The notes under the pieces: model-generated
The model's input: only the letters and a program-made list of their open reading frames with translations
Told to the model about the DNA's origin: nothing
Databases searched by the model: none
Sequence record: OZ035810.1
From: Gamaleyavirus AN24P2
Length of the DNA: 64,000 bases
Strand: one strand, 5' to 3'
Shown here: in pieces, positions 1 through 64,000 of the stretch
How the letters are laid out: every line of letters starts with the position of its first letter
Numbering within the stretch: the stretch's first letter is position 1
Program-made: the position numbers and the translations under genes

Positions 1-1
1 T

Positions 2-445
2 GGGCAGCAACACTACATTGATTTTGAACTAAAACGCGGAAGCTCTAACCCAGTGCAGAGTGTTAAAGTTGAAATTCTCAGCACAGATACTACAGTTCTG
101 TACCTTCGCAGAATAATCCTTATCGATACAATCTCCCGGTGGCAAAGGGTAATATTACCATTTATCCCTTCGGTATCTGGTCAAGTAATTGTAAGATTCA
201 CTTCTTCCACTTTTATCGAGGGCTCTGCTACTAACTTCATAGTAGGTAATCTTAATGTTTATATAAACAATAACCCCATCAATACAGGGCACAATGGTGG
301 GTTAGGTGGAACTTGGTCTATTCAGCACACTGTGCGAGGTAATCGCCATGAATGGTATGATGCTTCAGGCAATTTACGTGCTAAAGTAGGTGCCCCAACT
401 TCAGCAACTGATGGAGTTATCATTAGTGCTAATCCTGTAATTTGA
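2..445 (+). CDS. virion structural protein, C-terminal fragment (5' end upstream of window); possibly tail fibre/appendage
   Basis: Frame of ORF 53..445 stays open back to position 2 with no stop; the 'M' at 53 is a GTG, not a credible start; Gly/Asn/Thr-rich composition; adjacent to lysis and head genes. Confidence 0.45.
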   Translation, partial: GQQHYIDFELKRGSSNPVQSVKVEILSTDTTVLYLRRIILIDTISRWQRVILPFIPSVSGQVIVRFTSSTFIEGSATNFIVGNLNVYINNNPINTGHNGGLGGTWSIQHTVRGNRHEWYDASGNLRAKVGAPTSATDGVIISANPVI

Positions 446-452
446 GGTGATT

Positions 453-707
453 ATGGCTCTAAAATTTACTTTTGACTTTAATGGTATTATGGTAACCGAT
501 GGGGTACTTACTGTAAGCAAACCCATGATTGATGAGGAATCTGGAACAATTACCTTTGGGCTACTGTTCCAAGCAACTAGTGCAGACCCGCTACTGAAAT
601 CAGTAACGCTTAGTTGTCCCTATGATCCTTTTGGAGCTGACCCATTCACTCAGGCATACGCCTATATAAAATCCTTACCAGATTATAAATCTGCCGAGGA
701 AATTTAA
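453..707 (+). CDS. hypothetical protein
   Basis: ORF 447..707 begins with GTG; first ATG at 453 after GAGGTGA; followed directly by a terminator hairpin. Confidence 0.45.
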   Translation: MALKFTFDFNGIMVTDGVLTVSKPMIDEESGTITFGLLFQATSADPLLKSVTLSCPYDPFGADPFTQAYAYIKSLPDYKSAEEI

Positions 708-708
708 T

Positions 709-734
709 AAAAGCCCCTTACGGGGCTTTTCTTC
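709..734 (+). terminator. rho-independent terminator
   Basis: aagcccc-ttac-ggggctt hairpin followed by ttttct. Confidence 0.6.
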
Positions 735-829
735 TACCCCACTCTACTATAAATAAGTATTATCTTTTGGTCAGACTCTTCTGATACGTCCCAAATGGGT
801 ATCATTAAAGAAACATTAAGGACTTTCTC

Positions 830-1162
830 ATGAGCGATGAATCGACTTCGGTTCTTCTTGCCCGATTGGAGGAAAGACTGGAAACATTATTTAAGAACCA
901 AGAAAAGGAGGAGCGTTCCAAAGATAAACTGGAACAAACTCTATCTGGTTTAAGGGAGTCTGTTCAGCAAATGGAAGGCAGACTTAAAAACGTAGAGGAT
1001 AGCCTTGCTAAGTCTGAACCTACTATCGAAGAGTTTATTACCATAAAGCATAAAGTTGCTGGTGCTGGAATTTTTGGTAAGTGGGTATGGGCTATAGCAG
1101 GTGCAATCATTGGTGTATTGGCTGCTGCAAGACGGGAGATATTCGCATGGTTCGCAGGTTAA
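830..1162 (+). CDS. coiled-coil protein with C-terminal transmembrane segment (holin/antiholin-like)
   Basis: 110 aa; charged helical N-terminus, then GAGIFGKWVWAIAGAIIGVLAAA hydrophobic segment; immediately upstream of endolysin. Confidence 0.5.
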   Translation: MSDESTSVLLARLEERLETLFKNQEKEERSKDKLEQTLSGLRESVQQMEGRLKNVEDSLAKSEPTIEEFITIKHKVAGAGIFGKWVWAIAGAIIGVLAAARREIFAWFAG

Positions 1163-1407
1163 AAAGAAAGATAGAGCTAGTACCTAATTGGAAGAAGTCC
1201 TGGAAATGGGCATCTGTTCAGATTAGTACGTTTGGTTTAATTCTGTTTTCTGCTGTAGATATCATCCAACCAATGGTGACGGGACTACCTCGTCACATCC
1301 TGGAAGATATTCCTCATGGTTCCAATATTGCAATCGCACTGTTTGCCTTAAACATCATGGGTAGATTGATACGATTCCGTCCAAAGGAAGATTCACATGA
1401 AAGCTAA
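1147..1407 (+). CDS. small two-TM membrane protein, holin-like
   Basis: Internal ATG (MVRRLKRK...) of ORF 1081..1407; two hydrophobic segments; overlaps upstream stop and downstream lysin start. Confidence 0.45.
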   Translation: MVRRLKRKIELVPNWKKSWKWASVQISTFGLILFSAVDIIQPMVTGLPRHILEDIPHGSNIAIALFALNIMGRLIRFRPKEDSHES

Positions 1408-2032
1408 ACAGAAACTTGCTGCAAAAGGTGGTGCAGTGGGAGGGGTTATCGCTGCTATTCTGGGGGCAGTGTTTTATATGGAAGGAGGGTATGTAAATAA
1501 TCCTCGTGACCCAGGTGGTGAAACTAATCATGGTATTACCCAAGCTGTAGCTAAATCCCATAAAGAAGTTCTGGCTACTGAGTATGGTTGGGATGGTTCT
1601 ATGAAGGGTTTATCTAAAGAGATGGCTGCTGAGATATACATTGATGACTACGTACTTAAGCCTAATTTCGTAGCCTTCGCTAATATATCTCCTGCTATAA
1701 CACACAAACTGGTTGATGCTGGTGTTAACACAGGTGTAACCAGACCAGCTAAGTGGTTGCAGCAATCCCTCAATGAAATGTCCCGTAATGGCAAAGACTA
1801 CCCTAAAATACAGGTTGATGGTAAAGTCGGTGCAAGTACTGTTAATGCATATAAAGCATTACAGAAAAAGCGAGGCAAAGTTGCAGCATGTCGGGTAATG
1901 ATTAAGTTACTTGATGCTAAACAACTGAACCATTACACCTCATTAAACATGCCGGATTTTACGTATGGTTGGGTAGCTAACCGAATTGGCAATGTGCCAC
2001 TGGAGGCATGTAATGAAGATGCTAATCTCTAA
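1397..2032 (+). CDS. endolysin, GH108-type N-acetylmuramidase
   Basis: 211 aa; EGGYVNNPRDPGGETNHGIT matches the GH108 signature; N-terminal hydrophobic segment (possible signal-anchor). Confidence 0.75.
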   Translation: MKAKQKLAAKGGAVGGVIAAILGAVFYMEGGYVNNPRDPGGETNHGITQAVAKSHKEVLATEYGWDGSMKGLSKEMAAEIYIDDYVLKPNFVAFANISPAITHKLVDAGVNTGVTRPAKWLQQSLNEMSRNGKDYPKIQVDGKVGASTVNAYKALQKKRGKVAACRVMIKLLDAKQLNHYTSLNMPDFTYGWVANRIGNVPLEACNEDANL

Positions 2033-2519
2033 AGGTTGGCCTTATCTTCTGGTGGTGGTCCTTGGGGCCACCATGTACTTTTGGGGTAATTCCAACGGAC
2101 AGTCTACTGTTCAAAAGAAGTGGGATGACCAAAAGGCTGAAGACCTAAAGACAACGCAAAAATTGCAGGATAAATACAATGCTCTCCAAAGAAACCATAG
2201 TTATGAAGTCGGGATACTCACTTCACGGTTGCAGACGGCTGAAAGTAATTACGCAAGCGAGCTTGCTCGCGTTAGCAGTGATTACGACAGCCGGATGCAA
2301 CAGTCTGAAAGACGAGCATCGGTATATAAACGTCAAGCCGAAGCCGGAACCCTTGAGTGCAGAAGTCTTGCAAGCTATGCAGCCAGACTCGACAACAGTC
2401 TTGAAGAAGGCAGACGTTTGGTTGAAGAACTCCAGGCAACTGTTAGACTCCGTGACAACCAACTAATTGAGTTGGGTAAACAAATTCAGGCTGACCGTAA
2501 ACTTTTTGAACAGGAATAA
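2013..2519 (+). CDS. i-spanin (Rz-like)
   Basis: ORF 1986..2519 opens with TTG; ATG at 2013 preceded by GGAGG; N-terminal TM segment then charged coiled-coil region. Confidence 0.55.
2203..2466 (+). CDS. o-spanin (Rz1-like lipoprotein) embedded in the Rz gene in another frame
   Basis: ORF 2179..2466 lies wholly inside the Rz ORF; signal peptide ending ...LAVITTAGC (lipobox-like Cys) and Pro-rich mature part (VKPKPEPL). Confidence 0.5.
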   Translation: MKSGYSLHGCRRLKVITQASLLALAVITTAGCNSLKDEHRYINVKPKPEPLSAEVLQAMQPDSTTVLKKADVWLKNSRQLLDSVTTN

Positions 2520-2521
2520 CT

Positions 2522-4792
2522 ATGGAACACCAAGACACTTTTAAGCCTTTACCAGACCCGGCTCAATCAGAGAAGTTAACGGACTGGAAGAAGGAACCAA
2601 GTATCCAATTACTGAAGGGTGATTTGGAATCAGCTAAACCTGCTCACGATGCAATCATGGCACAGATTCGTGAGTGGAATGATCTTATGGAAGTTAAGGG
2701 TAAGGCTAAGCCACCAAAGGTGAAGGGACGGTCACAAGTCCAACCTAGACTGGTTCGCCGTCAGGCAGAATGGAGATATGCTCCATTGTCTGAACCATTC
2801 CTCTCTTCTAACAAACTCTTTAAGGTAACTCCGGTTACTTTTGAAGATGAATTAGCTGCACGTCAAAATGAACTGGTTCTTAACTACCAATTCCGTACCC
2901 AGCTTAATAGAGTAAAGCTGGTAGATGATTACGTGCACAGTGTTGTGGATGATGGTACTGGTATTGCTCGTATTGGCTGGGAACGTAAGACTGTTAAGAT
3001 TAAAACAGAAACTCCAGTATTCCAGTTGTATCCAATTGAGAACCAGGAACAAGCAGATGTTCTTCAACAGGCTCTACAGCTTCAGGCAGAAAATCCCCGT
3101 GAGTATGACGAGACAATGCCAGAGGATATTAAGGAAGCTGTTAACTACTTTAATGAAACTGGTGAAGCTACTTATGCAATCCAGACTGGGGTTACTGAAG
3201 TAGAAGTAGAGAAAGCACTGGTTAACAGACCTACCGTTGAAATGCTTAATCCTAATAACGTAGTTATTGACCCAAGCTGTAATGGTGATTTGGATAAGGC
3301 TCTGTATGCAGTTATCTCCTTTGAGACATGCAAAGCAGACCTTATGAAAAACAAAGACCGTTATCACAACCTAGATAAAATTGACTGGGAAAGTTCTAGT
3401 CCTATTACTGACCCAGACCATGAAAGTAAAACCCCTAGCGACTTCCAGTTTAAGGATGCACTACGTAAGAAAGTAGTTGCTTATGAGTACTGGGGATTCT
3501 ATGACATTAATGATGACGGTTCACTGGAACCAATTGTTGCTACCTGGATTGGTTCTACTCTTATTCGTATGGAGAAAAACCCATTCCCTGATGGTAAGTT
3601 ACCTTTGGTAGTTGTTCCCTACATGCCCCGTAAACGTGAACTCTTCGGTGAAGCTGATGCTGAATTGTTAGGAGATAACCAAGCAATTCTCGGTGCAACT
3701 ATTCGTGGAATGATTGACCTGCTGGGTCGTAGTGCAAATGGTCAACGTGGTTATCCTAAGGGAATGTTAGATACACTTAACCGTCGTCGATATGATGATG
3801 GACAAGACTATGAATATAACCCAATGCAAGGTAACCCTAGTCAGGCCATTATGGAACATAAGTTCCCCGAGTTACCTCAATCAGCAATAGTAATGACTCA
3901 GATGCAGAACCAGGAAGCTGAATCACTAACTGGTGTTAAAGCATTTTCCGGTGGTGTAACTGGTTCAGCTTATGGTGATGTAGCTGCTGGTATTCGAGGT
4001 GCACTTGATGCAGCATCCAAACGGGAGATGGCAATTCTTCGTCGATTAGCTAAAGGTATGGCAGACATTGGTACTAAGATTTGTGCAATGAATGCTGTGT
4101 TTTTATCTGAGAAAGAAGTAGTACGTATTACCAATGAGCAGTATGTAGAAATTAATCGTGAAGACCTTAAAGGTAATTTCGACATTGAGGTTGATATTAA
4201 TACTGCTGAAATTGATAACCAGAAATCTCAGGATTTGAGCTTCATGGTTCAAACATTGGGTAATACGGTTGACCAAACTATTACATTATCTCTTGTAGCA
4301 AAGATTGCAGAGCTTAAACGTATGCCAGACCTTGCTCATGAGTTACGTAATTGGAAACCACAGCCAGATCCTATGGAAGAACAGCTTAAGCAGTTAGCAA
4401 TTCAGAAAGCACAACTAGAGAATGAAGAGTTGAAAAGTAAGATTGCACTTAATAATGCTAAGGCTAAAGAAGCTGCTTCCAGTGGTGACCTTAAAGATTT
4501 GGATTATCTGGAACAGGAATCTGGTACTAAACATGCCCGAGATATGGAAAAACAAAAAGCACAATCTCAAGGAAACCAAAACCTTCAGATAACTAAGGCA
4601 TTGACAACACCCGTTAAAGAAGGGGAAACTACCCCCAACATATCTGCTGCTGTTGGATATAATACTTTGACTAACGGGAACTCTATACCAGAACGTGATT
4701 TAGCTGCTCAACAAGACCCGGCTTACTCACTTAGTTCCCAATACTATGACCCTAGCCAAGACCCAGCATCGGCTCTTGGTATGAACCTATAA
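2522..4792 (+). CDS. portal protein
   Basis: 756 aa; size and position upstream of scaffold-like and major capsid genes match N4-type head module. Confidence 0.75.
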
Positions 4793-4805
4793 GGCAGACC
4801 TTCAC

Positions 4806-5150
4806 ATGAGTAAAGAATCAACAATCGCTGGACTGGAACATCGACTAGAAGCTGCTAAAGGTGCAGTTGCACATGCAGAAGATGTACGTAAACTTCTGGA
4901 GAATCCACTGTTCCGTAAAGTAATTCTTCGCCAATTCTGTGTAGAAGATTGTGCACGTTACGTACAAGAGTCTGGTGACCCACTGCTTGAACCTAATAAC
5001 CGTGCAGATGCACTAAACATGGCTCAGGCTGCTGGTCACTTACGTCGTTGGCTCGACCTCGCCATTCGTATGGGCGAAAACGAAGCTGACGTTATTCTAC
5101 AGGTAGAAGAAGAACTCGATGCAGTTCGTGCTGAACCTGAAGACGAATAA
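4806..5150 (+). CDS. hypothetical head-module protein
   Basis: 114 aa ORF tightly packed between portal and acidic scaffold-like gene. Confidence 0.55.
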   Translation: MSKESTIAGLEHRLEAAKGAVAHAEDVRKLLENPLFRKVILRQFCVEDCARYVQESGDPLLEPNNRADALNMAQAAGHLRRWLDLAIRMGENEADVILQVEEELDAVRAEPEDE

Positions 5151-5169
5151 TTAACCGGAGATATTTCCT

Positions 5170-6390
5170 ATGACTACGGAAGCTGCAACCACAGCTTCCG
5201 ACATTCTCGCAATGTCGGATGATGAGATTCTGAATATGGAAGCCCCAGCAGTTATCGCTGAGGAAGACACTTCCACTCAGAACAACCCTGAAACCAACGG
5301 CGTACAGACTCCTGATGAAGAAGTTGACCCACCTGCTGTTGAAGACCTACCAACCGAAGAAACCTCCCCAGAAGCCGAACCAGATGCAGAAGATTCAGCA
5401 AATACTTTAACTTCTGATAAAGTTGATGATAAAGTTATTGACACAGAAGTTGATAGTAACGGCGAGCCGATTACTAAAGCTGAACCTTCTACTACTGAAC
5501 CAGGCCAGGAACAGAAAGAAGAAGGCAAACAGTCTGAAGGTCTGCCTGCTGACTTCAACTATAAGGAAGGTTATGAGAAGTTGATGGCTCCTTTTAAAGC
5601 TAACGGCAAAATGATTACTCCCCGTTCACCGGAGGAGGCCATTAGCCTGATGCAGATGGGTGCTAACTATACTCGTAAGATGCAAGAACTTCAGCCATAC
5701 CGTAAGGTAATGCTGATGTTACAGAACAACGGCTTAATGGATGAGGACAAACTTTCTTTCCTGATTGATCTGGATAAAAAGAATCCGGAAGCCATTAAGA
5801 AGTTGCTCAAAGACTCTGGTACAGACCCTCTGGACTTTAACCCAGATGAGGAAATTAACTACCAGGGTGGCAATCACCGTGTTACCGACACCGAAGCAGA
5901 TTTTGCAACCGAAATTGACGACTTAAAGTCTACTCAAGAAGGACAAGCTACATTAGGTGTTATTAGTTCGACATGGGATGCTGCCAGTAAAGATGCTCTT
6001 TACCAGAACCGTGGCCTACTTCAGACTATTCACGAACAACGTGAGAATGGTATTTATGACACCATTGCAAACGAAGTGAATCGTCTCCAGATGTTAGGTC
6101 AGATTCCGGTTGGTACTCCGTTTATTCAGGCTTACAACCACGTCGGTAACCTTCTTGCACAGCAAGGAGCATTTAACCGAGTGGCTAAGCCTGAACCGGT
6201 ACAAACAGTTAAACCAGTGGTTCAGCCGGTAGTGCGTGTAGCACAGCCTAAGCAGACTCTGGCTAACAGTGAGCAAGCTAAGGCAGCTTCCCTTAATCGA
6301 GCTGCTACACGTAAAGCAACACCTATTGTAAACCCACTCGCTATGAGTGATGAAGATTTCGCTAAACTCCCAGTACCGGGTAGTCTTTAA
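5170..6390 (+). CDS. acidic head-assembly protein (scaffold-like)
   Basis: 406 aa; Glu/Asp/Pro/Thr-rich N-terminal third; RBS GGAG upstream; directly precedes major capsid gene. Confidence 0.55.
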   Translation: MTTEAATTASDILAMSDDEILNMEAPAVIAEEDTSTQNNPETNGVQTPDEEVDPPAVEDLPTEETSPEAEPDAEDSANTLTSDKVDDKVIDTEVDSNGEPITKAEPSTTEPGQEQKEEGKQSEGLPADFNYKEGYEKLMAPFKANGKMITPRSPEEAISLMQMGANYTRKMQELQPYRKVMLMLQNNGLMDEDKLSFLIDLDKKNPEAIKKLLKDSGTDPLDFNPDEEINYQGGNHRVTDTEADFATEIDDLKSTQEGQATLGVISSTWDAASKDALYQNRGLLQTIHEQRENGIYDTIANEVNRLQMLGQIPVGTPFIQAYNHVGNLLAQQGAFNRVAKPEPVQTVKPVVQPVVRVAQPKQTLANSEQAKAASLNRAATRKATPIVNPLAMSDEDFAKLPVPGSL

Positions 6391-6406
6391 ACAGGAATAA
6401 GATGAT

Positions 6407-7609
6407 ATGTTAAACTATAACGCTCCAGTTAACGGTCAGAAATCTAGCATTGATGGTGCTGGTTCCGACCAGATGAATACCTTTTATTGGCTGAAGAAAG
6501 CTATTATTCAGTCCCGTAAAGACCAGTACTTCATGCCACTGGCTAACACTATTAACATGCCTAAGAACTACGGTAAGACTGTTAAGGTGTATGAGTACGT
6601 TCCACTGCTTGATGATAAGAACATTAACGACCAGGGTATCGATGCTAATGGTGCTACCATCGTTAATGGTAACCTGTATGGTTCTTCTAAAGACGTCGGT
6701 AACATCACTTCTAAACTGCCTCTGCTGACAGAGAATGGTGGTCGTGTTAACCGTGTAGGTTTTACTCGTCTGTCTCGTGAAGGTTCCATCCATAAGTTCG
6801 GTTTCTTCTACGAATTTACTCAAGAGTCTCTGGACTTTGATTCCGATGACCAACTGAAAGAACATCTGTCACGCGAACTGATGAATGGTGCTGTGCAGTT
6901 GACTGAAGCCGTTCTCCAGAAAGACCTGCTGGCTGCTGCTGGTACTGTACTGTATGCAGGTGCTGCTACCTCCGATGCCACCATCACTGGTGAAACTTCT
7001 ACCCCGTCTGTAGTTTCTTATAAGAACCTGATGCGTCTTGACCAGATTCTCACTGAGAACCGTACCCCGACTCAGACTACTATCATCACTGGTTCTAAAC
7101 TGACTGATACTAAAGTACTTGGTGGTACTCGTGTAATGTATGTTGGTTCTGAATTGGTTCCAGAATTGAAAGCGATGAAAGACCTGTTCGGTAACAAAGC
7201 ATTCATTGAAATTCAGCACTATGCTGATGCTGGTACTCTGATGAATGGTGAAGTTGGTTGTATCGATAAGTTCCGTATTATCCAGGTTCCAGAGATGCTG
7301 CATTGGGCAGGTGCAGGTGCTCAAGCTACTTCTAACCCGGGCTACCGTTCCTCTATGGTTAATGGTCAGGAACACTACGACGTATTCCCGATGCTGGTAG
7401 TTGGTGATGATTCCTTCTCTACCATTGGCTTCCAGACTGACGGTAAGTCCGTTAAGTTCTCTATTATGACTAAGATGCCTGGTCGAGAAACTGCTGACCG
7501 TAATGACCCGTATGGTGAAACTGGCTTCAGTTCCATCAAGTGGTACTACGGTATCCTGGTTAAACGCCCAGAACGTCTGGCTATGATTAAGACTGTTGCT
7601 CCTCTGTAA
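6407..7609 (+). CDS. major capsid protein
   Basis: 400 aa; position after portal/scaffold; codon usage typical of a highly expressed gene; strong hairpin downstream. Confidence 0.8.
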
Positions 7610-7623
7610 TAGTCCGAAATAAA

Positions 7624-7652
7624 ACAAGGGGGACATTAGTCCCCCTCTTAAC
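7624..7652. terminator. stable hairpin after capsid gene (putative terminator)
   Basis: aagggggac-atta-gtccccct stem-loop; the U-tract is weak on + and better on -. Confidence 0.4.
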
Positions 7653-7682
7653 AAAATTAGTTGAACCACAGGAAATATTAAC

Positions 7683-8318
7683 ATGAGCATTAACGATAAA
7701 CCGACCGCTGGCGTAGACGTGAACGTGCAGGGCAACGAAGATACCGTTAACGATATTGCAATGCCTAGTGAACTTGAGGTTCTTAAGCAACGTGCAACAT
7801 TGATGAATATTAAGTTCTCTAACAACATCTCCGTTGAAAAACTCCGTGAGAAGATTGAAGCTGCACAAGCAAAAGATGAACCAGTAGTAGAAGAAGCTGC
7901 TATTAACCCATTGGGTGAAAAACAAGAAGCAGGTGTTAAGAAGATGACTCTGGGTCAGAAGATCCGTGCAGAACAGACTCGACTGATTCGTGTACGTATT
8001 CAAAACCTTGACCCTAAGAAGAAAGACCTGCCTGGTGAGATTATCACCGTAGCTAACGAATATATGGGTACTGTACGTAAGTTTGTACCGTTCGGTGAAG
8101 TCACTGACAACGGTTATCATATTCCGTACTGTATCTATGAGTTCCTTAAAGAGCGTAAGTTCATCAACATTACGACTCGCAAAGGTAAGAATGGCTTACC
8201 GGATATCCGTGCAACAGAAGCACGAGAGTTCTCCATTGAAGTACTGCCACCGCTGACTGAAGCAGAACTGGCTCAACTGGCTCAAGCACAGATTGCTGCT
8301 GGTAGCCTGAACGATTAA
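7683..8318 (+). CDS. virion-module protein
   Basis: 211 aa ORF with ATG start in structural gene run. Confidence 0.5.
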   Translation: MSINDKPTAGVDVNVQGNEDTVNDIAMPSELEVLKQRATLMNIKFSNNISVEKLREKIEAAQAKDEPVVEEAAINPLGEKQEAGVKKMTLGQKIRAEQTRLIRVRIQNLDPKKKDLPGEIITVANEYMGTVRKFVPFGEVTDNGYHIPYCIYEFLKERKFINITTRKGKNGLPDIRATEAREFSIEVLPPLTEAELAQLAQAQIAAGSLND

Positions 8319-8339
8319 CGTATAAGCTACAGTTCAACA

Positions 8340-8377
8340 CGGCTCACTGGGGTAACTCCGTGGGCCGTTTCTTTTTG
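8340..8377 (+). terminator. rho-independent terminator
   Basis: acggctcac...gtgggccgt stem followed by tttcttttt. Confidence 0.6.
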
Positions 8378-8394
8378 AACCAAGAGGAATGATT

Positions 8395-9231
8395 ATGTCT
8401 TGTTCTGCTGAGGTAGAAGCTAACCGACTCCTAGTAGAGTTAACTAAGGGTGATGACTTTACTCTGCCCAATGTTGATATGTCCGGTCCTGCATGGGATA
8501 TCCCAGGTGGAGATACTTCCCCAATCTTTGGTGCTATTGATAAAGTAACCAATGAGTCACTCACTACTCGTGAAGTAGGTGGTAGTGGTACGTTTGATGC
8601 ATTAATGGAATCTGCACACAATCATCTCAAAGCCGAGTTTAAAGCTAACCGTATTACTGGTGGTGAATATACCAAAGCGTACATTGCTATGATGGAAGCC
8701 TGTATGAGTAATGCTGTTCAGTTCTTACTTGGGCGTGACCAAGCATACTGGGCTGCTGCTATGGCACAGATTCAGGCAGTTACTGCACGTGTTGGTTTAG
8801 CAACGGCTAAGGCTCAGTTTGTACTTGCTAAGGTACAGGCACTGTCTACTAAGTCTGAGTATGCCTTAACTAAGCTGAAGCTCTCTAATGAGGGTCAAAA
8901 TTACTGTGCTGCAAAATTCAATGTGGATGAGATTCTTCCAGCTCAGGAACGTTTACTTAAAGAACAGTATGAAGTACAGCGTGCACAGACCATGGAAACA
9001 CGTTCAGACTCATTGCCTATTGCTGGTTCTATTGGTAAACAGAAAGAATTGTACTCTCAACAGATTACTTCTTATCAACGGGATGCAGAAGTGAAGGCAT
9101 CCAAGCTGTTTACTGATGCATGGATTACTCAGAAGACTATTGATGAAGGTTTGAATCCACCTAATGGTTTTACTAACGCAAGTATTGATACCATCTTGGA
9201 CAAGCTGAAATCTAACAACGGGCTGAACTAA
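8395..9231 (+). CDS. virion structural protein
   Basis: ORF 8389..9231; second ATG at 8395 has better spacing from AGAGGA. Confidence 0.5.
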
Positions 9232-9232
9232 T

Positions 9233-11887
9233 ATGGGCTTATTCAGTGGGAAGACTAAAGTATACGTAGCATCCTCTGTCTACAATATGGCAGGGGATAT
9301 ACATAAGCGTCCAAACTATATGAAGACTGTAGTTATCGGTAAGATTGTTGCTGATACTGGATTTACTATGGCAGATACTATCTCTGATAGTTACCTGAAC
9401 GGACCGGGTACTCGTATGCGATTGTTCTCTAGCTGGAGTAAGAATCACTATGACTCTATCGTTGGTATGGCTGGTTCCTCATTGGGTGTATTAGCCAAGA
9501 TTGACCCTGCTGTTATAGAGGGTCAAATTACCCCTCCTGCCGGGGAATCTGTCTATGTTCAGGCAGCAAATATTGGCTTTGCTGATTTTGAGCAGTGGTG
9601 TGACCAGTATCTTTATGAGAATGCCCCAAGTCGAATCATGGAACGATTCGACATAGACATTAACGAGGACACTAATGAAATTACTATGACCTCCTTAGAT
9701 GGAGGCTCTACTATTACATTTACACCTACCAACTTTGAACCAGGTGCTCTGTATCTCTATGCTGATTACACATTCTATAAGTCACCTACTACCTACCCAC
9801 CCGTAGAAGGTCCGACTACTGTCTATGATAATGAAGATGATTTACCGTCTACCTTGTTGTGGACTACTGTCTCCAGTGATACGACAGCTAATACAACTAA
9901 CCTTACTAAGACTATACAGACTCATTCGGTTTATTCTGACGGTAGACCGGATGAGGACAGTACTGTTACTGAACCAAGTGTGGATAACTGGAACTCTTAC
10001 GTTAAGGTTTATCGTAGGGGATTCACTGAGAAACCAGATGGTGTAACTGTAGTTGTATCTGACAGGGTAATGACTCATAAAAAGTTTGGTGAGATTCAAT
10101 CCAGTACTTCTGTAACTACTAATGTAGTTGATATAGGTAATGGTGTTACTCGTACAGATACGATCACCACTACTACTGAGACACTGGTTCGTAAGTATTC
10201 CTCCCAGACTACTCATACTGACACTGAAATGACTGCTGTTAGTACTCCCAAGATGCTCATCTATAAGCATAACTCTGGCAATACTGTACTAGACTCATTA
10301 TTTGAGACTGAAGCTACTGATAACCGATTCTATCCATTTATTCCAATCAGGAATGATAAACAATGGGTAGAGAATGACCCAATTTACCCACACTGTAAAA
10401 AGGCTCTTTATAAAGCCACTGGGGGTAAACTTAATAAAGTAACAGCAGAGCTTAAGAAAAATAATGATATAGGGGATATACAGTACATCTACGGTACATT
10501 TGGTGTATCTCTTAATACTCCAGAGGATACTGCTAAGGAATACATCTATCGTTTTTTTCAGATGGCTACCGAAGCGTTTCCACCTGACCCAACATACCCA
10601 ACTCTGGAATCAGTAATTGCAGGATACCAGGCAGCCAATGATGCAGTTGATGCATATGTAGAATGGTGGAACAGGCAGGAAGGTCATATTGTTGGAACAC
10701 CTCCCCCCTTGCCAGAATACCCTGTCATACCTAAGCGAGAGTTTAGGGTACATAGTAATAAGCAGTACAAATACGACATGACTATTAGCTGGAATTATGT
10801 ATTTGAAACTACTCACTCAGGTAAAGCATGGTCTGGTGCTAAACAAGGGCAACTTCGAGCCAGGTATGCAGGGGATATAACTCTTACACGCAAGAACATA
10901 CGTACAGCTAGTAACTCTGGTTCAGCTAAAAGATTAGAAGTTACTCCTACGTTTTACTCTATGCAGGAATATGAGTTGCTTTGGCAAGATGGTAATAACA
11001 CCTATCGTAAACTTAGGGTGCTGGGCTTACACCATAGCAACAGGGTTTATAAAAACAAGTCAGTGAATATTGATGTTGCTGAAGCTATGGGTGATGCAGA
11101 GGAGAGTGGATTCATAATCCCCCTACATACTAATATCTATCGTTCTATGTCACTGGTTCGTGGTACTCAGTTATCTACTGCTTGCTCCTACTTAGTGATG
11201 AACTCATACAAAAAGGTTAAGAAGAAGTGGTATCAAACTTCTGCCTTTAAGATTGTGGTGGTTGTGGTTGCTGTAGTTGCATCCGTATTTACTATGGGTG
11301 CAGGTGGTGCTGGTATTCTTGGAGCTTACGGTGCAGTCGGTGCATCACTCGGTTTTGTTGGATTGGCTGCCGTAATAGTAGGTGCTGTAGCAAACACCAT
11401 TGCTGCAATGATTCTGATATCCATCACTACTAAAGTAGCTACTTCACTGTTTGGCGATAAGCTAGGTTTTATCATTGCTGCTATTGCCTCGATGGTAGCC
11501 ATGAATGTTGGTACTGCTTTATCTACTGGTACGTCCTTATCTTCTCTAGCCGGTGAAATGATGAATGCCCAAAACATCATGCAGCTTACTAGTTCGGTTG
11601 GTAATGGTATTAGTCAGTATATTAATGCATCCACGGCTGCTACTATTCAGAAAGCTGAGAAAGTAATGCAGCAGTACAATACTGATATGATGGCAATCAA
11701 TAAGCAGTATGAAGAGATGTTTGGTACTGCTGGGCAGGGTGTAATTGACCCTATGCAATTCGTGTCAATGGAGTCGTTGGATTCATTCCTTTCACGTACT
11801 CTTATGACTGGTTCGGATATAGCTGACATGTCCTTAAGCATGATAGGTAACTACTCCGATATGACTCTCAATACTGACCTTGTTTAA
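9233..11887 (+). CDS. large virion protein with C-terminal Gly/Ala-rich multi-transmembrane region
   Basis: 884 aa; residues about 665-770 form consecutive hydrophobic GA-rich segments (VVVVVAVVASVFTMGAGGAGILGAYGAVGASLGFVGLAAVIVGAV...). Confidence 0.55.
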   Translation: MGLFSGKTKVYVASSVYNMAGDIHKRPNYMKTVVIGKIVADTGFTMADTISDSYLNGPGTRMRLFSSWSKNHYDSIVGMAGSSLGVLAKIDPAVIEGQITPPAGESVYVQAANIGFADFEQWCDQYLYENAPSRIMERFDIDINEDTNEITMTSLDGGSTITFTPTNFEPGALYLYADYTFYKSPTTYPPVEGPTTVYDNEDDLPSTLLWTTVSSDTTANTTNLTKTIQTHSVYSDGRPDEDSTVTEPSVDNWNSYVKVYRRGFTEKPDGVTVVVSDRVMTHKKFGEIQSSTSVTTNVVDIGNGVTRTDTITTTTETLVRKYSSQTTHTDTEMTAVSTPKMLIYKHNSGNTVLDSLFETEATDNRFYPFIPIRNDKQWVENDPIYPHCKKALYKATGGKLNKVTAELKKNNDIGDIQYIYGTFGVSLNTPEDTAKEYIYRFFQMATEAFPPDPTYPTLESVIAGYQAANDAVDAYVEWWNRQEGHIVGTPPPLPEYPVIPKREFRVHSNKQYKYDMTISWNYVFETTHSGKAWSGAKQGQLRARYAGDITLTRKNIRTASNSGSAKRLEVTPTFYSMQEYELLWQDGNNTYRKLRVLGLHHSNRVYKNKSVNIDVAEAMGDAEESGFIIPLHTNIYRSMSLVRGTQLSTACSYLVMNSYKKVKKKWYQTSAFKIVVVVVAVVASVFTMGAGGAGILGAYGAVGASLGFVGLAAVIVGAVANTIAAMILISITTKVATSLFGDKLGFIIAAIASMVAMNVGTALSTGTSLSSLAGEMMNAQNIMQLTSSVGNGISQYINASTAATIQKAEKVMQQYNTDMMAINKQYEEMFGTAGQGVIDPMQFVSMESLDSFLSRTLMTGSDIADMSLSMIGNYSDMTLNTDLV

Positions 11888-11900
11888 CAGGAGAATCCTC

Positions 11901-12344
11901 ATGGATTTGTCATTCTTTACGGGCAACCCAACTCCACAGCCAGCGGCTATGTCTTGGATGCCCAATAATAATCAGAACTTTAATACCCCTGCTATGAATT
12001 ACATCCCAGGTGCATCCATTGGTATGGGTACAAATGCAGGAGTATCTTCTCCTACTTCTTTCTTGTCTGGTTCAGCTAATCAGTTGGGAATGAACGTACC
12101 TACCTTCCAGTTAGGGCTTGGTGCACTTGGTTCATTGGCTAATATCTATAGTGGTTTCCAGGCCAATAAGTTAGCCAAAGACCAGTTGAACTTTGCTAAG
12201 AGTGTTACTAACACTAACCTGAATAACCAGATTAAGTCTTATAACACTGCTCTGGAAGATCGTGCTCGTAGCCGTGCTACAGCAGAGAACCGTGACCAGT
12301 CTACTGCTGATGCTTATATTGCAGCTAATAAATTAACTCGTTAA
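11901..12344 (+). CDS. virion-module protein
   Basis: ORF 11880..12344 opens with TTG; ATG at 11901 preceded by AGGAGA. Confidence 0.45.
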   Translation: MDLSFFTGNPTPQPAAMSWMPNNNQNFNTPAMNYIPGASIGMGTNAGVSSPTSFLSGSANQLGMNVPTFQLGLGALGSLANIYSGFQANKLAKDQLNFAKSVTNTNLNNQIKSYNTALEDRARSRATAENRDQSTADAYIAANKLTR

Positions 12345-12356
12345 TAGGAAACCATC

Positions 12357-14321
12357 ATGGCTCAAATTACATGGCGTAATGTTGATGCACCTAACTTCTC
12401 TGGAGTTGGTGACAGCATTCGCACATTTGGAAGCATGATTGGTAACGCCACCTCCGGCTTAAGTGATGCACTGGGTAATTTCCAGAACGCTGCCAAGCAG
12501 GAGGCTGGCAATGCCGTCATGATGAATGCTATGCAGTATCAAGACCCAACTGAGTATCGTAATGCTTTGGCGTCTGGTGCACTGTTTCAGGGTGTTGACC
12601 CTTCTCTGATAAGCCAACGTACTCTCCAGAATCTGGATGAACGAGCAGGTACATTATTGAGTCAGCAAGGTCAACAAGGAACCAATGACTACAATAACTA
12701 TCGTTTTGGTCGATTACAGAAAAATGATTCTGCGTTAGATAATGCTTCTCCCGCTATTCGTTTATTGTCTGAAGCTTACCAGTCTGGTGACCAGAATCGT
12801 ATTAATACTGCATTGGGTCAGACTCGTGAGGCATTATCTACGCTCCCAGCTGACCAACAGTTAGAATTGTTAGGTAGTTTACAAGGACAGGGTAGTGCTG
12901 CTATTAATCAGGCGAGCAATCGTTTTGATTTGGGTGTTGCTCAACGTAATGATGCCGATAGTCAGGCAGCTATGGGTGTAATGGCACAGATTACCCGTGG
13001 TGCTGAGAACCCTAATGATGCCCGTCTGTTGGCAGAAGCATACAGTAAGAACCTGTCTCCAGTTGCACAGGCACGCTTGCAGGGATTACTGGCTAATGCT
13101 TACCCGGGTGTTTACGGTAATGGTGTAGGTGCTACGTCTGCTCCTGGTACTGCTGGTACTCGTCAGGGTTCACCTTACGATGTTACTTATCAGTTTGCTG
13201 GTACATCTACTCCTATTACTCAAATGAGTATTGGTGATGTAATTAAACACCAGGATGGTATGAAATCGAACCAGGGTGCTTCCCCTGTTGGTGCATTCCA
13301 GATTAACCAAGCTACTCTGAAAGACTTCGCTCCCAAAGTTCTTGGTTCAGATTGGCAAAGCCAGCCTCTTTCTGCTGAGAACCAGGATAAGATTGGTAAG
13401 GCTATCTTCGAGTCTCGTAAGAATGGCAACCTTAAAGATACCTGGGCTGCTCTTCCTAACTCTACCCCAGGTGCTTATAAGGACATGACTTGGGAAGAGA
13501 TTAAACCTGTTATTGCCCAAGCTGAAGTAGGGGCTGACCCACTCGCTATGGTTCAGAATAATCAAGGCAATCAGGCAGTATCTACCTTGGCTCAGGGTAT
13601 GATTGGTACACGTTCTATGCAGGATAATACCGGTAGTCTTAATACTGACTTCCTTGGTACTGTCACTGATAATACCCCAGTAGGTGAGATTGCTAACCGT
13701 CTGTTGGAAGGTGATTTTAAAGGTGCTGACCGTAACTGGGTACTGAACCGACTGAACGATATTTCTCAACGTGGAAATATGTCACCAGCTATGGCTGCTG
13801 CTGTTATGCAACGTGCACAGACTGGTGTACCAGAAGGTTATATTAGTCGTGCTATTGATGCAGTTAACCCATTCATTACCAACGAAGCCGGTAATGGTAT
13901 GCGTCTTAATGACCGTCAGGTAGAACAGTTAATTGAGGGTGTGAAACGGGGAGAACCACTGGAAGGTAGTGTTCGTAACCTAGGTCGTGCTCAGGCTATG
14001 CAGAATATTCAGGCAGCACAGACTGCATATGATGCTGCTGTAGCTGCACTGACAAATACCCAGAATAAGATTAACACCGGGCAAAGTGGTCTTACTGCAC
14101 TGTTACCTGCACGTCAGGAAGCTGTTAATAAAGCTGCTGCAATGCTACAAGCTGCACAGGCACAAGTACAGGCTGACCCAGCTAACCTGGCTCCAAAAGG
14201 TTTTCGGTCACAGGCTAGTGTGGACAGGGCACGAGCAAAGGAAGATGAAGAACGTGCTGCACGTTACCTACGTCAGGCACAAGGATTGCCTGAGTATATG
14301 CAACCAAGACAAAATCGGTAA
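12357..14321 (+). CDS. virion-module protein (internal/ejection protein candidate)
   Basis: 654 aa; Gln/Ala/Asn-rich; immediately upstream of vRNAP gene. Confidence 0.5.
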   Translation: MAQITWRNVDAPNFSGVGDSIRTFGSMIGNATSGLSDALGNFQNAAKQEAGNAVMMNAMQYQDPTEYRNALASGALFQGVDPSLISQRTLQNLDERAGTLLSQQGQQGTNDYNNYRFGRLQKNDSALDNASPAIRLLSEAYQSGDQNRINTALGQTREALSTLPADQQLELLGSLQGQGSAAINQASNRFDLGVAQRNDADSQAAMGVMAQITRGAENPNDARLLAEAYSKNLSPVAQARLQGLLANAYPGVYGNGVGATSAPGTAGTRQGSPYDVTYQFAGTSTPITQMSIGDVIKHQDGMKSNQGASPVGAFQINQATLKDFAPKVLGSDWQSQPLSAENQDKIGKAIFESRKNGNLKDTWAALPNSTPGAYKDMTWEEIKPVIAQAEVGADPLAMVQNNQGNQAVSTLAQGMIGTRSMQDNTGSLNTDFLGTVTDNTPVGEIANRLLEGDFKGADRNWVLNRLNDISQRGNMSPAMAAAVMQRAQTGVPEGYISRAIDAVNPFITNEAGNGMRLNDRQVEQLIEGVKRGEPLEGSVRNLGRAQAMQNIQAAQTAYDAAVAALTNTQNKINTGQSGLTALLPARQEAVNKAAAMLQAAQAQVQADPANLAPKGFRSQASVDRARAKEDEERAARYLRQAQGLPEYMQPRQNR

Positions 14322-14327
14322 TACTAA

Positions 14328-14351
14328 TAAAAGCCCTTCGGGGCTTTTTTC
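14328..14351 (+). terminator. rho-independent terminator
   Basis: aagccc-ttcg-gggctt hairpin followed by tttttt. Confidence 0.65.
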
Positions 14352-14415
14352 TTACACTGGCTTACTGTAGAGTAAGCTTCTTATATACGATATAAGTTTG
14401 AACAGGAAACATGCT

Positions 14416-17400
14416 ATGTCAACATTTGACCGTCTGGCAGGTTTCGCAGACAGCATCACTAATGCTAAGCAAGTCGATGTCTCTACTGCTACCTCTCAGA
14501 AGCAAGCTGCACAAGGGCAAAGCCCTTTCCAATTAACCCCAGAGAATGCTTACAATCTCCAAACTGGACGAGTAGGTAATTTAGGAATCGGTGCGTTCGA
14601 ACCAGGTTCCCTCCAAGCTGATTTCACTCAGGCTTCCCCATTAGAAATTCTTAATAAATATGGTAATGAGCAAGGTCTACAGATTCTTAATAGCCGAGCT
14701 AATGCTGCTGATGCTGTACGTCAGGACTTATCTAAACAACGTACTAACGCAGAAGCATTTGGTGATACTCTTTCTGGTGTTGGTCTTGGTGTTGCTAATA
14801 CCCTGGGGGGCATTGCTGCTCTTGGCACAGGTTTGGTCAATGATAATGCCGGGGCATCCATTGCTTCCGGGATGGATTGGTTGAATGAAGGTGTGCACAA
14901 TCTCCAGTCTGATGCACTGAATGTTACCCGTAAGGTTGTTCAGAATCAGAACCAGATTTCTGCTCAAAAGAACCAGAAACTTTACGAACAAGACATCAAA
15001 AATGGGGAGAGCAGCTTGGTTGCCTCCCTGTCTCGCATTGGTCGTGATGCTTTTGATTCTGTTGCTAATACACTTGATAACGGTATGGCTGCTACTGATG
15101 GGCTAAGTGAAGGTGTTGGTTCCCTCTTTACTGGTGGTCCACTTATCCGTGGTGTATCTGCACTCGGCAAAGTAATGGTAGGTGGTGATAAAGCCGTTAA
15201 GGGTATTACCTTAGCTGCTGAGTTAGGTTCTCGTCCTGCACAGGTTGCATTGTCTGCTGGTCGTGTTGCTGCACCTGCTATTGCAATTGGTGGTATGGAA
15301 GCTGGTGGTGCATACCAACAGACTGCTTCTGAAATCATGAAGATGTCACATCAAGAATTAGCAAGTAAGTCTCCTGTTTATCAACAACATATTGCTGATG
15401 GTTTATCTCCTGATGAAGCTCGTCGTCAGACTGCATCTGAAACAGGTATCATTGCTGCTGGCTTAACTGCTCCGGTTGCTGCTGCTACTGGTCCACTGGT
15501 ATCTAAATTTGAACTTAATCCACTTAAGGTAGGTTCACTGGTTGGTGCTGGTTCTAACATGCTGCGTGAAACTGTAGAAGAAGGTATCCAGTCTGGTACT
15601 AGTCAGTTTGCACAGAACAAAGCAATTCAAGGTAATGTAGATGCTAAACGTGACTTGCTTAAAGGTGTTGGTGAACAAGCAGGTCTTGGTGCACTTTACG
15701 GCTTCGGTAGTGCTGGGGTTGCTCAAGCTCCAGGTGCAACTGTTAAAGCTGTTGGTGCTACTGCTGGTCCAGCCCTTCGTACTACTTTAGCCGGTGCTTC
15801 CCTGGTTGGTAGTGCACTAGCAAAAGCTGCATCTCCTCTTACTAACATCCTGGTTCAACGTGGTGAAGAAGTTGCTAAACGAAATGAACAAGCATCCCCT
15901 GTAGCTGATGCTACGGTTAATGCTGCTGCACAGGAAGCTGCTGCTCAGGCAGAACAAGCACAAGCAACTGTACAGGAAGCAGTAGATGCAATGGATATTT
16001 CTCCGGAAGAGAAAGCTGCTGCTACCCAGTATGCTGCTGACTTAACTCAGGCAATGAAGTTTGACCCGGTAGAATTGGAACAAACTAACCCAGCAATCCG
16101 TGAAGCTGTTTCTGGTTCCACTAACCGTGTTGAAGCTATTCAGAAGATGGCTGACCTGGTTAATACTGCTGAGGATCCTAACGTTCAAATGGAAGCTGCA
16201 ATCCAGATGTATGACAATATCATGTCTATGGATAGCTTCATTAACCGTGACCCGGGTGCTCTGGCTAATCTGGAACAAGGTTCTCCTGCTGCTGCGATTG
16301 TAGACCAGTTCTCCGGTCTGATGGCTAACGTACAGAATACTCCGAAGGTACTCCGTGCATTTCGTGCCATCCATTCCATGATTCAGGAACAGGCTGAAGC
16401 GGGTAAATTGAAAGCTACTGAAGAAGCTAACCAAGCTCAGGCAAACAACATTGCTATGGCTGCTGATGTGTCTCCAGAAGTTCTGGATGTAGAATCAGTG
16501 AACATGGTTCTGAAGCACGCAAGTGAAGGTAAGATTACATTAGGGAATCGTCAGCGTGCTGCCCTGCAATCTGCTGCTGCTCTATTGCAAGGAGCACGAG
16601 AATTTGACGCTAAAGCAGAAGAACTGGGCTTACGTCCTCAAGACATTGTTAGTAAACAAATTAAAACCGACGAATCTCGTTCTAATGAAGGCCAGTACTC
16701 TGCGTTGCAACATGCTAAACGCATTCGTTCTGCGTACAACTCTGGTAACTTCGATTTGGCTTCCGCTTATCTCGACGACTTTATGAAGTTCGCCCAGCAC
16801 ATGCAGAATAAGGTCGGAGCGTTGAATGAGCATTTGATTTCTGGGAATGCGGATAAGAATAAGTCTGTCCATTATCAGGCTCTTACTCCCTCCCGTGAAT
16901 GGGTACGTAGTCGTACTGGCCTCGGTGTCAATCCGTATGATACCAAGTCTGTTAAGTTTGCCCAGCAAGTAGGACTGGAGGCCAAAACCGTAGCTGATAT
17001 TGTTAATGCACTTGCTACGGCTTACCCGGAGCTTAATGTTTCTCATGTTAAAGTTACTCCATTAGATTCACGTCTGGACAAGCCTGCTGCCCAGGTGGTT
17101 AAAGAGTTCCGTCAGGGCAATCTTGATGCTGCTCAATCCCAACAGACCAATGAACCAGTGAATCAGGTTGATGAAACTCCTGTTACAAAACAGGAACCAG
17201 TTACCCCTACTGTACAGACTAAACCCTCTGTTAGTGAAGCTGTTAAAACAGAACCTACTATTAAAGAGTCTAAACCACAGTCTGTAAAAGAACCTGAGAA
17301 CCAGTCCGAAAAGCAGGATGCTGCCATCACTAATGAGGATACCACTCAGGAAGTAGCTGAAACTAAAACGGAAATGGAAGCAGTGTTCCCTGTCTATAAC

Positions 17401-20400
17401 AATGACAAGACACCGAGCCAGTTCCTTAAAGCATTTGCTCTGCCGGAAGAACCTAAGACTCGTACCATTGGTTCTGAATCTCCTTTGACTGATGTTAAGC
17501 AAGCACTGTCTTCTGCTGCTCGCTTTGAAGCATTCACACAAAAAGAAAATAACGCTCTCACAAGTGATGTGATGAAACGTTATCAGGACTTACTGGGCTT
17601 TGGTGAAACTCTGAAGACTACTCTTTCTGACCGTCTGGCTAAGTTCCTTGCTAACAAAAATGTTGGTAAACGTTTTGCAGAAGGTACTGAAGCTAACCGT
17701 TGGGTAGGTGGTAAACTGCTGAATATCGTTGAACAAGACGGTGACACCTTTAAGTTCAATGACCAGTTGTTAGAGACTGCTGTACTTGCTGGTCTGCAAT
17801 GGCGACTAACTGCTACACAGAATGCTGCTGTTAAAGACATGAAAGACATAGCTGCTATTACTGGTGTAGAAGCATCCCTGTTACCTGAAGGTATTCTGGC
17901 TGAATTTGAGAATGCTCAGACTCTGGTTGAAGCTACTAGCTCACTGGCTCAAAAGATTGAATCCTACTGGGGTTTGAATCGTAATCCTAATGCACCACTG
18001 GGCTATACCAAGGGTATCCCAATGGCAATGGCTACAGAGATTCTGTCTTCCCTTATTGAGATGGGTGAAGTTAAAGAGTCTATGCTGGATGTGTCTGAAA
18101 TTGACCCAGCCTCCGATAAGACTGTAGGTCTGTACACCATTGAGAAGCTGGATGATAACGATGCCATTAACAATTTCCCTACTGCTATTGAGGAAGCTGT
18201 CCTCGTAGAACCAGAAGAGAAAATGTACTTTGGTGATGATATTCCTTCCGTGGCTCAAACTCAGTTACGTAATCCGGCTGTTAAGAATACCCCTGAACAG
18301 AAAGCTGCTCTTAAAGCAGAACAGGCTACTGAGTTCCGTGTACACATGCCTATGGTTAACTTCTATGAAGCATTAGGTCGTGACAACATTCTGGAACTGA
18401 TGGGTGCTGGTACGCTTAATCCTGAACTACTGAACGTAAACACTGCTAAATCACTGGAAGGTAAGAACCTGTCAGTGTCTATGGCATATGATTCCTTGTT
18501 TGGGGTAATCAATCAGGTTCAGGAACAGGAGAATGGACTGGATACTCCTATTCACTATGGTTATAACATGACCCGTGTAGGTCGTATGCAGATGCTTGGT
18601 AAGAATAACCCACAATCCAGTAAGCTGGTGCGTGAAGCAATTCTGCCAACCTTCTCTACTATTGACTTGAGTAATGAAAACAGCCAAACGTTCTCAGACT
18701 TCCAGTTAGGTCTGGCTCAGGCATTAGGCATCAAGGTACATAACATGTCCCGTGAAGCTATGTCTGAAAAGCTGACTAAAGCTCTGGAAGGTAACCTGAA
18801 ACCTGCTGTTGATATGATGGTTGAGTTTGATAAGTCTGGTCACTTACCAGTTGATGCAGTGGATATTCTGAAGACGTCTCTTGGTGGCGATAAATCCTTC
18901 GTAGCTCTTATGGCTCTTATGGAATATGCCCGTTACCTGAACAGTGATGACCGTGCCAACTTTAATACCCCACTGTACGTTGAAGCCGATGGTGTAACTA
19001 ACGGACCAATCAACGCAATGGTATTAATGACGGGTGGTAAGTTCACTTCAGACTGGGTTAAGAATACTGCTAAAGGTGGTCTGTTCTTTGGTAAAGCTGG
19101 TAAGACTATGAATGAACACCGTTCACAGGATGACAGTGTTGACTTGTATGAAGCATCTACCAACAGTCTGCAACAAGCTCTGAATGAGTTACGTACTACT
19201 TACCGTAACAACGTTCCGGTTATGAACCAGATGAATCATCTCCAAAAGTTAATGGACCTGTTCATTAAAGACTTTAACCTGAACGAAGACGGTACTCTGG
19301 ACCTGAAGCGTGGTATCGCTAAAAACCCACTGACTATTACCATCTATGGTTCCGGTGCTCGTGGTATTGCAGGCAAGATGGTTAGTGCAATTACTGATAC
19401 CATCTATGAACGCTTCAGTGACGTTCTGCAAGCTCGCGCTGCTGACCCTAGCATTTCCCCAGCTATGGCAATGTTTGGTAAAGAGGCTGCGTCTGAGACT
19501 GATGCTCAGGCTATGCTGGATACTTTCCTTACATCTATGGAAGCACTGACTGGTAATGTTCCAGTTATGCGTAAAGGTGAGCTGTCTATTCAACAAGTAG
19601 AAGGTGCTCTGACTGGTAAGTTAGACCCCCAGAAGTTTACTGTATCTGGTAATGCTCTGAAGAACCTGCAAGAGAACATGCTTCACTTGTTCGTTGAACC
19701 AATGCGTACTGGTATTCGAAATACTGTTGGTGAAGGTCTAATGCACTCTACTGAGAACTTGCAGAAGGCTACCCAGATTCAGTCTCTGGTATTGCAAGAC
19801 ATGTTCCAGCAAGCAGTACAGACTAAGCTGGCAGAAAAAGAAAAAGACCCAACATGGAAGAAGGGTGATTTCTTAACTCAGAAAGAACTGAACGAAATCC
19901 AGGAATCATTGTCTCCACTGGCTCCAATGATTGAGACTGGTTCGCAGACTTTCTACATTGCTGGTAGTGAGAATACTGACGTTGCTAACCAAGTACTGGC
20001 TACCAACTTAGATGACCGTATGCGTGTGCCAATGAGCATCTATGCTCCTTCACAGGCAGGTGTTGCAGGTATTCCATTTATGACCATTGGTACTGGCGAT
20101 GGCATGATGATGCAGACCCTTTCTACTATGAAAGGTGCTCCGAAGAATACCCTGAAAATCTTTGATGGTATGAACATTGGTATCAATGACATCACTGATG
20201 CAAGTCGTAAAGCTAACGAGGCTGTATATACTTCCTGGCAGGGGAATCCTATCAAGAATGTTTATGACTCCTTTGCTAAGTTCATGAAGAACGTAGACTT
20301 CAGCAAACTGTCCGATGAAACTAAACAGGCTATCGCTAAGTCTGCTTTGGAATATGACCAGCGTGAGGGTGCTACTGATGCCTTATTACGTGCAGGTGCT

Positions 20401-23400
20401 GAACAGATTGAGCGTAACTTGCGTAACATTGCTCTTGGTGTAGATATTCGCCATAAAGTAATGAACCAGGTACAGACTACTGTTGACCAGATGGCTGCTG
20501 TAGGTGCTCCTTATGTGAACAACGGTAAAATCTCTCTGGAAGGTCTGACTGTAGACCAGCAAGTAGCTAAGCTGAACGAATTGTTTGATGCTGAATTAAA
20601 CAAACGTCGTGATGCAGTACGTGCTGCTAAAGCAGAACCAGTGAAAGAAGTACCAGCAATTGAGCAGGTTGGTCGTGTACTGAAGTCTGGTGTACGTCTG
20701 CTGTCTAATACTGCTATCTCTAAGCTGGCTAAAGAGATGTCTCAGGAACAACAAGCAGTACTGAAAGAAGTACAGAAATCCCCTGCTGCTAAAGACTACA
20801 AGGTTGTCTATGGTACACCTGCCCAACTGGATGCTTACGCTATTGAGAAGAACATTACTCGCCCAGCACCGGAAGATATTGAAGCTGCTGAAGCAGGTAA
20901 TGCATACGGCTGGACTAACTTCGAAGATAAGACCATTTATCTAGTTACCCCTTCCTTAGAAACTCTGGTTCATGAATTGGTACATGCTTCTACTTTTGAA
21001 TCTGTACTGACTCACTATGAAGGTACTCCTAATGAAGCAGTTCAGAACATTGAAGACCTGATGAACCAGTTCCGTGCTCTGGATGTTAAGGATGAATCTC
21101 CGGCAGTACGTGAAGCGTATGCTGATGCACTTAATACCATTAATGGTCACTTGTCCAATGGATTCATTGAGCCATCAATGGCTAAAGCTGCTGCACTTAA
21201 CGAGTACATGGCTTGGGGCTTAACCAACCGTGAACTGATTAGTAAGCAGAAGAAAACCACTGCACTTAAGACTATGGTTCAGGCTGTGTATGAAGCAATC
21301 AAGCGTCTGGTATTTGGGCGTAAGAAAGCACCAGCTAATGCAGATGATATGTTCTCCGGCTTACTGTTTAACTCTGCTGTAGTAATGCGAGGACAAGCTC
21401 CTACTGCTGCTGTAGCTAAAGATACTACCCTGTTCCATAACAAAGCATACGGTGATAATACTCGTCTGGAAGAATTAGGAAAAACCTTCGATAAGTTAAT
21501 TACTGACTACATTGGTTCAGAACCAGTACAACAAGTAATTCGTAAAGGTAAGTTCTCTGATGCAGTAGTGAATGCAACTAAAGTAACCCGTGATGTTCAG
21601 GCTCATGGCTTCGCTATGAATATGCAGGAACAGCGTCTCTTTACTAACATTGTTGCTGCTCTGGCTACTGAGGCTGCTATTAACCCTGCTGCTTTGGCTC
21701 GTGCACAGGAATACTACACGCATGTTACTAAGAACCTGACTGTTGAAGCATTTATGGCTGACCCAGATAGTACTAACCCTGCTGACCGTTATTACGCTCA
21801 ACAGAAGTTCGATACCATCATGGGTGCTAACAATATTGAGTTTGATGCACAGGGACGTTCTTCCTTACTGCCTACCTTTGTTGGGCTGGCAATGGTAAGT
21901 GAAGAAGTACGTAAGGTACTGGCTGATATTCCTGTTATGAAAGCAGATAAGCAATCCGGTAATACAGTTGATGCAATGCTGACTAACATTGGTACTGCTG
22001 CAATGGCTAGTCTGAATGCTCGTGTAGCAGGTGATACCAAAGCTACTAATGTACAGGAAGGTATGGATGCACTGGCTCAAACAATCATGCAGACTAGCCT
22101 TAATGCACAGTCCTTTTATGATTCTGTTGCTACTCCTAGTGGTAATGCTATTGACCGTGCTAACCAGTATCTGGTGGACTCTATTGATGTATTGTCTACC
22201 CGTGCTTTAGAAGGTGCTCGTGAAGTTGCAGCTAATACCAAGAACCCGTTGGTTAAAGGTGCTGCTCATGCTGCACAACTGATTGCTGCTATTGCTACAG
22301 AGAAGAATGGTGAAATCGTAGCCGAAGGAGTTATGGCTGCAATGAACCAGGGTAAGGTATGGCAACCTTTCCATGACCTGGTTAATGACTTAACTGGTCG
22401 TACTAAGAGCAATGCTTCTGTGTATGATTTGATTAAGGCAGTTCGTGCACAGGTACAGGCTGACCGTCAACAATTCCGTGAACATTTGCCTACTACTATC
22501 GCATCTAAGTTCAGCCGTAAGCTGACTAATGATGAGTGGAAAGCAATGCACACTGGCATGGGTAAAACTGACTTGGCTGTCCTGCGTGACACTATGTCTT
22601 TGGCTGAAATCCGTGATTTGCTGTCGGACCAAAAGATTGTTGACCGTGAAGTGAATAAGCTGGAAGCAGATTTGCAGAAGCAAGCTGGACGTAACTGGCC
22701 TCTGATTAGTCGTAAATCTAAGCAACTGGCTCAGTTTATGATTAATGGTACAGTTGGTAATAACTTGCTGCGTAATGCTACTGCAATTTCTCGTTTACTG
22801 GGTGAACGTAAGACTACTAGTTCTATTGTAGATGTAGCTAAACTGGATAAACTGATTACCCTGTATGCACTGGAAGCAATGAGTAATACTGACCGTGAGA
22901 TGCTATCTTCACTGGCTCAAACAGAAGTTGATGGGATTGATTTTGCTACTTCTTACCTGGTTGGTCAGCGTAAAGATGAAATGGCTAAAGCTAAGTCTGA
23001 CATGCGTGCAACCCTGAACCAGTACAAAGGTTACATTCCTGGTGAGACTAAACAAGGTGTTAACCTGATTGTTGCTGAAGACAGTCAATTTGCTGATTTG
23101 ATTGAGAAGTCCTATGTGCGACTGGGTACTTATCAGGGTAGCTCTGCTAATCGTGGTCCAGCACGTAGTTACTACTTTGCACCAGTACAGGCACAGGCTC
23201 CATTCTCACAGGGTATCTTACAGAACGTTCGTAATACTGCTGGTGGTGTAGACCTTGGTACAGGCTTTACGATGGGTACAATGGTAGCTGGTCGTATCAC
23301 TGACAAGCCTTCCGTAGACCGTATCACTAAAGCACTGGCTCGTGGTGAACGTGGTAATGAACCACTGCTGCCTGTGTATGATGACAAAGGTAATGTAGTT

Positions 23401-24774
23401 GCCTATGAGCAATCTATTGACCCTAACATGCTGAAGCACATTGAGGGTGAGAACCATCTTGCTCGTGCAATTGGTGTATGGCGTGGTCGTCAGGTAGAGG
23501 AAGCTAAGGCCCAGCGTTTCAACGATATGCTGATTGAAAATCTGCATAGCATGTACGAGAACGACATTAAAATGTCTGCCTCTAATAAGTCCCAGTATGT
23601 GAACCTTCTTGGTTCTAAACTGGACCCAGTAACTGCTGATGCTCTTAAACTGATGAACACTGAAACACGTCAGAAAGCAGAAAGCCTGTTTGGACCCGGT
23701 GAACTGTGGGTTCGTCGTGATATGCTGAATGATGCACTAGGCTATCGTGCAGCTTCTGTAGGTGATGCCTGGTCTGGCAATTCTCGTTGGTCCCCAGAAA
23801 CACTGGATACCTTCAAGAAAGCTATGTTAGGTGTATTTGGCAACCGTGCTTACAAGTACGTAATGGGTGGTGAGAACCTGGTTCAGAACTTAGTTAAAGA
23901 AGCTAAGACTCTGATTGTAGTTAAGTCAGTAGTTGTACCTGCTGTTAACTTCTTAGCTAACCTTTACCAGATGGTTGGTCGTGGTGTACCTGTTAAGAAC
24001 ATTGCTAAGAGCATTCCACAGAAGACTGCTGAGATTAACCAGTACCTGAAATCTCGTCTGCGTCAGGTAGATGCAGAAGCAGAATTACGAGCAGCTACTA
24101 ATCCGAACCAGATTCGTAAACTTAAAGCTGAGATTCAGTCCATTACTGATAGTCATAAGCGTATGAGTATCTGGCCTCTATTAGAAGCTGGGGAGTTCTC
24201 TTCAATTGCAGATGCTGGTATTGGACGTGATGATATCCTGATTACTGAGGGTAAACTCCATGAATACATGGATAAGCTGGCTGATAAGTTACCTAAGTCA
24301 GTACGTACTGCTGGTCGTTATGCACTTATCACTAAGGATACTGCTTTGTTCCAGGGTATCCAGAAAACGGTTGAGTACTCTGACTTTATCGCTAAAGCAA
24401 TCATCTATGATGACTTAACTCAGCGTAAAGGTAAGACACGTGAAGAAGCACTTGGACGTGTAACTGAAGAGTTCATTAACTATGACCGTCTGCCGGGACG
24501 TTTCCGTGGCTATATGGAAAGTGTTGGTCTTATGTGGTTCTACAACTTTAAGATTCGTTCTGCAAAAGTTGCAGTGTCCATGATTCGTAATAACCCGGTC
24601 CATGCAGCAATGGCGATGTTGGCTCCAACTCCTACCATGTTTGGTAACGTTGGCTTACCTATTCAGGACAACATCTTTAGCATTGCTGCTAAGGATAGTC
24701 TGGATTACTCTTGGGGCTTTGGACAAGGGCTTCGTGCTCACAACCTGAACCCTTGGATGAACCTGGTAAACTAA
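14416..24774 (+). CDS. virion-encapsidated RNA polymerase (giant vRNAP)
   Basis: Single ORF of about 10.3 kb; track start 14398 is TTG, first ATG at 14416 preceded by AGGAAA; a protein of this size in this position is diagnostic of N4-like phages. Confidence 0.85.
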   Translation: MSTFDRLAGFADSITNAKQVDVSTATSQKQAAQGQSPFQLTPENAYNLQTGRVGNLGIGAFEPGSLQADFTQASPLEILNKYGNEQGLQILNSRANAADAVRQDLSKQRTNAEAFGDTLSGVGLGVANTLGGIAALGTGLVNDNAGASIASGMDWLNEGVHNLQSDALNVTRKVVQNQNQISAQKNQKLYEQDIKNGESSLVASLSRIGRDAFDSVANTLDNGMAATDGLSEGVGSLFTGGPLIRGVSALGKVMVGGDKAVKGITLAAELGSRPAQVALSAGRVAAPAIAIGGMEAGGAYQQTASEIMKMSHQELASKSPVYQQHIADGLSPDEARRQTASETGIIAAGLTAPVAAATGPLVSKFELNPLKVGSLVGAGSNMLRETVEEGIQSGTSQFAQNKAIQGNVDAKRDLLKGVGEQAGLGALYGFGSAGVAQAPGATVKAVGATAGPALRTTLAGASLVGSALAKAASPLTNILVQRGEEVAKRNEQASPVADATVNAAAQEAAAQAEQAQATVQEAVDAMDISPEEKAAATQYAADLTQAMKFDPVELEQTNPAIREAVSGSTNRVEAIQKMADLVNTAEDPNVQMEAAIQMYDNIMSMDSFINRDPGALANLEQGSPAAAIVDQFSGLMANVQNTPKVLRAFRAIHSMIQEQAEAGKLKATEEANQAQANNIAMAADVSPEVLDVESVNMVLKHASEGKITLGNRQRAALQSAAALLQGAREFDAKAEELGLRPQDIVSKQIKTDESRSNEGQYSALQHAKRIRSAYNSGNFDLASAYLDDFMKFAQHMQNKVGALNEHLISGNADKNKSVHYQALTPSREWVRSRTGLGVNPYDTKSVKFAQQVGLEAKTVADIVNALATAYPELNVSHVKVTPLDSRLDKPAAQVVKEFRQGNLDAAQSQQTNEPVNQVDETPVTKQEPVTPTVQTKPSVSEAVKTEPTIKESKPQSVKEPENQSEKQDAAITNEDTTQEVAETKTEMEAVFPVYNNDKTPSQFLKAFALPEEPKTRTIGSESPLTDVKQALSSAARFEAFTQKENNALTSDVMKRYQDLLGFGETLKTTLSDRLAKFLANKNVGKRFAEGTEANRWVGGKLLNIVEQDGDTFKFNDQLLETAVLAGLQWRLTATQNAAVKDMKDIAAITGVEASLLPEGILAEFENAQTLVEATSSLAQKIESYWGLNRNPNAPLGYTKGIPMAMATEILSSLIEMGEVKESMLDVSEIDPASDKTVGLYTIEKLDDNDAINNFPTAIEEAVLVEPEEKMYFGDDIPSVAQTQLRNPAVKNTPEQKAALKAEQATEFRVHMPMVNFYEALGRDNILELMGAGTLNPELLNVNTAKSLEGKNLSVSMAYDSLFGVINQVQEQENGLDTPIHYGYNMTRVGRMQMLGKNNPQSSKLVREAILPTFSTIDLSNENSQTFSDFQLGLAQALGIKVHNMSREAMSEKLTKALEGNLKPAVDMMVEFDKSGHLPVDAVDILKTSLGGDKSFVALMALMEYARYLNSDDRANFNTPLYVEADGVTNGPINAMVLMTGGKFTSDWVKNTAKGGLFFGKAGKTMNEHRSQDDSVDLYEASTNSLQQALNELRTTYRNNVPVMNQMNHLQKLMDLFIKDFNLNEDGTLDLKRGIAKNPLTITIYGSGARGIAGKMVSAITDTIYERFSDVLQARAADPSISPAMAMFGKEAASETDAQAMLDTFLTSMEALTGNVPVMRKGELSIQQVEGALTGKLDPQKFTVSGNALKNLQENMLHLFVEPMRTGIRNTVGEGLMHSTENLQKATQIQSLVLQDMFQQAVQTKLAEKEKDPTWKKGDFLTQKELNEIQESLSPLAPMIETGSQTFYIAGSENTDVANQVLATNLDDRMRVPMSIYAPSQAGVAGIPFMTIGTGDGMMMQTLSTMKGAPKNTLKIFDGMNIGINDITDASRKANEAVYTSWQGNPIKNVYDSFAKFMKNVDFSKLSDETKQAIAKSALEYDQREGATDALLRAGAEQIERNLRNIALGVDIRHKVMNQVQTTVDQMAAVGAPYVNNGKISLEGLTVDQQVAKLNELFDAELNKRRDAVRAAKAEPVKEVPAIEQVGRVLKSGVRLLSNTAISKLAKEMSQEQQAVLKEVQKSPAAKDYKVVYGTPAQLDAYAIEKNITRPAPEDIEAAEAGNAYGWTNFEDKTIYLVTPSLETLVHELVHASTFESVLTHYEGTPNEAVQNIEDLMNQFRALDVKDESPAVREAYADALNTINGHLSNGFIEPSMAKAAALNEYMAWGLTNRELISKQKKTTALKTMVQAVYEAIKRLVFGRKKAPANADDMFSGLLFNSAVVMRGQAPTAAVAKDTTLFHNKAYGDNTRLEELGKTFDKLITDYIGSEPVQQVIRKGKFSDAVVNATKVTRDVQAHGFAMNMQEQRLFTNIVAALATEAAINPAALARAQEYYTHVTKNLTVEAFMADPDSTNPADRYYAQQKFDTIMGANNIEFDAQGRSSLLPTFVGLAMVSEEVRKVLADIPVMKADKQSGNTVDAMLTNIGTAAMASLNARVAGDTKATNVQEGMDALAQTIMQTSLNAQSFYDSVATPSGNAIDRANQYLVDSIDVLSTRALEGAREVAANTKNPLVKGAAHAAQLIAAIATEKNGEIVAEGVMAAMNQGKVWQPFHDLVNDLTGRTKSNASVYDLIKAVRAQVQADRQQFREHLPTTIASKFSRKLTNDEWKAMHTGMGKTDLAVLRDTMSLAEIRDLLSDQKIVDREVNKLEADLQKQAGRNWPLISRKSKQLAQFMINGTVGNNLLRNATAISRLLGERKTTSSIVDVAKLDKLITLYALEAMSNTDREMLSSLAQTEVDGIDFATSYLVGQRKDEMAKAKSDMRATLNQYKGYIPGETKQGVNLIVAEDSQFADLIEKSYVRLGTYQGSSANRGPARSYYFAPVQAQAPFSQGILQNVRNTAGGVDLGTGFTMGTMVAGRITDKPSVDRITKALARGERGNEPLLPVYDDKGNVVAYEQSIDPNMLKHIEGENHLARAIGVWRGRQVEEAKAQRFNDMLIENLHSMYENDIKMSASNKSQYVNLLGSKLDPVTADALKLMNTETRQKAESLFGPGELWVRRDMLNDALGYRAASVGDAWSGNSRWSPETLDTFKKAMLGVFGNRAYKYVMGGENLVQNLVKEAKTLIVVKSVVVPAVNFLANLYQMVGRGVPVKNIAKSIPQKTAEINQYLKSRLRQVDAEAELRAATNPNQIRKLKAEIQSITDSHKRMSIWPLLEAGEFSSIADAGIGRDDILITEGKLHEYMDKLADKLPKSVRTAGRYALITKDTALFQGIQKTVEYSDFIAKAIIYDDLTQRKGKTREEALGRVTEEFINYDRLPGRFRGYMESVGLMWFYNFKIRSAKVAVSMIRNNPVHAAMAMLAPTPTMFGNVGLPIQDNIFSIAAKDSLDYSWGFGQGLRAHNLNPWMNLVN

Positions 24775-24775
24775 A

Positions 24776-24810
24776 ATAAAAAAGCCCCTCTATGAGGGGC
24801 TTTGCTTTTA
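24776..24810. terminator. bidirectional terminator at convergent late/early boundary
   Basis: gcccctc-tat-gaggggc hairpin flanked by A-run upstream and tttgctttt downstream. Confidence 0.6.
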
Positions 24811-24814
24811 GAAG

Positions 24815-25045
24815 TTAAGGTGTTTTCCACATTTTAGGCTTACGCCCTTCACTTAAAAATTTACCAGTCTCCTTAATCTTTCGTAGTGTTTCTTCAGATG
24901 GGAACCACAGGAATGCGAAGTAAAGCTTCTTAGCTACGTAACGAGTTACTCCTAACTTCTCTGCGATTTCATCAAATGAATATGTACGAACGGTATTGTT
25001 GAGAATGGCTTCACGAACAACAGAGGTAATAGATACTTGTGCCAT
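24815..25045 (-). CDS. small helix-turn-helix-like protein
   Basis: 76 aa; segment FDEIAEKLGVTRYVAKKL resembles an HTH. Confidence 0.45.
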   Translation of the reverse strand: MAQVSITSVVREAILNNTVRTYSFDEIAEKLGVTRYVAKKLYFAFLWFPSEETLRKIKETGKFLSEGRKPKMWKTP

Positions 25046-25066
25046 GCTATTTTCCTATAAATGAGA

Positions 25067-25098
25067 AAGCCCTCACTAAGAGGGCTTGTTTTGTTTTG
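25067..25098. terminator. hairpin with T-rich tail
   Basis: gccctc-actaa-gagggc followed by ttgttttgtttt. Confidence 0.4.
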
Positions 25099-25167
25099 GC
25101 TTCTAGAGCCTTACCACTTGTCGGGTAGTTTGATACCTTTCGGTAAAAACTACCTTATACCTATTTA

Positions 25168-25548
25168 TTAAATGGTGCAACCACCACCGTCACAGGTGTT
25201 GTTTTCTGCAAAGGAAGCTAAAGCCTTAGCAGTTTCTTCTTTTTCATGCAGTGCCTGACGTAGCAGGTAACCCTCCAATTCCCAAATCTTATTGAATGCA
25301 TTTTCATATGCATATTGACGACCCTTCTGCTCATCATAGATAGTCGGGTCAACACAGGCAGATACACCTTCAATTTTGAAGCCGTTTTCCAGGATAATAA
25401 CGCAATGGGTTACCAGACCCAGGTTAGCCAAATCGTCTGCAGGTAGTGCAGAAGGGTTAACGAAGGCAGATTTCACTGCATCAGCACCATTGAAATAGTA
25501 GACGCTCTTAATCTTAGCTTCAATTGATTCTTTACTTACTGTTGCCAT
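25168..25548 (-). CDS. conserved phage protein, function unknown
   Basis: 126 aa ORF, C-terminal CDGGGC motif. Confidence 0.45.
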   Translation of the reverse strand: MATVSKESIEAKIKSVYYFNGADAVKSAFVNPSALPADDLANLGLVTHCVIILENGFKIEGVSACVDPTIYDEQKGRQYAYENAFNKIWELEGYLLRQALHEKEETAKALASFAENNTCDGGGCTI

Positions 25549-25717
25549 TATTAGCCTCGTAGAGTGGTTTGAGTTTGTATTTAAACATGACTGCGTTGTT
25601 ATAGGCTACGCTACCTGCAAACACCAAAGACTTACGTCCTCGGTTATCCGTTACCTCATAGGCATACGGGGTTAGGATTAAGTCAATCATATGAATCGTC
25701 CAATAAATAGTTCTCAA
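25532..25717 (-). CDS. hypothetical small protein
   Basis: 61 aa ORF overlapping upstream gene end. Confidence 0.3.
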   Translation of the reverse strand: MRTIYWTIHMIDLILTPYAYEVTDNRGRKSLVFAGSVAYNNAVMFKYKLKPLYEANNGNSK

Positions 25718-25756
25718 ATAAAAAAGTCCCCCAGAGTGGCGGCTCTGAGGGACTTA
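25718..25756 (-). terminator. rho-independent terminator closing the tRNA-like transcription unit
   Basis: agtccc...cagag/ctctg...gggact extended stem with A-run on + (U-tract on -). Confidence 0.55.
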
Positions 25757-26000
25757 GTGCTATTTACCCATAGCTGGGAGGCTTGTATGAACTTTATGAG
25801 TACCAGGTTCAGGTAAGCTTAACTGGTGTGCTACTTGGATTGATAGTCCACTCATATTGCTCAGGCTAGGATTTAAGGAGTTCCTATTCTCCAGCGAAAT
25901 TCCCGTCGAGGGGAATAACAATACATTAGCAGCCACTGGACTGTCTTACCAGTGTTGTCTTTAGAGTGCTATGCAATCAGGACTATGTTACTGCTGAATG

Positions 26001-26077
26001 GGTGTCCACTACTGGATTTGAACCAGTGACTTTCCGATTATTAGTCGGTTGCTTTCCCCGTCTAAGCTAAGTGGACT
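26001..26077 (-). tRNA. tRNA gene, isotype unresolved
   Basis: Hand fold of reverse complement: 7-bp acceptor GTCCACT/AGTGGAC, D-stem GCTT/AAGC with GG loop, T-arm ACTGG-TTCAAAT-CCAGT, 73-nt body; anticodon loop CTAATAA gives unusual anticodon AAT; CCA not fully encoded. Confidence 0.5.
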
Positions 26078-26083
26078 TATTAT

Positions 26084-26159
26084 GGTTACCCAGGCAGGAT
26101 TCGAACCTGCGTCCTAGTTGGTTTACTAGTGGGGCTTTACCACTAAGCCTACTGGGTAT
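26084..26159 (-). tRNA. tRNA-like gene with aberrant anticodon arm
   Basis: 7-bp acceptor TACCCAG/CTGGGTA, D-arm GGCT-TAGTGGTAA-AGCC, T-arm GCAGG-TTCGAAT-CCTGC, encoded CCA, 76 nt; anticodon arm folds only as CTAGT/ACTAG with a 6-nt loop. Confidence 0.4.
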
Positions 26160-26671
26160 TAATAGGGGAGTCATGCCAGGCTTTAACTGGCTCCTTCTTC
26201 GCAATCCTTACATACCCCTACATAATTATTGCGTTAAGCTTTTTTGTTTAAGTTTAAGTGAAGGCGTTCTTGCTGACTCATTGTTTGGTTTCCTGATTAC
26301 ATGGGCTTCCACCATATCATGACGAGTTTGAGTCCGTGGAGCGACTTCCTCAGTGCAGTTACCTGCCACCTGTAAACAGGCGTTCTTTGGTCCATCGTCT
26401 TCAACCATACTGTCTTAACCATATAGGGATTCAGGCAGTTCTGGCGGTAATCAGGAAATCTGGTTTGAGATGGGAGTCCGAGTCCTGTACAGCCTTACCG
26501 TCTCCACATTGGCAGCGTATCTAGAATAGCACTTCCGGGTACGGATTTAACTGTTACATCTCAAATGTGGTAGGGGCGTCCAGAGGTTTCATCTGATACT
26601 TACGCCGTCGTATGGTTACGACTTACCCCCATAATTCTTACAATTCAGAGTAGCACTGTTGCAGTCGTCAC

Positions 26672-26752
26672 TGCCCATAGGTAAGGATTCGAACCTTACA
26701 ATACCGTTAGTTTGCAACGTCGCTGTACCATTTCGCGTTCTATGCAATGCTA
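26672..26752 (-). tRNA. degenerate tRNA-like element
   Basis: Canonical T-arm TAAGG-TTCGAAT-CCTTA, but I could not pair an acceptor stem or find a U33/R37 anticodon loop. Confidence 0.25.
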
Positions 26753-26757
26753 CTTTG

Positions 26758-26824
26758 AATTGGTTCCGGCGTCTGGACTCGAACCAGAACACTCACGTTT
26801 GTGCACAACGCTAGTACCTACACC
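26758..26824 (-). tRNA. truncated tRNA-like element
   Basis: Acceptor TCCGGTG/CGCCGGA, T-arm TCTGG-TTCGAGT-CCAGA and encoded CCA, but only about 67 nt with no room for a D-arm; hairpin loop GTGCACA. Confidence 0.3.
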
Positions 26825-27720
26825 GGAATTAATTGCCAGGGATTCCACCTGGCTCCATCTGTTTTTATAGTCACTCAGATATCGTCTGGACTTTAATAGT
26901 ACAACCTATCAAAGAGTACACTAAGCACAGGTAGCTACCCTGCCGTCTTCTCTATCTACACCGGCTACAGTATAAACCTCCGCACGTTAGCCTAATGTAC
27001 TCATTGATAGGATGTCATAATAGGGGAGGGAGGACGAGTCCCTCTTTACCCTATGGTTTAGTTTACGTGTAAGACCTAACATCTCGATGCTGGATGAATA
27101 GCGTAATGAACTATCCGACATTATTGGTTAATATTGTGCTCAACATGAGCGTTAGTTGATAAGGGATCTGAAGCCTTATCCCGAAGATACTAACCTTTGG
27201 GGTATAGCCTAAGATTCAGAAATGGCCCCTATAGGGAGAGGCCATTGATTAACCCGAATGTTGCTTTACATTTTCTGAGATAACCCATTCTTAAAATAGT
27301 CTGACTGACGGATGGGAGCCAACCCTAGCGTCAGTGCCATACGGCAAAGATTAAGTTAAGAAAGGTTATGATAGGAGTTCCTATCTCAAAGGATTCTAAC
27401 AGAACCCTTCACGATATTAACTACCCACTATGGAATAATTTATTTTTTACAACAGGCACCGCGCCCAAGAAAAAGCTAATTTTCCACTTAGTTTAGATTG
27501 AACCAATGGACTGGGGAGAGTATTCCAATCCACTGGTTCGGTTGTTGTTGTTACTCTGGCGGCTTGTCACCACCTTGTTTACCACTGCATTTCCACAGGA
27601 TAATGACAGTGATGATAAAAGCTATGTATGGAGCCGACACGTCTATAATCCTGACCAGTAGTAGCATCAGGACTATAAACACTACCACACCTAGCAGCAG
27701 CTTCTGAGCCACCTACCAGA

Positions 27721-28164
27721 TTAACTACGTTTGAGGCCAGCGAACAGTGAAGGCTTAGCAGCAGGTTTCTCTGCTGGTTCTTCAGCCTTAACTTCTTCCT
27801 GCACAATTTCTTCTTGTGCTTCTGGTTCAGTCACTGCTTCTTCTTCAGGTTCCGACGTAGAACTCTCGTTCACTCCACCAGTAGAGGTCTGGGTTTCTTC
27901 TACCTTTACCTCTTCAACTACATCTTCCGGCTCTGGTTCTACCGGACGGTGTTTAGCTTCCTGAGGGTTCTTACGAGAACGACGTGTCTTCTTCTCTACC
28001 AAGGGTGGAGTATCATCGTTATGACTTACCTCTTCATTAATACCAACGGAGGCTGTACCATCTGCATTGATGACAATACTAACATCACCAGCAAGATTGA
28101 TTTGATCATCGACATAAGCTTGTACAGCAGCTTCTACTTCGGACTGGTTCAAAATGATTTGCAT
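27721..28164 (-). CDS. hypothetical protein with acidic/basic C-terminal tail
   Basis: 147 aa ORF; C-terminal half rich in E/P/K. Confidence 0.45.
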   Translation of the reverse strand: MQIILNQSEVEAAVQAYVDDQINLAGDVSIVINADGTASVGINEEVSHNDDTPPLVEKKTRRSRKNPQEAKHRPVEPEPEDVVEEVKVEETQTSTGGVNESSTSEPEEEAVTEPEAQEEIVQEEVKAEEPAEKPAAKPSLFAGLKRS

Positions 28165-28165
28165 A

Positions 28166-28720
28166 TTACGCCTTTAATAACTTAATTAGGTTCTGGAAAG
28201 CTGGGAGATTTACACCAGCGTGGATTGCACCGATTGCATCAGCTAAATGCTCATTCTTATTCAGAAGTTTGCCCTTCTTATCTGTGAGCCAGTTGGCTTC
28301 AGGATAGATGGCATGAGCAGCACGAATCATCGTGTCCTTGGATGCAGTTTTATCGCCTACCAGTGCAAGTTTGTTTTCAATTGGGGATACTTCAAAGATT
28401 GGACAACCCAATGCACGAAATGCACCTATTAATCCTACGCATACTCCATAGGATTTCATACCGTTAGCAGACTGAGAGCCTACTGGTACTTCTACGAATA
28501 CTGCTTTAGCAGACCGTAACCATTCCTCACAACCAAGAAACAAATCATGAGCGGCTTGTATATCTTTGGAGTTGGTTCGAACTTGTTTGTTGTGGTCAAC
28601 TTCAGTTTGAACCAGTTTAAGTTCGACCTGCTCGAAGACGCCGGAATCAATGTCCAGCATCCCACGAGCTAAACCCCAATTGCGGAGACTAACGTCTGCA
28701 CCGACAATTGGGATTTTCAT
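28166..28720 (-). CDS. RuvC-like Holliday junction resolvase (putative)
   Basis: 184 aa; N-terminus MKIPIVGADVSL resembles RuvC-fold start; adjacent to SSB-like gene. Confidence 0.45.
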   Translation of the reverse strand: MKIPIVGADVSLRNWGLARGMLDIDSGVFEQVELKLVQTEVDHNKQVRTNSKDIQAAHDLFLGCEEWLRSAKAVFVEVPVGSQSANGMKSYGVCVGLIGAFRALGCPIFEVSPIENKLALVGDKTASKDTMIRAAHAIYPEANWLTDKKGKLLNKNEHLADAIGAIHAGVNLPAFQNLIKLLKA

Positions 28721-29517
28721 TAACGTTTACCGAACAGTGATTTACCACCAGCAGGAGTAGTACCTGTGCCAGCACCTGGTTTAGGAGGCAAGCCACCTTT
28801 GCCATTACCACCAGCAGAACTCTTGGTCTTGTCGCGAGTTTTGCCTTTGTTCTTTTCTAACCATGCTGCATAGAATACTGCCAGTTCCGGGGTCAGTTCT
28901 TTCTCAGCCTTCTCTGCTTCCTGAGCCTCAACGACTGTGACCAGCAGTTCCGGGTGAAACACTTTCTGAATCTCGTTTACTTCACGAGTTTCACCGGAGT
29001 CAACGTAACCATTGTCACCTTTAACCTGCTTAGCTTCCAGAATCTTTTCCAGAGCAAAGGTAACGGTCTGTCCAACCAGTTCAACTGGAACCATGACAGA
29101 CTTATTAACTTCTGCTTTAGCATCGAAATCGTAGACTTTAACAATCTTCTCTTCGAAATCTGCTTCAGGCAGTTCAGTACCAGTTGCCATCAGCATCATG
29201 TCATTAATGGCAGTGTAGCCAGGCAGGAAGTACTCTTTACCGTTCTTCTCGTAAGTTGGCTTGTTGCCTTTAGCATTACCGGAAGTGAAGTACACCTGAG
29301 CACGAAACTCACCAGCAGGTACACCATCTGAGTTCTTCAAGTCTTCAATAATTAACTGCATCCAGTCTGCACCGGAGTCAGCTTTACCTACATAAGCTAC
29401 TTTTACAGTACCGGTGTAGATATCTGACTCCTTTGCACCGAAGCCACCACCACCAAGGGAGTCTTTTACAGCTTCAACGTTTTTGGTTTTTTCTTTCAAG
29501 TTACTGAACAGGGACAT
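28720..29517 (-). CDS. single-stranded DNA-binding protein (N4 SSB-like, putative)
   Basis: 265 aa; Gly-rich segments and basic Gly/Pro-rich C-terminal tail; position in replication block. Confidence 0.5.
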   Translation of the reverse strand: MSLFSNLKEKTKNVEAVKDSLGGGGFGAKESDIYTGTVKVAYVGKADSGADWMQLIIEDLKNSDGVPAGEFRAQVYFTSGNAKGNKPTYEKNGKEYFLPGYTAINDMMLMATGTELPEADFEEKIVKVYDFDAKAEVNKSVMVPVELVGQTVTFALEKILEAKQVKGDNGYVDSGETREVNEIQKVFHPELLVTVVEAQEAEKAEKELTPELAVFYAAWLEKNKGKTRDKTKSSAGGNGKGGLPPKPGAGTGTTPAGGKSLFGKR

Positions 29518-29557
29518 AATATTTTTCCTAATAAGTGATTAACAACCAGGCAAACGC

Positions 29558-30310
29558 TTAAGCGTAGTATTCAGCCAGATGGTCTAAGAGTTTCTGGGCA
29601 TCATTATCAATGTAAGTCTCAGACTTATCGAACATACCCATTGGGGAACGCAGACGTTTACCAACAGACTTCTTGGTTGGGCGAGTCTGGAATACGTGCT
29701 TATAGCCTAAGTCACGTTCTTCTTCCGTAATTTCAAGCATCTTGTTGCCATACTTCTCCAGTTCTTTAATGTCTACACGCTCTGCGTAAACCACTGTAGA
29801 GAAGTAAGCCTCGAGGCCATTGTTCTTCAGAGAGCCTTTCACTGGGATAAATGTTTTAATCACACCAGCAGCTTCGTCGAGTTCATCTTTGGCATGAGCA
29901 GTAATGATTACTGGCTTACCAAACTTAACAACTTTCTGTTGCAACAGTATCTTAAAGAACTGTGCAAAATCCCCCCATGCTTTCTGGGTATTAGCAGATG
30001 GCAGTACATACTGGGATTCCAGCATATCCATCATGAAAGTAGCAGAGTCGATAATGATACCATCAACATCGTCTGCCATTTCTCCTCCTGGGGATGCAAC
30101 ATCAAACGCTTCCCAAATCTGATATGGGTCTTCAATGTTGTAGGTATTAAATTTGTTACGGAAAGGTAGACGTTTACCTGCTTCTGTATTCAGATAGAGC
30201 CAGCGTTCCTGGTTCCTGATATTACGTAATGATGCTGATTTACCACTTGCTGAGAATCCTGCAATCAGGATTAGCTGAGTGTTCATATCATTAGAGATTT
30301 CTTCGGACAT
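29558..30310 (-). CDS. P-loop NTPase (RecA-like replication/recombination ATPase candidate)
   Basis: Walker A GFSASGKS and Walker B-like IIIDSATFMMD. Confidence 0.5.
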   Translation of the reverse strand: MSEEISNDMNTQLILIAGFSASGKSASLRNIRNQERWLYLNTEAGKRLPFRNKFNTYNIEDPYQIWEAFDVASPGGEMADDVDGIIIDSATFMMDMLESQYVLPSANTQKAWGDFAQFFKILLQQKVVKFGKPVIITAHAKDELDEAAGVIKTFIPVKGSLKNNGLEAYFSTVVYAERVDIKELEKYGNKMLEITEEERDLGYKHVFQTRPTKKSVGKRLRSPMGMFDKSETYIDNDAQKLLDHLAEYYA

Positions 30311-30366
30311 TATTTTTCCTCGTTTAATTTAGGAGTCCTTCAAACCAAAGAAAGACTCCTGTTTAC

Positions 30367-32577
30367 TTATTTGCCAGCGTAGCGTTTAGCCACGGTGACC
30401 ATTACGGTTGCATTCAATTCATCATCTGGTAATGGATTAGCCAGTTTCTTATTGAATGTATGGACGGCTTGCTGTACTTGAGCAAAGTCCCAACCACTGT
30501 CCACTAACGCCAGTGCGTACTTAATCATTTGATTATTACGATTACCGGAGGCAATACGACTAGCGAACCAACGCTCCAGGTTATCCAGTGACTGTACTTC
30601 CTTCATCTGGTTCTGGAACTGCTCGTTTTTACTAGTACGAGGAATAAAGTCACGCACGTCCAACAGATTTGCTTCAAGATTGTAATGATAAGAACCAGTC
30701 TCACAGGACATCCACTTCTTAGCTCGTTGGTTAGCTGACTCATCCGTTTCAAATGGTAGCCAAGCCATAACGTTATTCATGAACTCTTTATACTCCTCAG
30801 TGTCGAGGTGTAACTCATAGTTCATTGGAATAATCAGACGGAAGCGGTTCTCCTCATCAGTATGACGCTTGGTAGTATAGGTCATGAACTTATATTCCTT
30901 CATCAGTTCATGGCACGTATGCAGAGGTACTCCACCGTCACAATCAATAACAATCATGTTAAATCCTGGGATAACGTTCTCTTCGGAACGATGCCCATTC
31001 TTCGTGTGATGGTTTACCCAGTGCATACCGGGAGCTTGGGTTAATACATGCAACTGGTCGAACGGTACGCGTTCACCAATGTAGTCATAAGCAAAGCTAT
31101 CACTATACGCCACAATCATCTCATTGATGTCAGTCTCTTTAAGAGTCTCACCTCGGAAGAACTCAATACCCTCATTGAAGGTCTTCTTAATGATGATGTG
31201 CTGTTTGTAACCCCATGCAGTAGCAAGAGTCATCATCTCATTGCGAGCTGCATTACCACTCTTATAGAATGGTAAAGACTCTACCAAGTCGGCATGGGTT
31301 ACTTCTTTACCTACAGAAGCAATGTACTTAGCCAGCTTCACATAAGCTTTCTCACGATTGAGGATTGTCTGAAATGCTGCTCCAGATTCTTCTACAAGCA
31401 GAATTGCTTGTTTAAGGTGAGTCATCTCAATGAATGAACTCTGGTCAACAAATGCCAGTGCACCTGCCAGCTTAAGTGCTTTGAAATAACGATGGGAGAT
31501 TTCAGCCTTACGAATTTCTTCGTGGTCAGCCATAGCTTCTGCTTGTTTCTCACAATCAATTTTGTAAGCAATCAGAGCAATACCCACTGCATCTTCTACA
31601 ACCATCCTAAAACCAAACAAGTTTGGGTCAGCCAGACTATGGAAATGGTTAGCCCACTTACCAAGAGTCTGTACGTTATCTTGTTTAATCAGGTTACGGT
31701 AGATTTCTTCTGGGGTTAGTGTTGCATGTGCTCTCTTGTCTAAGTGACCAGTGGCAAACAGACATCGACGTGCATACCCTATATCAAGAAAGCCATAGAA
31801 TTGGTCCTCAGTCTGACCACCATCCAGTAGCTTACTTGGTGTACCAAACAGCAGCAGATTGGTTGGAGTTTTACCATCCAATTCTTCGCCACGAATGCTT
31901 TCAGCAGTATTCTTGGTTAGCTTTTGTTTTACTTTCCCCTGGTCATACAACTCCAGGAACAGGGTTAGTACATCCATGTTAGCCAACAGGTTTGAACCAA
32001 TTTCATCAATCTGAAGATTGATTGAACCACACCCAGCCATTAACAGCTTATGGCGTAGTTGTTTAACTGCTGGTGGAGTACCTGAGTCAAACGTAAACGG
32101 ATATGCCCCGGCACGTTTATACTCTGCTTCAACTTTATCAAACTCTTCCTGTTGGTCAGTACCCTGACGAGCAGAACGTTCATTAGCAATTTTCCACAGA
32201 CGGTCATTTGCAATGACGGGCATGGTGTCTTCCATAAAACGTTTACGGAAGCCAGTCATGAACCCGTCTTCGATAATATTTACTGAGTGACCTTTACCGA
32301 AACCAGACGTAGCCAACGCTATAGCGTAGATGTTTACCGGCAGGTCACCACGGTCTTTAGTTACAATGGTTGCACCCATGCAGGATGCCATTTTAGCCAA
32401 GAAATAGGCTACTTCGACACGGAAGAATCCCCTGTCATTATTCTGGGTTTTATTGCAGAGCACATCTACGATTTCTTCAATCGCCTGATGATGCACTACT
32501 CCGGTAAGGTCAATACTCATGATGTAAAATATCTCTCTCTTTGTTTGCAAATAGACGCGACAGGGCAGTACAGACAA
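30367..32577 (-). CDS. putative DNA primase (large replication protein)
   Basis: About 720-736 aa ORF in replication block; alternative ATG at 32520 overlaps upstream stop as ATGA; C-terminal IVIDCDGG motif. Confidence 0.45.
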   Translation of the reverse strand: MSVLPCRVYLQTKREIFYIMSIDLTGVVHHQAIEEIVDVLCNKTQNNDRGFFRVEVAYFLAKMASCMGATIVTKDRGDLPVNIYAIALATSGFGKGHSVNIIEDGFMTGFRKRFMEDTMPVIANDRLWKIANERSARQGTDQQEEFDKVEAEYKRAGAYPFTFDSGTPPAVKQLRHKLLMAGCGSINLQIDEIGSNLLANMDVLTLFLELYDQGKVKQKLTKNTAESIRGEELDGKTPTNLLLFGTPSKLLDGGQTEDQFYGFLDIGYARRCLFATGHLDKRAHATLTPEEIYRNLIKQDNVQTLGKWANHFHSLADPNLFGFRMVVEDAVGIALIAYKIDCEKQAEAMADHEEIRKAEISHRYFKALKLAGALAFVDQSSFIEMTHLKQAILLVEESGAAFQTILNREKAYVKLAKYIASVGKEVTHADLVESLPFYKSGNAARNEMMTLATAWGYKQHIIIKKTFNEGIEFFRGETLKETDINEMIVAYSDSFAYDYIGERVPFDQLHVLTQAPGMHWVNHHTKNGHRSEENVIPGFNMIVIDCDGGVPLHTCHELMKEYKFMTYTTKRHTDEENRFRLIIPMNYELHLDTEEYKEFMNNVMAWLPFETDESANQRAKKWMSCETGSYHYNLEANLLDVRDFIPRTSKNEQFQNQMKEVQSLDNLERWFASRIASGNRNNQMIKYALALVDSGWDFAQVQQAVHTFNKKLANPLPDDELNATVMVTVAKRYAGK

Positions 32578-33497
32578 CGCTTAACCTGCCCCTCCACGAC
32601 CTTGATAGCACCCTTGCCACCTTTCTCAGCCATGAAGATACGAGCAGATGCCATATCGTCAAAGTTTTTGGTACTTCTGGCTCCAGGCACATCTACCTTA
32701 GAAGCATCAGAGAAGTATTTGAACTGTGGTTCTGTTCGCCACAACTCCTCGTCAGTACATTCAGGGATTTGCTCTTCAGGAGCATCCCAGTACTTCTCAA
32801 TGAGGTGAATCTTTTCTTCTACCCAACGTTCAGTCTTCTCGACAGATAGCAACGGAATATCCTTATGCATAATACGATTAGCAGGATAGTTTGGATTGCT
32901 ATTAGCCATATGCTTCATGAAGTCAGTGAAGATGTAGTTAATACGAATTACATCCTCGGTAATGATGTCGTTGTGAATCCAACGGTACAAGCTGCCTTGC
33001 ATCTTGTGTTCATCATCACGGGAACCAGCAACCCAGGAATAGGTTGAGGTAGATTTGAAGTCTTGCAACAGACCTTCTGTTACGATGTCGAACTTACCAC
33101 CAATAGTCCAACCCTTAACTACTCTGGTTCCACGCTGTTCAATGTAGATTGGGATAAGGTCTGGATTAGCATCAAAGTCTGCTTTGGTTGGGTTAATGAC
33201 TACTGCATCAATGACTCGCTGAGGATAACCCAATTTATTCAATGCAGTTTTATGGCCCAGCTTCCAGGCTTTCTCGATAGAATCATGTAAGCCAGTACCC
33301 ATTGATGTGGATACGAAATCCATAACATCAATTGACTGGTCACTGAAATCTACACGATGTTTCATGACTATTTGCTTAAGTGGCTTAAGCAGTGTGGTAG
33401 CAGACAGATACTTAGGATTGTCTACGTAATCATACTCATCGTGTAGTAGCCATACAGCCAGGGCCAGTGAGACATCATGGTTATTGGTTATCTTCAT
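32517..33497 (-). CDS. PD-(D/E)XK-type nuclease with C-terminal Cys cluster (putative exonuclease)
   Basis: 326 aa; GKFDIVTEG...QDFK segment and C-terminal CLYCPVASIC. Confidence 0.4.
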   Translation of the reverse strand: MKITNNHDVSLALAVWLLHDEYDYVDNPKYLSATTLLKPLKQIVMKHRVDFSDQSIDVMDFVSTSMGTGLHDSIEKAWKLGHKTALNKLGYPQRVIDAVVINPTKADFDANPDLIPIYIEQRGTRVVKGWTIGGKFDIVTEGLLQDFKSTSTYSWVAGSRDDEHKMQGSLYRWIHNDIITEDVIRINYIFTDFMKHMANSNPNYPANRIMHKDIPLLSVEKTERWVEEKIHLIEKYWDAPEEQIPECTDEELWRTEPQFKYFSDASKVDVPGARSTKNFDDMASARIFMAEKGGKGAIKVVEGQVKRCLYCPVASICKQRERYFTS

Positions 33498-33970
33498 TAG
33501 TAGGTAATCCTATAACGATAAATATCTGCCCAGTTAATAGACAGCAGCTGTGGTTCCTTTGGAAAGCATGTGTAGGTTGTACAATGGTTTTTGTACTCAT
33601 AATCAAGCTTTTTCCACTTACGCATGAAGGATGGTCTTTCGTTACTGTAAACCCAATCCGTATTGGATTCTTCCAACTTAACTACTTCACCACTATCCTT
33701 AGAATCAAGGTAAGCTTTAGCAAGTAGACGATTAGCGTAATGAACAAGCTTCTCACAATCATACACTGGAGTATTTCCAGGTTTACCATTACCCATACGG
33801 GCAGCAGCATTTCGCCATAGAGCTTTAAAGGCACAACCTTCATCGAAGGTCATGCCCAGTGCTTGGATAATATCTTCACACTCTGCTTGGTATGGCTCCT
33901 GCTCTTTCCGTTGGGGGTTCTTAACCGGTACTACATACCAGTTATTTAATCCACCGGAGAGCTTAGTCAT
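33497..33970 (-). CDS. hypothetical protein
   Basis: 157 aa ORF, start overlaps upstream stop. Confidence 0.45.
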   Translation of the reverse strand: MTKLSGGLNNWYVVPVKNPQRKEQEPYQAECEDIIQALGMTFDEGCAFKALWRNAAARMGNGKPGNTPVYDCEKLVHYANRLLAKAYLDSKDSGEVVKLEESNTDWVYSNERPSFMRKWKKLDYEYKNHCTTYTCFPKEPQLLSINWADIYRYRITY

Positions 33971-34275
33971 TATTCCCCCTTGGGAATCATGTTTGCTTGG
34001 AACTCAGGTTCAGACATCAGACCCAGGTTGTTAATAGACAGATAAACAATGTCTTTCAAATCAACCGAAGTGTCGAAACGCTGGTCCAGACTAATCTTCA
34101 AGGAATGATTGGCACGGGCCAAGTCTTTATAGGTCACATGAGGTTCGTCAGTGAGCAACATTGTGTTCATGGTAAGCAGAGAGCCATCATCCACTTTAGG
34201 AAGCTGGAAGATTACCTGTGCTGCTATCATCCAATGATGTTTTCTGACGACGGTTTCTTTAGTACTTTTAGTCAT
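33970..34275 (-). CDS. hypothetical protein
   Basis: 101 aa ORF coupled to DNA polymerase gene end. Confidence 0.45.
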   Translation of the reverse strand: MTKSTKETVVRKHHWMIAAQVIFQLPKVDDGSLLTMNTMLLTDEPHVTYKDLARANHSLKISLDQRFDTSVDLKDIVYLSINNLGLMSEPEFQANMIPKGE

Positions 34276-36851
34276 GCGAATGCCTTTTGAATTGTTTGAT
34301 GAACTTCTTCTGGGGTAGCGTGATTTGGAATTTCAATCTCGTTAGCCCACGTTGGGTAGAACAAGGATAGTTCCCCACCCAAACCAACTTCTGGATGAGC
34401 AATATCAGGATGGTCTTGCCAGTTAACAGCCTCAACCAAGTGCTTGTTCGTATACTGCAGGGTATCCATGTTGTCACGAATCATGAAGTATTGGGCATCA
34501 TGAATGTGAATACAAGGGCGTATATCTAACCTGAACTCACTGGTTCTGACTTTACGCATAAACTCTGAGCCAGCACGGTTATTCAGTAGACACCAGCTTT
34601 GACCTAATGCATTACCAGCAGTCCTGCCTTCAGCTTCTGCTTCATACGGAGTCTTACATGTCCCACGTAAAACCTGAGCCAGTAAAGGAGTACGCACTCT
34701 CAAACCAAATGCAGCAGTTACATAACCAGTCTTAGCAGCTTCATCTAGCTTAGCCTGAACCCACATATCACTAACTACATAGAGATCGTGATAACGTTTC
34801 TCTGTGAGCTTTGCTTTCTCTTCCGGGAAGCCACAGTTTTTCATTAAGCCCATATAAGTACCACCATAGGTAAGCAGGAAGGTTGGAGCCTTCGAGTCAC
34901 TACGTAATGATTTGTACTTATGCTGAATGGAGTTAATAGATTCTACAGTGTCTTCTATATCTGGCATCTGCTCACCGAAGTAAGCATACGCACGAAGACT
35001 GTGCCCATCATAGCCATCGGTATACACCTTAAGCTTCTGTGGGTCTTTGGTAGTTAAAGCTGAGATACGGTCTTCAAGGCTTGCAAAGTCCAGTCCACAA
35101 AATATCCAACCTGGTGGTGCTTCGAAGCATTTCTTAATCTTCTTGGCGTATTTGGAACCACTGGGGATGGTCTGTAGATTAGGCTCGGACGCTGAGAGAC
35201 GTCCTGATACTGTGCCTCCAAGATTGAGGTTACCGAACAGGTAGTGCCATCCATCTGGTCCAGGTTGTGCATTACGGAAAGCTGGGATGAATGAAGTGAT
35301 AATCTTATCCACGAGCTTATAGTCGATAAGTGCATTGAGCAGTTCCTTAACATCTTCACTCTGCGTATGTGTACGTAGTGCTTTAATAGTGTCACCGTCA
35401 GTAGCAGGTTGCTTGCTCTTAGTAAGACCAAGAACCGGTAAGCCGATATAATCAAATAACAACTTCTGTAGTTGTGGACCAGAGTTAGGATTAAACTCTA
35501 TGTCACAATCAGCCAATGTTACCTGCTTCTTCTTAAGCTTAGCATTCTTATCATCTACCCATTCCTGACGAAGCATCTGAGTGAAGTTCTTCATGAGATT
35601 GGACTCACGAATAGTTTTCAGAGCCTGGTTCCTGTCAGTTTCCATTTCTTCAGCTACTTGGTTAACGGTTTCCATATTCATGGGCATACCGGTTAACTGC
35701 ATCTGAATAATGTCTTCACAGGCTGGTTTAAAGATGTTGTTATAAACATCTAGTTGGTTATCAGCTATCAGGGTATCCCAGTGCTTCTCATAGGTGTACC
35801 AAGTACACAAACCGTCAATGAGGTTGTAACGTAATAGCTGCTCATTAGGAATAAGACGAATGTCTTTAATGTCATCCTGAGCATAGTTACCAGCATATTC
35901 CTGAGCCTGGTCTTTCAGACTAAGGTGATTGCCAGCACAACTGTTAGTAGCCAGATAGGTAATTAACTTAGTACAGTCCCAGTTACGAAGCATAATGTCC
36001 ATGCCATGCAGCAGTCCTTCTGTATCAATCAGGTTATCCATAAATAACTGATAGATAAGTATGTATACGTCATAGCTAATGTTGTGATACATCTGCCGTT
36101 GAGTGTACTTAATGAAGAACTCACGTAACAGGTTTCGAACAATATCATTCCTGTTGATACGCCCATAGGGTGCTTCAGTAGCACCCTTAATTGGCTCGTA
36201 GTCCACATTAAAGGCTATGCCTTGTGTCTTACTCCAACAGAACGTAATTGTTCCTATACCTGCGTTATAGTGCTTTAAACCGAATGCTTCAATGTCTATA
36301 GCCAAGGGCTTATTCATCTCAAGCAACTGGTCTAGCCAGGCTTTAATCTTCTCTGGAGTATCCGGATAGGCTTCAAACTCAATGATTCCCTGACCTGGTT
36401 CAGCATACTGTCCTCGTATGTGGTTAAGCAATGCATCCATACCTTGAGCAATCTTGGCTCTCACTACAGGTGGGTCATAAAAGACCTGTCTGTAGTTAGG
36501 CGTATAGATAACCTTCTGTTTACCCCATACTGAGTCACAAACATAGCCTAGGTTGGCCTCTGCTTTAGCTTCTTTAGTCAGTATTTTGAAGTAATCAGAA
36601 TCGGTACAGATGATGTACTGAGTCTCTGCATCATCCAGTACTTGTTGCAATTCCTGCTGTATGAACTCCTTAATCTCCCTTGCAGGAGTCTTCTTCTTGC
36701 CAGGGGCAGAATGAAGCTCAATGAAGATGAAATCTTCCATGCTTAGGTCATAAGGCAGCAGGTAGGTTTTAATCATCTCCTCCCTTCGGATTTGATGACC
36801 AAGGATAGCAATAGGATACTTACCCGTATCTTGAGAGGTGATGTAACGCAT
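34272..36851 (-). CDS. DNA polymerase, family A, with 3'-5' exonuclease domain
   Basis: 859 aa; exo motif AIDIEAFG; Pol A motifs LDFASLEDR (motif A), RSDSKAPTFLLTYGG (motif B), IHIHDAQYF (motif C). Confidence 0.85.
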   Translation of the reverse strand: MRYITSQDTGKYPIAILGHQIRREEMIKTYLLPYDLSMEDFIFIELHSAPGKKKTPAREIKEFIQQELQQVLDDAETQYIICTDSDYFKILTKEAKAEANLGYVCDSVWGKQKVIYTPNYRQVFYDPPVVRAKIAQGMDALLNHIRGQYAEPGQGIIEFEAYPDTPEKIKAWLDQLLEMNKPLAIDIEAFGLKHYNAGIGTITFCWSKTQGIAFNVDYEPIKGATEAPYGRINRNDIVRNLLREFFIKYTQRQMYHNISYDVYILIYQLFMDNLIDTEGLLHGMDIMLRNWDCTKLITYLATNSCAGNHLSLKDQAQEYAGNYAQDDIKDIRLIPNEQLLRYNLIDGLCTWYTYEKHWDTLIADNQLDVYNNIFKPACEDIIQMQLTGMPMNMETVNQVAEEMETDRNQALKTIRESNLMKNFTQMLRQEWVDDKNAKLKKKQVTLADCDIEFNPNSGPQLQKLLFDYIGLPVLGLTKSKQPATDGDTIKALRTHTQSEDVKELLNALIDYKLVDKIITSFIPAFRNAQPGPDGWHYLFGNLNLGGTVSGRLSASEPNLQTIPSGSKYAKKIKKCFEAPPGWIFCGLDFASLEDRISALTTKDPQKLKVYTDGYDGHSLRAYAYFGEQMPDIEDTVESINSIQHKYKSLRSDSKAPTFLLTYGGTYMGLMKNCGFPEEKAKLTEKRYHDLYVVSDMWVQAKLDEAAKTGYVTAAFGLRVRTPLLAQVLRGTCKTPYEAEAEGRTAGNALGQSWCLLNNRAGSEFMRKVRTSEFRLDIRPCIHIHDAQYFMIRDNMDTLQYTNKHLVEAVNWQDHPDIAHPEVGLGGELSLFYPTWANEIEIPNHATPEEVHQTIQKAFA

Positions 36852-36860
36852 AGCTTTACC

Positions 36861-37391
36861 TTAGAAAATCAGATGGGAAGCTGCATAGTACTCAATAGAA
36901 GGAAGAATCTTCTCATACTGTTTGATTGCCATAGCATCACCAGCAAGAGTCCAGGCTGCTTCACGAGTACGTGGCAGTTCCTTGTACTTACCAGTTTGGT
37001 CCTGGGCTACCAGACATTCAGGTAAAGCATCACGTACATCCTGATAGGACATACAACCCCGAACCAGGCGATATACAGTCTGGTTCACAAGGTGTACTTC
37101 CATGATCAGACGACTGGAGGCTTTCAGATACTTGTCTATTGCAGGCCATAGTTCTGGATTAAGTGTTAATCGTTCACCGTAGGTTGGGGGTCTGGTAGCA
37201 TTAGAACGCTGATAGAACTCCCCTTGATAAAGGAATCCAGCCGATACATCAATACCATTGATACGGTCGTTCTTATCAATGATACCGTTTAACACACTAT
37301 CAAGACGAACCAGTTCTGCTAAGAACAGGTGTTTGACTATCTCACTGCTATTGGCAACCTGACCAATAGTCGTTGAACCAATCTGAGGCAT
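36861..37391 (-). CDS. hypothetical replication-module protein
   Basis: 176 aa ORF between helicase and polymerase. Confidence 0.45.
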   Translation of the reverse strand: MPQIGSTTIGQVANSSEIVKHLFLAELVRLDSVLNGIIDKNDRINGIDVSAGFLYQGEFYQRSNATRPPTYGERLTLNPELWPAIDKYLKASSRLIMEVHLVNQTVYRLVRGCMSYQDVRDALPECLVAQDQTGKYKELPRTREAAWTLAGDAMAIKQYEKILPSIEYYAASHLIF

Positions 37392-37401
37392 ATATCCTCC
37401 C

Positions 37402-38712
37402 TTAGAAAGTTAGACCACCATACTTACTGGCAAGATTGCCATAGAACACTACTCGCTTACGTGCACGAGACACAGCGACGTAAAGCAGACGGGCAACCAT
37501 ATCAGGTTGGCGACAGCTTGAGAGGTCATTTGCATCAATGAAGATTGTGTCGTAAGTAGAGCCTTGTGATTTATGGACAGTACATGCATGAGTAGCACGC
37601 AGATCTGGAATGGTTTCTTTAAGACGGAAGTAAGGTTCCCAGTTCTTCTCTTTACCCAGCCACTTAACCAAGCGGTTAAAGTAGTCTGGGTCAGTAGGTA
37701 CTGGAACCTCACTTACGATACCACCATAGCCAAGGTCAAGAGTACTATCACGAACTTCCAGTTCCAGGTCACCTGTAACCTTAACCATGCGAGTACTACT
37801 ATCCTGGTCAATGAGTTTTACGTCTTGCTCAATAGACAGACGATTATCCACACCTAAGCGAACAGCAGAGTTAGATACTAGTTGTTCACCAATGGAGTAC
37901 TCACCCACGTAGCCATTGGCTTCACGAATGTAGTTATTGTAATTAATAACCTGGTCATTTGTGTAAGCAACAATACGGCTATTGGTGGGTTGAGTGAAGT
38001 GACTGAGAACCAGTTTCTCCATCTCTTCCCCTTGTACCCAGTCAATGATGCCTGGAATACACTTAATAGGCAGGAAGCCTGTCTTACCTTCCACCGTATC
38101 ACGCAATTGCTGGTGCAATGCTTTGAGTTCCGGTGCATCGGTACGCATCTGTTCAGTCAGATAGTGTGTTGGGATATTACCTGCATATACCGGAGACTTA
38201 TTCTCTTTAACAGGCAGAAGCTGAGAAGCATCGCCTACGAATACCAGCTTACACTGGTGAGTGCCTTCACGAGCATACTTAAGTAACTGACGGTCAATCA
38301 TGGATGCTTCATCTACGAAGATGATTTTGTTCTTCTTAATATTGAATGATTTGGACGGTACGACATTAGCCTCGCCAGTCTTAAAGTCATTCTTAACAAT
38401 CAGTCCCTGGAAGGAATGATAGGTAGATGTTGGACGTCCAGTAGCCTGAGCCAGAACTTCAGCAGCTTTGTTCGTGGTCGCAGTCATAACAACCTCGTTA
38501 TACAGAGGCTTGGTTCCCATAAGGGAGCAAGTTTCCATATATGCAGGCATAGTGTCATCAATGAGGTGCGACATCAGGAATGTCTTACCAGTACCACCTG
38601 GGCCTGAAATTCCAAATTCGGTAGCATTAGGGTCGAGCAGGAAGTCGAAGAACTCCTTCGCAACCGCTTCTTGCCCCTTGTTCAGTGGGGCTTTGGTAGG
38701 TTTGGAAAACAT
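37402..38712 (-). CDS. SF1 DNA helicase (RecD/Pif1-like)
   Basis: 436 aa; Walker A GPGGTGKTF, Walker B IIFVDEASM, C-terminal VAVSRARKRVVFYG. Confidence 0.7.
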   Translation of the reverse strand: MFSKPTKAPLNKGQEAVAKEFFDFLLDPNATEFGISGPGGTGKTFLMSHLIDDTMPAYMETCSLMGTKPLYNEVVMTATTNKAAEVLAQATGRPTSTYHSFQGLIVKNDFKTGEANVVPSKSFNIKKNKIIFVDEASMIDRQLLKYAREGTHQCKLVFVGDASQLLPVKENKSPVYAGNIPTHYLTEQMRTDAPELKALHQQLRDTVEGKTGFLPIKCIPGIIDWVQGEEMEKLVLSHFTQPTNSRIVAYTNDQVINYNNYIREANGYVGEYSIGEQLVSNSAVRLGVDNRLSIEQDVKLIDQDSSTRMVKVTGDLELEVRDSTLDLGYGGIVSEVPVPTDPDYFNRLVKWLGKEKNWEPYFRLKETIPDLRATHACTVHKSQGSTYDTIFIDANDLSSCRQPDMVARLLYVAVSRARKRVVFYGNLASKYGGLTF

Positions 38713-38723
38713 TAAAATCTCCA

Positions 38724-38748
38724 GTAAAAAACCCTCCGTAGAGGGTTA
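38724..38748 (-). terminator. rho-independent terminator
   Basis: accctc-cgta-gagggt hairpin with A-run on + strand. Confidence 0.5.
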
Positions 38749-39213
38749 GATGTAATGGGTTAAATCCGGGGGAGTGTAGTCTTTCCCTTTCATAACTTTC
38801 TTATTCTCATTAAAGACAGGTTCTCCATCTTCAAACTTAGAATAGTTTGAGCGATTGACCTCAGCCAATGCTCCGGGGACATTCATCCCAAGGAAAGTAC
38901 CGACGCCAGTTGCTGTAACAATCTGGTCAGCCAGTGAATCCAGAAAAGCTAAGCGATTGCTTTTTGCTGGGAAGATCGCCATGTGGTTTGTTTTCATCAG
39001 CAGTGATAATTTACCCAAAGCAGCCTGTGCATCGGCTAGCACTTGTATACTTTCCTCACAGGATGGGGTCAACTCATCTAACATTTCACATACTTCTTCC
39101 AGATGGCAACCAATCTGGGTACTAATGTTCTTACTCGTCGGATTTGCTACTGCTTTCCGGAACCAGGCTTCCGTATTTGCCAGCGTACAAACGGATGAAC
39201 TTTTCATGCTCAC
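38746..39213 (-). CDS. MazG-like nucleotide pyrophosphohydrolase (putative)
   Basis: 155 aa; HLEEVCEMLDE resembles MazG E-x2-E-x3-E/D metal motif; start overlaps upstream gene. Confidence 0.35.
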   Translation of the reverse strand: MSMKSSSVCTLANTEAWFRKAVANPTSKNISTQIGCHLEEVCEMLDELTPSCEESIQVLADAQAALGKLSLLMKTNHMAIFPAKSNRLAFLDSLADQIVTATGVGTFLGMNVPGALAEVNRSNYSKFEDGEPVFNENKKVMKGKDYTPPDLTHYI

Positions 39214-39526
39214 TCTCTTGGTTAAGGCGGCGATTATTATATGCCTCCAGAATCAAGTCTCTTACATATGAGCGAATCTCATAAGCAGGGCCAACTTGTT
39301 CTGACAGCCAATCAGCCACATGGGTTGGTAAAGGACGTAATACGTTTTCCATGAACGTCCGACGTGTGTCGGCTGGTTCAATATTTAAAGAACGCAATCG
39401 CAGAGTAACTGTAGTGGGGTGAACCCCCAACGTCTTAGCGATAGTTGCGAGGGACAGACCAACAGCATTCATACGAATGATGTCTTCATCAGTTGCTTTG
39501 CGATTACTTCTGAATACTTTAGACAT
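39131..39526 (-). CDS. HTH DNA-binding protein
   Basis: 131 aa; LSLATIAKTLGVHPTTV helix-turn-helix-like segment. Confidence 0.5.
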   Translation of the reverse strand: MSKVFRSNRKATDEDIIRMNAVGLSLATIAKTLGVHPTTVTLRLRSLNIEPADTRRTFMENVLRPLPTHVADWLSEQVGPAYEIRSYVRDLILEAYNNRRLNQESEHEKFIRLYAGKYGSLVPESSSKSDE

Positions 39527-39588
39527 AGCTTATTTCCTCTTCAAAGATAGCCTCACTTTATTATAAGTGAGGCTATTTGAACAGGCTA

Positions 39589-41634
39589 TTACTTAGCAGC
39601 TTTGACCAGCTTGGTAGCTAACTTAGCTTCTTCTTCAGTCAGACCCATTGCAGTGAATGACTTCTTGGCATGACGCTTATAGTCTTGCAGAGCATGACCT
39701 TTCTGATAGTCAGAGTACGTCGTATCGTTCAGTATGCTACGCAGATTATCAGCATGTTTACCAGACGGAGCTACTTTAGAGGCAGTAGCAGAACGCATAG
39801 GTTTAGTTTTCTTCACTGACTTAGCTTTTGGTGCAGGAATACGAGTACTACGAATAGTAGCAATTGCATCCACCACATCGGAACTAACTCCTAAAGCAGC
39901 CCATGGCTTACGAGCCTTGCCTCGCATTTCCACAAGTAAATCAGCAGCAGCTAACTTATCTTCTGGTGTTGTTGCATTGAGGAACTCTCTAATCAGTTCC
40001 TGGATTTGTTCTTTCACAGTAGGAGCCTTCTTAGTAACAGGTTTGAGGTCAGTAGCCTTCACTGGTTCAGCAGCTACAGCTTCATTCAGTGACTCTTCCA
40101 TGTTCAGTGCTTCTTTACTAGCAACTGTACGGAATTGTTCTACAGAACCAGATGTGAGATTAGTGTATTTGAGGTTAGTACCACGATGTCCACCAACCAT
40201 AATAAGTGTGGTAGGTGAACTATGGTTCCCAACGATGGCATCATTAAGCAGTTTCTTACCTACTTCTGTTTTAGACAGGTAGATACCGTTGTTAACGTTA
40301 TTACGTTCTTCTTCCGGCAGTTCAGCAATAATATGATATGCAGATACACGCATCTTATTGGTGCTGTACTGAGGAACAGCAAATACATCTTCCGGTGCTA
40401 CTTTACCAAGGATAGTTACGTTACCGCCGAAGCTACGGATATAGCTCATGGATGCTACATGCAAACCGTTAGAGCAGTCCTGACGACGGTCAGGGTCTAC
40501 CAGGTCTTCACGTACCTGCACTTTACAGCCTACCCATTGACGAATGTTGCCTGAGTGACAATCAACGAATACACGTTTACCATCTTCTTTATCTTTATAC
40601 TGAAGACGTTTCAGGAACAGGATTGAACCATCATCAGCAATAGGTAGCTCAGCAGTTTCCATGAACTTCATCAGATCTTCTACTGAGTGCAGGCGGTCTT
40701 TAATAACCGGAGCCAGACGCTCAAGGAACTTGGTAAATCCCTTGTAGTCTTTCAGCTGGGCAGACTGACGCAAGTGACGCTGTAGGTTTTCAACTCCAGG
40801 TATAACCCCATTGTTGGTAACAGCAACAACCACTTCATCTTCTTTCACTTCAGTGTGGAAGTTAGCGTCATCGGTACTAATAGCACCCAATGCAGCTAAC
40901 TTATCAGAGACGGCAGCCAGCTTATCCTGGTTCGTAACTTTAACCTCTTCTACATATGGAAATGGCGTTACATCACGACTGGTAAATACAATGTGTACTC
41001 CTTTGATGTGCTTGGCTTGTTTAATAAACTCACCCATTTCATCATCGGATACTGCACGGATTCCAATAGGCCATTCCCGTGCAAGGATGCGATTAGTATG
41101 GTCATAGCCCCAACCCAGTACGTCGTTAATAAAACGAACCAGTGCAGGATGGTTATGGTCCTTACCCCAGCCAGTAACCCACATCAGATTGTCACGTCTG
41201 TCGTAAAAACCATCAGATACTATTACTTCTGGTTCATTAGCCTGTACAGCCAGGAAAGTATCCATAGCTTTAGATACTAATGTCTTAGTAGGATTACCCA
41301 GCTTAATATCTGAAACGATACGGGCAGGAGGAGCACCTGTACCATCTTCGAAGAACTCTTTGAGTTTAGCTTTAGCTACCTTGAAGAAACGGACGAATCC
41401 GTTAGTGTTCTTCTCTGCTTCCAAGTATTCAGTACGCAGAGCTACTTCTGGTGCAATGTTTACTTCTATCTGGTCTTTGGTAGTTCCCAGACCTTTGGTT
41501 TGTGCTTCAGATACAATGCGAGCAACCCGTAGGTCGCTCTGAGGATATACAATCGTGGAGCCATCAGGCTTCCACAGTGTAAGGTTACGACTGTCAACTG
41601 CCAGTGCGATGATAGAAATCAATTCGATTTTCAT
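39589..41634 (-). CDS. rIIB: rIIB-like protein (putative)
   Basis: 681 aa ORF immediately downstream of rIIA-like gene; assignment by synteny only. Confidence 0.45.
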   Translation of the reverse strand: MKIELISIIALAVDSRNLTLWKPDGSTIVYPQSDLRVARIVSEAQTKGLGTTKDQIEVNIAPEVALRTEYLEAEKNTNGFVRFFKVAKAKLKEFFEDGTGAPPARIVSDIKLGNPTKTLVSKAMDTFLAVQANEPEVIVSDGFYDRRDNLMWVTGWGKDHNHPALVRFINDVLGWGYDHTNRILAREWPIGIRAVSDDEMGEFIKQAKHIKGVHIVFTSRDVTPFPYVEEVKVTNQDKLAAVSDKLAALGAISTDDANFHTEVKEDEVVVAVTNNGVIPGVENLQRHLRQSAQLKDYKGFTKFLERLAPVIKDRLHSVEDLMKFMETAELPIADDGSILFLKRLQYKDKEDGKRVFVDCHSGNIRQWVGCKVQVREDLVDPDRRQDCSNGLHVASMSYIRSFGGNVTILGKVAPEDVFAVPQYSTNKMRVSAYHIIAELPEEERNNVNNGIYLSKTEVGKKLLNDAIVGNHSSPTTLIMVGGHRGTNLKYTNLTSGSVEQFRTVASKEALNMEESLNEAVAAEPVKATDLKPVTKKAPTVKEQIQELIREFLNATTPEDKLAAADLLVEMRGKARKPWAALGVSSDVVDAIATIRSTRIPAPKAKSVKKTKPMRSATASKVAPSGKHADNLRSILNDTTYSDYQKGHALQDYKRHAKKSFTAMGLTEEEAKLATKLVKAAK

Positions 41635-41638
41635 CAGA

Positions 41639-44206
41639 TTAGTTACCTTTCAGTTTATTTAGACGATTACGGTAGAGGGACTTAAACCCAGGAATATCCT
41701 CTGGATTCTTCTTGAGATGTTTAACTAAACTACCTAAGTCCAGCGTCTGTAGGATGTCATTTTCATACCAGCTATAACTGAATAATTCTTTGTAATCATT
41801 AAGTATTTTAAAGTACTTATGATTACGTGGATTAGTCATCACTATATATGGCTCTAGGTCATCAACTGACTTAATACAACCCATTTCAACAAGTTTTTCT
41901 TCGTTGTCGTGTGGTCGATTTCGTAAAAAGTCATATGCCCATTCATATTCTGGTTTAAAAATCAGATTCTGTAATGGTTTGAATGTTAGACCAAGAATAT
42001 CTAGGATTTCCCAATACTCTCTGTCATCTAGTCCTACGTATTCCAGAATACCAATACGGTGTTCAGTGACATACTTCTTGAATCCCTTACTGGTAATGAC
42101 TGACATCAGTTCCCTAAAGCGAACATCATCAATGTGGATAGCACCCCGTCGTTTGGCCTTGTTAGCTTCGATTTGATTGCGGCAGACAACTGTCTCTGCT
42201 TTCATCTCATCGGACAACTCATACCATTTCCACATGGTTCCAATACTGGCAGTTACTGGGCTACCTGAACCAACCTGATTAGCCAGTACATAGTACTTTG
42301 GCTTCTCTACTTCAACGAAACCAGATTTATCATGGCGGCTTGGGTCAGCAAACTCCTTCTGAATATAAGGCTTAGATAACCAATCACCATTTTTATCCCG
42401 TACAATAGTAGTACCATTAACTGCATTCAATGAAATCAGAGCATTAGTTTTACCTCCTGCTTTGGTTTTATTGGTAGCTATTGTCTTAGCTCGTTTCTCA
42501 GCAGCTATCTTAGCCTGTTCCCTACGGAAGTTAGTTGGTTTGTCCCACTCATTGTATTGAGTAAGGTCAATTACCCGATAACCCATAGCAGTGAACTTAG
42601 CTACAGCTTCCTCTGCCGCACCCTTCTTAGGTCCAACGACGTGAACAAAAGCTGTACGCTCCAAGTCACCTCTGTTGTACTCAGGGAAGTATGAGAAGGA
42701 ATCTGCACAGTCAGATAAACGTCGTGTAACTACAACGTTCTTGGTGGTGAATATGCCAATACTCTGGTGGGAGTTATGGTAAATTCTAAAGTAGTCAGTA
42801 AGTTTACCTTTTACCAGGTCTACAGAGTTACCCTGGTTCATTATGTAACCAGACCACTTAATACCAGTAGCTTTTAAAGCAGCAAGCTGGGGTAAGTGCA
42901 GATGACGATATACAAATTCCTGGAATGGGGAATATGTATTTTCCTCACGGGTATCCTTAAGAGCACGCATAGCCTTACCATACAGTTTCTTAAGTCCTGT
43001 ATATTCAGGGCGAGCTAATAATGCCTTATTAGATAAGTTGCGCCAGTGTTTTATGCAATGCTTACGTTGCTTAGCCCACAAGCTAGAGGACATATAGCGT
43101 TGAACAATGGGGTCTGTAACAGCACCCAGAAAAGACGGATAGGTCCAGAAGCGAACAGATGCTTGAGAGGCATATTCTTCAATCTGCTTAACAGCTTCAG
43201 GAATCTTGGCCTTAATCTCCTTCTCCATACGGTCTACTAAATCTACACACAGAGTAGTAATACCATCGTCGGTTAACTTCTGGTTAGACAGCGTTTCTCG
43301 ACTAGGGGCAATAGCTAAGGTGTCTGGTGCAGCCTGAACTACTAAATTGACAGCACCGATGATATTCATGAAGTTGAGAATAAGACCTACAGCTTCTTCA
43401 CTAGCTGGACTAGATACTATTGGGTACATTACGTTACCGTAGCGAATGAATATGTTACTGTTACCCATATAACCCTTATACCAGCTATCAGACATATCAT
43501 ATGAACCGGGTTCAAATGACATACCTAACGTATCCAGTAGGATGTAGTCACCTTGTTGAATACTATTGCCTTCCTCTATTCTAACTAGTTTAGGAATACT
43601 AAGCTCAGCCTTAATTTCACCGTTAAATACGATTGATGTGATGTAATGTACAAAGGTATTTATATCATGCTTGCCTAACTGGAATTTAACTTCCAGACCA
43701 GATTCCTCAGTGGGAATATTAGTAACAATAGGAACAATACCCGGTTTACCGTCATTCTCAATCGCAGCCTTAGCTACGTTATATACCGACATCTTTCCTT
43801 GGTTCCATGAAGTAACCTGGAAACTATCTGTATAAGCGAATGGGGATTTACATCCCAGACCAAAGCCACCAGTAACACTACTGTTGGACTTTTTAGTTGA
43901 TGCACCATAGACACCGTAAATGGAACCAATGAGTTCATCCGGGATGCCGTTACCGTAGTCACGGAAGGTAATAAAATTGTCTTTATCAATGGTGATACGA
44001 ATAGGGGTATCAGTCTTACCTGCTTCAATATGAGCATCCCAACTATTACAGATAGTCTCACGGACTACTGCCAGAGTAGGATTGTTATACAGGGATGTAC
44101 TTAATACATGGAAGAATGCCGGGTCATCGGAGATGCCAAAGGCAATTGTTTCTTTGCCACCCAGTGTCGCTGAGGTAGCTACTTCATTGGTATCTGCAAC
44201 TAACAT
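41639..44206 (-). CDS. rIIA: rIIA-like protein with N-terminal GHKL/HATPase domain
   Basis: 855 aa; N-terminal region (ICNSWDA...FRDYGNGIPDE...GLGCKSPF) matches GHKL ATPase-fold motifs. Confidence 0.6.
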   Translation of the reverse strand: MLVADTNEVATSATLGGKETIAFGISDDPAFFHVLSTSLYNNPTLAVVRETICNSWDAHIEAGKTDTPIRITIDKDNFITFRDYGNGIPDELIGSIYGVYGASTKKSNSSVTGGFGLGCKSPFAYTDSFQVTSWNQGKMSVYNVAKAAIENDGKPGIVPIVTNIPTEESGLEVKFQLGKHDINTFVHYITSIVFNGEIKAELSIPKLVRIEEGNSIQQGDYILLDTLGMSFEPGSYDMSDSWYKGYMGNSNIFIRYGNVMYPIVSSPASEEAVGLILNFMNIIGAVNLVVQAAPDTLAIAPSRETLSNQKLTDDGITTLCVDLVDRMEKEIKAKIPEAVKQIEEYASQASVRFWTYPSFLGAVTDPIVQRYMSSSLWAKQRKHCIKHWRNLSNKALLARPEYTGLKKLYGKAMRALKDTREENTYSPFQEFVYRHLHLPQLAALKATGIKWSGYIMNQGNSVDLVKGKLTDYFRIYHNSHQSIGIFTTKNVVVTRRLSDCADSFSYFPEYNRGDLERTAFVHVVGPKKGAAEEAVAKFTAMGYRVIDLTQYNEWDKPTNFRREQAKIAAEKRAKTIATNKTKAGGKTNALISLNAVNGTTIVRDKNGDWLSKPYIQKEFADPSRHDKSGFVEVEKPKYYVLANQVGSGSPVTASIGTMWKWYELSDEMKAETVVCRNQIEANKAKRRGAIHIDDVRFRELMSVITSKGFKKYVTEHRIGILEYVGLDDREYWEILDILGLTFKPLQNLIFKPEYEWAYDFLRNRPHDNEEKLVEMGCIKSVDDLEPYIVMTNPRNHKYFKILNDYKELFSYSWYENDILQTLDLGSLVKHLKKNPEDIPGFKSLYRNRLNKLKGN

Positions 44207-44233
44207 TTATTTACTCTCCAGATTAAATGTTGC

Positions 44234-44425
44234 TTACATTAGGACTTGTTTACATTTATCAAAAATAGCCTTACGAAGTTCAGCTTCTTCCCGTGGCTCA
44301 TCATTAGGATGGTGACCCAGTGGACTATTTTGAAAAGCATTCATTAGGAATAAGACCTGATACTCGGTTAAACCATTAATCTGAATGTTATACGTTTTCT
44401 CTGAGGCGATATTTACATTAGCCAT
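44234..44425 (-). CDS. hypothetical small protein
   Basis: Internal ATG of ORF 44234..44497 chosen to avoid overlap. Confidence 0.35.
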   Translation of the reverse strand: MANVNIASEKTYNIQINGLTEYQVLFLMNAFQNSPLGHHPNDEPREEAELRKAIFDKCKQVLM

Positions 44426-44747
44426 TGCGTTTACCTGCCATTGCTTGTAGTACAAATACAGCCAGATCTGCTGCTTGGTCATCACTAACTGGATCATTAC
44501 CGTGCCCTAATTGAATGTGACCTTCATCATCCCATTCATCAAGCATACGCTGTACTTCGGACAAACCGGCTTGAACCATTTCCTTGCTTGGTTCCAGCCA
44601 TAACTTACGCTCTTCTGCCAGTGCAGCAATGCACATACATAGAGAGGCAATGTTAGCTGGACAAGCAGCAATATCCCCAGTTACTGCAATCTCACTAAGT
44701 GGGACAGCTTTACCGGTTTTACTATGAATTACTTCAGGGTTAATCAT
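44418..44747 (-). CDS. hypothetical protein
   Basis: ORF 44418..44795 trimmed to ATG at 44747. Confidence 0.4.
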   Translation of the reverse strand: MINPEVIHSKTGKAVPLSEIAVTGDIAACPANIASLCMCIAALAEERKLWLEPSKEMVQAGLSEVQRMLDEWDDEGHIQLGHGNDPVSDDQAADLAVFVLQAMAGKRNG

Positions 44748-44952
44748 GAATTTGCTCCAGGTTGTGGGCAGGAATAGGGAAGCATGGATAGTCACCGGTA
44801 GGGTCCAGTGTTACTGATACATGCAGTGTATTTGTCATTTGGGTTAGCATCTGAGCAGCATTGAAATCATCCTGTATACAGGCATATACAATGTCACCCT
44901 TCTCACCCTCACACATTACGGGTGTGTCTTTGATACGGTATTTAGCAGGCAT
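44740..44952 (-). CDS. hypothetical small protein
   Basis: 70 aa ORF. Confidence 0.4.
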   Translation of the reverse strand: MPAKYRIKDTPVMCEGEKGDIVYACIQDDFNAAQMLTQMTNTLHVSVTLDPTGDYPCFPIPAHNLEQIHD

Positions 44953-44961
44953 ATTGTTTCC

Positions 44962-45216
44962 TTATTTTTTACTGATAATGGGGTTTTTGTAATTCCAGGC
45001 TCTATTAAGCTTTTCCAGCTTAAATCCTGCATACCCTGTTTCTTTAGACAGGATTTCTTCCGCAGTGTCTATTGCGTTAATTTTGCATAAACGCCCATCT
45101 ATACAGATGTTTTTAAAACTGCCTGTAGATTCTCTGTATATTCCATTGGAATCTTTCTCCAGCATAGTTGCATACCAACTTGCCATAAGTCCTCCTGGGA
45201 CAGTAATTGAAACCAA
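44962..45216 (-). CDS. hypothetical small protein
   Basis: 84 aa ORF followed upstream by terminator. Confidence 0.4.
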   Translation of the reverse strand: MVSITVPGGLMASWYATMLEKDSNGIYRESTGSFKNICIDGRLCKINAIDTAEEILSKETGYAGFKLEKLNRAWNYKNPIISKK

Positions 45217-45242
45217 AAAAAGACCTCCCGGAGGAGGTCTTA
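45212..45242 (-). terminator. rho-independent terminator
   Basis: agacctcc-cgga-ggaggtct hairpin with 7-A run on + (U-tract on -). Confidence 0.65.
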
Positions 45243-45245
45243 GGT

Positions 45246-45485
45246 TTACTTACTATTCTCTTCAATGAAGCGTCTCATACGTTCCTTTGCTTCATCATGT
45301 TCACGAATTGCTTCATAGTCACGAGCAAAGTAGTAAACACACCACAAACCAATTTCACTTACAAAGAACAGAATACTAGCTCGAATGAACTGCATATCTG
45401 TTTCTACGACAAAGGCAACTTTGTATGCGTAGGTTAGTGTAAGTAAGGTACTAATTAGCATTGCGTACAGAGCTAGTTTTTTCAT
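45246..45485 (-). CDS. small membrane protein
   Basis: 79 aa with two hydrophobic segments; ATGA overlap with thyX stop. Confidence 0.5.
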   Translation of the reverse strand: MKKLALYAMLISTLLTLTYAYKVAFVVETDMQFIRASILFFVSEIGLWCVYYFARDYEAIREHDEAKERMRRFIEENSK

Positions 45486-46426
45486 TCAGTAATAGTCTCA
45501 CCGGGGATTAATTTACGGAATTGGATAAAGTGAAGCAGGTTACCTGAGTACAGATTTCCTTCTTTATCCATGGATGTAACACCTTGTTCCCATGTAACTG
45601 GGTTCATGTTATTTATATACTTCCCACCAATATTCATAGGCGTAGCCTGATGTTCCGTTGGGGAAGCATGAATAGGTTGGTTTTCCACTAGCTTAGCAAA
45701 TAAGCCAAGATCTTCTTCTATAGTAGATGGACGTCCCTCAAAGTTGTTATAGGAAGCACGGGCACAGCGTGCAGCACTTACTTTGAGAAGTAAGCCATAC
45801 ACTTCTGCACCACTTGGTTCATCACGTGTAATTCGATTGTGTTTGCAGAAATCGTAAGCAGCAAAACGGTCATTAGCAGTGATATACGGCAAATGCCAGT
45901 GTCCTTGTATGAGTTTAGATGGAACACTTTCTTCGTGTGCCTTACGCATTGCCTGAGCCAGTTCACGAATTTCCGGTTGTGCATCTTTGTGGTCACGTAA
46001 GCCATAGAAATTAGCCCAGCTAGTTGAAGTTACCACTACACGGATATGTGTGAAGGGTTCCAGAATACGGTTAACAATCTGCTTATGTACTTGTCCACGA
46101 CGTAGCATTTCTGCATAGGTAGCAACACTGGATGCAGCCTGTTCCCAGATAAAGATTGCATCACTGCGTTGGTCTTCAGACAGTTCTTCAAATGCTTGCA
46201 TACCTTTCTGGTTCTTACCCCAGTGACTTGGCATCACTGGTTCATTACGAACTTGTTCGATGAACTTAGCGGTGGGAATAGCACGACTGCTTGAAGCATT
46301 GCGGTTGAATACACGGTGGGTCATAAACTCACTGTGAATGAATCGGGGATAAACCAATTCAAAAGTAGTAATACGAGTTCCTGTTTCTGGGTGAACGGAA
46401 TCTGCAATGACAGTTGCCTTAATCAT
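45482..46426 (-). CDS. thyX: flavin-dependent thymidylate synthase ThyX
   Basis: 314 aa; ThyX signature region SEFMTHRVFNRNASSSRAIP. Confidence 0.8.
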   Translation of the reverse strand: MIKATVIADSVHPETGTRITTFELVYPRFIHSEFMTHRVFNRNASSSRAIPTAKFIEQVRNEPVMPSHWGKNQKGMQAFEELSEDQRSDAIFIWEQAASSVATYAEMLRRGQVHKQIVNRILEPFTHIRVVVTSTSWANFYGLRDHKDAQPEIRELAQAMRKAHEESVPSKLIQGHWHLPYITANDRFAAYDFCKHNRITRDEPSGAEVYGLLLKVSAARCARASYNNFEGRPSTIEEDLGLFAKLVENQPIHASPTEHQATPMNIGGKYINNMNPVTWEQGVTSMDKEGNLYSGNLLHFIQFRKLIPGETITE

Positions 46427-46869
46427 TAGAATGACCTTAAATAGTTGGTGATACCACTTCTCGTCTCTGTGATTCTCTTAACCTGAACGTATACCAGCTT
46501 AAACTCACTACGAGGTAGTTCTTGTAATACTGCCACACCTTCAGTAAGAGCCACAGAACACGCTACAGCGGTTTCTTCTTTAAAGGAGTACAAGTCTTCA
46601 TACATGAGGGCTTCATACTCTTTACGGAGCATACAGAGAGCATGTCTTGCTTTATCACTTACTTCTTGTGAACCAGCAGACATAGCTAAGCTGTATATGA
46701 TAAAGACTTGTTCAAAAACAAAGTCCAGTAATCTATCAGGGGTATTAGTACCCATGAATAATTTTGTTGTGTAGGAACGAGCTTTACGGTTGAGTTCATA
46801 CTCATCCTCTATGCCTTTATTATAAAGAACAGGATTTCGTTCCCTTTTTCTTAGGAATGGGATACGCAT
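46426..46869 (-). CDS. hypothetical protein
   Basis: 147 aa ORF coupled to thyX. Confidence 0.45.
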   Translation of the reverse strand: MRIPFLRKRERNPVLYNKGIEDEYELNRKARSYTTKLFMGTNTPDRLLDFVFEQVFIIYSLAMSAGSQEVSDKARHALCMLRKEYEALMYEDLYSFKEETAVACSVALTEGVAVLQELPRSEFKLVYVQVKRITETRSGITNYLRSF

Positions 46870-47255
46870 TAGTATTTACTACCTCTTCTATACCAGGGGT
46901 AGTGGTGAGTAGTGCTTTTACCCTTGAACAAGTCACGAGTAATGGGATTCTTTCGTAACTGCTCCAGGTATAGGTACATGTGACCTTCTCCCGGATATGC
47001 CCAGAACTTATCTATGATTTGGTCTACCTTAGATTTCAGATGAGGTTCTGGGGGAATGTATGAGGTGGTATTAAAAGGTCTTCCAGTAGTCCATCCTTTC
47101 TGAACAAGAACCTGCATTGTTGTATAAAGATCTAATTCACTTTCATTCTCTACTTGGTCATGAATAGTTTTACCCAAAGTAAGCATTGCAGTTTGTTCCA
47201 GCTTACTTAAGTCCAGCCCATACAAGATAGACTTACCATTTCGTCTGTTTGACAT
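46869..47255 (-). CDS. hypothetical protein
   Basis: 128 aa ORF. Confidence 0.45.
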   Translation of the reverse strand: MSNRRNGKSILYGLDLSKLEQTAMLTLGKTIHDQVENESELDLYTTMQVLVQKGWTTGRPFNTTSYIPPEPHLKSKVDQIIDKFWAYPGEGHMYLYLEQLRKNPITRDLFKGKSTTHHYPWYRRGSKY

Positions 47256-47269
47256 ACGAGTACCTGTAA

Positions 47270-47298
47270 TTAAAAAAGCCCACGGGTTAGGTGGGCTT
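47270..47298 (-). terminator. rho-independent terminator
   Basis: agcccac-gggttag-gtgggct hairpin with A-run on +. Confidence 0.5.
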
Positions 47299-47370
47299 GG
47301 ATTAGGAGAAGGATAAGCAATGAGCTGGAAGCAACTTCCAGAAGTACCCTCTTATGGATACTTCGGTTAG

Positions 47371-47649
47371 TTACTCTGCTTTACTGCCACCATTGGTTTG
47401 AACAACAGTTACATTTGTAACCTGGTTCTGACCTTTGTTGGACAGTGACCAAATCAGTGCCACTACCCAGAATACCAGTGACCAGCCTAATACGATATTA
47501 AGCACACCAATACCCCACTTAGAGGCATGGCCTCGTGCAAAAGCAATGATAGTAGGGATAAGGTACACAGCTAATACAAATAACAGAACAAGGATTGCTG
47601 CTAAAGATTCCATGATGGTTCCTATGTGAGGTTGAGTTAGTTTCTTCAC
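47371..47649 (-). CDS. small membrane protein
   Basis: 92 aa; hydrophobic segments LAAILVLLFVLAVYLIPTIIAF and VLNIVLGWSLVFWVVALIW. Confidence 0.5.
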   Translation of the reverse strand: MKKLTQPHIGTIMESLAAILVLLFVLAVYLIPTIIAFARGHASKWGIGVLNIVLGWSLVFWVVALIWSLSNKGQNQVTNVTVVQTNGGSKAE

Positions 47650-47686
47650 AAATAGCCCAACTATGCTGGGCTATTTAGGCAGCTAC

Positions 47687-47890
47687 TTACTCAGAATCTT
47701 TGCTTGCAGGAGCAATGGCTTTTTTCAGGTAACCACGTACAGAACGATAGCTTTCTTTTACTGGCACAGTACGACCATCAATCAGATGGATTACAGCACC
47801 GACCGATGTTTCATCTACGTCTACTACGTTAGATGCAACAATAGTTTTACGCACGGTACTGCCAACAGGAGTTACTTGAAATACTGACAT
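47687..47890 (-). CDS. hypothetical small protein
   Basis: 67 aa ORF. Confidence 0.4.
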   Translation of the reverse strand: MSVFQVTPVGSTVRKTIVASNVVDVDETSVGAVIHLIDGRTVPVKESYRSVRGYLKKAIAPASKDSE

Positions 47891-47920
47891 GTTGTTTCCT
47901 TAATTAAGCCGGATAGCCTT

Positions 47921-48427
47921 TTATTTTGAAGGTCTAGCGGCTACTGGTTTGTTTTCCTGGTCCTGATACTTGCCATTGTAATTAGCAGGTTCCTGAACCA
48001 GATGAAATAATACTTGAGCTATCCCAGCACCAGCCGGGATATGCAATTTCTTACGACCATGATAGACCAGTTCGAGAGTAAGATACCCTTTCCATCCTGG
48101 TTCTATTACAGTATTGAACACTGATAATGCACGTCTTGCCCAGGTAGACTTATCGTGAACGATAGCTACACAGGACGGGGACATGTTGAACTTCTCAATT
48201 GCTGAAGCCAAGGCGAACTTACCGAGATGGCGTGATACTTGATTCCCATCAATGACTTTCACCATTGGAATCAACCCAAATAAGCGATAGAAGGTAATAT
48301 CTTGTTTGATACGAATATCGTAACCAGCTTCACCCAATCCATAGCTTACGCCATGCTCTGATACCTTACGGTCTGGGACATCCAGCAACTGAGATGAACG
48401 GTATAGGGAATTACCATTAACAACCAT
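47921..48427 (-). CDS. dcd: dCTP deaminase (dUTPase-fold)
   Basis: 168 aa; IEPGWKGYLTLELVYHG and KYQDQENKP parallel E. coli Dcd IDPGWSGCIVLEFYNSG and KYRNQQG. Confidence 0.6.
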   Translation of the reverse strand: MVVNGNSLYRSSQLLDVPDRKVSEHGVSYGLGEAGYDIRIKQDITFYRLFGLIPMVKVIDGNQVSRHLGKFALASAIEKFNMSPSCVAIVHDKSTWARRALSVFNTVIEPGWKGYLTLELVYHGRKKLHIPAGAGIAQVLFHLVQEPANYNGKYQDQENKPVAARPSK

Positions 48428-49602
48428 TATTTCATTCCTTTAGGGATATGAACTACCTCCCCAAAAGGTACGGTAGCATTGGGATTATTCAGAACACACC
48501 AGATGACGGGGATATCAAATGGTAATTCTTCCATTGGATGAACATACATATCAGAGAATATGATTGCAGCGGTTGGCTTATTCTTAATAATCCAATCGCG
48601 TACTGGTTCTAGGTTTGTACCACCCCGACCGGTAATCTTAATTTCCTCAAAAGTATCTTCTTCAGTGATGTCTATTTCTTCCTGGATAACATCGTCGAAG
48701 GTAATTAGGGACATCTTCTTAGGGTTGAATTGGCTCTTAACGTAGGCAACCTCTGAGTTAAAACGCAGAGAGTCTGCACTACTAATAGAACCAGATACAT
48801 CTTCAAAGTAAGCCAAGTGTCGTAAACGTCCTTCATCATCTTCCATGGAAGGTAGGTAGATGTCAGTGTAACGACGGTTAGGTCTGGCCCACGTATAATG
48901 AGTATCGTCGATGTCAGTAAAGAAGTTCATCAGGACTTCTTGCCAAGGAACTACTGGTTTAAGGAATTGGGTAATAACCTCTTCCATACGCCCAGCACCT
49001 TTACCGGGCATCATTCCACCAGCCATCTTCTGGCTTTGCATCGCACGTACTACGTTGTTGACGACAGCACCCTGGGACTGCCCCGAAGAGGGGGATTTCA
49101 TGTCGCCAGCAAGACCTGCTCCAGCACCCCCTGACGGCTTCTGCCTTTTCTGAGGATTCTTCATCAGGTCATCGTAGATGTCTTCTTCGACCCATCCTTT
49201 ATATTGGGGGTCTTTGCAAATGCCTTCATTGATACCAGTGAACTTGTAACCATCTTCTTCTAACTGAAGGTTAATGAAGTGGTCACATGCCTGGTTCCAG
49301 ACTTCTGGGTCACGGCTTCCACGACGAATGCCATGCAGATATGCCACATGCCAGAGTTCGTGCATTAACACTGTTTCTCTGGCATCTGGACACATCCAGA
49401 TAAAGAAATCTGGATTGAAATGGAGTTCTATCCCATCAGTACATGCAGTGGGGCAATCCTCACGTTTCCATGAGAACTTAAGGCTACATAGTAATGAACC
49501 AAAGAACGCAGCAGACTTGCCTAGGAAAGCCTGAGCTTGAATACGATCATATTCGCGCATTAGTTGTTCATCACTAAGGGAGTGCTGAGGAAATTGGTTC
49601 AT
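48427..49602 (-). CDS. VWA-domain protein with N-terminal HExxH metallopeptidase-like domain
   Basis: 391 aa; HELWHVAYLHG motif N-terminal; partner of adjacent MoxR-type ATPase. Confidence 0.55.
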   Translation of the reverse strand: MNQFPQHSLSDEQLMREYDRIQAQAFLGKSAAFFGSLLCSLKFSWKREDCPTACTDGIELHFNPDFFIWMCPDARETVLMHELWHVAYLHGIRRGSRDPEVWNQACDHFINLQLEEDGYKFTGINEGICKDPQYKGWVEEDIYDDLMKNPQKRQKPSGGAGAGLAGDMKSPSSGQSQGAVVNNVVRAMQSQKMAGGMMPGKGAGRMEEVITQFLKPVVPWQEVLMNFFTDIDDTHYTWARPNRRYTDIYLPSMEDDEGRLRHLAYFEDVSGSISSADSLRFNSEVAYVKSQFNPKKMSLITFDDVIQEEIDITEEDTFEEIKITGRGGTNLEPVRDWIIKNKPTAAIIFSDMYVHPMEELPFDIPVIWCVLNNPNATVPFGEVVHIPKGMK

Positions 49603-49606
49603 TGTT

Positions 49607-50659
49607 TTATCCGTGAATGTAGCGAGAGATGTTAGCAGCAGCCTTACGCCATTCAGGGGTAGCCTGAAGTTCTGGTAATGCTCTGCCTACTGTACGGAAG
49701 TACAGAATCTTATGGGTGAACGTTTTAAAACGCTCAATGTACTGAAGAACATCAGCGAAGTTTTCTTCAGTGGTTTTGTTAGCCAGATGGTTAACGGTAG
49801 CCCAACACAGGTTATTATCTTCCGGTAGTGCACAGCCCAGCGGGTCTTTGACTACTTTCTCAATCGTAATCATACGATTATACACCTGTGTAAACTGAAC
49901 AAACTCTGTAGCCTTACCGGCAGTAACGTGGCCTGCATAGTAGATAGAATCTTCATCTGGCAGAGCACCTTCAGGACGGTTCTTGAGGTCTTTGTTAACA
50001 AAGTCCCAGGTACGAGGGCAGCAGAACGTTTTGTTCTTATGGGCTGGGTCGAAGTCATGCAGATAACCAGGGTTAGCATGTAGGAATGCAACCAGACGTT
50101 CATCCCATTCTTGAGGAATCATTACGTCTTCAACAAAGATGTCGAAGTTAAGTTCCATTTCGAAGTGGACAACACGAGACTGCATTGCAGTACCCAGTGG
50201 GTTAACAATTGCACGGTCAGTAGCTTTGTTACCTGCACAGATAATCATCACATTAGGATGAAGTTTTTTCTGACCAGTCATACGGTCTAGAATCAGTTTG
50301 TATGCAGCAGCTATTACTTCTTTGCGAGCAGATGGGAACTCGTCAAGGAATAAGAGCCAGCCATTATACCCTTCTGGTATTTCATCCCCCTCAATAGGGA
50401 ATAAGTCAGCGAATGGGATAAACTCTGCACGGTCACCATTACGGAATGGTAAACCAGATAAGTCTTCCGGGGCAGAAGTAGACAGACGATGGTCTATCAG
50501 CTTCATACCAAATTCTTCTGCAACAGAACGAATAATTGCAGATTTACCCATGCCTGGTGATGAAGTCAGGAACGGTACGTTACCTGCTTGTAGGGCACGA
50601 ATAATAAAGTTACGGGCCTGACGTGTATTACATACGGTCAGTGAGTCAATGCTCGCCAT
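49607..50659 (-). CDS. AAA+ ATPase, MoxR-like
   Basis: 350 aa; Walker A SSPGMGKSA, Walker B LFLDEF. Confidence 0.7.
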   Translation of the reverse strand: MASIDSLTVCNTRQARNFIIRALQAGNVPFLTSSPGMGKSAIIRSVAEEFGMKLIDHRLSTSAPEDLSGLPFRNGDRAEFIPFADLFPIEGDEIPEGYNGWLLFLDEFPSARKEVIAAAYKLILDRMTGQKKLHPNVMIICAGNKATDRAIVNPLGTAMQSRVVHFEMELNFDIFVEDVMIPQEWDERLVAFLHANPGYLHDFDPAHKNKTFCCPRTWDFVNKDLKNRPEGALPDEDSIYYAGHVTAGKATEFVQFTQVYNRMITIEKVVKDPLGCALPEDNNLCWATVNHLANKTTEENFADVLQYIERFKTFTHKILYFRTVGRALPELQATPEWRKAAANISRYIHG

Positions 50660-50693
50660 TTACTTACTCTCCTAAAGTTAATGGAATTATTAA

Positions 50694-51020
50694 TTAAGAT
50701 TTAATACATGGGTATGCTGTATCAATCGCCAACAGAACCATGTCTGATGGTACTTTTACTGCATTAACCTTTCGGTCGTACAGAATAATAGTGGCTACTT
50801 TGTCAAAGACATTTCCCAGCTTCATATTATCTGGTACGCAGTTTTTACCTGCTTCTACACCCATAGTAACCATACCCATGAAGTAACCCTGGTTCACAAA
50901 GTTTGAATTATTAGCTTTGTAGTCAGCAGCAGCTTCCAACAAAGTTGCACGACTGGATGCTTGAGCACCGAATGACAAAACTGATAAAGCTACTAGGACA
51001 ACAGCAATTAAAGTTTTCAT
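50694..51020 (-). CDS. secreted small protein (signal peptide)
   Basis: 108 aa; N-terminus MKTLIAVVLVALSVLSFGAQA is a signal peptide. Confidence 0.5.
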   Translation of the reverse strand: MKTLIAVVLVALSVLSFGAQASSRATLLEAAADYKANNSNFVNQGYFMGMVTMGVEAGKNCVPDNMKLGNVFDKVATIILYDRKVNAVKVPSDMVLLAIDTAYPCIKS

Positions 51021-51205
51021 TTAGTTACCTTTGATTCGTTGAGTTGAAGTACTCCGGTAGGGGTTAATGACCACCCAATACCAGTATTGAATTGCACTAA
51101 GCCCAGTTTTTTAAGAGACTGTGCGGTTTTGTTATTACGGTTGCTGGTGGCAGAACCACCTTGAACCATACGAAGGAAGATTGCTTGGGACTGAGTAAGT
51201 TTCAA
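51017..51205 (-). CDS. hypothetical small protein
   Basis: 62 aa; 4-nt overlaps with both neighbours. Confidence 0.4.
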   Translation of the reverse strand: MKLTQSQAIFLRMVQGGSATSNRNNKTAQSLKKLGLVQFNTGIGWSLTPTGVLQLNESKVTK

Positions 51206-51411
51206 AGATAGTATCCTTCCAGGTTTATTGGAGTTACAAATGTACTTGCTGACAGACAGAAAGACTTGCCAGTCTCTACAGCAACAGCAGCAGGTTTACC
51301 ATCAGGTAAGGTAACTTTTAGGCATACCGTCTGCATATAAATAAAACCATTGGCAGGTTGTACATCGCCAAAAGTTACCTCATTGTTTTCAGAACGATTT
51401 GTTACTTTCAT
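51202..51411 (-). CDS. hypothetical small protein
   Basis: 69 aa; translationally coupled. Confidence 0.4.
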   Translation of the reverse strand: MKVTNRSENNEVTFGDVQPANGFIYMQTVCLKVTLPDGKPAAVAVETGKSFCLSASTFVTPINLEGYYL

Positions 51412-51596
51412 TTCTTCTCCGGTACGAACTGCATTACGCAGTTTTGATTACGAGGGATATTCAATTCACATTCATGCTTGAGGGTTTGCGTTACAGAATT
51501 TGGTGTAGAACCAAAGTAGGTATTAGAAATAGCTACAAATCCTGCACCTATTAAACCACCCAGTAAGAATGAGAAGAATGCAATCTCTTTATACAT
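51408..51596 (-). CDS. small membrane protein
   Basis: 62 aa; hydrophobic segment IAFFSFLLGGLIGAGFVAI. Confidence 0.4.
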   Translation of the reverse strand: MYKEIAFFSFLLGGLIGAGFVAISNTYFGSTPNSVTQTLKHECELNIPRNQNCVMQFVPEKK

Positions 51597-51619
51597 TTCC
51601 TGGTTCCAGAATGTTTAAG

Positions 51620-51653
51620 CCAAAAAAAGACCTCCCTTCAATAGGGAGGTCAA
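51620..51653 (-). terminator. rho-independent terminator
   Basis: gacctccc-ttcaata-gggaggtc hairpin with 7-A run on +. Confidence 0.6.
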
Positions 51654-51700
51654 TAGATATCAAAGGAATGTTATGGGTTTTATCAACCCAAATAAAGCAA

Positions 51701-52015
51701 TCAGGATTGCGTAGCAAGCCAATCCAGATATTCTTCTGGGTCATCGAAGTATTCATTACCATCTTCATAGAACCAGTCAACCCAACGGTCTTCTAGTTCC
51801 ATATCGACTAGGTCTTGGTCAGTGAGGGACTCATCCCACATCTCAATACCGTTAGCATTAGCATAATCGCCTTTGACATTGTTCTCATACTGAAATAGGT
51901 CATAGTCTGCTAATGCATTCTTAATCTTAACAGCTTCCTGAAGACTGTCTGTTTCTACATGAAATGCCTTCATTGGCACTTGAGGAATGTGCCATACACG
52001 CAATTTTTGTGTCAT
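51701..52015 (-). CDS. acidic hypothetical protein
   Basis: ORF 51701..52090 trimmed to ATG at 52015 preceded by AGGAGAG; Asp/Glu-rich. Confidence 0.45.
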   Translation of the reverse strand: MTQKLRVWHIPQVPMKAFHVETDSLQEAVKIKNALADYDLFQYENNVKGDYANANGIEMWDESLTDQDLVDMELEDRWVDWFYEDGNEYFDDPEEYLDWLATQS

Positions 52016-52079
52016 TTTTACTCTCCTATAAATACAAGAAGCCCTCACAAGGAGGGCTTTAACCAAATAAAGACTACTA

Positions 52080-52913
52080 TTATTCTGCAACAGTAATAGC
52101 GATGGTTACATCGACCTTACCATTGGTAACTACTACAGAAGTAGCTTCCCCAGCAGCCACAGGTTTAACTGTTAGTACGTTACCAGCAATTGTAGCTGTA
52201 GCACGGGCAGAATCCGGAGCAGTCTTGATAGACAAAGTACCAGCAGAAGAACCAACAGGCATAGTAGCAATGGTTACAGTCTTACCGGCAGCAGTATCAG
52301 CAGCAACAGACAGAGCCAGTGAATCTGGGGTAGCTACCAGAGAGCTTGCTTCGTAGTAGCCTACAGCCAGCAGTGACTCATCTTCTACCGTGGTTCCATT
52401 AGCATCAGTAACAATCACTTTATAAGTACCAGCAGAAGCAGCTGTTACGTTATTAAGTGTCAATGTTGCAGTAGCAGCAGATGCGTTATCACCAGAATCA
52501 ATATCAGTGAATACTGCACCAGCAGTATCAGCTTTGAATTGCCATTTATAAGTAAATGGAGCTTTACCACCTGCTACATCAACATGCCAGTTAACATCTT
52601 CACCTTCGATAGTGGAGACTAAACGAGGCAGTTTGGTAGCAATAGTCAGTTGTGGAGTAGCTTTCATATCAATAGAGATGGCTTGCATATCCACAATGTT
52701 GTTAGGCCAGAAGCCTGCTTTAGAAGGGTCTTTAGCAGAACGTTTGTACAGCAGATCACGAACCCCATGAAAGATAACTAAGCTATCTGGGTAAGTGGCA
52801 TCTGGATGTACAAAAGTACCTACTTCTACTGAACCACCTGGAATAGAACCACCTGCATCCAGTACAGTTGCAACATTGGTGGTTTTGTTAAAACCTACTT
52901 TTAAAGTTGGCAT
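52080..52913 (-). CDS. Ig-like domain protein (capsid decoration protein candidate)
   Basis: 277 aa; repeated beta-rich Thr/Ala/Val segments (TATLTLNNVTAASAGTYKVIVTD...) typical of Ig-like folds; lies just after RNAPII genes. Confidence 0.5.
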   Translation of the reverse strand: MPTLKVGFNKTTNVATVLDAGGSIPGGSVEVGTFVHPDATYPDSLVIFHGVRDLLYKRSAKDPSKAGFWPNNIVDMQAISIDMKATPQLTIATKLPRLVSTIEGEDVNWHVDVAGGKAPFTYKWQFKADTAGAVFTDIDSGDNASAATATLTLNNVTAASAGTYKVIVTDANGTTVEDESLLAVGYYEASSLVATPDSLALSVAADTAAGKTVTIATMPVGSSAGTLSIKTAPDSARATATIAGNVLTVKPVAAGEATSVVVTNGKVDVTIAITVAE

Positions 52914-52957
52914 ATGAATTTCCTCTTAAGTAAATAGCAGGGTTAGTATACACGATG

Positions 52958-52990
52958 GGTAAAAATAAAAACCCTCCATTAGGAGGGTTA
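52958..52990 (-). terminator. rho-independent terminator
   Basis: aaccctcc-atta-ggagggtt hairpin with A-run on +. Confidence 0.55.
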
Positions 52991-53170
52991 GATAATTACA
53001 TAGTAGATAGCAAAAGCTATCCATCCTGCCATTACAAAGCAGCCAAGTGAGTATGCTCCATAGTAACAGTAAGCAAACTTAGACTTGTGGGCACGAACTA
53101 TCGTAGCCAGAACCAGTACAGATAAAACTATCAGTATTATCTGAGAGATTACTTCAAAAGGGATTAGCAT
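52988..53170 (-). CDS. small membrane protein
   Basis: Internal ATG of ORF 52988..53254 preceded by GGAGGT; two hydrophobic segments. Confidence 0.4.
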   Translation of the reverse strand: MLIPFEVISQIILIVLSVLVLATIVRAHKSKFAYCYYGAYSLGCFVMAGWIAFAIYYVII

Positions 53171-53355
53171 AGTTATTACCTCCAAGCAAAAAATAAAGCC
53201 CCACTCCCGAAGGAATGAGGCTAGTTTATTAATACACTTGCACAGTCCAGCCATTGTAAGAATCTACAAAGACAATCCAGTCATCTTCTGCCCATAGTCT
53301 AGAACAAACTCCTGGGACTTTGAATCTGTATAAACCTTGTCTATAAGCTTCTTTT

Positions 53356-54573
53356 TTAGCTAAGGGCATAATCGGCCTCCAGAATGTCTTGCCAGAGGCT
53401 GTCATCCAGCTTACCAGCAGAGAACTCTTGTCCAAGTACCTGGGACAGGATGAATCCCAGTAGGTCACTCTTCGCAATGTCAGACAGAATCTGATTGTAC
53501 TGACGACGTAGGTCATTACCATAGTTAGGGTGGCAACGGAAGCAGTCATGTACAGTCATTACAGGGAATGGCTTCTTAGGCATAGTGTCAATCATATCTG
53601 CTACTACTTGACGGTCTACCAATGCAATAGTATTCGGGTCAAGGAAGTCTAGGATAGACAGCGACAGGAATCCAGATTTCTCATAATGATTCCAGATTTC
53701 CATAGTTTTCTCTTGGTTCCCTTCAATAACAGGGTATTCACTTGGTCCGATATCGCACAGTTCACGTACATAGGCAACCAGTTTAGGATCGAAGTTACAA
53801 CGACGCAGCATCTCACGTACCACCATTCCATCAATAGAGTGAGTGATGTTAGCAGAAAGCATACGGGTCTTCTCTTCAGTACCCTGAACCATACGAGTGA
53901 TGTCAAATGGCTTACCTAAGAAGTTAACAGTTTGTACTTCTGGAACCATGACCTTAATGACAGCATGGAAGTTGTCAGGTAATACCCATACGTAACGGTT
54001 AGCATCCGGGTTACCACATTGCAGTAAGAACTTGTTCAATGCCCAAGGACCACTAGCAACAGTTTCCATTACATTCTCAAAAGTCTTGAGACGAATACCT
54101 TCACCGAATACTTCTTTAGGCTTGGCTTCTGAACCGTAGAATGCAGTCATAACTGCCTGCTTAGTGTCACTACGTTTAATACGAGATGCTTCACCAAGGA
54201 TGTCCAGCATCTTATGATAGATAACTGTATAAGCATCACGACGTAATGGCTTACCATTCTCTCCCATGTAATTAACTACGTTACACAGTTCAGCAGCAGA
54301 ACGGTCACCAGTCAGGCAAGCCAGTAACTGCAATCCTGACGATGTAGCATCCAGAGCCACGGCATACCCAATAGGCTTACCTGCTTTCATGTCTTTCCAT
54401 GCGTTTAAGCCAGCATAGAACAGTGCAGATTCTTCAGCTTCATCTACCAGATTAAGTAGGTTAGCCTCATTCTCATCGAACCAAGTAATACGTTCATCCC
54501 AGGTCTTTTTATCCAGACCATAGTTATTGGCGATGTCTACTTTCAAGTATTCTTTAGCGGTTAACAGTTGCAT
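53356..54573 (-). CDS. RNA polymerase II large subunit (C-terminal part of a split T7-like RNAP)
   Basis: 405 aa; T7 RNAP motif A-like DATSSGLQLLA and motif C-like VHDCF. Confidence 0.75.
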   Translation of the reverse strand: MQLLTAKEYLKVDIANNYGLDKKTWDERITWFDENEANLLNLVDEAEESALFYAGLNAWKDMKAGKPIGYAVALDATSSGLQLLACLTGDRSAAELCNVVNYMGENGKPLRRDAYTVIYHKMLDILGEASRIKRSDTKQAVMTAFYGSEAKPKEVFGEGIRLKTFENVMETVASGPWALNKFLLQCGNPDANRYVWVLPDNFHAVIKVMVPEVQTVNFLGKPFDITRMVQGTEEKTRMLSANITHSIDGMVVREMLRRCNFDPKLVAYVRELCDIGPSEYPVIEGNQEKTMEIWNHYEKSGFLSLSILDFLDPNTIALVDRQVVADMIDTMPKKPFPVMTVHDCFRCHPNYGNDLRRQYNQILSDIAKSDLLGFILSQVLGQEFSAGKLDDSLWQDILEADYALS

Positions 54574-54630
54574 CTTATGTTCCTTTTGCTTCTTGGCTCC
54601 TCACTATGGAGAGCCTGCTTATTGGATGAA

Positions 54631-54870
54631 TTAGCCAGCATTAAATGATGACAATACTATTCCTGGTTCCACACCTTCGGTGGCAATACCTAGGTACTCG
54701 ATGTGCACTCTCTCAGGAGAGGAACACCAGGCGGAAGACAGATTCCATTCTCCGTCTGGATTAATAAGGCGAGCTTCTTCTTTAGTTTTGGCCGCTACAA
54801 CGGCAGAATCGTATGTATCCCACCCTGTGTTCTCTTCCTGGCTAATAAGCCATAGTTTTAATCTACTCAT
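54631..54870 (-). CDS. hypothetical small protein between the two RNAPII subunit genes
   Basis: 79 aa ORF. Confidence 0.4.
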   Translation of the reverse strand: MSRLKLWLISQEENTGWDTYDSAVVAAKTKEEARLINPDGEWNLSSAWCSSPERVHIEYLGIATEGVEPGIVLSSFNAG

Positions 54871-55681
54871 CGTTTACTAACTCCTTATTAGCGAACTCCA
54901 GTACAGCTTTGTTGTAGCTGGTTCCCTGATAGTTAATGTGATAGCCCTGAGCGTAAGTACGCCCACGTTTGTCATATTTGTGACCTAGTGAGAAGTTATT
55001 ACCTTCTTTGGACACTAACTCCATTACTTCCTTAGCAGTACGGCTGTACTTCTCAAAGGCTTTAACACGTTTCTCATAATCCTGACGGGTTTCGCCCTCT
55101 TTGGGCTTATCCATATTAGGACGGGAGTCTTTTACATAGTTAGCAACGTCCCAGTTAATGCTTAGACGTTGATTATTCATACGGTTGATGTGGTCAAGAC
55201 AGACATCCATCTCATGATGGTTCTTCTTGAGGATGATACTTCCTCTGCTCTCGTAGTAACCTGTATCACGGTTACACAGAACAGGCTTAGGAGCACTTAC
55301 GATAGGTAATGGATATTGGAATGCTTCCAGTTCCATCTGTACATCTTCACTAATCTCATAGATAACACCGAATTTGTCGATGGTAGGGTCATAGTTGAAG
55401 CAGTCATTCTCTGCCATTTTATACAGACAGTCGGCGATGTACTGAGCATCATCTGAGTGGTTCATGAGAGAGCCAATCATAGTCTGAAGGTCAGCACGTT
55501 TATGTAGGGCAATCTGCACCATTGCATCAATGAGCAGCTTATAATCAATTTCCAAATAGGCAGCGAATGCCTTAAAGTCAATTTCTTCGGAGTCCTCAAA
55601 TTCCTTCCTCATACGAGGGAGTAACTGGCATTTATTAAACAGTGTTTCTAAAGTCTTTTGATGCTCAATGGATGCGTACAT
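54863..55681 (-). CDS. RNA polymerase II small subunit (N-terminal part of a split T7-like RNAP)
   Basis: 272 aa; KYDKRGRTYAQGYHINYQG parallels T7 RNAP DWRGRVYAVSMFNPQG region. Confidence 0.7.
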   Translation of the reverse strand: MYASIEHQKTLETLFNKCQLLPRMRKEFEDSEEIDFKAFAAYLEIDYKLLIDAMVQIALHKRADLQTMIGSLMNHSDDAQYIADCLYKMAENDCFNYDPTIDKFGVIYEISEDVQMELEAFQYPLPIVSAPKPVLCNRDTGYYESRGSIILKKNHHEMDVCLDHINRMNNQRLSINWDVANYVKDSRPNMDKPKEGETRQDYEKRVKAFEKYSRTAKEVMELVSKEGNNFSLGHKYDKRGRTYAQGYHINYQGTSYNKAVLEFANKELVNDE

Positions 55682-55704
55682 AGCTTCTTTCCTATATGAG
55701 TTAA

Positions 55705-56181
55705 TTATTTACCGTGATTCGGATGATAGCCGAGAAGATACATAGCTCTTTCTCGTGCTTTACTGGCTTCTTCTATAGTATCGAAGTAGCCTAGGTGTTT
55801 TAGCTTACCGTCTATACTTATTCGTGCACTCCACTTCTGTAACTTTGCATACCACCCGACACCAGTAACACCGGATTTGTTTCTTTTATCTTTGGATTTA
55901 TTCTTCATGTTTCCTGCATGAGTGGTTAAATTAAGATTACTTAGTAGATTGTTGGCTCTGTTCCTGTCGTCATGGTCTATTACCATTCCAGGAGGAACTG
56001 GGCCATTATGCATCTCCCATATGATTACATGGACACGGTATTGCTTTGCTTTATACATGAAGGTGAGATAGCCGGTATGATGCATACTTCCTGCTTCATC
56101 CCCTATTTTTACTCGTACTGCTGGTTTAATCTTCCAGTATATTCTGCCATTGGCATACTCAAAGATTTCATGCCAATTCAT
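55705..56181 (-). mobile_element. free-standing HNH homing endonuclease with AP2 DNA-binding domain
   Basis: 158 aa; HNH motif MVIDHDDRNRANNLLSNLNLTTHAGNMKN; AP2-like segment SGVTGVGWYAKLQKWSARISIDGKLKHLGYFDTIEEASKARERA. Confidence 0.75.
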
Positions 56182-56234
56182 CGCATATTCTCCTAAATGT
56201 GATTAATAACCAAAAGCTGCGGAGCAGCTATTAC

Positions 56235-56510
56235 CTAACGTTTAGTCCAAAAGGTAATACGAATACTGTTCTCTTGACCAAGGTAGTCAATACGTACATA
56301 TAAACCATTACCGCTAAACTCGTTATTTTTCTTCTGGTAAGGCCATACCAGACTACGCATAGGTATTTTAATTAAACCAGATATATGACCTAGTTTAGTA
56401 CGACCCTTTAGTTCGTTTTGTAATGCACAATAGATATCATGCCGTGTAAGTGCCCTGGCTCTGACTTGAGCAGCCCATAGTTCTTCATATGTCATTTGGT
56501 AGTCTCCCAA
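56235..56510 (-). CDS. hypothetical early protein
   Basis: 91 aa ORF. Confidence 0.4.
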   Translation of the reverse strand: MGDYQMTYEELWAAQVRARALTRHDIYCALQNELKGRTKLGHISGLIKIPMRSLVWPYQKKNNEFSGNGLYVRIDYLGQENSIRITFWTKR

Positions 56511-56851
56511 TAGTTGAAGGCATCACCTAAGTGTTTACGCCATGCTTCAGGTAACAATACGTTGCCTGTAACATTAATGAACTGATATGGGTCTAGATAG
56601 TCATTACTCATGACTTTGAAATCCCATTGTGGATTGGCAGATGCATAGGCAATGAAGCCTTCAATGAAGCCATAGATAGCACCCTCTTTGATACGGTTAC
56701 CATTGCCATCTCTTACTGGGATAGCAAAGCTATTACCATAATGACCATAGGCCATACCCCAACGAGCACCGTGCTTCTTATAAGCTAACTTGGCAGCAGC
56801 ATTGGTATGCTGACCTAATGTGTTAGTAGTGAATACTAAGATTTCTTTCAT
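56492..56851 (-). CDS. hypothetical early protein (possible Rossmann-like nucleotide-binding fold)
   Basis: 119 aa; N-terminal ILVFTTNTLGQHTNAAAKLAYKKHGA pattern. Confidence 0.4.
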   Translation of the reverse strand: MKEILVFTTNTLGQHTNAAAKLAYKKHGARWGMAYGHYGNSFAIPVRDGNGNRIKEGAIYGFIEGFIAYASANPQWDFKVMSNDYLDPYQFINVTGNVLLPEAWRKHLGDAFNYWETTK

Positions 56852-57048
56852 TTACACGCCTCTCTATTGTAAGTATAAGCAGCTTGTGGAGTCATATTGT
56901 TATATGTACAAGTCATTTCTAAATAAGTAAGAGCATACTCATGATCACGTTGTTCCTTCTTGGTTCGACAATGACCACATTTACCATCCCATTGGGATAC
57001 ATGACCCTTACCACACTTGCATTGTTTATCCATTTGAATTCTCCACAA
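56848..57048 (-). CDS. Cys-rich zinc-binding small protein
   Basis: 66 aa; CKCGKGH...CGHC. Confidence 0.4.
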   Translation of the reverse strand: MWRIQMDKQCKCGKGHVSQWDGKCGHCRTKKEQRDHEYALTYLEMTCTYNNMTPQAAYTYNREACK

Positions 57049-57406
57049 AATAGTTATACATAGCCTTCACTAGCTTCTCTTTAATAACCTCACCATGACA
57101 TGGTTTTGGATAACAGAAGCATTGTAAGGCTAGTCCTTTTTCATCAATGGCTTTATTACCCAGACGATTCAGTTCATCCAGTACAACTGGATTACCTTTA
57201 TCAATCTGCTCCTGTAACCAGACCTTATACTTAGCAATTACTTGCTCTCTGGTTCCATGTTTACCAATGACGAATGGATTGCCTAATGGTGATCCACGTC
57301 CAATATACTCACCGGATTTACCGTGATGTTTATTAACAATAGTAATAGGACGTGCAGATACACCTAGCAAAGCATTGGTGTCATCACCTAATTGGATAGT
57401 CTTCAT
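57026..57406 (-). CDS. DUF4326-like protein
   Basis: 126 aa; YIGRGSPLGNPF and CFCYPKPCHG motifs as I recall them for DUF4326. Confidence 0.45.
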   Translation of the reverse strand: MKTIQLGDDTNALLGVSARPITIVNKHHGKSGEYIGRGSPLGNPFVIGKHGTREQVIAKYKVWLQEQIDKGNPVVLDELNRLGNKAIDEKGLALQCFCYPKPCHGEVIKEKLVKAMYNYFVENSNG

Positions 57407-57717
57407 GGTTTAAGTACCTGAAATGCGAACACAGGACGTTTACTACGCCACTGGTTCATAGCTAATTCACTAGTTTCAGAACCATCATGTAAGTCATAAA
57501 TAAATGAGATTACATAGTCTGGTTCTTCCGGGAAGTTCTCTGTAGAGAATGGTAAACCTGATTCCTTAAGGATAGGAACCAGAGGAGATTCAGCATTACA
57601 GTAGAGAGTAAACTCTTCATTGAATGCCTGGCTTGTTTGAGATACATAATCAATATTACGCATCATCTTATCTACATCAGTAAATGTAGAATCATGAACT
57701 ACTAGAATAGTTTTCAT
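57403..57717 (-). CDS. hypothetical early protein
   Basis: 104 aa ORF, 4-nt overlap with neighbour. Confidence 0.4.
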   Translation of the reverse strand: MKTILVVHDSTFTDVDKMMRNIDYVSQTSQAFNEEFTLYCNAESPLVPILKESGLPFSTENFPEEPDYVISFIYDLHDGSETSELAMNQWRSKRPVFAFQVLKP

Positions 57718-57968
57718 ACCTTTCTCAATGTCCCATAAATGTTATTATCGACAATACTCAAATCACAGAAACCAATCTCTTCTTGTCTCCCAGAGGATAC
57801 CCAGATATTGTTTTCTGTTAGCTTAGGTTTCTTAGAGAATCCTATTAATGAGGTATTAGCACTCTTATACTGTCGAGTATATAGAGCTATATACTTAACC
57901 CAGTGAGGTACTTGGATAGTATGTCCCATATATTCCACATTCTTGCCTGTAGGATATGTAATAATCAT
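57714..57968 (-). CDS. hypothetical early protein
   Basis: 84 aa ORF. Confidence 0.4.
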   Translation of the reverse strand: MIITYPTGKNVEYMGHTIQVPHWVKYIALYTRQYKSANTSLIGFSKKPKLTENNIWVSSGRQEEIGFCDLSIVDNNIYGTLRKV

Positions 57969-58325
57969 TTAGTACCTCACAACATATACAGGTTTATTAA
58001 GTTTATTCATGATATCAATCATGTGCTTGGTTCCTTTGGAATTGCCATCCCAGAAGCATACAGCAGCATCTGCAAATTCACCCATTTCCTGGTTACGTCT
58101 AAAACCAGCAGATTTTCCATATTTATCCCAGTTTGCTGGGAAATTATGAATAGGCATTTTGTTATTAGCCCATAGACTATATGCAAGCATATCTGCTCCA
58201 CGAGCCATACCACATACAAGTTCAGGTGAATCGGTTATTTCACCGGATTCTACTAACTTTTGTAATTCAGCAATCATACGATTGGTGTCAGTGAAATCAC
58301 GTCCACCAGCTATAATTAGTTTCAT
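57969..58325 (-). CDS. SLOG/DprA-like Rossmann-fold nucleotide-binding protein
   Basis: 118 aa; IIAGGRDF, CGMARGADMLAYSLWA and WDGNSKGT motifs. Confidence 0.5.
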   Translation of the reverse strand: MKLIIAGGRDFTDTNRMIAELQKLVESGEITDSPELVCGMARGADMLAYSLWANNKMPIHNFPANWDKYGKSAGFRRNQEMGEFADAAVCFWDGNSKGTKHMIDIMNKLNKPVYVVRY

Positions 58326-58543
58326 TTCTGATACCCCTGTATATAGTTAATACGGCGAATACGTTGAGTAGATGCCTTAACAGCCATCTGTTGATTTTCT
58401 TCTTTATACTGATTAGTCAGTATCTTATCCCATTCTTTCTGATTCCTTTGTTTCTGTAATATACGACTACACTTCTTATGATTAGCAATTCCCCTTCCTT
58501 TATTGCAAATTGGGCAAATACCATAATTAGTGCTGTACATCAT
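58322..58543 (-). CDS. zinc-ribbon small protein
   Basis: 73 aa; CPICNKGRGIANHKKC. Confidence 0.4.
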   Translation of the reverse strand: MMYSTNYGICPICNKGRGIANHKKCSRILQKQRNQKEWDKILTNQYKEENQQMAVKASTQRIRRINYIQGYQK

Positions 58544-58848
58544 TGGCTTAAAGCCTCCATTAATATTTTACGAATAACGTTAACATCAGATTCAGTACCA
58601 ATTAAACCAACAGGTTTACCTGTACTATCCGTTACAAATCCAGCAATTCTTTCCATTTCTGCTGTAATTAATTTGTCACCATTGATAAGACGATTACGAA
58701 GGTAAGCCTCATAAGCTACCTCTATATCTTCTACCGTGGTTCTTTCATTACGAGCAAATGGATTACTTAATGGGAAGGGTAAATGTACCCGTATATTCCT
58801 GTCAGCTACCTTAGCTTGGTGAGGAAGTATACATACTATTTCATTCAA
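58540..58848 (-). CDS. hypothetical early protein
   Basis: 102 aa ORF. Confidence 0.4.
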   Translation of the reverse strand: MNEIVCILPHQAKVADRNIRVHLPFPLSNPFARNERTTVEDIEVAYEAYLRNRLINGDKLITAEMERIAGFVTDSTGKPVGLIGTESDVNVIRKILMEALSQ

Positions 58849-58892
58849 GATTACTTCTCCTATTTAAATGCATATCTAACTACTCAAAAATA

Positions 58893-58924
58893 AAAAATAG
58901 GAGCCTCCTAATGGAGGACTCCTT
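58893..58924 (-). terminator. rho-independent terminator
   Basis: Bulged hairpin gagcctcc-taat-ggagg(a)ctc with long A-rich run on +. Confidence 0.5.
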
Positions 58925-58925
58925 A

Positions 58926-59144
58926 CTATTTGATACATGGATGATTGAAAGTTACGATACGAGCTTTACTTTGTTTAAGCCCTGCATCAATGAACTCTTG
59001 CAGTTGTTCATTAGTCATTACTGGTTTAAGGCGAGCACTTTGTTTAGCACGACGCTTAATAACATCTTCTTTGGTTCCCATGATTAGTGACTTACGCATG
59101 TTTAGTACTCCACATAAAGTTAAAAGGTTTATTGTTACGTACAA
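58926..59144 (-). CDS. hypothetical early protein
   Basis: 72 aa ORF. Confidence 0.4.
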   Translation of the reverse strand: MYVTINLLTLCGVLNMRKSLIMGTKEDVIKRRAKQSARLKPVMTNEQLQEFIDAGLKQSKARIVTFNHPCIK

Positions 59145-59466
59145 TTCTTACAACCATTTGATAGCCATTGAGTTGCACAACACCATAGTGTCGTTTCTGT
59201 ACACCAGTGTGATATCTACGAAAGATACACTCTTCAATGGCATCCTCAATGTTAGTGAATATCACTGGTTCCTCCGTAATATTGGCAGTTAAGCACAGGT
59301 GAATAACGTTTACACATCTCCACCTGGTTCATCTCTACCACGAGCATCACTCGCTACGGACGTGAACATACCAATAACTATGCCTACAGCTAATAACCAC
59401 GGGAATGCAGCTACCAGCAGTATCATTAATAAAGTACACAGAATCTCTGCTAGTAGCTTCATAGCA

Positions 59467-59871
59467 TTATCCTTCCAGTTGTTTAGGCAACATTGCCATT
59501 AGTTGTTTAGCCATAGATTCACATTCATCGGTGCAATATTGTTCATCTCGCCATACTCCCTCTGAGTACATATGCAATCCTTCCAGCGGAGTACCTTTAT
59601 ACTTCTCTGGGCATTTCATTAAGTCACCATAGTGAGCACAATCAAAACCGATAACGATTTTATCTTCTAATTGAGGAAGTGCATCCTGATAGGTAACACC
59701 ACCATGAACTGAGATACATACTTCTGAGCCAAAATTTATGAAGTCTTTTTCTACTAAGTCAGCAGGCAATGCTACGTAACCACAATGGTGAGAACCATCA
59801 TTCACTAACAGGATTACAGCAGGTAAACCAGCTTCAGTAGTCCAGCTTTTTACAATTTTATGAGTAGTCAT
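59467..59871 (-). CDS. hypothetical protein with conserved His/Cys motifs
   Basis: 134 aa; HHCGY, SVHGG, GFDCAHYGD and CTDEC motifs. Confidence 0.45.
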   Translation of the reverse strand: MTTHKIVKSWTTEAGLPAVILLVNDGSHHCGYVALPADLVEKDFINFGSEVCISVHGGVTYQDALPQLEDKIVIGFDCAHYGDLMKCPEKYKGTPLEGLHMYSEGVWRDEQYCTDECESMAKQLMAMLPKQLEG

Positions 59872-59872
59872 C

Positions 59873-60064
59873 TTATTTGGTTCCTTTGTGAAGTTTACGG
59901 ATTTGTTTACGAGTAGGTTTAGCTACAAAGAAGTGGTCATAATGCTGACCATTCTTATCTTCTACAGATACCTGCCAACGGGCATTCAGTGACATCTTAC
60001 TGCCCCAAGGTTGCAACATATTGATCATCTTCTGAGAGTTATAACGGTTACATACTGTACGCAT
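59873..60064 (-). CDS. hypothetical small protein
   Basis: 63 aa ORF. Confidence 0.35.
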   Translation of the reverse strand: MRTVCNRYNSQKMINMLQPWGSKMSLNARWQVSVEDKNGQHYDHFFVAKPTRKQIRKLHKGTK

Positions 60065-60157
60065 ATTGGTTACTCCTTCATCTAATATAAATCTATATCT
60101 ACCTGGTTACAGTTTCAGTACCCTTCGTCTAAAGATACTCAAAAAGTAGAAATAGCT

Positions 60158-60188
60158 TATCGTCTAGTTAAAAATAAAAGACTCCCCG
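60158..60188 (-). terminator. rho-independent terminator
   Basis: gactccc-cgaa-gggagtc hairpin with A-rich run on +. Confidence 0.6.
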
Positions 60189-60207
60189 AAGGGAGTCCAG
60201 TTGTTGA

Positions 60208-60588
60208 TTAGAAAGTCAGTTTACGAGCATATTTATTCTCGTCTGCTGGGATGTCAGCAACCTCTGCTTTCACACGACGAAGTTGAACTTGCAGGTTAAT
60301 GATACCTTCTTCACCTGGTTCCAGGTTCTGAGCATACTCAATTAACTGTTCCAGCAAGTCATTCTGTGCACAACGCATAGCACGGAAGTCAGCATTGCTG
60401 CTATTAGTAGGCAGTGGCTCCTGAGTATCCAGTGGAATACCAGTAGGCAGAGAGATGAACTTCTCTTCTTCAGAGCCTTCATTAGCTACATAACCAATGT
60501 TCAACCAGAACTGAGCTTTTGGTTTATCAGTTTTAGCAGTGGTAGCAGCAGCGTTAGATTGACCGAAAGTGAATTTTTGAATAGACAT
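60208..60588 (-). CDS. hypothetical early protein
   Basis: ORF 60208..60687; hydrophobic extension dropped in favour of internal ATG ([10 protein letters not shown]...). Confidence 0.4.
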
Positions 60589-60722
60589 TTTGTACTCTCC
60601 AGATAAATGATTATTTGATTGATGGGTTTGTCTGTCGGTGACTAAACCCAAGAAAAGACTTAAGATTTCAATGATTAGTGGATGCATTTACATCATCCAT
60701 AAGACGCGGAGCGTCCTGGTTT

Positions 60723-61082
60723 TTAAGACAAACGTTTAAGCAATTCTGCCTTGGCAGATTTATACTCTGAGTAAACTTCATCGAATGATTTGTCTGAGAC
60801 ACCATAGTTAAGTATGTCTGATTGGTAATTGCTTACAGCATCTACAGCAGCTTCAAAGCGTCCAAGCAGTTCTTCTTTATCTGGTTCTCCCTCACAGGAT
60901 TCCCATTCCCATACATAATCAGTTAGTGGAACCATTTCTCCTTCCACAAAGTAAGGATTGTTGTCAGCATTTCTGACAGTAGAGTCTTCGGTAAGACGTA
61001 TACGTTCTCCTTCCAATTCTCCTACGATAATTGTTCCAACAGGAACATCAGCAGAACCTTTGATACAACGGAATTTAGTCAT
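60723..61082 (-). CDS. acidic early protein
   Basis: 119 aa, Asp/Glu-rich. Confidence 0.45.
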   Translation of the reverse strand: MTKFRCIKGSADVPVGTIIVGELEGERIRLTEDSTVRNADNNPYFVEGEMVPLTDYVWEWESCEGEPDKEELLGRFEAAVDAVSNYQSDILNYGVSDKSFDEVYSEYKSAKAELLKRLS

Positions 61083-61142
61083 GATTTTCTATCCTTAAAG
61101 TAGATATTTATCTACTTTTGTCTATCTATCTAATGTTTATAA

Positions 61143-61168
61143 AAGGAGACTCCGAAGAGCCTCCTAGG
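61143..61168 (-). terminator. rho-independent terminator
   Basis: ggagactc-cgaa-gagcctcc hairpin (one G-T pair), TTTTAT on - strand. Confidence 0.45.
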
Positions 61169-61172
61169 TGAC

Positions 61173-61496
61173 TTAGTCTTTAGTCAGGATGTCAATTACT
61201 TTTGAATATTCTGCGTTATAGATACGAGCGTTCTCAGAATCCTTACAGAATTCCTCAATACTTTTCTTACGCAGAGTCTCAGTCATAGCTGTTTCTTCAG
61301 CTAATTTGTTTACGAATGTATGCATTTCTAATTTAGTACGAATGGCTTGTTTCTCTGCCATAGTACTTACATATGAGTTAAGCATACCAACTGCTTTAGT
61401 AGCAGTACCAAATGTATCTGCAACAGTAGTAGCAGCAGAGTTAACAGTACCAAGTAAAGTTCCTGCGGTCATACGTACAGTAGCTTGAGTAGTCAT
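61173..61496 (-). CDS. hypothetical early protein
   Basis: 107 aa ORF downstream of a structured 200-bp intergenic region. Confidence 0.45.
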   Translation of the reverse strand: MTTQATVRMTAGTLLGTVNSAATTVADTFGTATKAVGMLNSYVSTMAEKQAIRTKLEMHTFVNKLAEETAMTETLRKKSIEEFCKDSENARIYNAEYSKVIDILTKD

Positions 61497-61697
61497 GATG
61501 ATAGCTCCAATAGTTGATGATAGGACGACATGTCCATAACATGCGGAGCATGTGTAACGTGTAGGGTGGGGTAGGGTAGCGGCTACACCGTCAACATACC
61601 GGGGGGGCTAGTTGAGTGTAATGGTGTAGCCTCAGCCACACCACTGTAGCTGTACATAGCTATGACCAAAATGGTATGCAAAAATATGATAGCTATC

Positions 61698-62024
61698 CTA
61701 CTTATAAGCAGTTAAATAGGAGGAGGGAATCTGAGAGAGGATGTAGTCATAGTAATAGCAGTATGCTTCACTATTAGTAGAATTTATGGGCATACCTATA
61801 TAATCAAATACCCACAAACAGAAGTGGTTGAGCTCGTGAATAAGTGTATGTAAATGTTCACTAAAGATACCGATTAATACACGACTACCTGAGTAAGCAG
61901 TATACCCTCTACAACCTGCCAAGTCTGGTTCATGCCCTTTAAGTTTCTTGTACTTTTTGATGAAGGCATCCCGATCGAATACTACCTCTAACTGTACTGG
62001 GTAGGGGGATGTGTTTAGTTTCAT
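61698..62024 (-). CDS. small HExxH-motif protein (putative mini metallopeptidase)
   Basis: 108 aa; HTLIHELNHF contains HExxH. Confidence 0.4.
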   Translation of the reverse strand: MKLNTSPYPVQLEVVFDRDAFIKKYKKLKGHEPDLAGCRGYTAYSGSRVLIGIFSEHLHTLIHELNHFCLWVFDYIGMPINSTNSEAYCYYYDYILSQIPSSYLTAYK

Positions 62025-62371
62025 AGAGATACCTTTGGATAAATGGTGCGTACTCTTTTAAAATCTTTATTAGGTCTACCATCTATAGTAAGCCCAACAA
62101 ACCCTTCTTCTATCCTTGGTTCAAAGAACAAGAATGCGGATTCACCAGCAGGTATCCTTACGGATTCCCCTGGATTAAGGATGGTTAACTTAGCTGGACT
62201 ATTAAGAAGAAGGATGGAACCACGGGTACTATCTGCTGTCTCACCAGGTAGCATGAGCATATGACAGTCTTGCGGGAGTAACCACTCAATAGCTTTATTG
62301 ATATTATCGTAGTAAACAGAGACTTCATCGGTATACTGATGTAGGTACAGTACTCTATTCATAAGGCACAC
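62021..62371 (-). CDS. hypothetical early protein
   Basis: 116 aa ORF, 4-nt overlap with neighbour. Confidence 0.4.
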   Translation of the reverse strand: MCLMNRVLYLHQYTDEVSVYYDNINKAIEWLLPQDCHMLMLPGETADSTRGSILLLNSPAKLTILNPGESVRIPAGESAFLFFEPRIEEGFVGLTIDGRPNKDFKRVRTIYPKVSL

Positions 62372-62682
62372 TCGTCGCTAGATAAATATGAGGTAGAAGG
62401 GTAAAGGGTGATAAGCCTACCGGTTAGAGTTGTAACTACCATAGGTTCAGCAGTGGATAGGATGTATACCCTTGCAAACTCAGATACCTCAATTGATGTA
62501 TCTATCTTAGTGAATGTAATGGGTATACCTAACATTAGACATGTACCTATAAACTCATCAGCCTCTTCACTTGGTTCATATAGGATAGTAGCTCCATTCA
62601 GCTTACCATTTAAACAATCTTGTTTAGTTACTTTACTGCGATAGCAGCTTGTACTTAGTGCAACTAATGAGTAGAAGTACAT
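62359..62682 (-). CDS. hypothetical early protein
   Basis: 107 aa ORF. Confidence 0.35.
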   Translation of the reverse strand: MYFYSLVALSTSCYRSKVTKQDCLNGKLNGATILYEPSEEADEFIGTCLMLGIPITFTKIDTSIEVSEFARVYILSTAEPMVVTTLTGRLITLYPSTSYLSSDECAL

Positions 62683-62685
62683 AAC

Positions 62686-63003
62686 TTACTTCCTTACATA
62701 GTAGTAACGATATTCCCCATTCTCATAGCGACTATCCCATTGGTAGTCATCGGATACCATCATGAATGGGATGGGGTCATTAGCGTTATAGTTGGTATAG
62801 ACAGAAGGTGGAATAATACATACAACCTTGCGGTCATTACCTGCTAAGAATAGTTGACCCCTTACTTCATGGTAGTCCTCTAAGGTAGGAACCAGGATTA
62901 CTTGATGAGGATTACTACTCATAACTTCTTCTAAAGAGAAGTCTGTTGTGTACATGGAACCCTCAGTTTCAGCAAAACTGGGGATGGTCATTATGAATTT
63001 CAT
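62686..63003 (-). CDS. hypothetical early protein
   Basis: ORF 62686..63066; ATG at 63003 preceded by AAGGAAGGA. Confidence 0.35.
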   Translation of the reverse strand: MKFIMTIPSFAETEGSMYTTDFSLEEVMSSNPHQVILVPTLEDYHEVRGQLFLAGNDRKVVCIIPPSVYTNYNANDPIPFMMVSDDYQWDSRYENGEYRYYYVRK

Positions 63004-63367
63004 GATTGATTTTCCTTCCTTTAGGAATAGGTCTGAAGTAAATGGAAAGGGTTTTATTAAAGACATTATGGGCAGCTATCAATTCCCAACCGGGTACTTT
63101 ATAGAAACGTATACCAGGGAAGAACTCATTGAATCCGTCATAACGAGTGAGATCATATACCTTTGGTTCAGTAAGTATCTCGGTATTGAGTTGTAGGTTT
63201 GATAAGAACAAAGAGCCAACAATCTCATGGGACTCTTCGCAGTTAGGTAAGAACACAGATTGCCATGGAGCAATGAACTTACTTACTGCTTCTGGTTCCC
63301 CTAGTAGATAAGGTTCCTGCTTACGAAGTACTCCAGTAATATCAATATCAAAAGCGTAGATGCTCAT
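62969..63367 (-). CDS. hypothetical early protein
   Basis: 132 aa; RBS AGGAGG upstream, preceded by a hairpin. Confidence 0.4.
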   Translation of the reverse strand: MSIYAFDIDITGVLRKQEPYLLGEPEAVSKFIAPWQSVFLPNCEESHEIVGSLFLSNLQLNTEILTEPKVYDLTRYDGFNEFFPGIRFYKVPGWELIAAHNVFNKTLSIYFRPIPKGRKINHEIHNDHPQFC

Positions 63368-63567
63368 ATTTGCATACCTCCTGAAAAAGAAATGGGGTAG
63401 AGCCTCTCGACCCTACCCCTTACCGTTTTCTATCACGGGTCAGTTCATCACCCTAGATACATGTGTATCGTTAGCCTACTAGGTAGGAAAGGAGCCGGGT
63501 AACCCTGACTGTAGAAGTTATTAACTCTTTACGAGTACCGCCACTGTCTACTAGGCGGCATGACTAA

Positions 63568-63858
63568 TCACATCGTCACCATCATCCGAACGCCGTCTTT
63601 GTCTCGTCTGACAGAAACACTATGAGGTAATTTTGTGAATAACACAAGAGTAGATGCCTTCTTTTCTAAAGAGTAACTTTCTCTTGGTTCTAAAATCTTA
63701 ATGCCTGGGCGATTCTCTAATAGCATCATCCCAGCTAATTCATGGTAGGTATCTTCATTGTGTGTGATGATAATATCATCAGGAAGAATACCAGCTTTGG
63801 TATGGTCTACCTCTGCGTATTCATCCTTAGAGTCGTGGACTCTCATATAGATTCTCAA
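63568..63858 (-). CDS. hypothetical early protein
   Basis: 96 aa ORF near window end. Confidence 0.4.
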   Translation of the reverse strand: MRIYMRVHDSKDEYAEVDHTKAGILPDDIIITHNEDTYHELAGMMLLENRPGIKILEPRESYSLEKKASTLVLFTKLPHSVSVRRDKDGVRMMVTM

Positions 63859-64000
63859 AGGTTACTCCTTTTGGGAATAGGGTCATCGGAACATTACATA
63901 CTATTTAGTATCATGAACTTTTTCTATATCATGACTAAAGTGTAACTGTATGGTATGGTTTCTACAAGGGGTATCTCACCCCAAGAAAAGAATCTTCTTT

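Follow-up and report, generated by a model that had tools for sequence, protein, structure and literature searches.

Which kind of gene stands at the 5' edge of the RNA polymerase II (RNAPII) genes of the coliphage AN24P2, and how did it come to be placed there? AN24P2 is a G7C-like member of the Schitoviridae, the N4-like phages. Its GenBank record (OZ035740.1; 71,225 bp), to which the DNA studied here is 100% identical, is unannotated, and the analysis described here was carried out on a stretch of 64,000 nucleotides of its DNA, referred to in the following as the window. The RNAPII of phage N4 is a heterodimer of gp15 and gp16, two proteins that are homologous to the two halves of the T7 RNA polymerase (PMC4496689). 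In the window, the genes for the counterparts of these proteins and their neighbours are all located on the - strand, and the direction of transcription is therefore from high to low coordinates. Read in this direction, the locus has the following composition:

56235..56510, - strand: upstream neighbour, a gene for a 91-amino-acid protein of PHROG_14487, which directly precedes the RNAPII gene in relatives that lack the gene under study.
55705..56181 (stop codon included), - strand: the gene under study, an ATG-started ORF of 158 amino acids, predicted to be a free-standing HNH-AP2 homing endonuclease gene.
54863..55681, - strand: RNAPII small subunit (N4 gp15-like), 272 amino acids; PHROG_2166, 'N4-like RNA polymerase' (E 1.4e-114).
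54631..54870, - strand: 79-amino-acid ORF between the RNAPII subunit genes; PHROG_5444.
53356..54573, - strand: RNAPII large subunit (N4 gp16-like), 405 amino acids; Pfam RNA_pol (E 8.5e-14) and PHROG_2051 (E 1.5e-174).

The large-subunit gene displays a peculiarity of its own. Within its otherwise conserved sequence, the stretch 53600-53800 forms a sharply bounded mosaic patch. Five relatives cover this patch; identity is only 59-77% for four of them and 94-95% for UE-S5b. No endonuclease gene lies adjacent to it in AN24P2.

A reading of the ORF at 55705-56181 made from the sequence alone had ascribed to it a clear HNH nuclease motif and an AP2-type DNA-binding domain. The two parts of the protein are encoded as follows:

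55906..56040, - strand: HNH_3 nuclease core, amino acids 48-92, with the motif ..IDH70DD..NN..N82L..N91..N94 (Pfam HNH_3 match).
55741..55875, - strand: AP2-type DNA-binding domain, amino acids 103-147, three strands plus a helix (Pfam match below the cut-off, together with the predicted fold).

The assignment of the 158-amino-acid protein to the HNH nucleases is firm. Pfam HNH_3 (PF13392) matches amino acids 48-92 with an E-value of 3.3e-17 and with 62.3 bits, a score that passes the gathering cut-off of 24.8, and the profile PHROG_99 ('HNH endonuclease') covers the full length of the protein (E 5.8e-61). The protein possesses the catalytic/metal-binding residues that characterise a beta-beta-alpha-metal motif (D-H ... 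N ... N/H), and conservation across 28 aligned homologues is pronounced at these positions, with H70 and N94 invariant and D69, N82 and N91 retained in at least 90% of the sequences. A sequence search of the PDB returned a sole match, I-HmuI (1U3E), the nicking homing endonuclease of the Bacillus phage SPO1 (E 1.1e-4; about 22% identity), in an alignment that spans the ..DH..NN..NL..N.. core and in which the DH..N..N segments pair up. An AlphaFold2 model calculated from the 28-homologue alignment (mean pLDDT 86) exhibits beta-hairpins at the N-terminus, a nuclease core of the beta-beta-alpha type and, at the C-terminus, a sheet of three strands (108-111, 116-123 and 126-133) followed by a helix (136-149). 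When this model was compared with the PDB by Foldseek, I-HmuI was again the top match (E 1.8e-4; probability 1.00). Both proteins have the N-terminal beta-hairpins and the DH..N..N core in common, but the global TM-score is only 0.43 because their domains are arranged differently, and the C-terminal modules of I-HmuI are of a helical/HTH type and not AP2.

The AP2 part of the claim fared differently in the HMM search. Pfam AP2 (PF00847) matches amino acids 103-147 with an E-value of 8.5e-5 and 23.2 bits, short of the 33.3 bits that the curated cut-off demands, and the domain is likewise weak in Pfam in the homologues encoded on four metagenomic contigs (L025-L028) discussed below. What stands in its favour is the predicted fold, which supports the presence of an AP2-type domain: the C-terminal part of the model superposes on the AP2 domains of Arabidopsis TEM1 (7ET5; rmsd 1.2 A, 47 columns) and AtERF1 (1GCC; rmsd 1.9 A, 52 columns, TMt 0.67, probability 1.00), with further AP2 matches to Plasmodium 3IGM and WRINKLED1 (7WQ5), the Foldseek E-values of the AP2 matches being weak (only 0.09-0.12).

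According to PMC2248197 and PMC10448857 (the latter citing Magnani et al. 2004), the combination of HNH and AP2 is a recognised architecture of phage homing endonucleases. Free-standing members of this family in the Xanthomonas phages Xp10, OP1 and Xop411 (PMC2248197) and the 'IPA-HNH' homing endonuclease genes (HEGs) of ICP1 (PMC10448857) share with the window protein an N-terminal HNH/HNN part, a C-terminal AP2 part and a size of about 160 amino acids. The likeness extends to their free-standing nature, their sporadic occurrence and their position at boundaries of genetic exchange, and the window protein matches the same Pfam pair and PHROG_99. What sets it apart from the known HNH-AP2 HEGs is the specificity of its lineage for one site, the 5' edge of the RNAPII small-subunit gene. 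The papers cited here report no mapped cleavage site for any HNH-AP2 family member. An HNH protein of the terminase-associated type (HK97 gp74) was considered as well, and was ruled out by the position of the gene in the early region, beside the polymerase genes, and by the AP2 domain. A tblastn search of the protein against the 64-kb window for paralogues recovered the gene itself only.

The gene had further been described as inserted beside a conserved gene, immediately upstream of that for the RNAPII small subunit, and the comparison with relatives confirms both points with precision. The HNH stop codon is located 23 nt before the ATG (55681) of the PHROG_2166 ORF, the protein product of which shares 91-96% amino acid identity with its homologues in eleven close relatives (L001-L011). 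In the HNH-less phages UE-S5b and ZQ2, a spacer of 53 nt lies between the PHROG_14487 gene and the polymerase gene. An alignment of the junction reveals exactly 500 extra nucleotides in the window (55682..56181), and the spacer is continuous in the HNH-less relatives. The ATG of the HNH gene takes the place of the polymerase ATG of UE-S5b, ZQ2, Bas96 and 24-32N, behind the same ...TTAGGAGAATATGCG-ATG. Two elements that flank the HNH gene on either side are of note in this context:

56188..56193, - strand: ribosome-binding site GGAGAA, which serves the HNH gene here and the RNAPII small-subunit gene in HNH-less relatives.
55682..55704, - strand: 23-nt spacer that arrived with the HNH gene and from which the RNAPII small-subunit gene obtains its new ribosome-binding site, AGGAAAGAAGCT (junction alignment).

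The 14 nt of this spacer that are nearest to the polymerase ATG (AGGAAAGAAGCT and its flanks) are identical, and the remainder is nearly so, in all six HNH-carrying loci; the HNH-linked spacer differs from the 5'UTR of the polymerase alleles that are described below as class A.

The insertion thus lies outside coding sequence, between two genes, and the HNH gene possesses its own ATG and ribosome-binding site. A scan of 53000-57500 with Rfam for a group I or group II intron or any other RNA family returned two chance-level matches, neither of which is an intron, and the HNH gene is therefore free-standing. In this respect it differs from I-HmuI, which is encoded inside a group I intron of a DNA polymerase gene. 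A gapless search for flanking direct repeats or a duplicated 5'UTR yielded nothing meaningful. In a gapped alignment of the 36 nt upstream of both ATGs, the window scored weakly above shuffled sequences (59 of 2000 reach its score), and L025-L028 did not score above them; no target-site duplication is claimed for the HNH insertion. In phage 24-32N, the spacer upstream of the small-subunit gene is occupied, between ribosome-binding site and hairpin (see below), by an unrelated ORF of 77 amino acids without a Pfam match (L002 2779-3012).

How widely is the gene distributed at this site? When 54600-57100 was used as a megablast query, 65 phage records matched, and the HNH part was covered by AN24P2 alone. 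Moreover, an HNH gene upstream of the small subunit was found in none of the 22 HNH-less relatives examined at this junction (L001-L004 from GenBank, L005-L024 from IMG/VR). The presence/absence comparison that the sequence-only reading had proposed has consequently come out against a universal presence of the gene. A tblastn search with the protein brought up 2,612 records with relatives, all of which, except for AN24P2, are less than 60% identical; the Gamaleyaviruses that appear in both searches (UE-S5b, Mimir124, PD38 and K57alpha1.2) carry HNH relatives at other loci, and the closest annotated phage homologues (at most 52% identical) are found at other loci as well.

A large protein collection holds closer relatives of the HNH protein (78-90% identical). 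Four Gamaleyavirus-like metagenomic contigs, L025 (72 kb), L026, L027 and L028, contain intact copies of the gene (79-90% amino acid identity) at the identical site, 21-23 nt before the ATG of the small subunit, while the upstream neighbour varies. The small-subunit gene of L026 is apparently split, and the coverage of this contig is about 1x according to its name. The site is likewise occupied in a fifth contig, L033 (OEQM01000028.1), by a copy of 98% identity whose reading frame is broken: a 2-nt (GC) insertion after codon 33 (about 686-688) truncates the protein, and this frameshift reflects either a decaying copy or an assembly error.

The presence of the HNH gene is accompanied by a peculiar form of the polymerase gene that follows it:

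55613..55681, - strand: patch of divergent sequence linked to the HNH gene ('class B'), spanning codons 1-23 of the small-subunit gene and recognised by a drop in identity against relatives.

The identity of the polymerase gene in the window to every relative is only 74-78% over its first 100 nt and rises to 97-100% over the 100 nt that follow, and from codon 24 onwards the gene is identical to that of UE-S5b. In the 18 HNH-less class A alleles that were compared, codon 6 is GAA, codon 8 is CAG, codon 10 is CAR (Gln) and codon 18 is AAT (Asn) without exception (18/18 at each position), and codon 3 specifies Ser in 15 of the 18; the window has GAG, CAA, ACT and TGC at the first four of these positions, and at codon 3 the change is from TCA (Ser) to GCA (Ala). 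The changed codons barely vary among the HNH-less relatives, even among those that are only 70% identical overall. Class B can be defined as the new spacer, the start ATG TAC GCA TCC ATT GAG CA, a codon 10 that does not encode Gln and, mostly, TTA as codon 11. It is found at all six HNH-carrying loci, which are identical in codons 1-6, and class A is found at all 22 HNH-less loci that were fetched and in at least 54 GenBank records, an association to which loci contribute that are not all phylogenetically independent.

Class B alleles also exist without an HNH gene. A scan for the 20-mer at the class B start found no exact match in IMG/VR and nine matches in metagenome contigs; five of the latter (L029, L032, L034, L035 and L036) encode no proteins of the locus and look like chance matches. 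The scan brought to light four HNH-less class B alleles (L030, L031, L037 and that of phage phi G17), in none of which a remnant of the HNH gene is present. Such alleles represent either empty sites after gene loss or naturally resistant alleles, and they could be ancestral and not products of gene loss. The locus of phi G17 (L038, MH358458.1; 2473-3398) is the most compact, with no insert either upstream of the small subunit or between the subunit genes, and its class B allele is a candidate for a naturally resistant or a post-loss allele. Codon 10 occurs in seven forms among class B alleles versus CAA and CAG only in class A, a diversity that would fit either an escape from recognition or a relaxed constraint. 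The patch 55613..55681 is probably a co-conversion tract and/or an immunised target site, and a class A-like site occurs nowhere in the 64-kb window.

A particularly instructive case is the contig L027. It is 96-100% identical to phage G7C from nucleotide 102 of the polymerase gene onwards and 100% identical to it in the 50 nt before the HNH gene. In nucleotides 2-51 of its polymerase gene, the identity to G7C falls to only 66%, but that to L026 reaches 92%; elsewhere, the polymerase genes of L026 and L027 are about 74% identical. By this pattern of identity, L027 has a G7C-like backbone to which a divergent donor has contributed the HNH gene and about 90 nt at the 5' end of the polymerase gene, with a switch point at about nucleotide 90 of the polymerase gene. 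Judged by its sequence, the L027 mosaic bears the classical signature of co-conversion, and a sharp patch of the same kind distinguishes the window from UE-S5b. L037 has no HNH gene and yet carries the patch of L027 (100% identical over nucleotides 34-70).

The five intact HNH copies differ from each other at a proportion of 0.64-0.84 of their synonymous sites (pS) and of 0.07-0.13 of their non-synonymous sites (pN); these proportions are given instead of dS because the synonymous sites are saturated. As pN is well below pS (pN/pS about 0.1-0.2), the HNH protein has been under strong purifying selection. For the pair of the window and L025, pS amounts to 0.78 in the HNH gene versus 0.33 in the small-subunit and 0.31 in the large-subunit gene, and the history of the HNH gene is hence discordant with that of its flanks. 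The five intact copies have diverged at least as deeply as the backbones, and a long residence with many losses accounts for part of the distribution of the gene.

The region between the PHROG_14487 gene and the HNH gene contains an element that may bear on the expression of both the HNH and the polymerase genes:

56211..56229 (hairpin 56215-56229), + strand (template strand): hairpin AGCTGC-GGA-GCAGCT, preceded by a C (56211); candidate early promoter for a virion RNAP of the N4 type.

The determinants of the early promoters read by the N4 virion RNAP are -8G, -9C, -10G, -11G, -12A and +1C (PMC4496689), and all of them are matched when the template strand of the window is read with the C at 56211 as +1. 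Two further hairpins with the same GC-GGA-GC core are located on the same strand (60703-60715 and 61539-61553), and a C is found exactly 8 nt 5' of the core in all three instances (56211, 60698 and 61535). The stem of the hairpin at 56215 covaries among relatives (AGCTGC/GCAGCT, GGTGC/GCACC, AGCAGC/GCTGCT), and its core is invariant. The count of the heptamer alone is not significant (3 found versus 2.2 expected). On the coding strand, no sigma-70 promoter was found for the HNH gene. From these sequence features we infer that the hairpin at 56215 could act as an N4-type early promoter driving the HNH and RNAPII genes, and the three hairpins may be three early promoters of AN24P2. The hairpin at 56215 also scores as terminator-like on the - strand, and it may be a terminator rather than a promoter. 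If the promoter reading is true, the HNH gene is the first to be transcribed from a promoter that, in other phages, directly drives the RNAPII genes.

Orthologues at the same site in divergent backbones, the linked polymerase patch, the mosaic recombinant and the frameshifted copy all bear out the suggestion that the gene belongs to a mobile homing endonuclease. We consider it likely that the ORF is a free-standing HNH(HNN)-AP2 homing endonuclease gene, with cleavage as the predicted activity of its product, and that a G7C/N4-like coliphage was invaded by it at the 5' edge of the gp15-like gene. In the course of events that we propose, transcription of the HNH gene would begin with the onset of infection, driven by the hairpin early promoter. 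During a mixed infection with a relative that carries class A, this allele would be bound by the AP2 domain and nicked or cut by the HNH domain, which resembles that of I-HmuI. The target would be situated around the polymerase start, roughly from -12 to +33, and would read GGAGAATATGCG ATG TAC TCA TCY ATT GAA CAT CAG AAG CAR CTN. Recombinational repair from the HNH-carrying genome would then copy in the gene along with about 70-90 nt of the 5' end of the donor polymerase gene. The carrier itself would owe its immunity to the insertion, which splits the site, and to the changes in codons 3, 6 and 10-11. As a side effect, the competitor would suffer from the cut at the beginning of its middle-transcription polymerase gene, and marker exclusion against related phages by the putative nuclease, raised as a possibility in the sequence-only reading, may reasonably be supposed.

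The strong purifying selection on the HNH protein could also be viewed in another light, namely that of a domesticated protein that is kept for the benefit of the phage, either as an AP2-type regulator of the RNAPII operon or as a weapon against the middle-transcription polymerase gene of a competitor, with the spread of the gene being secondary. Besides the pN/pS values, the promoter-proximal position of the gene in what would be (given the candidate promoter) the earliest transcription unit speaks for this proposal, and there is a precedent in PhiPA3 gp210, an HNH nickase encoded in an intron of an RNAP gene that nicks the homologous gene of PhiKZ and confers a competitive advantage (PMC11620839). 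The two systems can be likened by description, as each ties an HNH nuclease to the phage's own RNA polymerase gene; however, gp210 lacks an AP2 domain and is encoded in an intron of a jumbo-phage gene for a beta-like subunit of a multisubunit RNAP, whereas the window gene is free-standing and placed at the start codon of a split RNAP of the T7-like type. We regard domestication as doubtful: about 98% of the sequenced relatives lack the gene and grow well without it, one copy (L033) is frameshifted, and the intact nuclease motif makes a pure regulator unlikely. A role in competition, on the other hand, is compatible with homing and does not exclude it.

It may also be asked whether the gene is an old resident that has been inherited vertically, has repeatedly been lost and is no longer mobile, so that the class B patch would be nothing but lineage history reshuffled by ordinary homologous recombination. 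The saturation of the synonymous sites indeed marks the gene as old, G7C-like genomes are fine-scale mosaics (bioRxiv 10.1101/542787), and the mosaic patch in the large-subunit gene has arisen with no HNH gene nearby. Yet two backbones that are independent of each other, those of the window and L027, have their recombination switch right at the HNH gene; in the case of L027, the donor lineage is about 74% identical, a distance that plain homologous recombination seldom spans unbroken. Furthermore, strong purifying selection on a non-essential and sporadic gene fits continued homing. An immobile resident is, in our view, quite improbable. That the ORF is an inactive relic of a past invasion whose frame happens still to be open is the least credible explanation and very improbable indeed: decay does occur in this lineage, as the near-identical but frameshifted copy of L033 indicates, but the copy in the window is full length and keeps all conserved HNH and AP2 residues, its predicted structure is confident, and purifying selection is strong across the family.

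The reading as an invading homing endonuclease gene places the site upstream of gp15 alongside other mobile elements of the RNAPII locus. Endonuclease genes have a second hotspot in the gap that separates the small- and large-subunit genes, where the relatives carry at least four unrelated ones: a NUMOD1 protein (G7C, Bas96), related proteins of about 203 amino acids (pSb-1, L027), and two distinct HNH_3-AP2 families. The endonuclease genes in this gap are located as follows:

L003, 930-1511: gap endonuclease gene.
L010, 3821-4399: gap endonuclease gene.
L009, 3816-4430: gap endonuclease gene.
L027, 3109-3717: gap endonuclease gene.
L008, 3819-4325: gap endonuclease gene.
L028, 2386-2895: gap endonuclease gene.
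L011, 3816-4322: gap endonuclease gene.
L026, 5272-5778: gap endonuclease gene.

The window and many relatives have the 79-amino-acid ORF (54631-54870 in the window) in the gap instead. In L008, the inserted HNH-AP2 gene is followed by a duplicated fragment of the small-subunit C-terminus (4337-4399; amino acids 252-272, 90% identical), which, by its sequence, looks like the footprint that the insertion left on entering the small-subunit gene at its 3' end. A group I intron that is spliced and contains an endonuclease gene is present in g16 of N4G2/Sz33 (bioRxiv 10.1101/542787). The g16 intron and the gap genes of G7C, Bas96 and pSb-1 resemble the window gene in that they occur in the same genus and at the same essential locus, with a presence/absence polymorphism. 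All of them differ from it both in their site and in their protein products; those of the gap genes are either a NUMOD1 protein or HNH-AP2 proteins that are 30-34% identical to that of the window. The literature on the RNAPII locus cited here makes no mention of the insertion site upstream of gp15 or of the HNH lineage found in the window.

One might go a step further, in a tentative manner, and envisage the HNH nuclease as an early weapon in conflicts between phages, and more than a parasite, that would be expressed from the first promoter which the injected virion polymerase uses, cut the RNAPII start of a competitor and block its middle transcription within minutes; the three independent mobile-element sites in the locus would fit a history in which the insertion of an endonuclease gene split the N4-type RNAPII. 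We offer this extension as a possibility on the speculative side.

For the G7C-like phages, the HNH gene provides a third site for mobile elements in the RNAPII locus, upstream of gp15, in addition to the gp15-gp16 gap and the g16 intron, and it contributes an annotation to the unannotated genome of AN24P2. Several stages of the cycle of an endonuclease gene can be viewed within one small data set, comprising an intact copy, a frameshifted copy and empty variant sites. Class A (possibly sensitive) and class B (possibly resistant) constitute a natural allele pair that can be used to probe the specificity of HNH-AP2 proteins. The general understanding of homing elements is unchanged by these findings, which add a member to the well-known group of HNH-AP2 homing endonucleases.

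Follow-up and report, generated by a model that had tools for sequence, protein, structure and literature searches.

The stretch between positions 56235 and 58848 of Gamaleyavirus AN24P2, an N4-like coliphage, codes for nine small proteins on the minus strand, whose genes form a single translationally coupled operon and bring together members of the SLOG, DUF4326 and macro-type families. We tentatively read this block as a counter-defence module centred on nucleotides and/or ADP-ribose, and as the Gamaleyavirus version of the gp9-gp14 block of phage N4, a reading to which we give slightly less than an even chance. Phage therapy makes use of N4-like phages, a family of viruses that is widespread, and to our knowledge almost no function has so far been assigned to the genes that lie between their early promoters. 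The block is not a new kind of system, as every family in it is already catalogued, and a counter-defence role for such a module has already been predicted in the literature. It is nevertheless a coherent SLOG, DUF4326 and macro-type module, one member of which is homologous to a gene for escape from AVAST type III, and concrete knock-outs and substrates can now be tested in N4, a tractable model. Intact and degenerate copies occur here in pairs, which also provides a route to asking how phage enzymes become binders.

The operon and its transcriptional setting

The features of the block and of its borders are given below, in the order of transcription. The window is the whole stretch of DNA that was analysed (64,000 nucleotides, record OZ035810.1).

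58895..58935, minus strand: hairpin and T-run resembling an intrinsic terminator, directly upstream of the operon
58540..58848, minus strand: ORF A, 102 aa, TTG start with an AGGAG ribosome-binding site upstream; degenerate DUF4326 paralog
58322..58543, minus strand: ORF B, 73 aa; small Cys/His protein, putative zinc knuckle
57969..58325, minus strand: ORF C, 118 aa; YAcAr-type SLOG protein, accessory gene
57714..57968, minus strand: ORF D, 84 aa; phrog_1972 protein
57403..57717, minus strand: ORF E, 104 aa; divergent SLOG-like protein, probably Rossmannoid
57026..57406, minus strand: ORF F, 126 aa; intact DUF4326 protein
56848..57033, minus strand: ORF G, 61 aa, ATG at 57033; zinc-ribbon-like protein
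56492..56851, minus strand: ORF H, 119 aa; degenerate macro-like protein of the A1S_2505 / N4 gp14 family
56235..56495, minus strand: ORF I, 86 aa, ATG at 56495; phrog_14487 protein
56210..56229, plus strand (template strand): N4 P3-type virion RNA polymerase (vRNAP) promoter hairpin, immediately downstream of the operon

The nine ORFs lie where the original prediction had placed its run of overlapping small ORFs. Neighbouring genes overlap by 4-8 nt at seven of the eight junctions and abut at the remaining one, and dN/dS against close relatives is 0.0-0.28 for each ORF, so that these are genes and not chance ORFs. The accompanying statement that their functions are unknown overstated the novelty of the block, the main families of which are all catalogued and which is the counterpart of N4 genes 9-14. 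Two starts were revised on the basis of the sequence and of the PHROG alignment starts, to 57033 in ORF G and to 56495 in ORF I. The presence of the ORF C and ORF G genes varies among relatives. A Pfam search of all nine proteins gave significant matches to YAcAr and DUF4326 only, and PADLOC gave no match to any ORF of the block.

The operon sits between the N4-type vRNAP promoters P2 and P3. A vRNAP promoter pattern (GCGGAGC centred at -11, with C at +1) has three matches in the window, compared to 0.09 expected, and the same pattern recovers P1, P2 and P3 in N4. The P3-type hairpin, CCAAAAGCTGCGGAGC, exactly matches the 16-mer that precedes N4 gp15 and contains all of the positions required of a vRNAP promoter, namely -11G, -10G, -9C, -8G and +1C (PMC4496689); it is predicted to drive the HNH and RNAPII genes. 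The block belongs to the first-injected, vRNAP-promoter part of the genome, in which early transcription would be expected, and the earlier description of an early region is right by position. Two terminator-like hairpins occur between P2 and the operon (60179-60198 and 58895-58935), the latter composed of GGAGTCCTCC-ATTA-GGAGGCTCC followed by TATTTTTTATTTTT, with its core caught by the terminator scan; early expression is accordingly putative. A scan for sigma-70 promoters found 14 sites, fewer than the 34.5 in shuffled sequence, and a host promoter is therefore not proposed for the operon.

Domain families and their signature motifs

ORF C matches the Pfam YAcAr model (PF10686) at 44.8 bits, over a cut-off of 28.2 (E 1.1e-11), and belongs to phrog_289 (match 3e-33). 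In an alignment with 13 homologs, including ORF83 of phage Dru_SM1, it retains GGR after strand 1, GxAxGAD, AGxxRN and WDGxSxGT. A search of solved structures with the single sequence gave nothing significant. The protein may bind or hydrolyse a nucleotide or a derivative of ADP-ribose. The public labels "GTP-binding domain" and "DprA" were rejected, since only the 118-aa SLOG core is present. The gene is missing in 8 of 14 close relatives, and its nucleotide identity among relatives is a mosaic (72% versus 88%, with neighbouring genes at 95-96%). Such presence and absence, together with the mosaicism of alleles, amounts to the accessory behaviour that is typical of anti-defence genes.

The actual second Rossmannoid protein of the block is probably ORF E, a degenerate SLOG-like protein of a family restricted to close relatives. 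Its structural neighbours include LOG enzymes and a deoxyribosyltransferase. The signature loops are lost, VHDSTF standing in place of GGRDF, and the segments of GxAxGxD and AGxxRN are missing. Direct comparison of ORFs C and E by BLASTP and by single-sequence hhalign gave nothing usable, and their profile-profile alignment is in register and weak. Its probable SLOG-like, Rossmannoid character had been overlooked in the original prediction. The public label "antirepressor" was rejected as unsupported.

Of the two DUF4326 proteins, ORF F is the intact one. It matches Pfam PF14216 at 80 bits, compared to a cut-off of 25, and retains GRGSPLGNPF (G36, R37, L41, G42, N43, P44), R53 and C96-x-C98-x-P100-xx-C103-H104, so that, as read from the sequences, ORFs C and F both keep the intact signature motifs of their families. 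Among the matches listed in a homolog search, its relatives are all at least 87% identical, and dN/dS is 0.06-0.13. Nothing significant was found by sequence among solved structures for ORF F alone, and nothing for the DUF4326 family profile. The family is said to have a rhodanese-phosphatase-like fold and phosphatase chemistry (PMC9503650), and one of the PHROGs that it matches carries the annotation "DNA repair protein"; the label "NrdA-like ribonucleotide reductase" was rejected as unsupported.

ORF A reaches 15.8 bits with the same Pfam model, under the cut-off of 25, and is nevertheless a DUF4326 homolog, because it matches phrog_464 at 1e-14 and ORF F by BLASTP at 3e-8, and because an iterated HMM seeded with it converges on the DUF4326 family. 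The GR and CxCxPxxCH motifs are absent, and HLPFPLSNPF and LIGTESDVNV stand there instead, in a gene with dN/dS of 0.06-0.16. This second and degenerate copy had also escaped the earlier notice.

ORF H matches NCBIfam NF049995, the A1S_2505 / N4 gp14 family, at 82.7 bits (cut-off 45) over profile positions 1-78 of 109. It has a macro fold, and its best structural match is the macrodomain of DarG, a DNA de-ADP-ribosylase. The Pfam Macro model gave no match at E up to 1, and neither the single sequence nor the gp14-family profile found anything significant among solved structures. The family consensus GxHGAGAA has become QHTNAAA, and RIGCGLAG is replaced by an 8-residue deletion; the lost loops would correspond to those which hold the ADP-ribose diphosphate in macrodomains. 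ORF H thus differs from macrodomains of the DarG, TARG1 and Poa1p types in the missing Pfam Macro match, in the loss of both glycine-rich loops and in its short length of 119 aa, compared to the 150-190 aa typical of macrodomains. The literature on A1S_2505 consists of Acinetobacter sRNA and zinc papers only, which are irrelevant here.

The assignments made earlier for this part of the block fared unequally. The SLOG-like protein at 57969..58325 and the DUF4326-like protein at 57026..57406 were borne out by their Pfam scores, and the two Cys-rich small proteins are indeed present (56848-57033 and 58322-58543) and are predicted to bind zinc. The Rossmann-like fold suggested for 56492..56851 was mistaken, the protein being macro-like, of the N4 gp14 / A1S_2505 family, with both glycine-rich loops lost.

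The first of the Cys-rich proteins in order of transcription, ORF B, carries the pattern CPIC-x8-H-x2-C (CxxC...H..C), as read from its sequence, and matches phrog_6887 at 5e-42, with dN/dS of 0.10-0.12. ORF G has the pattern CxC...CxxC and matches phrog_13804 at 6e-31, the alignment beginning at residue 6 of the longer ORF. Some DUF4326 proteins have an N-terminal extension to which ORF G is homologous by sequence comparison: its identity to the N-terminus of P0230 is 61% (E 9e-15), and P0202 is matched as well (E 2e-11). Paralogy between ORFs G and B was rejected, as their alignment is in register and not significant (E 0.75). ORF D matches phrog_1972 at 1e-19 (dN/dS 0.02-0.23), and ORF I matches phrog_14487 at 7e-59, again from residue 6 of the longer ORF (dN/dS 0.06-0.10). 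For ORFs B, D and I, no family could be assigned beyond a PHROG.

Relationship to N4, ORF83 and a predicted domain network

N4 genes 9-14, situated between P2 and P3, code for gp9, gp11, gp12, gp13 and gp14 in the same order and orientation as in the AN24P2 block. Identity to N4 is 73% for ORF A and gp9, 82% for ORF E and gp11, 94% for ORF F and gp12 (locus L016) and 46% for ORF H and gp14, and ORF G is the counterpart of gp13. N4 lacks ORFs B, C (the SLOG gene), D and I, and its gp14 retains the VFGSN..GxHGAGAA and RVGCGLAG loops, both of which are lost in ORF H. We know of no function assigned to N4 genes 9-14. Near the RNAPII genes of other Schitoviridae there is SLOG, either by itself or together with DUF4326 and/or a macro-type gene.

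The closest link to a defence phenotype is ORF83 of Dru_SM1 (Seuratvirus), an unrelated siphovirus. ORF C is 32% identical to it by BLASTP (E 6e-10), both belong to phrog_289, and both have the YAcAr-type SLOG motifs GGRDF, GxAxGxD and AGxxRN; ORF83 differs in its length of 130 aa, with an insertion, and in PGG..GT compared to WDGNSKGT in ORF C. A gene of the phrog_1972 family, to which ORF D belongs, lies two genes upstream of ORF83 (BLASTP E 6e-4). Deletion of ORF83 lowers the plating of Dru_SM1 on AVAST type III, a knock-out phenotype described in a preprint (Ojima et al., 10.1101/2024.04.14.589459), and ORF C may be functionally comparable. AVAST type III has been described as sensing phage proteins and acting through nuclease effectors (10.1101/2025.06.06.658234), and it has no known ADP-ribose signals, so that the link to ORF83 does not in itself indicate ADP-ribose chemistry. 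Lidtsur and Forsur, which act against Avs3, were considered as N4-like early genes and rejected, as they come from the unrelated Bonnellvirus (Autographiviridae).

Elsewhere these domain families are found joined within one polypeptide. In the 26 long representatives of DUF4326 that stand nearest to ORF F, the fusion partners are YAcAr (7), DprA-type SLOG (3), YpsA SLOG (1), NADAR (3) and Macro (1); a 3'-5' exonuclease is another partner of DUF4326, and the zinc ribbon homologous to ORF G is joined to DUF4326 in P0202 and P0230. Of 68 distant viral loci with DUF4326, 12 contain gp14-family genes and 7 contain C-type SLOG genes, invariably on the strand of the DUF4326 gene and in many cases immediately next to it. 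The co-occurrence of DUF4326 with the gp14 family is mostly found within one virus family, and shared ancestry could thus account for it. A network of SLOG, Macro, NADAR and DUF4326 domains has been assigned by Iyer, Burroughs and Aravind to the processing of ADP-ribose derivatives (PMC9503650, PMC7824862). The domain families here are the same and the fusions were found again, yet in AN24P2 the domains are encoded by separate adjacent genes, with DUF4326 and SLOG-type proteins in two copies each, of which one is degenerate, and with a macro-type member from the gp14 / A1S_2505 family, which is invisible to the Pfam Macro model. T4 NrdA.1 shares its Pfam family with ORF F, but in T4-like phages its gene has a different context, adjoining the ribonucleotide reductase genes nrdA/nrdB.

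Proposed function and alternative readings

In the counter-defence reading, the SLOG protein ORF C would bind an adenine-ribose nucleotide or adduct that arises from a host defence, or cleave its N-glycosidic bond; DUF4326 would remove phosphate or otherwise process the product; and the gp14-family macro-like protein would handle the ADP-ribose moiety. The same biochemical roles have been predicted for these domains by Aravind's group (PMC9503650, PMC7824862). ORFs A, E and H, having lost signature residues while remaining under purifying selection, are most likely non-catalytic binders or partners. The idea of a nucleotide-centred cluster for anti-defence or host takeover, as originally proposed, thereby gains indirect support from the resemblance of ORF C to ORF83 and from the DUF4326 fusions, although one of the folds on which it drew was wrong. 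It counts against a counter-defence role that three of the five nucleotide-type proteins are without the signature residues of their families.

The presence of DUF4326 as nrdA.1 beside nrdA/nrdB in T4-like phages, where it is often labelled "NrdA-like", hints instead at nucleotide-pool metabolism, whereby SLOG, in the manner of LOG enzymes or deoxyribosyltransferases, would hydrolyse or exchange the bases of ordinary mononucleotides such as AMP, DUF4326 would serve as a nucleotide phosphatase, and host nucleotides would be channelled into phage DNA synthesis. The EVADES preprint, which models ORF83 with AMP and proposes a phosphoribohydrolase activity, and the structural neighbours of ORF E point in the same direction. 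We consider this account unlikely, as members of the genus can do without the SLOG gene, the NADAR and Macro fusion partners indicate ADP-ribose and not bulk nucleotides, the block lies in the first-injected region away from replication and nucleotide genes, and the phenotype of the ORF83 deletion is defence-specific. Action on nucleic acids seems to us quite improbable; the module would then remove or repair adducts carried by phage DNA or RNA, ADP-ribose among them, for instance those left by toxins of the DarT type. Here the zinc ribbons and the SLOG/DprA-like proteins would be the nucleic-acid binders, adduct removal would fall to the macro-like protein and cleaning of the ends to DUF4326. 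The match of ORF H to DarG is consistent with such a scheme, as are the zinc-ribbon and exonuclease fusions of DUF4326, its match to a PHROG annotated for DNA repair, the joining of SLOG domains to helicases in other phages (ICP1 HelB) and the 2021 prediction by Aravind's group that ties DUF4326 to DNA modification and R-M systems (PMC7824862); the loss from ORF H of both glycine-rich loops, presumably those which bind the ADP-ribose diphosphate in macrodomains, argues against it.

The genes may also have no joint function, being independent small accessory genes, some of them decaying, which are syntenic only through the shared ancestry of N4-like phages. The variable presence of ORFs C and G, the missing signature residues of ORFs A, E and H, the lack of a family beyond a PHROG for ORFs B, D and I, and the confinement of most gp14-family/DUF4326 co-occurrence to Schitoviridae would all fit this account. 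We find it rather implausible, since unrelated viruses have these domain families joined in one polypeptide, SLOG adjoins DUF4326 in distantly related viral loci (with DUF4326 37-49% identical), purifying selection acts on all nine genes, the degenerate ones included, and successive genes overlap at their stop and start codons.

No ORF of the block matches any family of nucleotide sponges (Tad1, Tad2, Acb2) that Pfam covers. A bolder proposal, which we hold to be very doubtful, is that ORFs A, E and H, strongly conserved despite their lost signature residues, are pseudo-enzymes which, beside the intact enzymes C and F, would serve as decoys or sponges for ADP-ribose-derived or other nucleotide immune signals, or would inhibit host proteins by mimicry. 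If true, they would represent new families of enzyme-derived phage signal sponges.

Composition of the nine-gene block

The region 56235-58848 is filled by nine ORFs on the minus strand, lettered A to I in the order of transcription. Seven of the eight junctions between them overlap by 4-8 nt, mostly in the ATGA configuration, while the remaining one is abutting, and each ORF displays a dN/dS of 0.0-0.28 against close relatives; these are thus genes of a translationally coupled operon rather than chance ORFs. The starts of ORFs G and I were corrected to 57033 and 56495, respectively, according to where the PHROG alignments begin and to the sequence. The 5' boundary of the operon is marked by a terminator-like hairpin with a T-run (about 58895-58935), and the 3' boundary by the hairpin at 56210-56229, a virion RNA polymerase (vRNAP) promoter. 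From 56000 to 59000, identity to Gamaleyavirus AN24P2 OZ035740.1 is 100%, and many G7C-type N4-like coliphages match the same segment at 84-92%.

Genes of the block and the basis of their assignment (Pfam, PHROG and NCBIfam matches unless stated)
58540-58848, minus: ORF A, degenerate DUF4326 paralog (phrog_464, 1e-14; BLASTP to ORF F, 3e-8; iterated HMM converges on DUF4326)
58322-58543, minus: ORF B, small Cys/His protein, no family beyond PHROG
57969-58325, minus: ORF C, YAcAr SLOG (44.8 bits, cut-off 28.2; every family motif retained)
57714-57968, minus: ORF D, no family beyond PHROG phrog_1972
57403-57717, minus: ORF E, putative divergent SLOG-like Rossmannoid (predicted structure, viral structure-library matches)
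57026-57406, minus: ORF F, intact DUF4326 (80 bits, cut-off 25)
56848-57033, minus: ORF G, CxC...CxxC zinc-ribbon-like protein (matches N-terminal extensions of DUF4326 proteins)
56492-56851, minus: ORF H, degenerate macro-like protein of the gp14 / A1S_2505 family (NCBIfam NF049995, structure model)
56235-56495, minus: ORF I, no family beyond PHROG

The original prediction, a cluster of small nucleotide-binding-like and zinc-binding proteins, was largely right: the cluster is real, and its YAcAr SLOG protein (ORF C) and the DUF4326 protein ORF F keep their family motifs, yet one fold was misassigned and two relevant proteins were missed. ORF F retains GR..LGNP, R53 and C96-x-C98-x-P100-xx-C103-H104; ORF A scores only 15.8 bits against Pfam DUF4326, and its GR and CxCxPxxCH motifs are absent. 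ORF G shares 61% identity with the N-terminal extension of the DUF4326 proteins P0230 (E 9e-15) and P0202 (E 2e-11), and hence a zinc-ribbon-DUF4326 fusion exists elsewhere.

The misassigned fold is that of ORF H, described as a second possible Rossmann-like protein but in fact macro-like. It matches NF049995, “A1S_2505 family phage non-structural protein” (82.7 bits, cut-off 45), its model built with 41 homologs as input has a pLDDT of 91, and some public records already name its homologs “macrodomain protein” or “N4 gp14-like”. The wider family carries a pair of glycine-rich motifs (VFGSNxxGxHGAGAA and RIGCGLAG), both of which are present in N4 gp14; ORF H reads VFTTNTLGQHTNAAA at the first, and the second is removed by an 8-residue deletion. 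By analogy with macrodomains, these motifs would form the loops holding the ADP-ribose diphosphate, in which case canonical ADP-ribose binding by ORF H is doubtful. Despite the loss of both motifs, its dN/dS is 0.07.

ORF E, labelled “antirepressor” in public records, is instead the second protein of the block with a predicted Rossmannoid fold. Its model (pLDDT 94) exhibits a beta-alpha-beta Rossmannoid topology, and the top matches in the viral structure library are orthologs in Klebsiella phage KP8 and Erwinia phage phiEaP8, followed mostly by YAcAr/DUF2493 SLOG proteins. An hhalign comparison to SLOG places 60 columns in register, although weakly (E 0.012, low probability), and GGR, GxAxGxD and AGxxRN are all lacking. 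ORF E is read here, with moderate confidence, as a degenerate SLOG-like protein.

Correspondence with phage N4 and its early promoters

The window reaches the end of the AN24P2 record, such that the genome's left end, by the N4 convention, lies at its highest coordinates. The block is equivalent to genes 9-14 of N4: gp9 corresponds to ORF A (73%), gp11 to E (82%), gp12 to F (94%), gp13 to G and gp14 to H (46%), in the same order, whereas N4 lacks counterparts of ORFs B, C, D and I. Across the 64-kb window, the pattern CCAWAANNNGCGGAGC has exactly three matches (0.09 expected by chance), always on the template strand, with the heptamer GCGGAGC between inverted repeats and CCAWAA in front.

N4-type vRNAP promoter hairpins matching CCAWAANNNGCGGAGC
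56210-56229, plus (template)
60697-60715, plus (template)
61534-61553, plus (template)

The first 10.5 kb of N4 likewise hold exactly three such sites, upstream of gp1, gp2 and gp15, which are the vRNAP promoters P1, P2 and P3. The window sites agree with the published description of P1-P3, namely a GC-rich heptamer centred at -11 with -11G/A, -10G, -8G and +1C (PMC4496689), and the P3 16-mer of N4 is identical to the site at 56210 adjoining the operon. The operon is therefore located between P2 and P3. Its early expression would require read-through, since terminator-like hairpins at 60179-60198 and about 58895-58935 lie between P2 and the operon; read-through has been documented in the N4-like phage LUZ7 (PMC9163698).

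Strong intrinsic-terminator-like hairpins with T-runs on the minus strand (60179-60198, 58895-58935, 53197-53222 and 63394-63419) punctuate the left-end transcription units; in all, 15 terminator-like sites were observed, compared to 6.3 in shuffled sequence. The ORF at 60208-60687 (minus) has a homolog at the N4 gp2 position, and its family recurs in N4-like contigs; as called, it starts 11 nt past the predicted +1 of P2 with an odd hydrophobic leader, and its true start may be an internal ATG. Between P3 and the RNAP1 gene, 55705-56181 (minus) codes for an HNH endonuclease with an AP2-type DNA-binding domain (Pfam HNH_3, 3e-17; AP2, 8.5e-5). No gene occupies this position in N4 or phage 24-32N, and Mimir124 has an HNH gene elsewhere, between RNAP1 and RNAP2. 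The enzyme at 55705-56181 has the look of a mobile homing endonuclease. A 108-aa ORF at 61698-62024 (minus) has no Pfam match at E up to 0.1, and its HExxH-like motif, IHELNH, suggests a small metallopeptidase-like protein.

Variability and the Dru_SM1 homolog

Close relatives keep the order A-B-(C)-D-E-F-(G)-H-I. In the 14 loci compared (L001, L002 and L008-L019), otherwise near-identical Gamaleyaviruses, the SLOG gene C is absent from 8, with B then directly followed by D, and G from 5. At the nucleotide level, two relatives differ in their match to ORF C (72% and 88% identity), whereas the flanking D and E match both of them at 92-96%. With this presence/absence pattern and allele mosaicism, ORF C behaves as an exchangeable accessory gene. 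The stable core is A, D, E, F and H, and the SLOG-containing part behaves as a diversity hotspot. Some relatives carry extra genes between E and F, such as an “endonuclease” in 24-32N.

In a knock-out library of Seuratvirus Dru_SM1, deletion of the SLOG gene ORF83 lowered plating on AVAST type III (10.1101/2024.04.14.589459). The Dru_SM1 record (PP596835.1) was found via a published primer sequence. ORF83 (2533-2925) belongs to phrog_289, as does ORF C, with which it shares SLOG motifs and 32% identity (E 6e-10). Two genes upstream, within about 500 bp, lies a phrog_1972 gene (1710-2012) of the ORF D family, whose top PHROG match is a Gamaleyavirus gene, Dru_SM1 being a siphovirus unrelated to N4; ORFs D and C may thus travel or work together. 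A later preprint modelled ORF83 with AMP, reported homologs in amoeba viruses with a C-terminal DUF4326 domain, and described Avs as a sensor of phage proteins with nuclease effectors (10.1101/2025.06.06.658234); the link hence speaks for an anti-defence role without pointing to ADP-ribose chemistry in particular.

Gene fusions and neighbourhoods of DUF4326

Relatives of ORF F comprise 5581 representatives at 50% clustering, and the 26 longest among its closest 150 were surveyed for Pfam fusions.

Domains fused to DUF4326 (of 26)
YAcAr SLOG: 7
DprA-type SLOG: 3
YpsA SLOG: 1
NADAR: 3
Macro: 1
DUF488-N3a: 2
3'-5' exonuclease: 1

Of 68 distant viral DUF4326 loci, 12 contain gp14-family genes and 7 contain C-type SLOG genes, on the same strand in every case and frequently as direct neighbours; N4-like contigs make up many of the 12, a number to which shared ancestry therefore contributes. 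Related genes also appear near the phage RNA polymerase II genes in other Schitoviridae subfamilies, as in Klebsiella phage KpCHEMY26 (DUF4326, SLOG and a Poa1p-like macro gene) and Pseudomonas phage 98PfluR60PP (a “phosphatase” gene and SLOG). These arrangements agree with a published scheme in which SLOG, Macro, NADAR and DUF4326 are predicted to act together on ADP-ribose derivatives and to process them, DUF4326 being proposed as a rhodanese-phosphatase-like enzyme targeting terminal phosphates (PMC9503650, PMC7824862).

The proposal of host-takeover or anti-defence genes, for which we infer the mechanism, is reasonable but less novel than presented, since the main families are all catalogued, the likely role was already predicted computationally and one homolog has a knock-out phenotype. 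What is new here is that ORF H is macro-like and degenerate, that ORF E is proposed to be SLOG-like, that intact copies appear to be paired with degenerate ones (F with A, C with E) and that the zinc ribbon is linked to DUF4326.

The gene named nrdA.1 in T4-like phages, which adjoins the ribonucleotide reductase genes, is a DUF4326 homolog. The misleading label “NrdA-like ribonucleotide reductase”, by now also applied in N4-like phages, probably stems from this name and position.

Follow-up and report, generated by a model that had tools for sequence, protein, structure and literature searches.

Predicted chromosome left end of the N4-like coliphage AN24P2: conserved end boxes and an early virion RNA polymerase promoter in a 200-base non-coding region

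Gamaleyavirus AN24P2 is an N4-like coliphage whose early genes lie on the minus strand. In the stretch of sequence record OZ035810.1 analyzed here (the window, 64,000 nucleotides, 100% identical to Gamaleyavirus AN24P2 and ending where the record ends), positions 61497-61697 are non-coding and sit between two minus-strand open reading frames (ORFs), which raises the question of what a 200-base spacer with G-tracts and nested inverted repeats is for. The original prediction, made from the letters alone, had described an early intergenic region with the plus strand as template, and this placement agrees with the minus-strand orientation of both flanking ORFs. It had also listed a G-tract, a run of seven G, a 9-bp inverted repeat and a small GTAG-CGG-CTAC hairpin, all of which are present in the sequence, and had proposed a candidate early promoter used by the virion RNA polymerase (vRNAP). 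We read the region, with a probability of about 80%, as the left-end control module of an N4-like chromosome: the start of the packaged DNA, with the terminus, a conserved end sequence of ~100 bases forming a leader with two boxes, and then a hairpin promoter, P1. Such a module resembles an ordinary intergenic spacer in a circularly collapsed assembly. The two genes that flank it are as follows.

61698 to 62024, minus strand: last right-end gene, gp71.2-like, 108 aa (ORF list; same position as G7C gp71.2).
61173 to 61496, minus strand: gp1, 107 aa, first early gene, with its ATG at 61496 (homology to N4 gp1).

The gp1 protein is 67% identical to N4 gp1 (E = 7e-52), and its G7C counterpart occupies 145-468 of the G7C record. 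On the other side, G7C gp71.2 is immediately upstream of the annotated right terminal repeat; the corresponding gene of AN24P2 abuts the left terminal repeat in the circularly collapsed assembly of the record. General-purpose scans of 61497-61697 returned little: no Rfam family at the gathering threshold and, at E <= 1, one chance miRNA match of 16 bits; no tRNA; no sigma-70 promoter exceeding shuffled expectation; and, on both strands, no terminator-like site and nothing exceeding shuffled expectation. Two small ORFs, 61441-61551 and 61583-61681, were rejected as genes, the former beginning within the P1 hairpin, upstream of the predicted transcription start. Homologs of ORF 61441-61551 are annotated in Mimir124 and phi1_146050, and these annotations look spurious.

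The promoter part of the module is formed by a hairpin absent from the original list. The elements related to it are given here, together with the polymerase gene and the small hairpin of the original prediction.

61540 to 61552, plus strand (template): vRNAP early promoter P1 hairpin, CATGC-GGA-GCATG, positions -5 to -17 (repeat and motif searches).
61535, minus strand: predicted gp1 mRNA start, with the RNA beginning GGACAUGUCGUCC (rules of PMC4496689).
61497 to 61534, minus strand: gp1 5' UTR, in which GGAC/GTCC may form a 5' stem-loop and GGAG at 61508-61505 is the Shine-Dalgarno sequence (read from the sequence).
60698 to 60715, plus strand: vRNAP promoter P2, GACGC-GGA-GCGTC at 60703-60715, start site 60698 (repeat and motif searches).
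56211 to 56228, plus strand: vRNAP promoter P3, GCTGC-GGA-GCAGC at 56216-56228, start site 56211 (repeat and motif searches).
14398 to 24774, plus strand: virion RNA polymerase gene, 3458 aa (matches PDB N4 vRNAP chains, E = 0).
61576 to 61586, plus strand: GTAG-CGG-CTAC hairpin (read from the sequence).

By its sequence, CATGC-GGA-GCATG is a canonical N4-type vRNAP promoter, orthologous to N4 P1. It was first noticed as one of three direct copies of CCAWAA-N3-GCGGAGC in a repeat search without a structural filter. A strict promoter motif has just three matches in 128 kb (both strands of the window), all three on the plus strand and upstream of early ORFs, and the identical search on N4 recovers the published P1 (107), P2 (576) and P3 (4565). 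The AN24P2 P2 is identical in type to G7C P2 at 1245, the P3 hairpin is the same as N4 P3 at 4565, and the KP8 ortholog of P1 carries the annotation 'early promoter'. The polymerase itself, which would read P1-P3, is 67% identical to N4 gp50, with the promoter-contact residues K114, R119, W129, K268, K849, K850, D901 and R904 conserved and K267 replaced by D.

The N4 vRNAP promoters P1-P3 have been characterized (Haynes & Rothman-Denes 1985; Glucksmann et al. 1992; Gleghorn et al. 2008; reviewed in PMC4496689), and the N4 P1 start has been mapped experimentally (PMC4496689). A vRNAP promoter requires a purine at -11 together with G at both -10 and -8, and transcription starts at a C (+1) that is 8 nt downstream of -8 (PMC4496689). 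All of these positions are present in the AN24P2 P1 (-11G = 61546, -10G = 61545, -8G = 61543, +1C = 61535), with the spacer ATAA, and the start is predicted at 61535, where the template base at +1 is a C eight nt downstream of -8G. P1 is a template-strand hairpin with a 5-bp stem and a 3-nt loop that appears in both single-strand folds. Its stem pairs covary between orthologs in an unfiltered alignment (CATGC/GCATG vs GTTGC/GCAAC); among 15 promoter instances, three of the five stem pairs change on both sides and all remain paired, a pairing that is partly by construction, as most instances were collected with a regex demanding complementarity. Between P1 and the inferred left end are ~104 bp, a distance that is 102-108 bp in N4, G7C, St11Ph5 and KP8; P1 precedes gp1 by 39 nt and is on the gp1 template strand. 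The gp1 5' UTR that follows is nearly invariant among relatives. P1 as such belongs to already known biology.

The suggestion of a vRNAP promoter on the plus strand of this region was therefore sound in outline, and the hairpin concerned is a different one from those listed. That the G-tract, the 9-bp inverted repeat or GTAG-CGG-CTAC are themselves hairpin promoters is barely credible, even though hairpin-capable template-strand sequences do occur in the early region and the vRNAP of this phage uses hairpin promoters. GTAG-CGG-CTAC has a 4-bp stem, with C where -10G and A where -8G are required (PMC4496689); it is absent from G7C, Jgk1, KP8 and N4, and its counterpart, as GTAG-TGG-CTAC, is confined to the closest relatives. 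The 9-bp repeat encloses a loop of 33 nt rather than 3 nt. The stretch upstream of the predicted start that separates the promoter from the physical end contains the G-tract, the G7 run and the 9-bp repeat, and the canonical promoter, the N4 P1 ortholog, is located 24 nt beyond the listed hairpins.

The physical end is the second part of the module, and it divides the region into segments of different origin.

61640 to 61697, minus strand: non-coding stretch that closes the unique right end and precedes the cut, with two ATAGCTAT palindromes (61656-61663 and 61689-61696) and CTACAGTGGT adjoining the cut.
61638 to 61640, minus strand: predicted left terminus of virion DNA, equivalent to the terminal-repeat boundary and the concatemer-junction cut site (homology).
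61238 to 61639, minus strand: predicted direct terminal repeat, ~402 bp, with its far boundary inside the gp1 ORF (homology to IME11 and Mimir124).

The chromosome left end is predicted at 61638-61640 by alignment to ends mapped experimentally in N4, G7C and IME11, and further records agree with it. Position 1 of G7C (which has an annotated 1160-bp terminal repeat) and position 1 of N4 both align to 61638, and the records of St11Ph5, PD38, PhAPEC7, SP5M, ShWW44 and KP8 begin at the predicted terminus. Read pile-ups in IME11 fall at GTGGCTGGGGCTACACC (corresponding to 61639 and 61640) and TGGCTGGGG (corresponding to 61638), and the IME11 termini are 401 bp apart (PMC3896407). The annotated 403-bp direct terminal repeat (DTR) of Mimir124 starts at the predicted terminus, and several records begin at window positions 61229-61251. 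A repeat length of ~402 bp is thus suggested for AN24P2, whose assembly carries one repeat copy; the far boundary varies, since the G7C repeat is 1160 bp. The end is internal in the AN24P2 record because the assembly is collapsed and permuted. In all probability, the region is a junction, with its right-hand 58 nt coming from the right end of the genome and the remainder forming the start of the terminal repeat, a composite nature that the original prediction missed. A chromosome terminus, like P1, is already known biology.

Conservation among relatives runs up to the cut on its upstream side, in the blocks TAATATTTTTGCAT, GATAGCTATGTA and YAGTGGT, and both sides of the cut are conserved, the upstream side with a YAGT(R) motif and a palindrome. 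A comparison of left and right cut contexts in the window, G7C, LIT1, LUZ7 and N4 revealed nothing convincing as a shared terminase cleavage motif, with some likeness between CTGTAAGGATT and CTGTAGTGGTG, each directly before the cut. A Chi-like TGGTGG at the end was considered as RecBCD protection and rejected; it matches at 6/8 positions and is on the wrong strand for an enzyme entering here.

Between the terminus and P1 lies the leader, which accounts for most of the features that had drawn attention to the region.

61597 to 61610, minus strand: box 1, TAG-C7-GGTA, read as the G7 run on the plus strand (cross-lineage alignments).
61564 to 61576, minus strand: box 2, CCCTACCCCACCC, read as the G-tract GGGTGGGGTAGGG on the plus strand (cross-lineage alignment).
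61581 to 61631, minus strand: 9-bp inverted repeat enclosing box 1, with the inner repeat TCAAC/GTTGA (repeat search and folding).
61552 to 61628, minus strand: five copies of TACAC, four direct (61628-61624, 61620-61616, 61563-61559 and 61556-61552) and one inverted, GTGTA (61588-61584).

The G7 run (61601-61607, plus strand), the sole G or C run of at least 7 in the 64-kb window, and the G-tract, part of GGGTGGGGTAGGGTAGCGG at 61564-61582 on the plus strand, are the complements of two end boxes, TA-C7-GGTA and CCTACCCCACC. In cross-lineage alignments, the C-run and GGT(A) of box 1 are invariant, with a homopolymer that ranges from C6 to C13 among relatives, and the box is unique in the window. 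Box 1 starts 29-35 nt from each experimentally or record-defined left end, namely those of N4, G7C, St11Ph5, KP8, LIT1, PEV2, LUZ7 and Axy13. The box 2 core, CCTACCCC, is invariant in an alignment of eight lineages, and its exact match is also unique in the window. End-sequence blocks are invariant across AN24P2, N4, KP8, the Achromobacter phage Axy13 and the Pseudomonas phage LIT1. The original prediction had tied its reading to conservation among relatives, and this is borne out for the box blocks and fails for GTAG-CGG-CTAC.

The distribution of the boxes is broad. Three Schitoviridae subfamilies have them at their left ends, as do several uncultivated lineages, among them N4-like lineages without DNA similarity to any phage record, and the boxes are conserved across subfamilies whose genomes share no further nucleotide similarity. 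Both occur at the LIT1 left end, which was defined by run-off sequencing, and where the annotated Axy13 repeat begins; LUZ7 has box 1 without box 2. In IMG/VR, box 2 combined with TTACAC lacked specificity and matched many unrelated contigs; the bipartite pattern of box 1 and box 2 has 31 matching stretches vs 4 for a reversed control pattern. One 38-kb contig (locus L093) carries both boxes in the interval that separates a small ORF from a large terminase gene; it could tie the boxes to packaging or may be among the ~4 chance matches expected, and it is left out of the evidence. Literature searches for the box strings returned unrelated papers alone, and ends and promoters are not discussed in the KP8 paper or in the family review. 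The family-wide boxes appear to be undescribed.

Taken singly, the features listed by the original prediction are modestly beyond chance; it is the conservation of the blocks, rather than single-feature statistics, that sets them apart from chance. Four tracts of at least three G within 50 nt occur twice among 421 tract starts on the plus strand. This density, with a G-richness of the strand that is conserved through boxes 1 and 2, would suit a G-quadruplex on the template strand, or an i-motif on the C-rich strand, that regulates P1 or protects the end. The tracts themselves make such a structure very improbable, as 24 nt separate G3-T-G4-TA-G3 from the G7 run, outside the canonical criterion of loops of at most 7 nt, and the first tract is AGG, not GGG, in most relatives; a long-loop form would be compatible with the arrangement. 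What is conserved, moreover, is the exact sequence, beyond mere G-richness.

The 9-bp inverted repeat has the arms GGCTACACC (61631-61623 on the minus strand) and GGTGTAGCC (61589-61581 on the minus strand); on the plus strand, GGCTACACC is listed at 61581-61589 and GGTGTAGCC at 61623-61631. The repeat is present as originally described, with 33 nt between its arms instead of about 36, and folding into a cruciform or hairpin is conceivable. The window has 31 perfect 9-mer inverted-repeat seeds whose loops are at most 60 nt, vs ~16 in shuffles, and ~0.05 are expected per 200 nt. Different inverted repeats flank box 1 in other lineages (AATCTGG/CCAGATT in LUZ7, TCCAAA/TTTGGA in LIT1 and GTTAACTACC/GGTA-T-GTTGAC in G7C). 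Across 16 lineages, an inverted repeat around box 1 has a Fisher combined p of 1.8e-6 and is absent in some of them, and inner-hairpin tests per lineage give p values from 0.008 to 1.0. Single-strand folding z-scores are -3.1 for the plus strand and -2.5 for the minus strand, and in five lineages the leader alone has unremarkable folding energies (z-scores -0.3 to -1.7). The 9-bp repeat belongs to a cluster of TACAC copies, with five in 105 nt where 0.2 would be expected (Poisson P = 2e-6); no other such window of the 64 kb is as dense. Comparable iterated motifs occur elsewhere, as four copies of GTACAC in Axy13, CACAC in lineages L081 and L082, and TACAC in L095.

Two structural roles for the repeat can be weighed against these data. 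Folding back of the template-strand 3' end, either priming DNA synthesis or marking a replication start at the chromosome end, can draw on Ohmori et al., as cited in PMC3896407, and the plus strand, whose 3' end is the left terminus, does fold into a long stem-loop (dG -19.1 kcal/mol, z = -3.1). In the predicted fold, however, the last 7-9 nt of this 3' end are unpaired or weakly paired, so that it would prime poorly; KP8-type, L081, L082 and L083 ends lack the long stem; and the invariant parts are the box sequences rather than the pairings. On balance, we regard fold-back as improbable. A transcription terminator or insulator, halting right-end read-through into the terminal repeat in concatemers and at the right end, would be well placed here, with the last right-end gene immediately upstream and in the same orientation. 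Such a function is highly improbable for a stem that is followed by no T-run, that the terminator scan and Rfam passed over, and whose distance is fixed from the DNA end and not from the upstream stop codon.

The position of the boxes relative to the cut speaks more directly to their function. A conserved sequence is found at a fixed distance from the cut in eight phages, and both sides of the cut are conserved, as in a pac- or cos-like site. The leading candidate function is end formation at packaging: the boxes would be cis signals that define and handle the end, most likely by serving as the site that the packaging terminase recognizes before cutting at a constant distance of 29-35 nt to create the left end, and they may also hold the end in a portal or ejection complex. 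Searches of the literature for terminase binding, cleavage or a packaging requirement at the boxes found nothing. Tentatively, and at somewhat less than even odds, we propose the boxes as a family-wide cis element of Schitoviridae ends, in which TA-C7+-GGTA and CCTACCCC(ACC), at distances of 29-35 and ~65-80 nt from the left end, are surrounded by short iterated motifs and followed closely inward by the first vRNAP promoter; the element would be the recognition site for the protein that creates or holds the first-injected end.

An action of the boxes and repeats at infection instead of packaging is rather unlikely, and it has several observations in its favor. Here, the entering end would be held by vRNAP domains, ejection proteins or a membrane complex, topologically closing the first few hundred bp and so letting gyrase extrude P1 ~100 bp from the end; in a variant, the boxes might load vRNAP onto the G-rich template strand. 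Early transcription depends on gyrase despite a linear genome, which implies that the DNA is topologically constrained while it is being injected, and the leading ~500 bp are the first to enter (PMC4496689). The DNA end is within the portal barrel in N4 virions (PMC13434306). P1 keeps close to the end (~104 bp here, 102-108 bp in the four relatives named above), and the boxes accompany it in every lineage. Against an infection-stage role, the spacing between box 2 and P1 is not fixed, running from 9 to ~130 nt, with insertions of 27-100 nt in U1G, PD205 and L046 and 55 nt in LIT1. Conservation also extends past the cut, into DNA that is at the other end of the packaged molecule, and an enzyme that cuts concatemers would account for this more readily.

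In the direction of early transcription, the module would read in the following order on the minus strand: the right-end tail (61697-61640), the start of packaged DNA (61638-61640), a leader of ~100 bp, P1, a 39-nt leader and gp1. The ~100-bp terminal leader would be non-transcribed and holds box 1, box 2, the five TACAC copies and the inverted repeat around box 1. By homology to N4, the left end would enter the cell first, and DNA gyrase and host SSB would extrude the template-strand P1 hairpin; co-injected vRNAP would then read -11G, -10G and -8G, start at the C eight bases downstream and make gp1 mRNA, helping to pull the DNA in.

For the record itself, P1 and the chromosome end should be marked in the annotation, and the sequence re-oriented to start at 61638-61640 on the minus strand. 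The boxes are common to phages of E. coli, Klebsiella, Achromobacter and Pseudomonas as well as uncultivated lineages, and with this broad conservation they can serve in practice to locate the true left end of a collapsed Schitoviridae assembly. For fixed-end formation and for the end constraint in supercoil-dependent transcription, they provide a concrete target open to mutation. If true, a family-wide end element bears on how the linear N4 genome stays topologically constrained for a gyrase-activated promoter 100 bp from its end.

The closest known counterpart of the module is N4 itself. The AN24P2 P1 shares with N4 P1 a template-strand hairpin made of a 5-bp stem and a 3-nt loop, the bases -11G, -10G, -8G and -9C, a four-base A/T spacer and +1C. 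In both phages, P1 precedes gp1 at a distance of ~104 bp from the left end, the leftmost ~8 kb contain three promoters, and the vRNAP contact residues are the same. The AN24P2 P1 differs in its stem (CATGC/GCATG vs the N4 GTTGC/GCAAC, a compensatory change), its loop (GGA vs GAA) and its spacer (ATAA vs AAAA), and its start site is a predicted one. The N4 left terminus was reportedly established by Ohmori et al. in 1988. Across N4-like termini, the terminal sequence (T/G)GGC(T/A)G(G/A)GGCTACACC and a repeat of ~400 bp, as in IME11, Mimir124, N4 and Axy13, are held in common; the AN24P2 end is unlike the others in being internal in its record, and the G7C repeat is longer (1160 bp).

T7-like phages provide a more distant parallel. 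Their terminal repeat carries arrays of short repeats and the signals for concatemer-junction processing, a picture reportedly going back to Dunn and Studier in 1983 and to later work on T3/T7 packaging. Both systems would have a short, fixed-end direct repeat, iterated motifs and a C/G-run palindrome in the first ~50 bp, a phage-RNA-polymerase promoter near the end, and a left end that enters first. Unlike the T7-like ends, with which there is no sequence similarity, the N4-type polymerase is virion-borne and reads a DNA hairpin, and the packaging role of the N4-family boxes is putative. A final comparison is with cos and pac sites (lambda cosB/cosN, SPP1 pacL/pacR), where the cut made by terminase is a set distance away from the iterated sites to which it binds. 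The N4-family boxes differ from these in being a candidate site, known here from sequence, and in lying inside the repeat, so that they also occur ~400 bp from the right end; they resemble them in the combination of conserved boxes and short iterons beside a constant-distance cut, with both sides of the cut conserved.

The structured stretch at 61497-61697, originally predicted to be a candidate early promoter or regulatory element, is surrounded by ORFs that are all on the minus strand, making the plus strand the template for early genes, as proposed. Window coordinates equal those of the AN24P2 record (OZ035740.1) minus 7225, and the window ends where the record ends. A 2-kb query around the region matches that record at 100% identity, and its relatives are N4-like coliphages of the G7C group. 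Every feature listed in the original prediction is present in the sequence, with the arms of the inverted repeat 33 nt apart rather than the ~36 nt first given:

61564-61582, plus strand: G-tract
61601-61607, plus strand: run of seven G (G7)
61581-61589 and 61623-61631: arms of a 9-bp inverted repeat
61576-61586, plus strand: small hairpin GTAG-CGG-CTAC

Each is by itself only moderately unusual. Short-loop inverted repeats seeded by perfect 9-mers number 31 in the window (~16 in shuffles), and on the plus strand two clusters pack four G3+ tracts into 50 nt; the G7 run is the window's only run of at least seven G or C, and both single strands fold somewhat better than shuffled sequence (z = -3.1 for plus and -2.5 for minus). 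Scans of 61497-61697 for Rfam families, tRNAs, sigma-70 promoters and intrinsic terminators found none. A transcription terminator is contradicted by that scan, and a canonical G-quadruplex is likewise contradicted by a tested feature.

A repeat search of the last 8 kb, made without a structural filter, identified three direct plus-strand copies of CCAWAA-NNN-GCGGAGC (56210, 60697 and 61534), each with GGA as the loop of a 5-bp stem. Over both strands of the window, a strict promoter motif (C, four plus three bases, GC-GNA-GC, then those three bases complemented) matches only these three sites, where ~0.1 chance matches are estimated from the information content of the pattern. The same motif recovers the published N4 promoters at 107, 576 and 4565 and finds equivalent sites in G7C, St11Ph5 and KP8, those of KP8 carrying the annotation 'early promoter'. 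The promoters and associated features are:

61540-61552, plus strand: hairpin CATGC-GGA-GCATG (P1), found by repeat and motif search
61508-61505, minus strand: Shine-Dalgarno GGAG within the predicted P1 transcript
60698-60715, plus strand: canonical virion RNA polymerase (vRNAP) promoter GACGC-GGA-GCGTC (P2), start 60698
56211-56228, plus strand: canonical vRNAP promoter GCTGC-GGA-GCAGC (P3), start 56211
14398-24774: vRNAP gene (3458 aa), matching solved structures of the N4 enzyme

N4-type vRNAP recognises A or G at -11, G at -10, G at -8 and C at +1, and initiates eight nucleotides further downstream than -8 (PMC4496689). P1 carries G at 61546 (-11), 61545 (-10) and 61543 (-8) and C at 61535 (+1); because these positions match the published rules, its RNA is predicted to start at 61535 with GGACAUGUCGUCC. 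This RNA would reach the ATG at 61496 of gp1, the first early gene, whose product is 67% identical to N4 gp1. P2 starts 11 nt before the ATG of a 159-aa ORF (60208-60687). The P1 stem differs by two compensatory pairs from those of N4, G7C and KP8 (CATGC/GCATG here, GTTGC/GCAAC there), and three of five stem pairs are changed on both sides across 15 promoter instances, a count that is partly by construction since most instances were gathered by a filter demanding pairing. In the phage's own vRNAP the residues that contact the promoter (K114, R119, W129, K268, K849, K850, D901 and R904) are conserved. The proposal of a vRNAP hairpin promoter in this region is partly supported, for a hairpin that had not been listed. 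The hairpins that were listed are contradicted as promoters: GTAG-CGG-CTAC breaks the vRNAP rules through its C at -10, its A at -8 and a stem of just four pairs, and it is missing from G7C, N4 and KP8.

The first 13 nt of the P1 transcript (61522-61535, minus strand) could form a stem-loop, GGAC-AUGUC-GUCC. Comparison of this position in N4, KP8, Achromobacter phage Axy13 and the homologous loci L081 and L082 suggests covariation elsewhere (GGG...CCC in Axy13 and L082, GGC...GCC in L081); the P2 transcript begins GGAUG...CAUCC.

Homology to mapped ends indicates that the apparent intergenic region is the junction between the right end of the genome and the terminal repeat, since the ends of G7C, N4, IME11, Mimir124 and other records align there:

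61640-61697: putative right-end tail of the genome, downstream of a gp71.2-like gene
61639 and below: predicted start of the terminal repeat

Position 1 of the G7C record, which has an annotated 1160-bp terminal repeat, aligns to 61638, as does position 1 of the N4 record, and the records of St11Ph5, PD38, PhAPEC7, SP5M, ShWW44, 24-32N, PBM-2 and KP8 all begin no more than a few bases from it. Read pile-ups mapped the termini of IME11, which is 94% identical to the window here, to GTGGCTGGGGCTACACC, to the adjoining base on each side, and to a point 401 bp distant (PMC3896407); on the window these fall at 61639 and 61238. The 403-bp repeat annotated in Mimir124 shares this boundary. The terminal repeat is predicted to span 61238-61639, its far boundary lying within gp1 (61173-61496); the homologous repeats of IME11 and Mimir124 imply that the right-end copy would hold P1 and a truncated gp1. 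The originally listed features fill the ~100 bp that separate P1 from the physical end, outside the P1 transcript. Upstream of the cut, the non-coding tail holds two copies of the palindrome ATAGCTAT, 33 nt apart (61656-61663 and 61689-61696), the nearer of which is kept as GATAGCTATGTA in most relatives.

Alignments of the junction in 23 relatives and of this leader in 15 distinct sequences reveal a mosaic of invariant blocks separated by variable stretches. The blocks are GGGGCTACACC(C)TTACAC, a C-run followed by GGT, and CTACCCTACCCCACC; the C-run, within box 1 (minus strand, 61597-61610), is the complement of the G7 run, and CCCTACCCCACC (box 2, minus strand, 61564-61576) corresponds to the G-tract. 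Both boxes recur at the left ends of far more distant phages: LIT1, whose ends were determined by run-off sequencing, carries TTATCCCCCCCGGTACC at 26-42 with CTACCTACCCCACCTTGT farther inward, TACTCCCCCCCGGTGG occupies 25-40 in LUZ7, and Axy13 starts with four GTACAC, then TACCCCCCCGGTA at 31-43, CCCTACCCCC and a GACGC-TCC-GCGTC promoter. An IMG/VR scan for C7GGT, a 15-45 nt gap and TACCCCACC returned 31 stretches, versus four for the same pattern backwards. The matches include uncultivated lineages that are N4-like by homologs of gp1, gp2, gp14 or an RNAPII subunit, two of which resemble no phage record at the DNA level. Most matches have a hairpin promoter 9-13 nt beyond box 2; the LIT1 spacing is 55 nt, and U1G, PD205, PE007 and the L046 locus carry insertions of 27-100 nt there, which shows that box-to-promoter spacing is not constrained. 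These inserts (L073 from U1G, 75-101; L063 from PD205; L067 from PE007; L046, around 2010-2110) hold small hairpins of their own, such as GTGTGC-TCT-GCACAC and ACGAAC-TTCG-TTCGT. The box 1 homopolymer (61601-61607) ranges from 6 to 13 bases among close relatives (L034, L043, L046, L064, L067, L079), a spread that could reflect genuine slippage or mistakes in sequencing the homopolymer.

Box 1 lies between the arms of the 9-bp repeat, within which there is also an inner repeat TCAAC/GTTGA, and other lineages build the same arrangement from different sequences (G7C, GTTAACTACC/GGTA-T-GTTGAC; Jgk1, TGACTACC/GGTA-T-GTCA; LUZ7, AATCTGG/CCAGATT; LIT1, TCCAAA/TTTGGA; combined p = 1.8e-6, shuffle test, 16 lineages). 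In several lineages the only stem is a small TACC/GGTA core, and the inner stem is missing from N4. What all lineages share is thus the sequence of the boxes; the stem is frequent but optional. The repeat's left arm is also one of five TACAC copies (four direct, one inverted) in 105 nt, against 0.2 expected (P = 2e-6), the densest such cluster in the window; other lineages iterate GTACAC, CACAC or TCAAC in the same places. Fold-back priming at the chromosome end, which a secondary source attributes to N4 ends, fits poorly, as the long stem is not universal and the 3' end is unpaired in predicted folds.

Box 1 starts 29-35 nt from the end wherever the end is known. We rank first, with roughly 0.4 of the weight, that the boxes would be a recognition site from which terminase measures the left end on concatemers, because of this constant cut distance, the conservation on both sides of the cut and the iterated short motifs. 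The main rival is that the boxes act at infection, holding the entering DNA end. Taken directly from N4, the left end would enter the cell first, gyrase and host SSB would extrude the template-strand hairpin, and vRNAP would bind it and initiate, transcription helping to draw the DNA in. The gyrase dependence of a linear genome implies topological constraint during injection (PMC4496689); as P1 lies only ~100 bp in, the end has to be held by something, and in N4 virions the portal barrel houses the DNA end. Of most use are a sequence signature by which the true left end of a Schitoviridae genome can be recognised and a defined target for experiments on how ends are formed and held.

A 38-kb contig (IMGVR_UViG_3300012667_000477, 1376-1427) has both boxes and then CACAC repeats, flanked on one side by a 145-aa ORF and on the other by a large terminase gene (Pfam Terminase_3 / Terminase_6N), with no N4-like proteins in the portion examined; it may be one of the ~4 chance matches or link the boxes to packaging. 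In the homologous region some public annotations appear mistaken (Klebsiella phage vB_Kpl_K57alpha1.2; Mimir124, 204-314; locus L070, 344-466): one is a pseudo 'DNA primase' CDS across the junction, others short CDSs starting inside the P1 hairpin. A second tRNA call by ARAGORN (26083-26158, minus strand), adjoining a normal tRNA-Ile gene, has no assigned identity and a two-base 'anticodon'; Rfam scores it at 42.8 bits as tRNA.

The two boxes and their family-wide conservation were not found described in the literature searched; a 1988 paper on N4 ends may already have noted the sequence features of N4. Promoter and terminus are already known for N4, G7C, IME11 and KP8, and are here a new instance in an unannotated record. 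The G7C repeat (1160 bp) ends ~85 nt before P2, unlike the predicted AN24P2 repeat, which ends inside gp1. In IME11 the early-gene end is ragged (three read starts 1 nt apart) and the other sharp, left and right following that paper's own record orientation (PMC3896407), whereas the N4 literature describes the opposite, a unique left end and a heterogeneous right end. P1, P2 and P3 together reproduce the three-promoter layout of N4.
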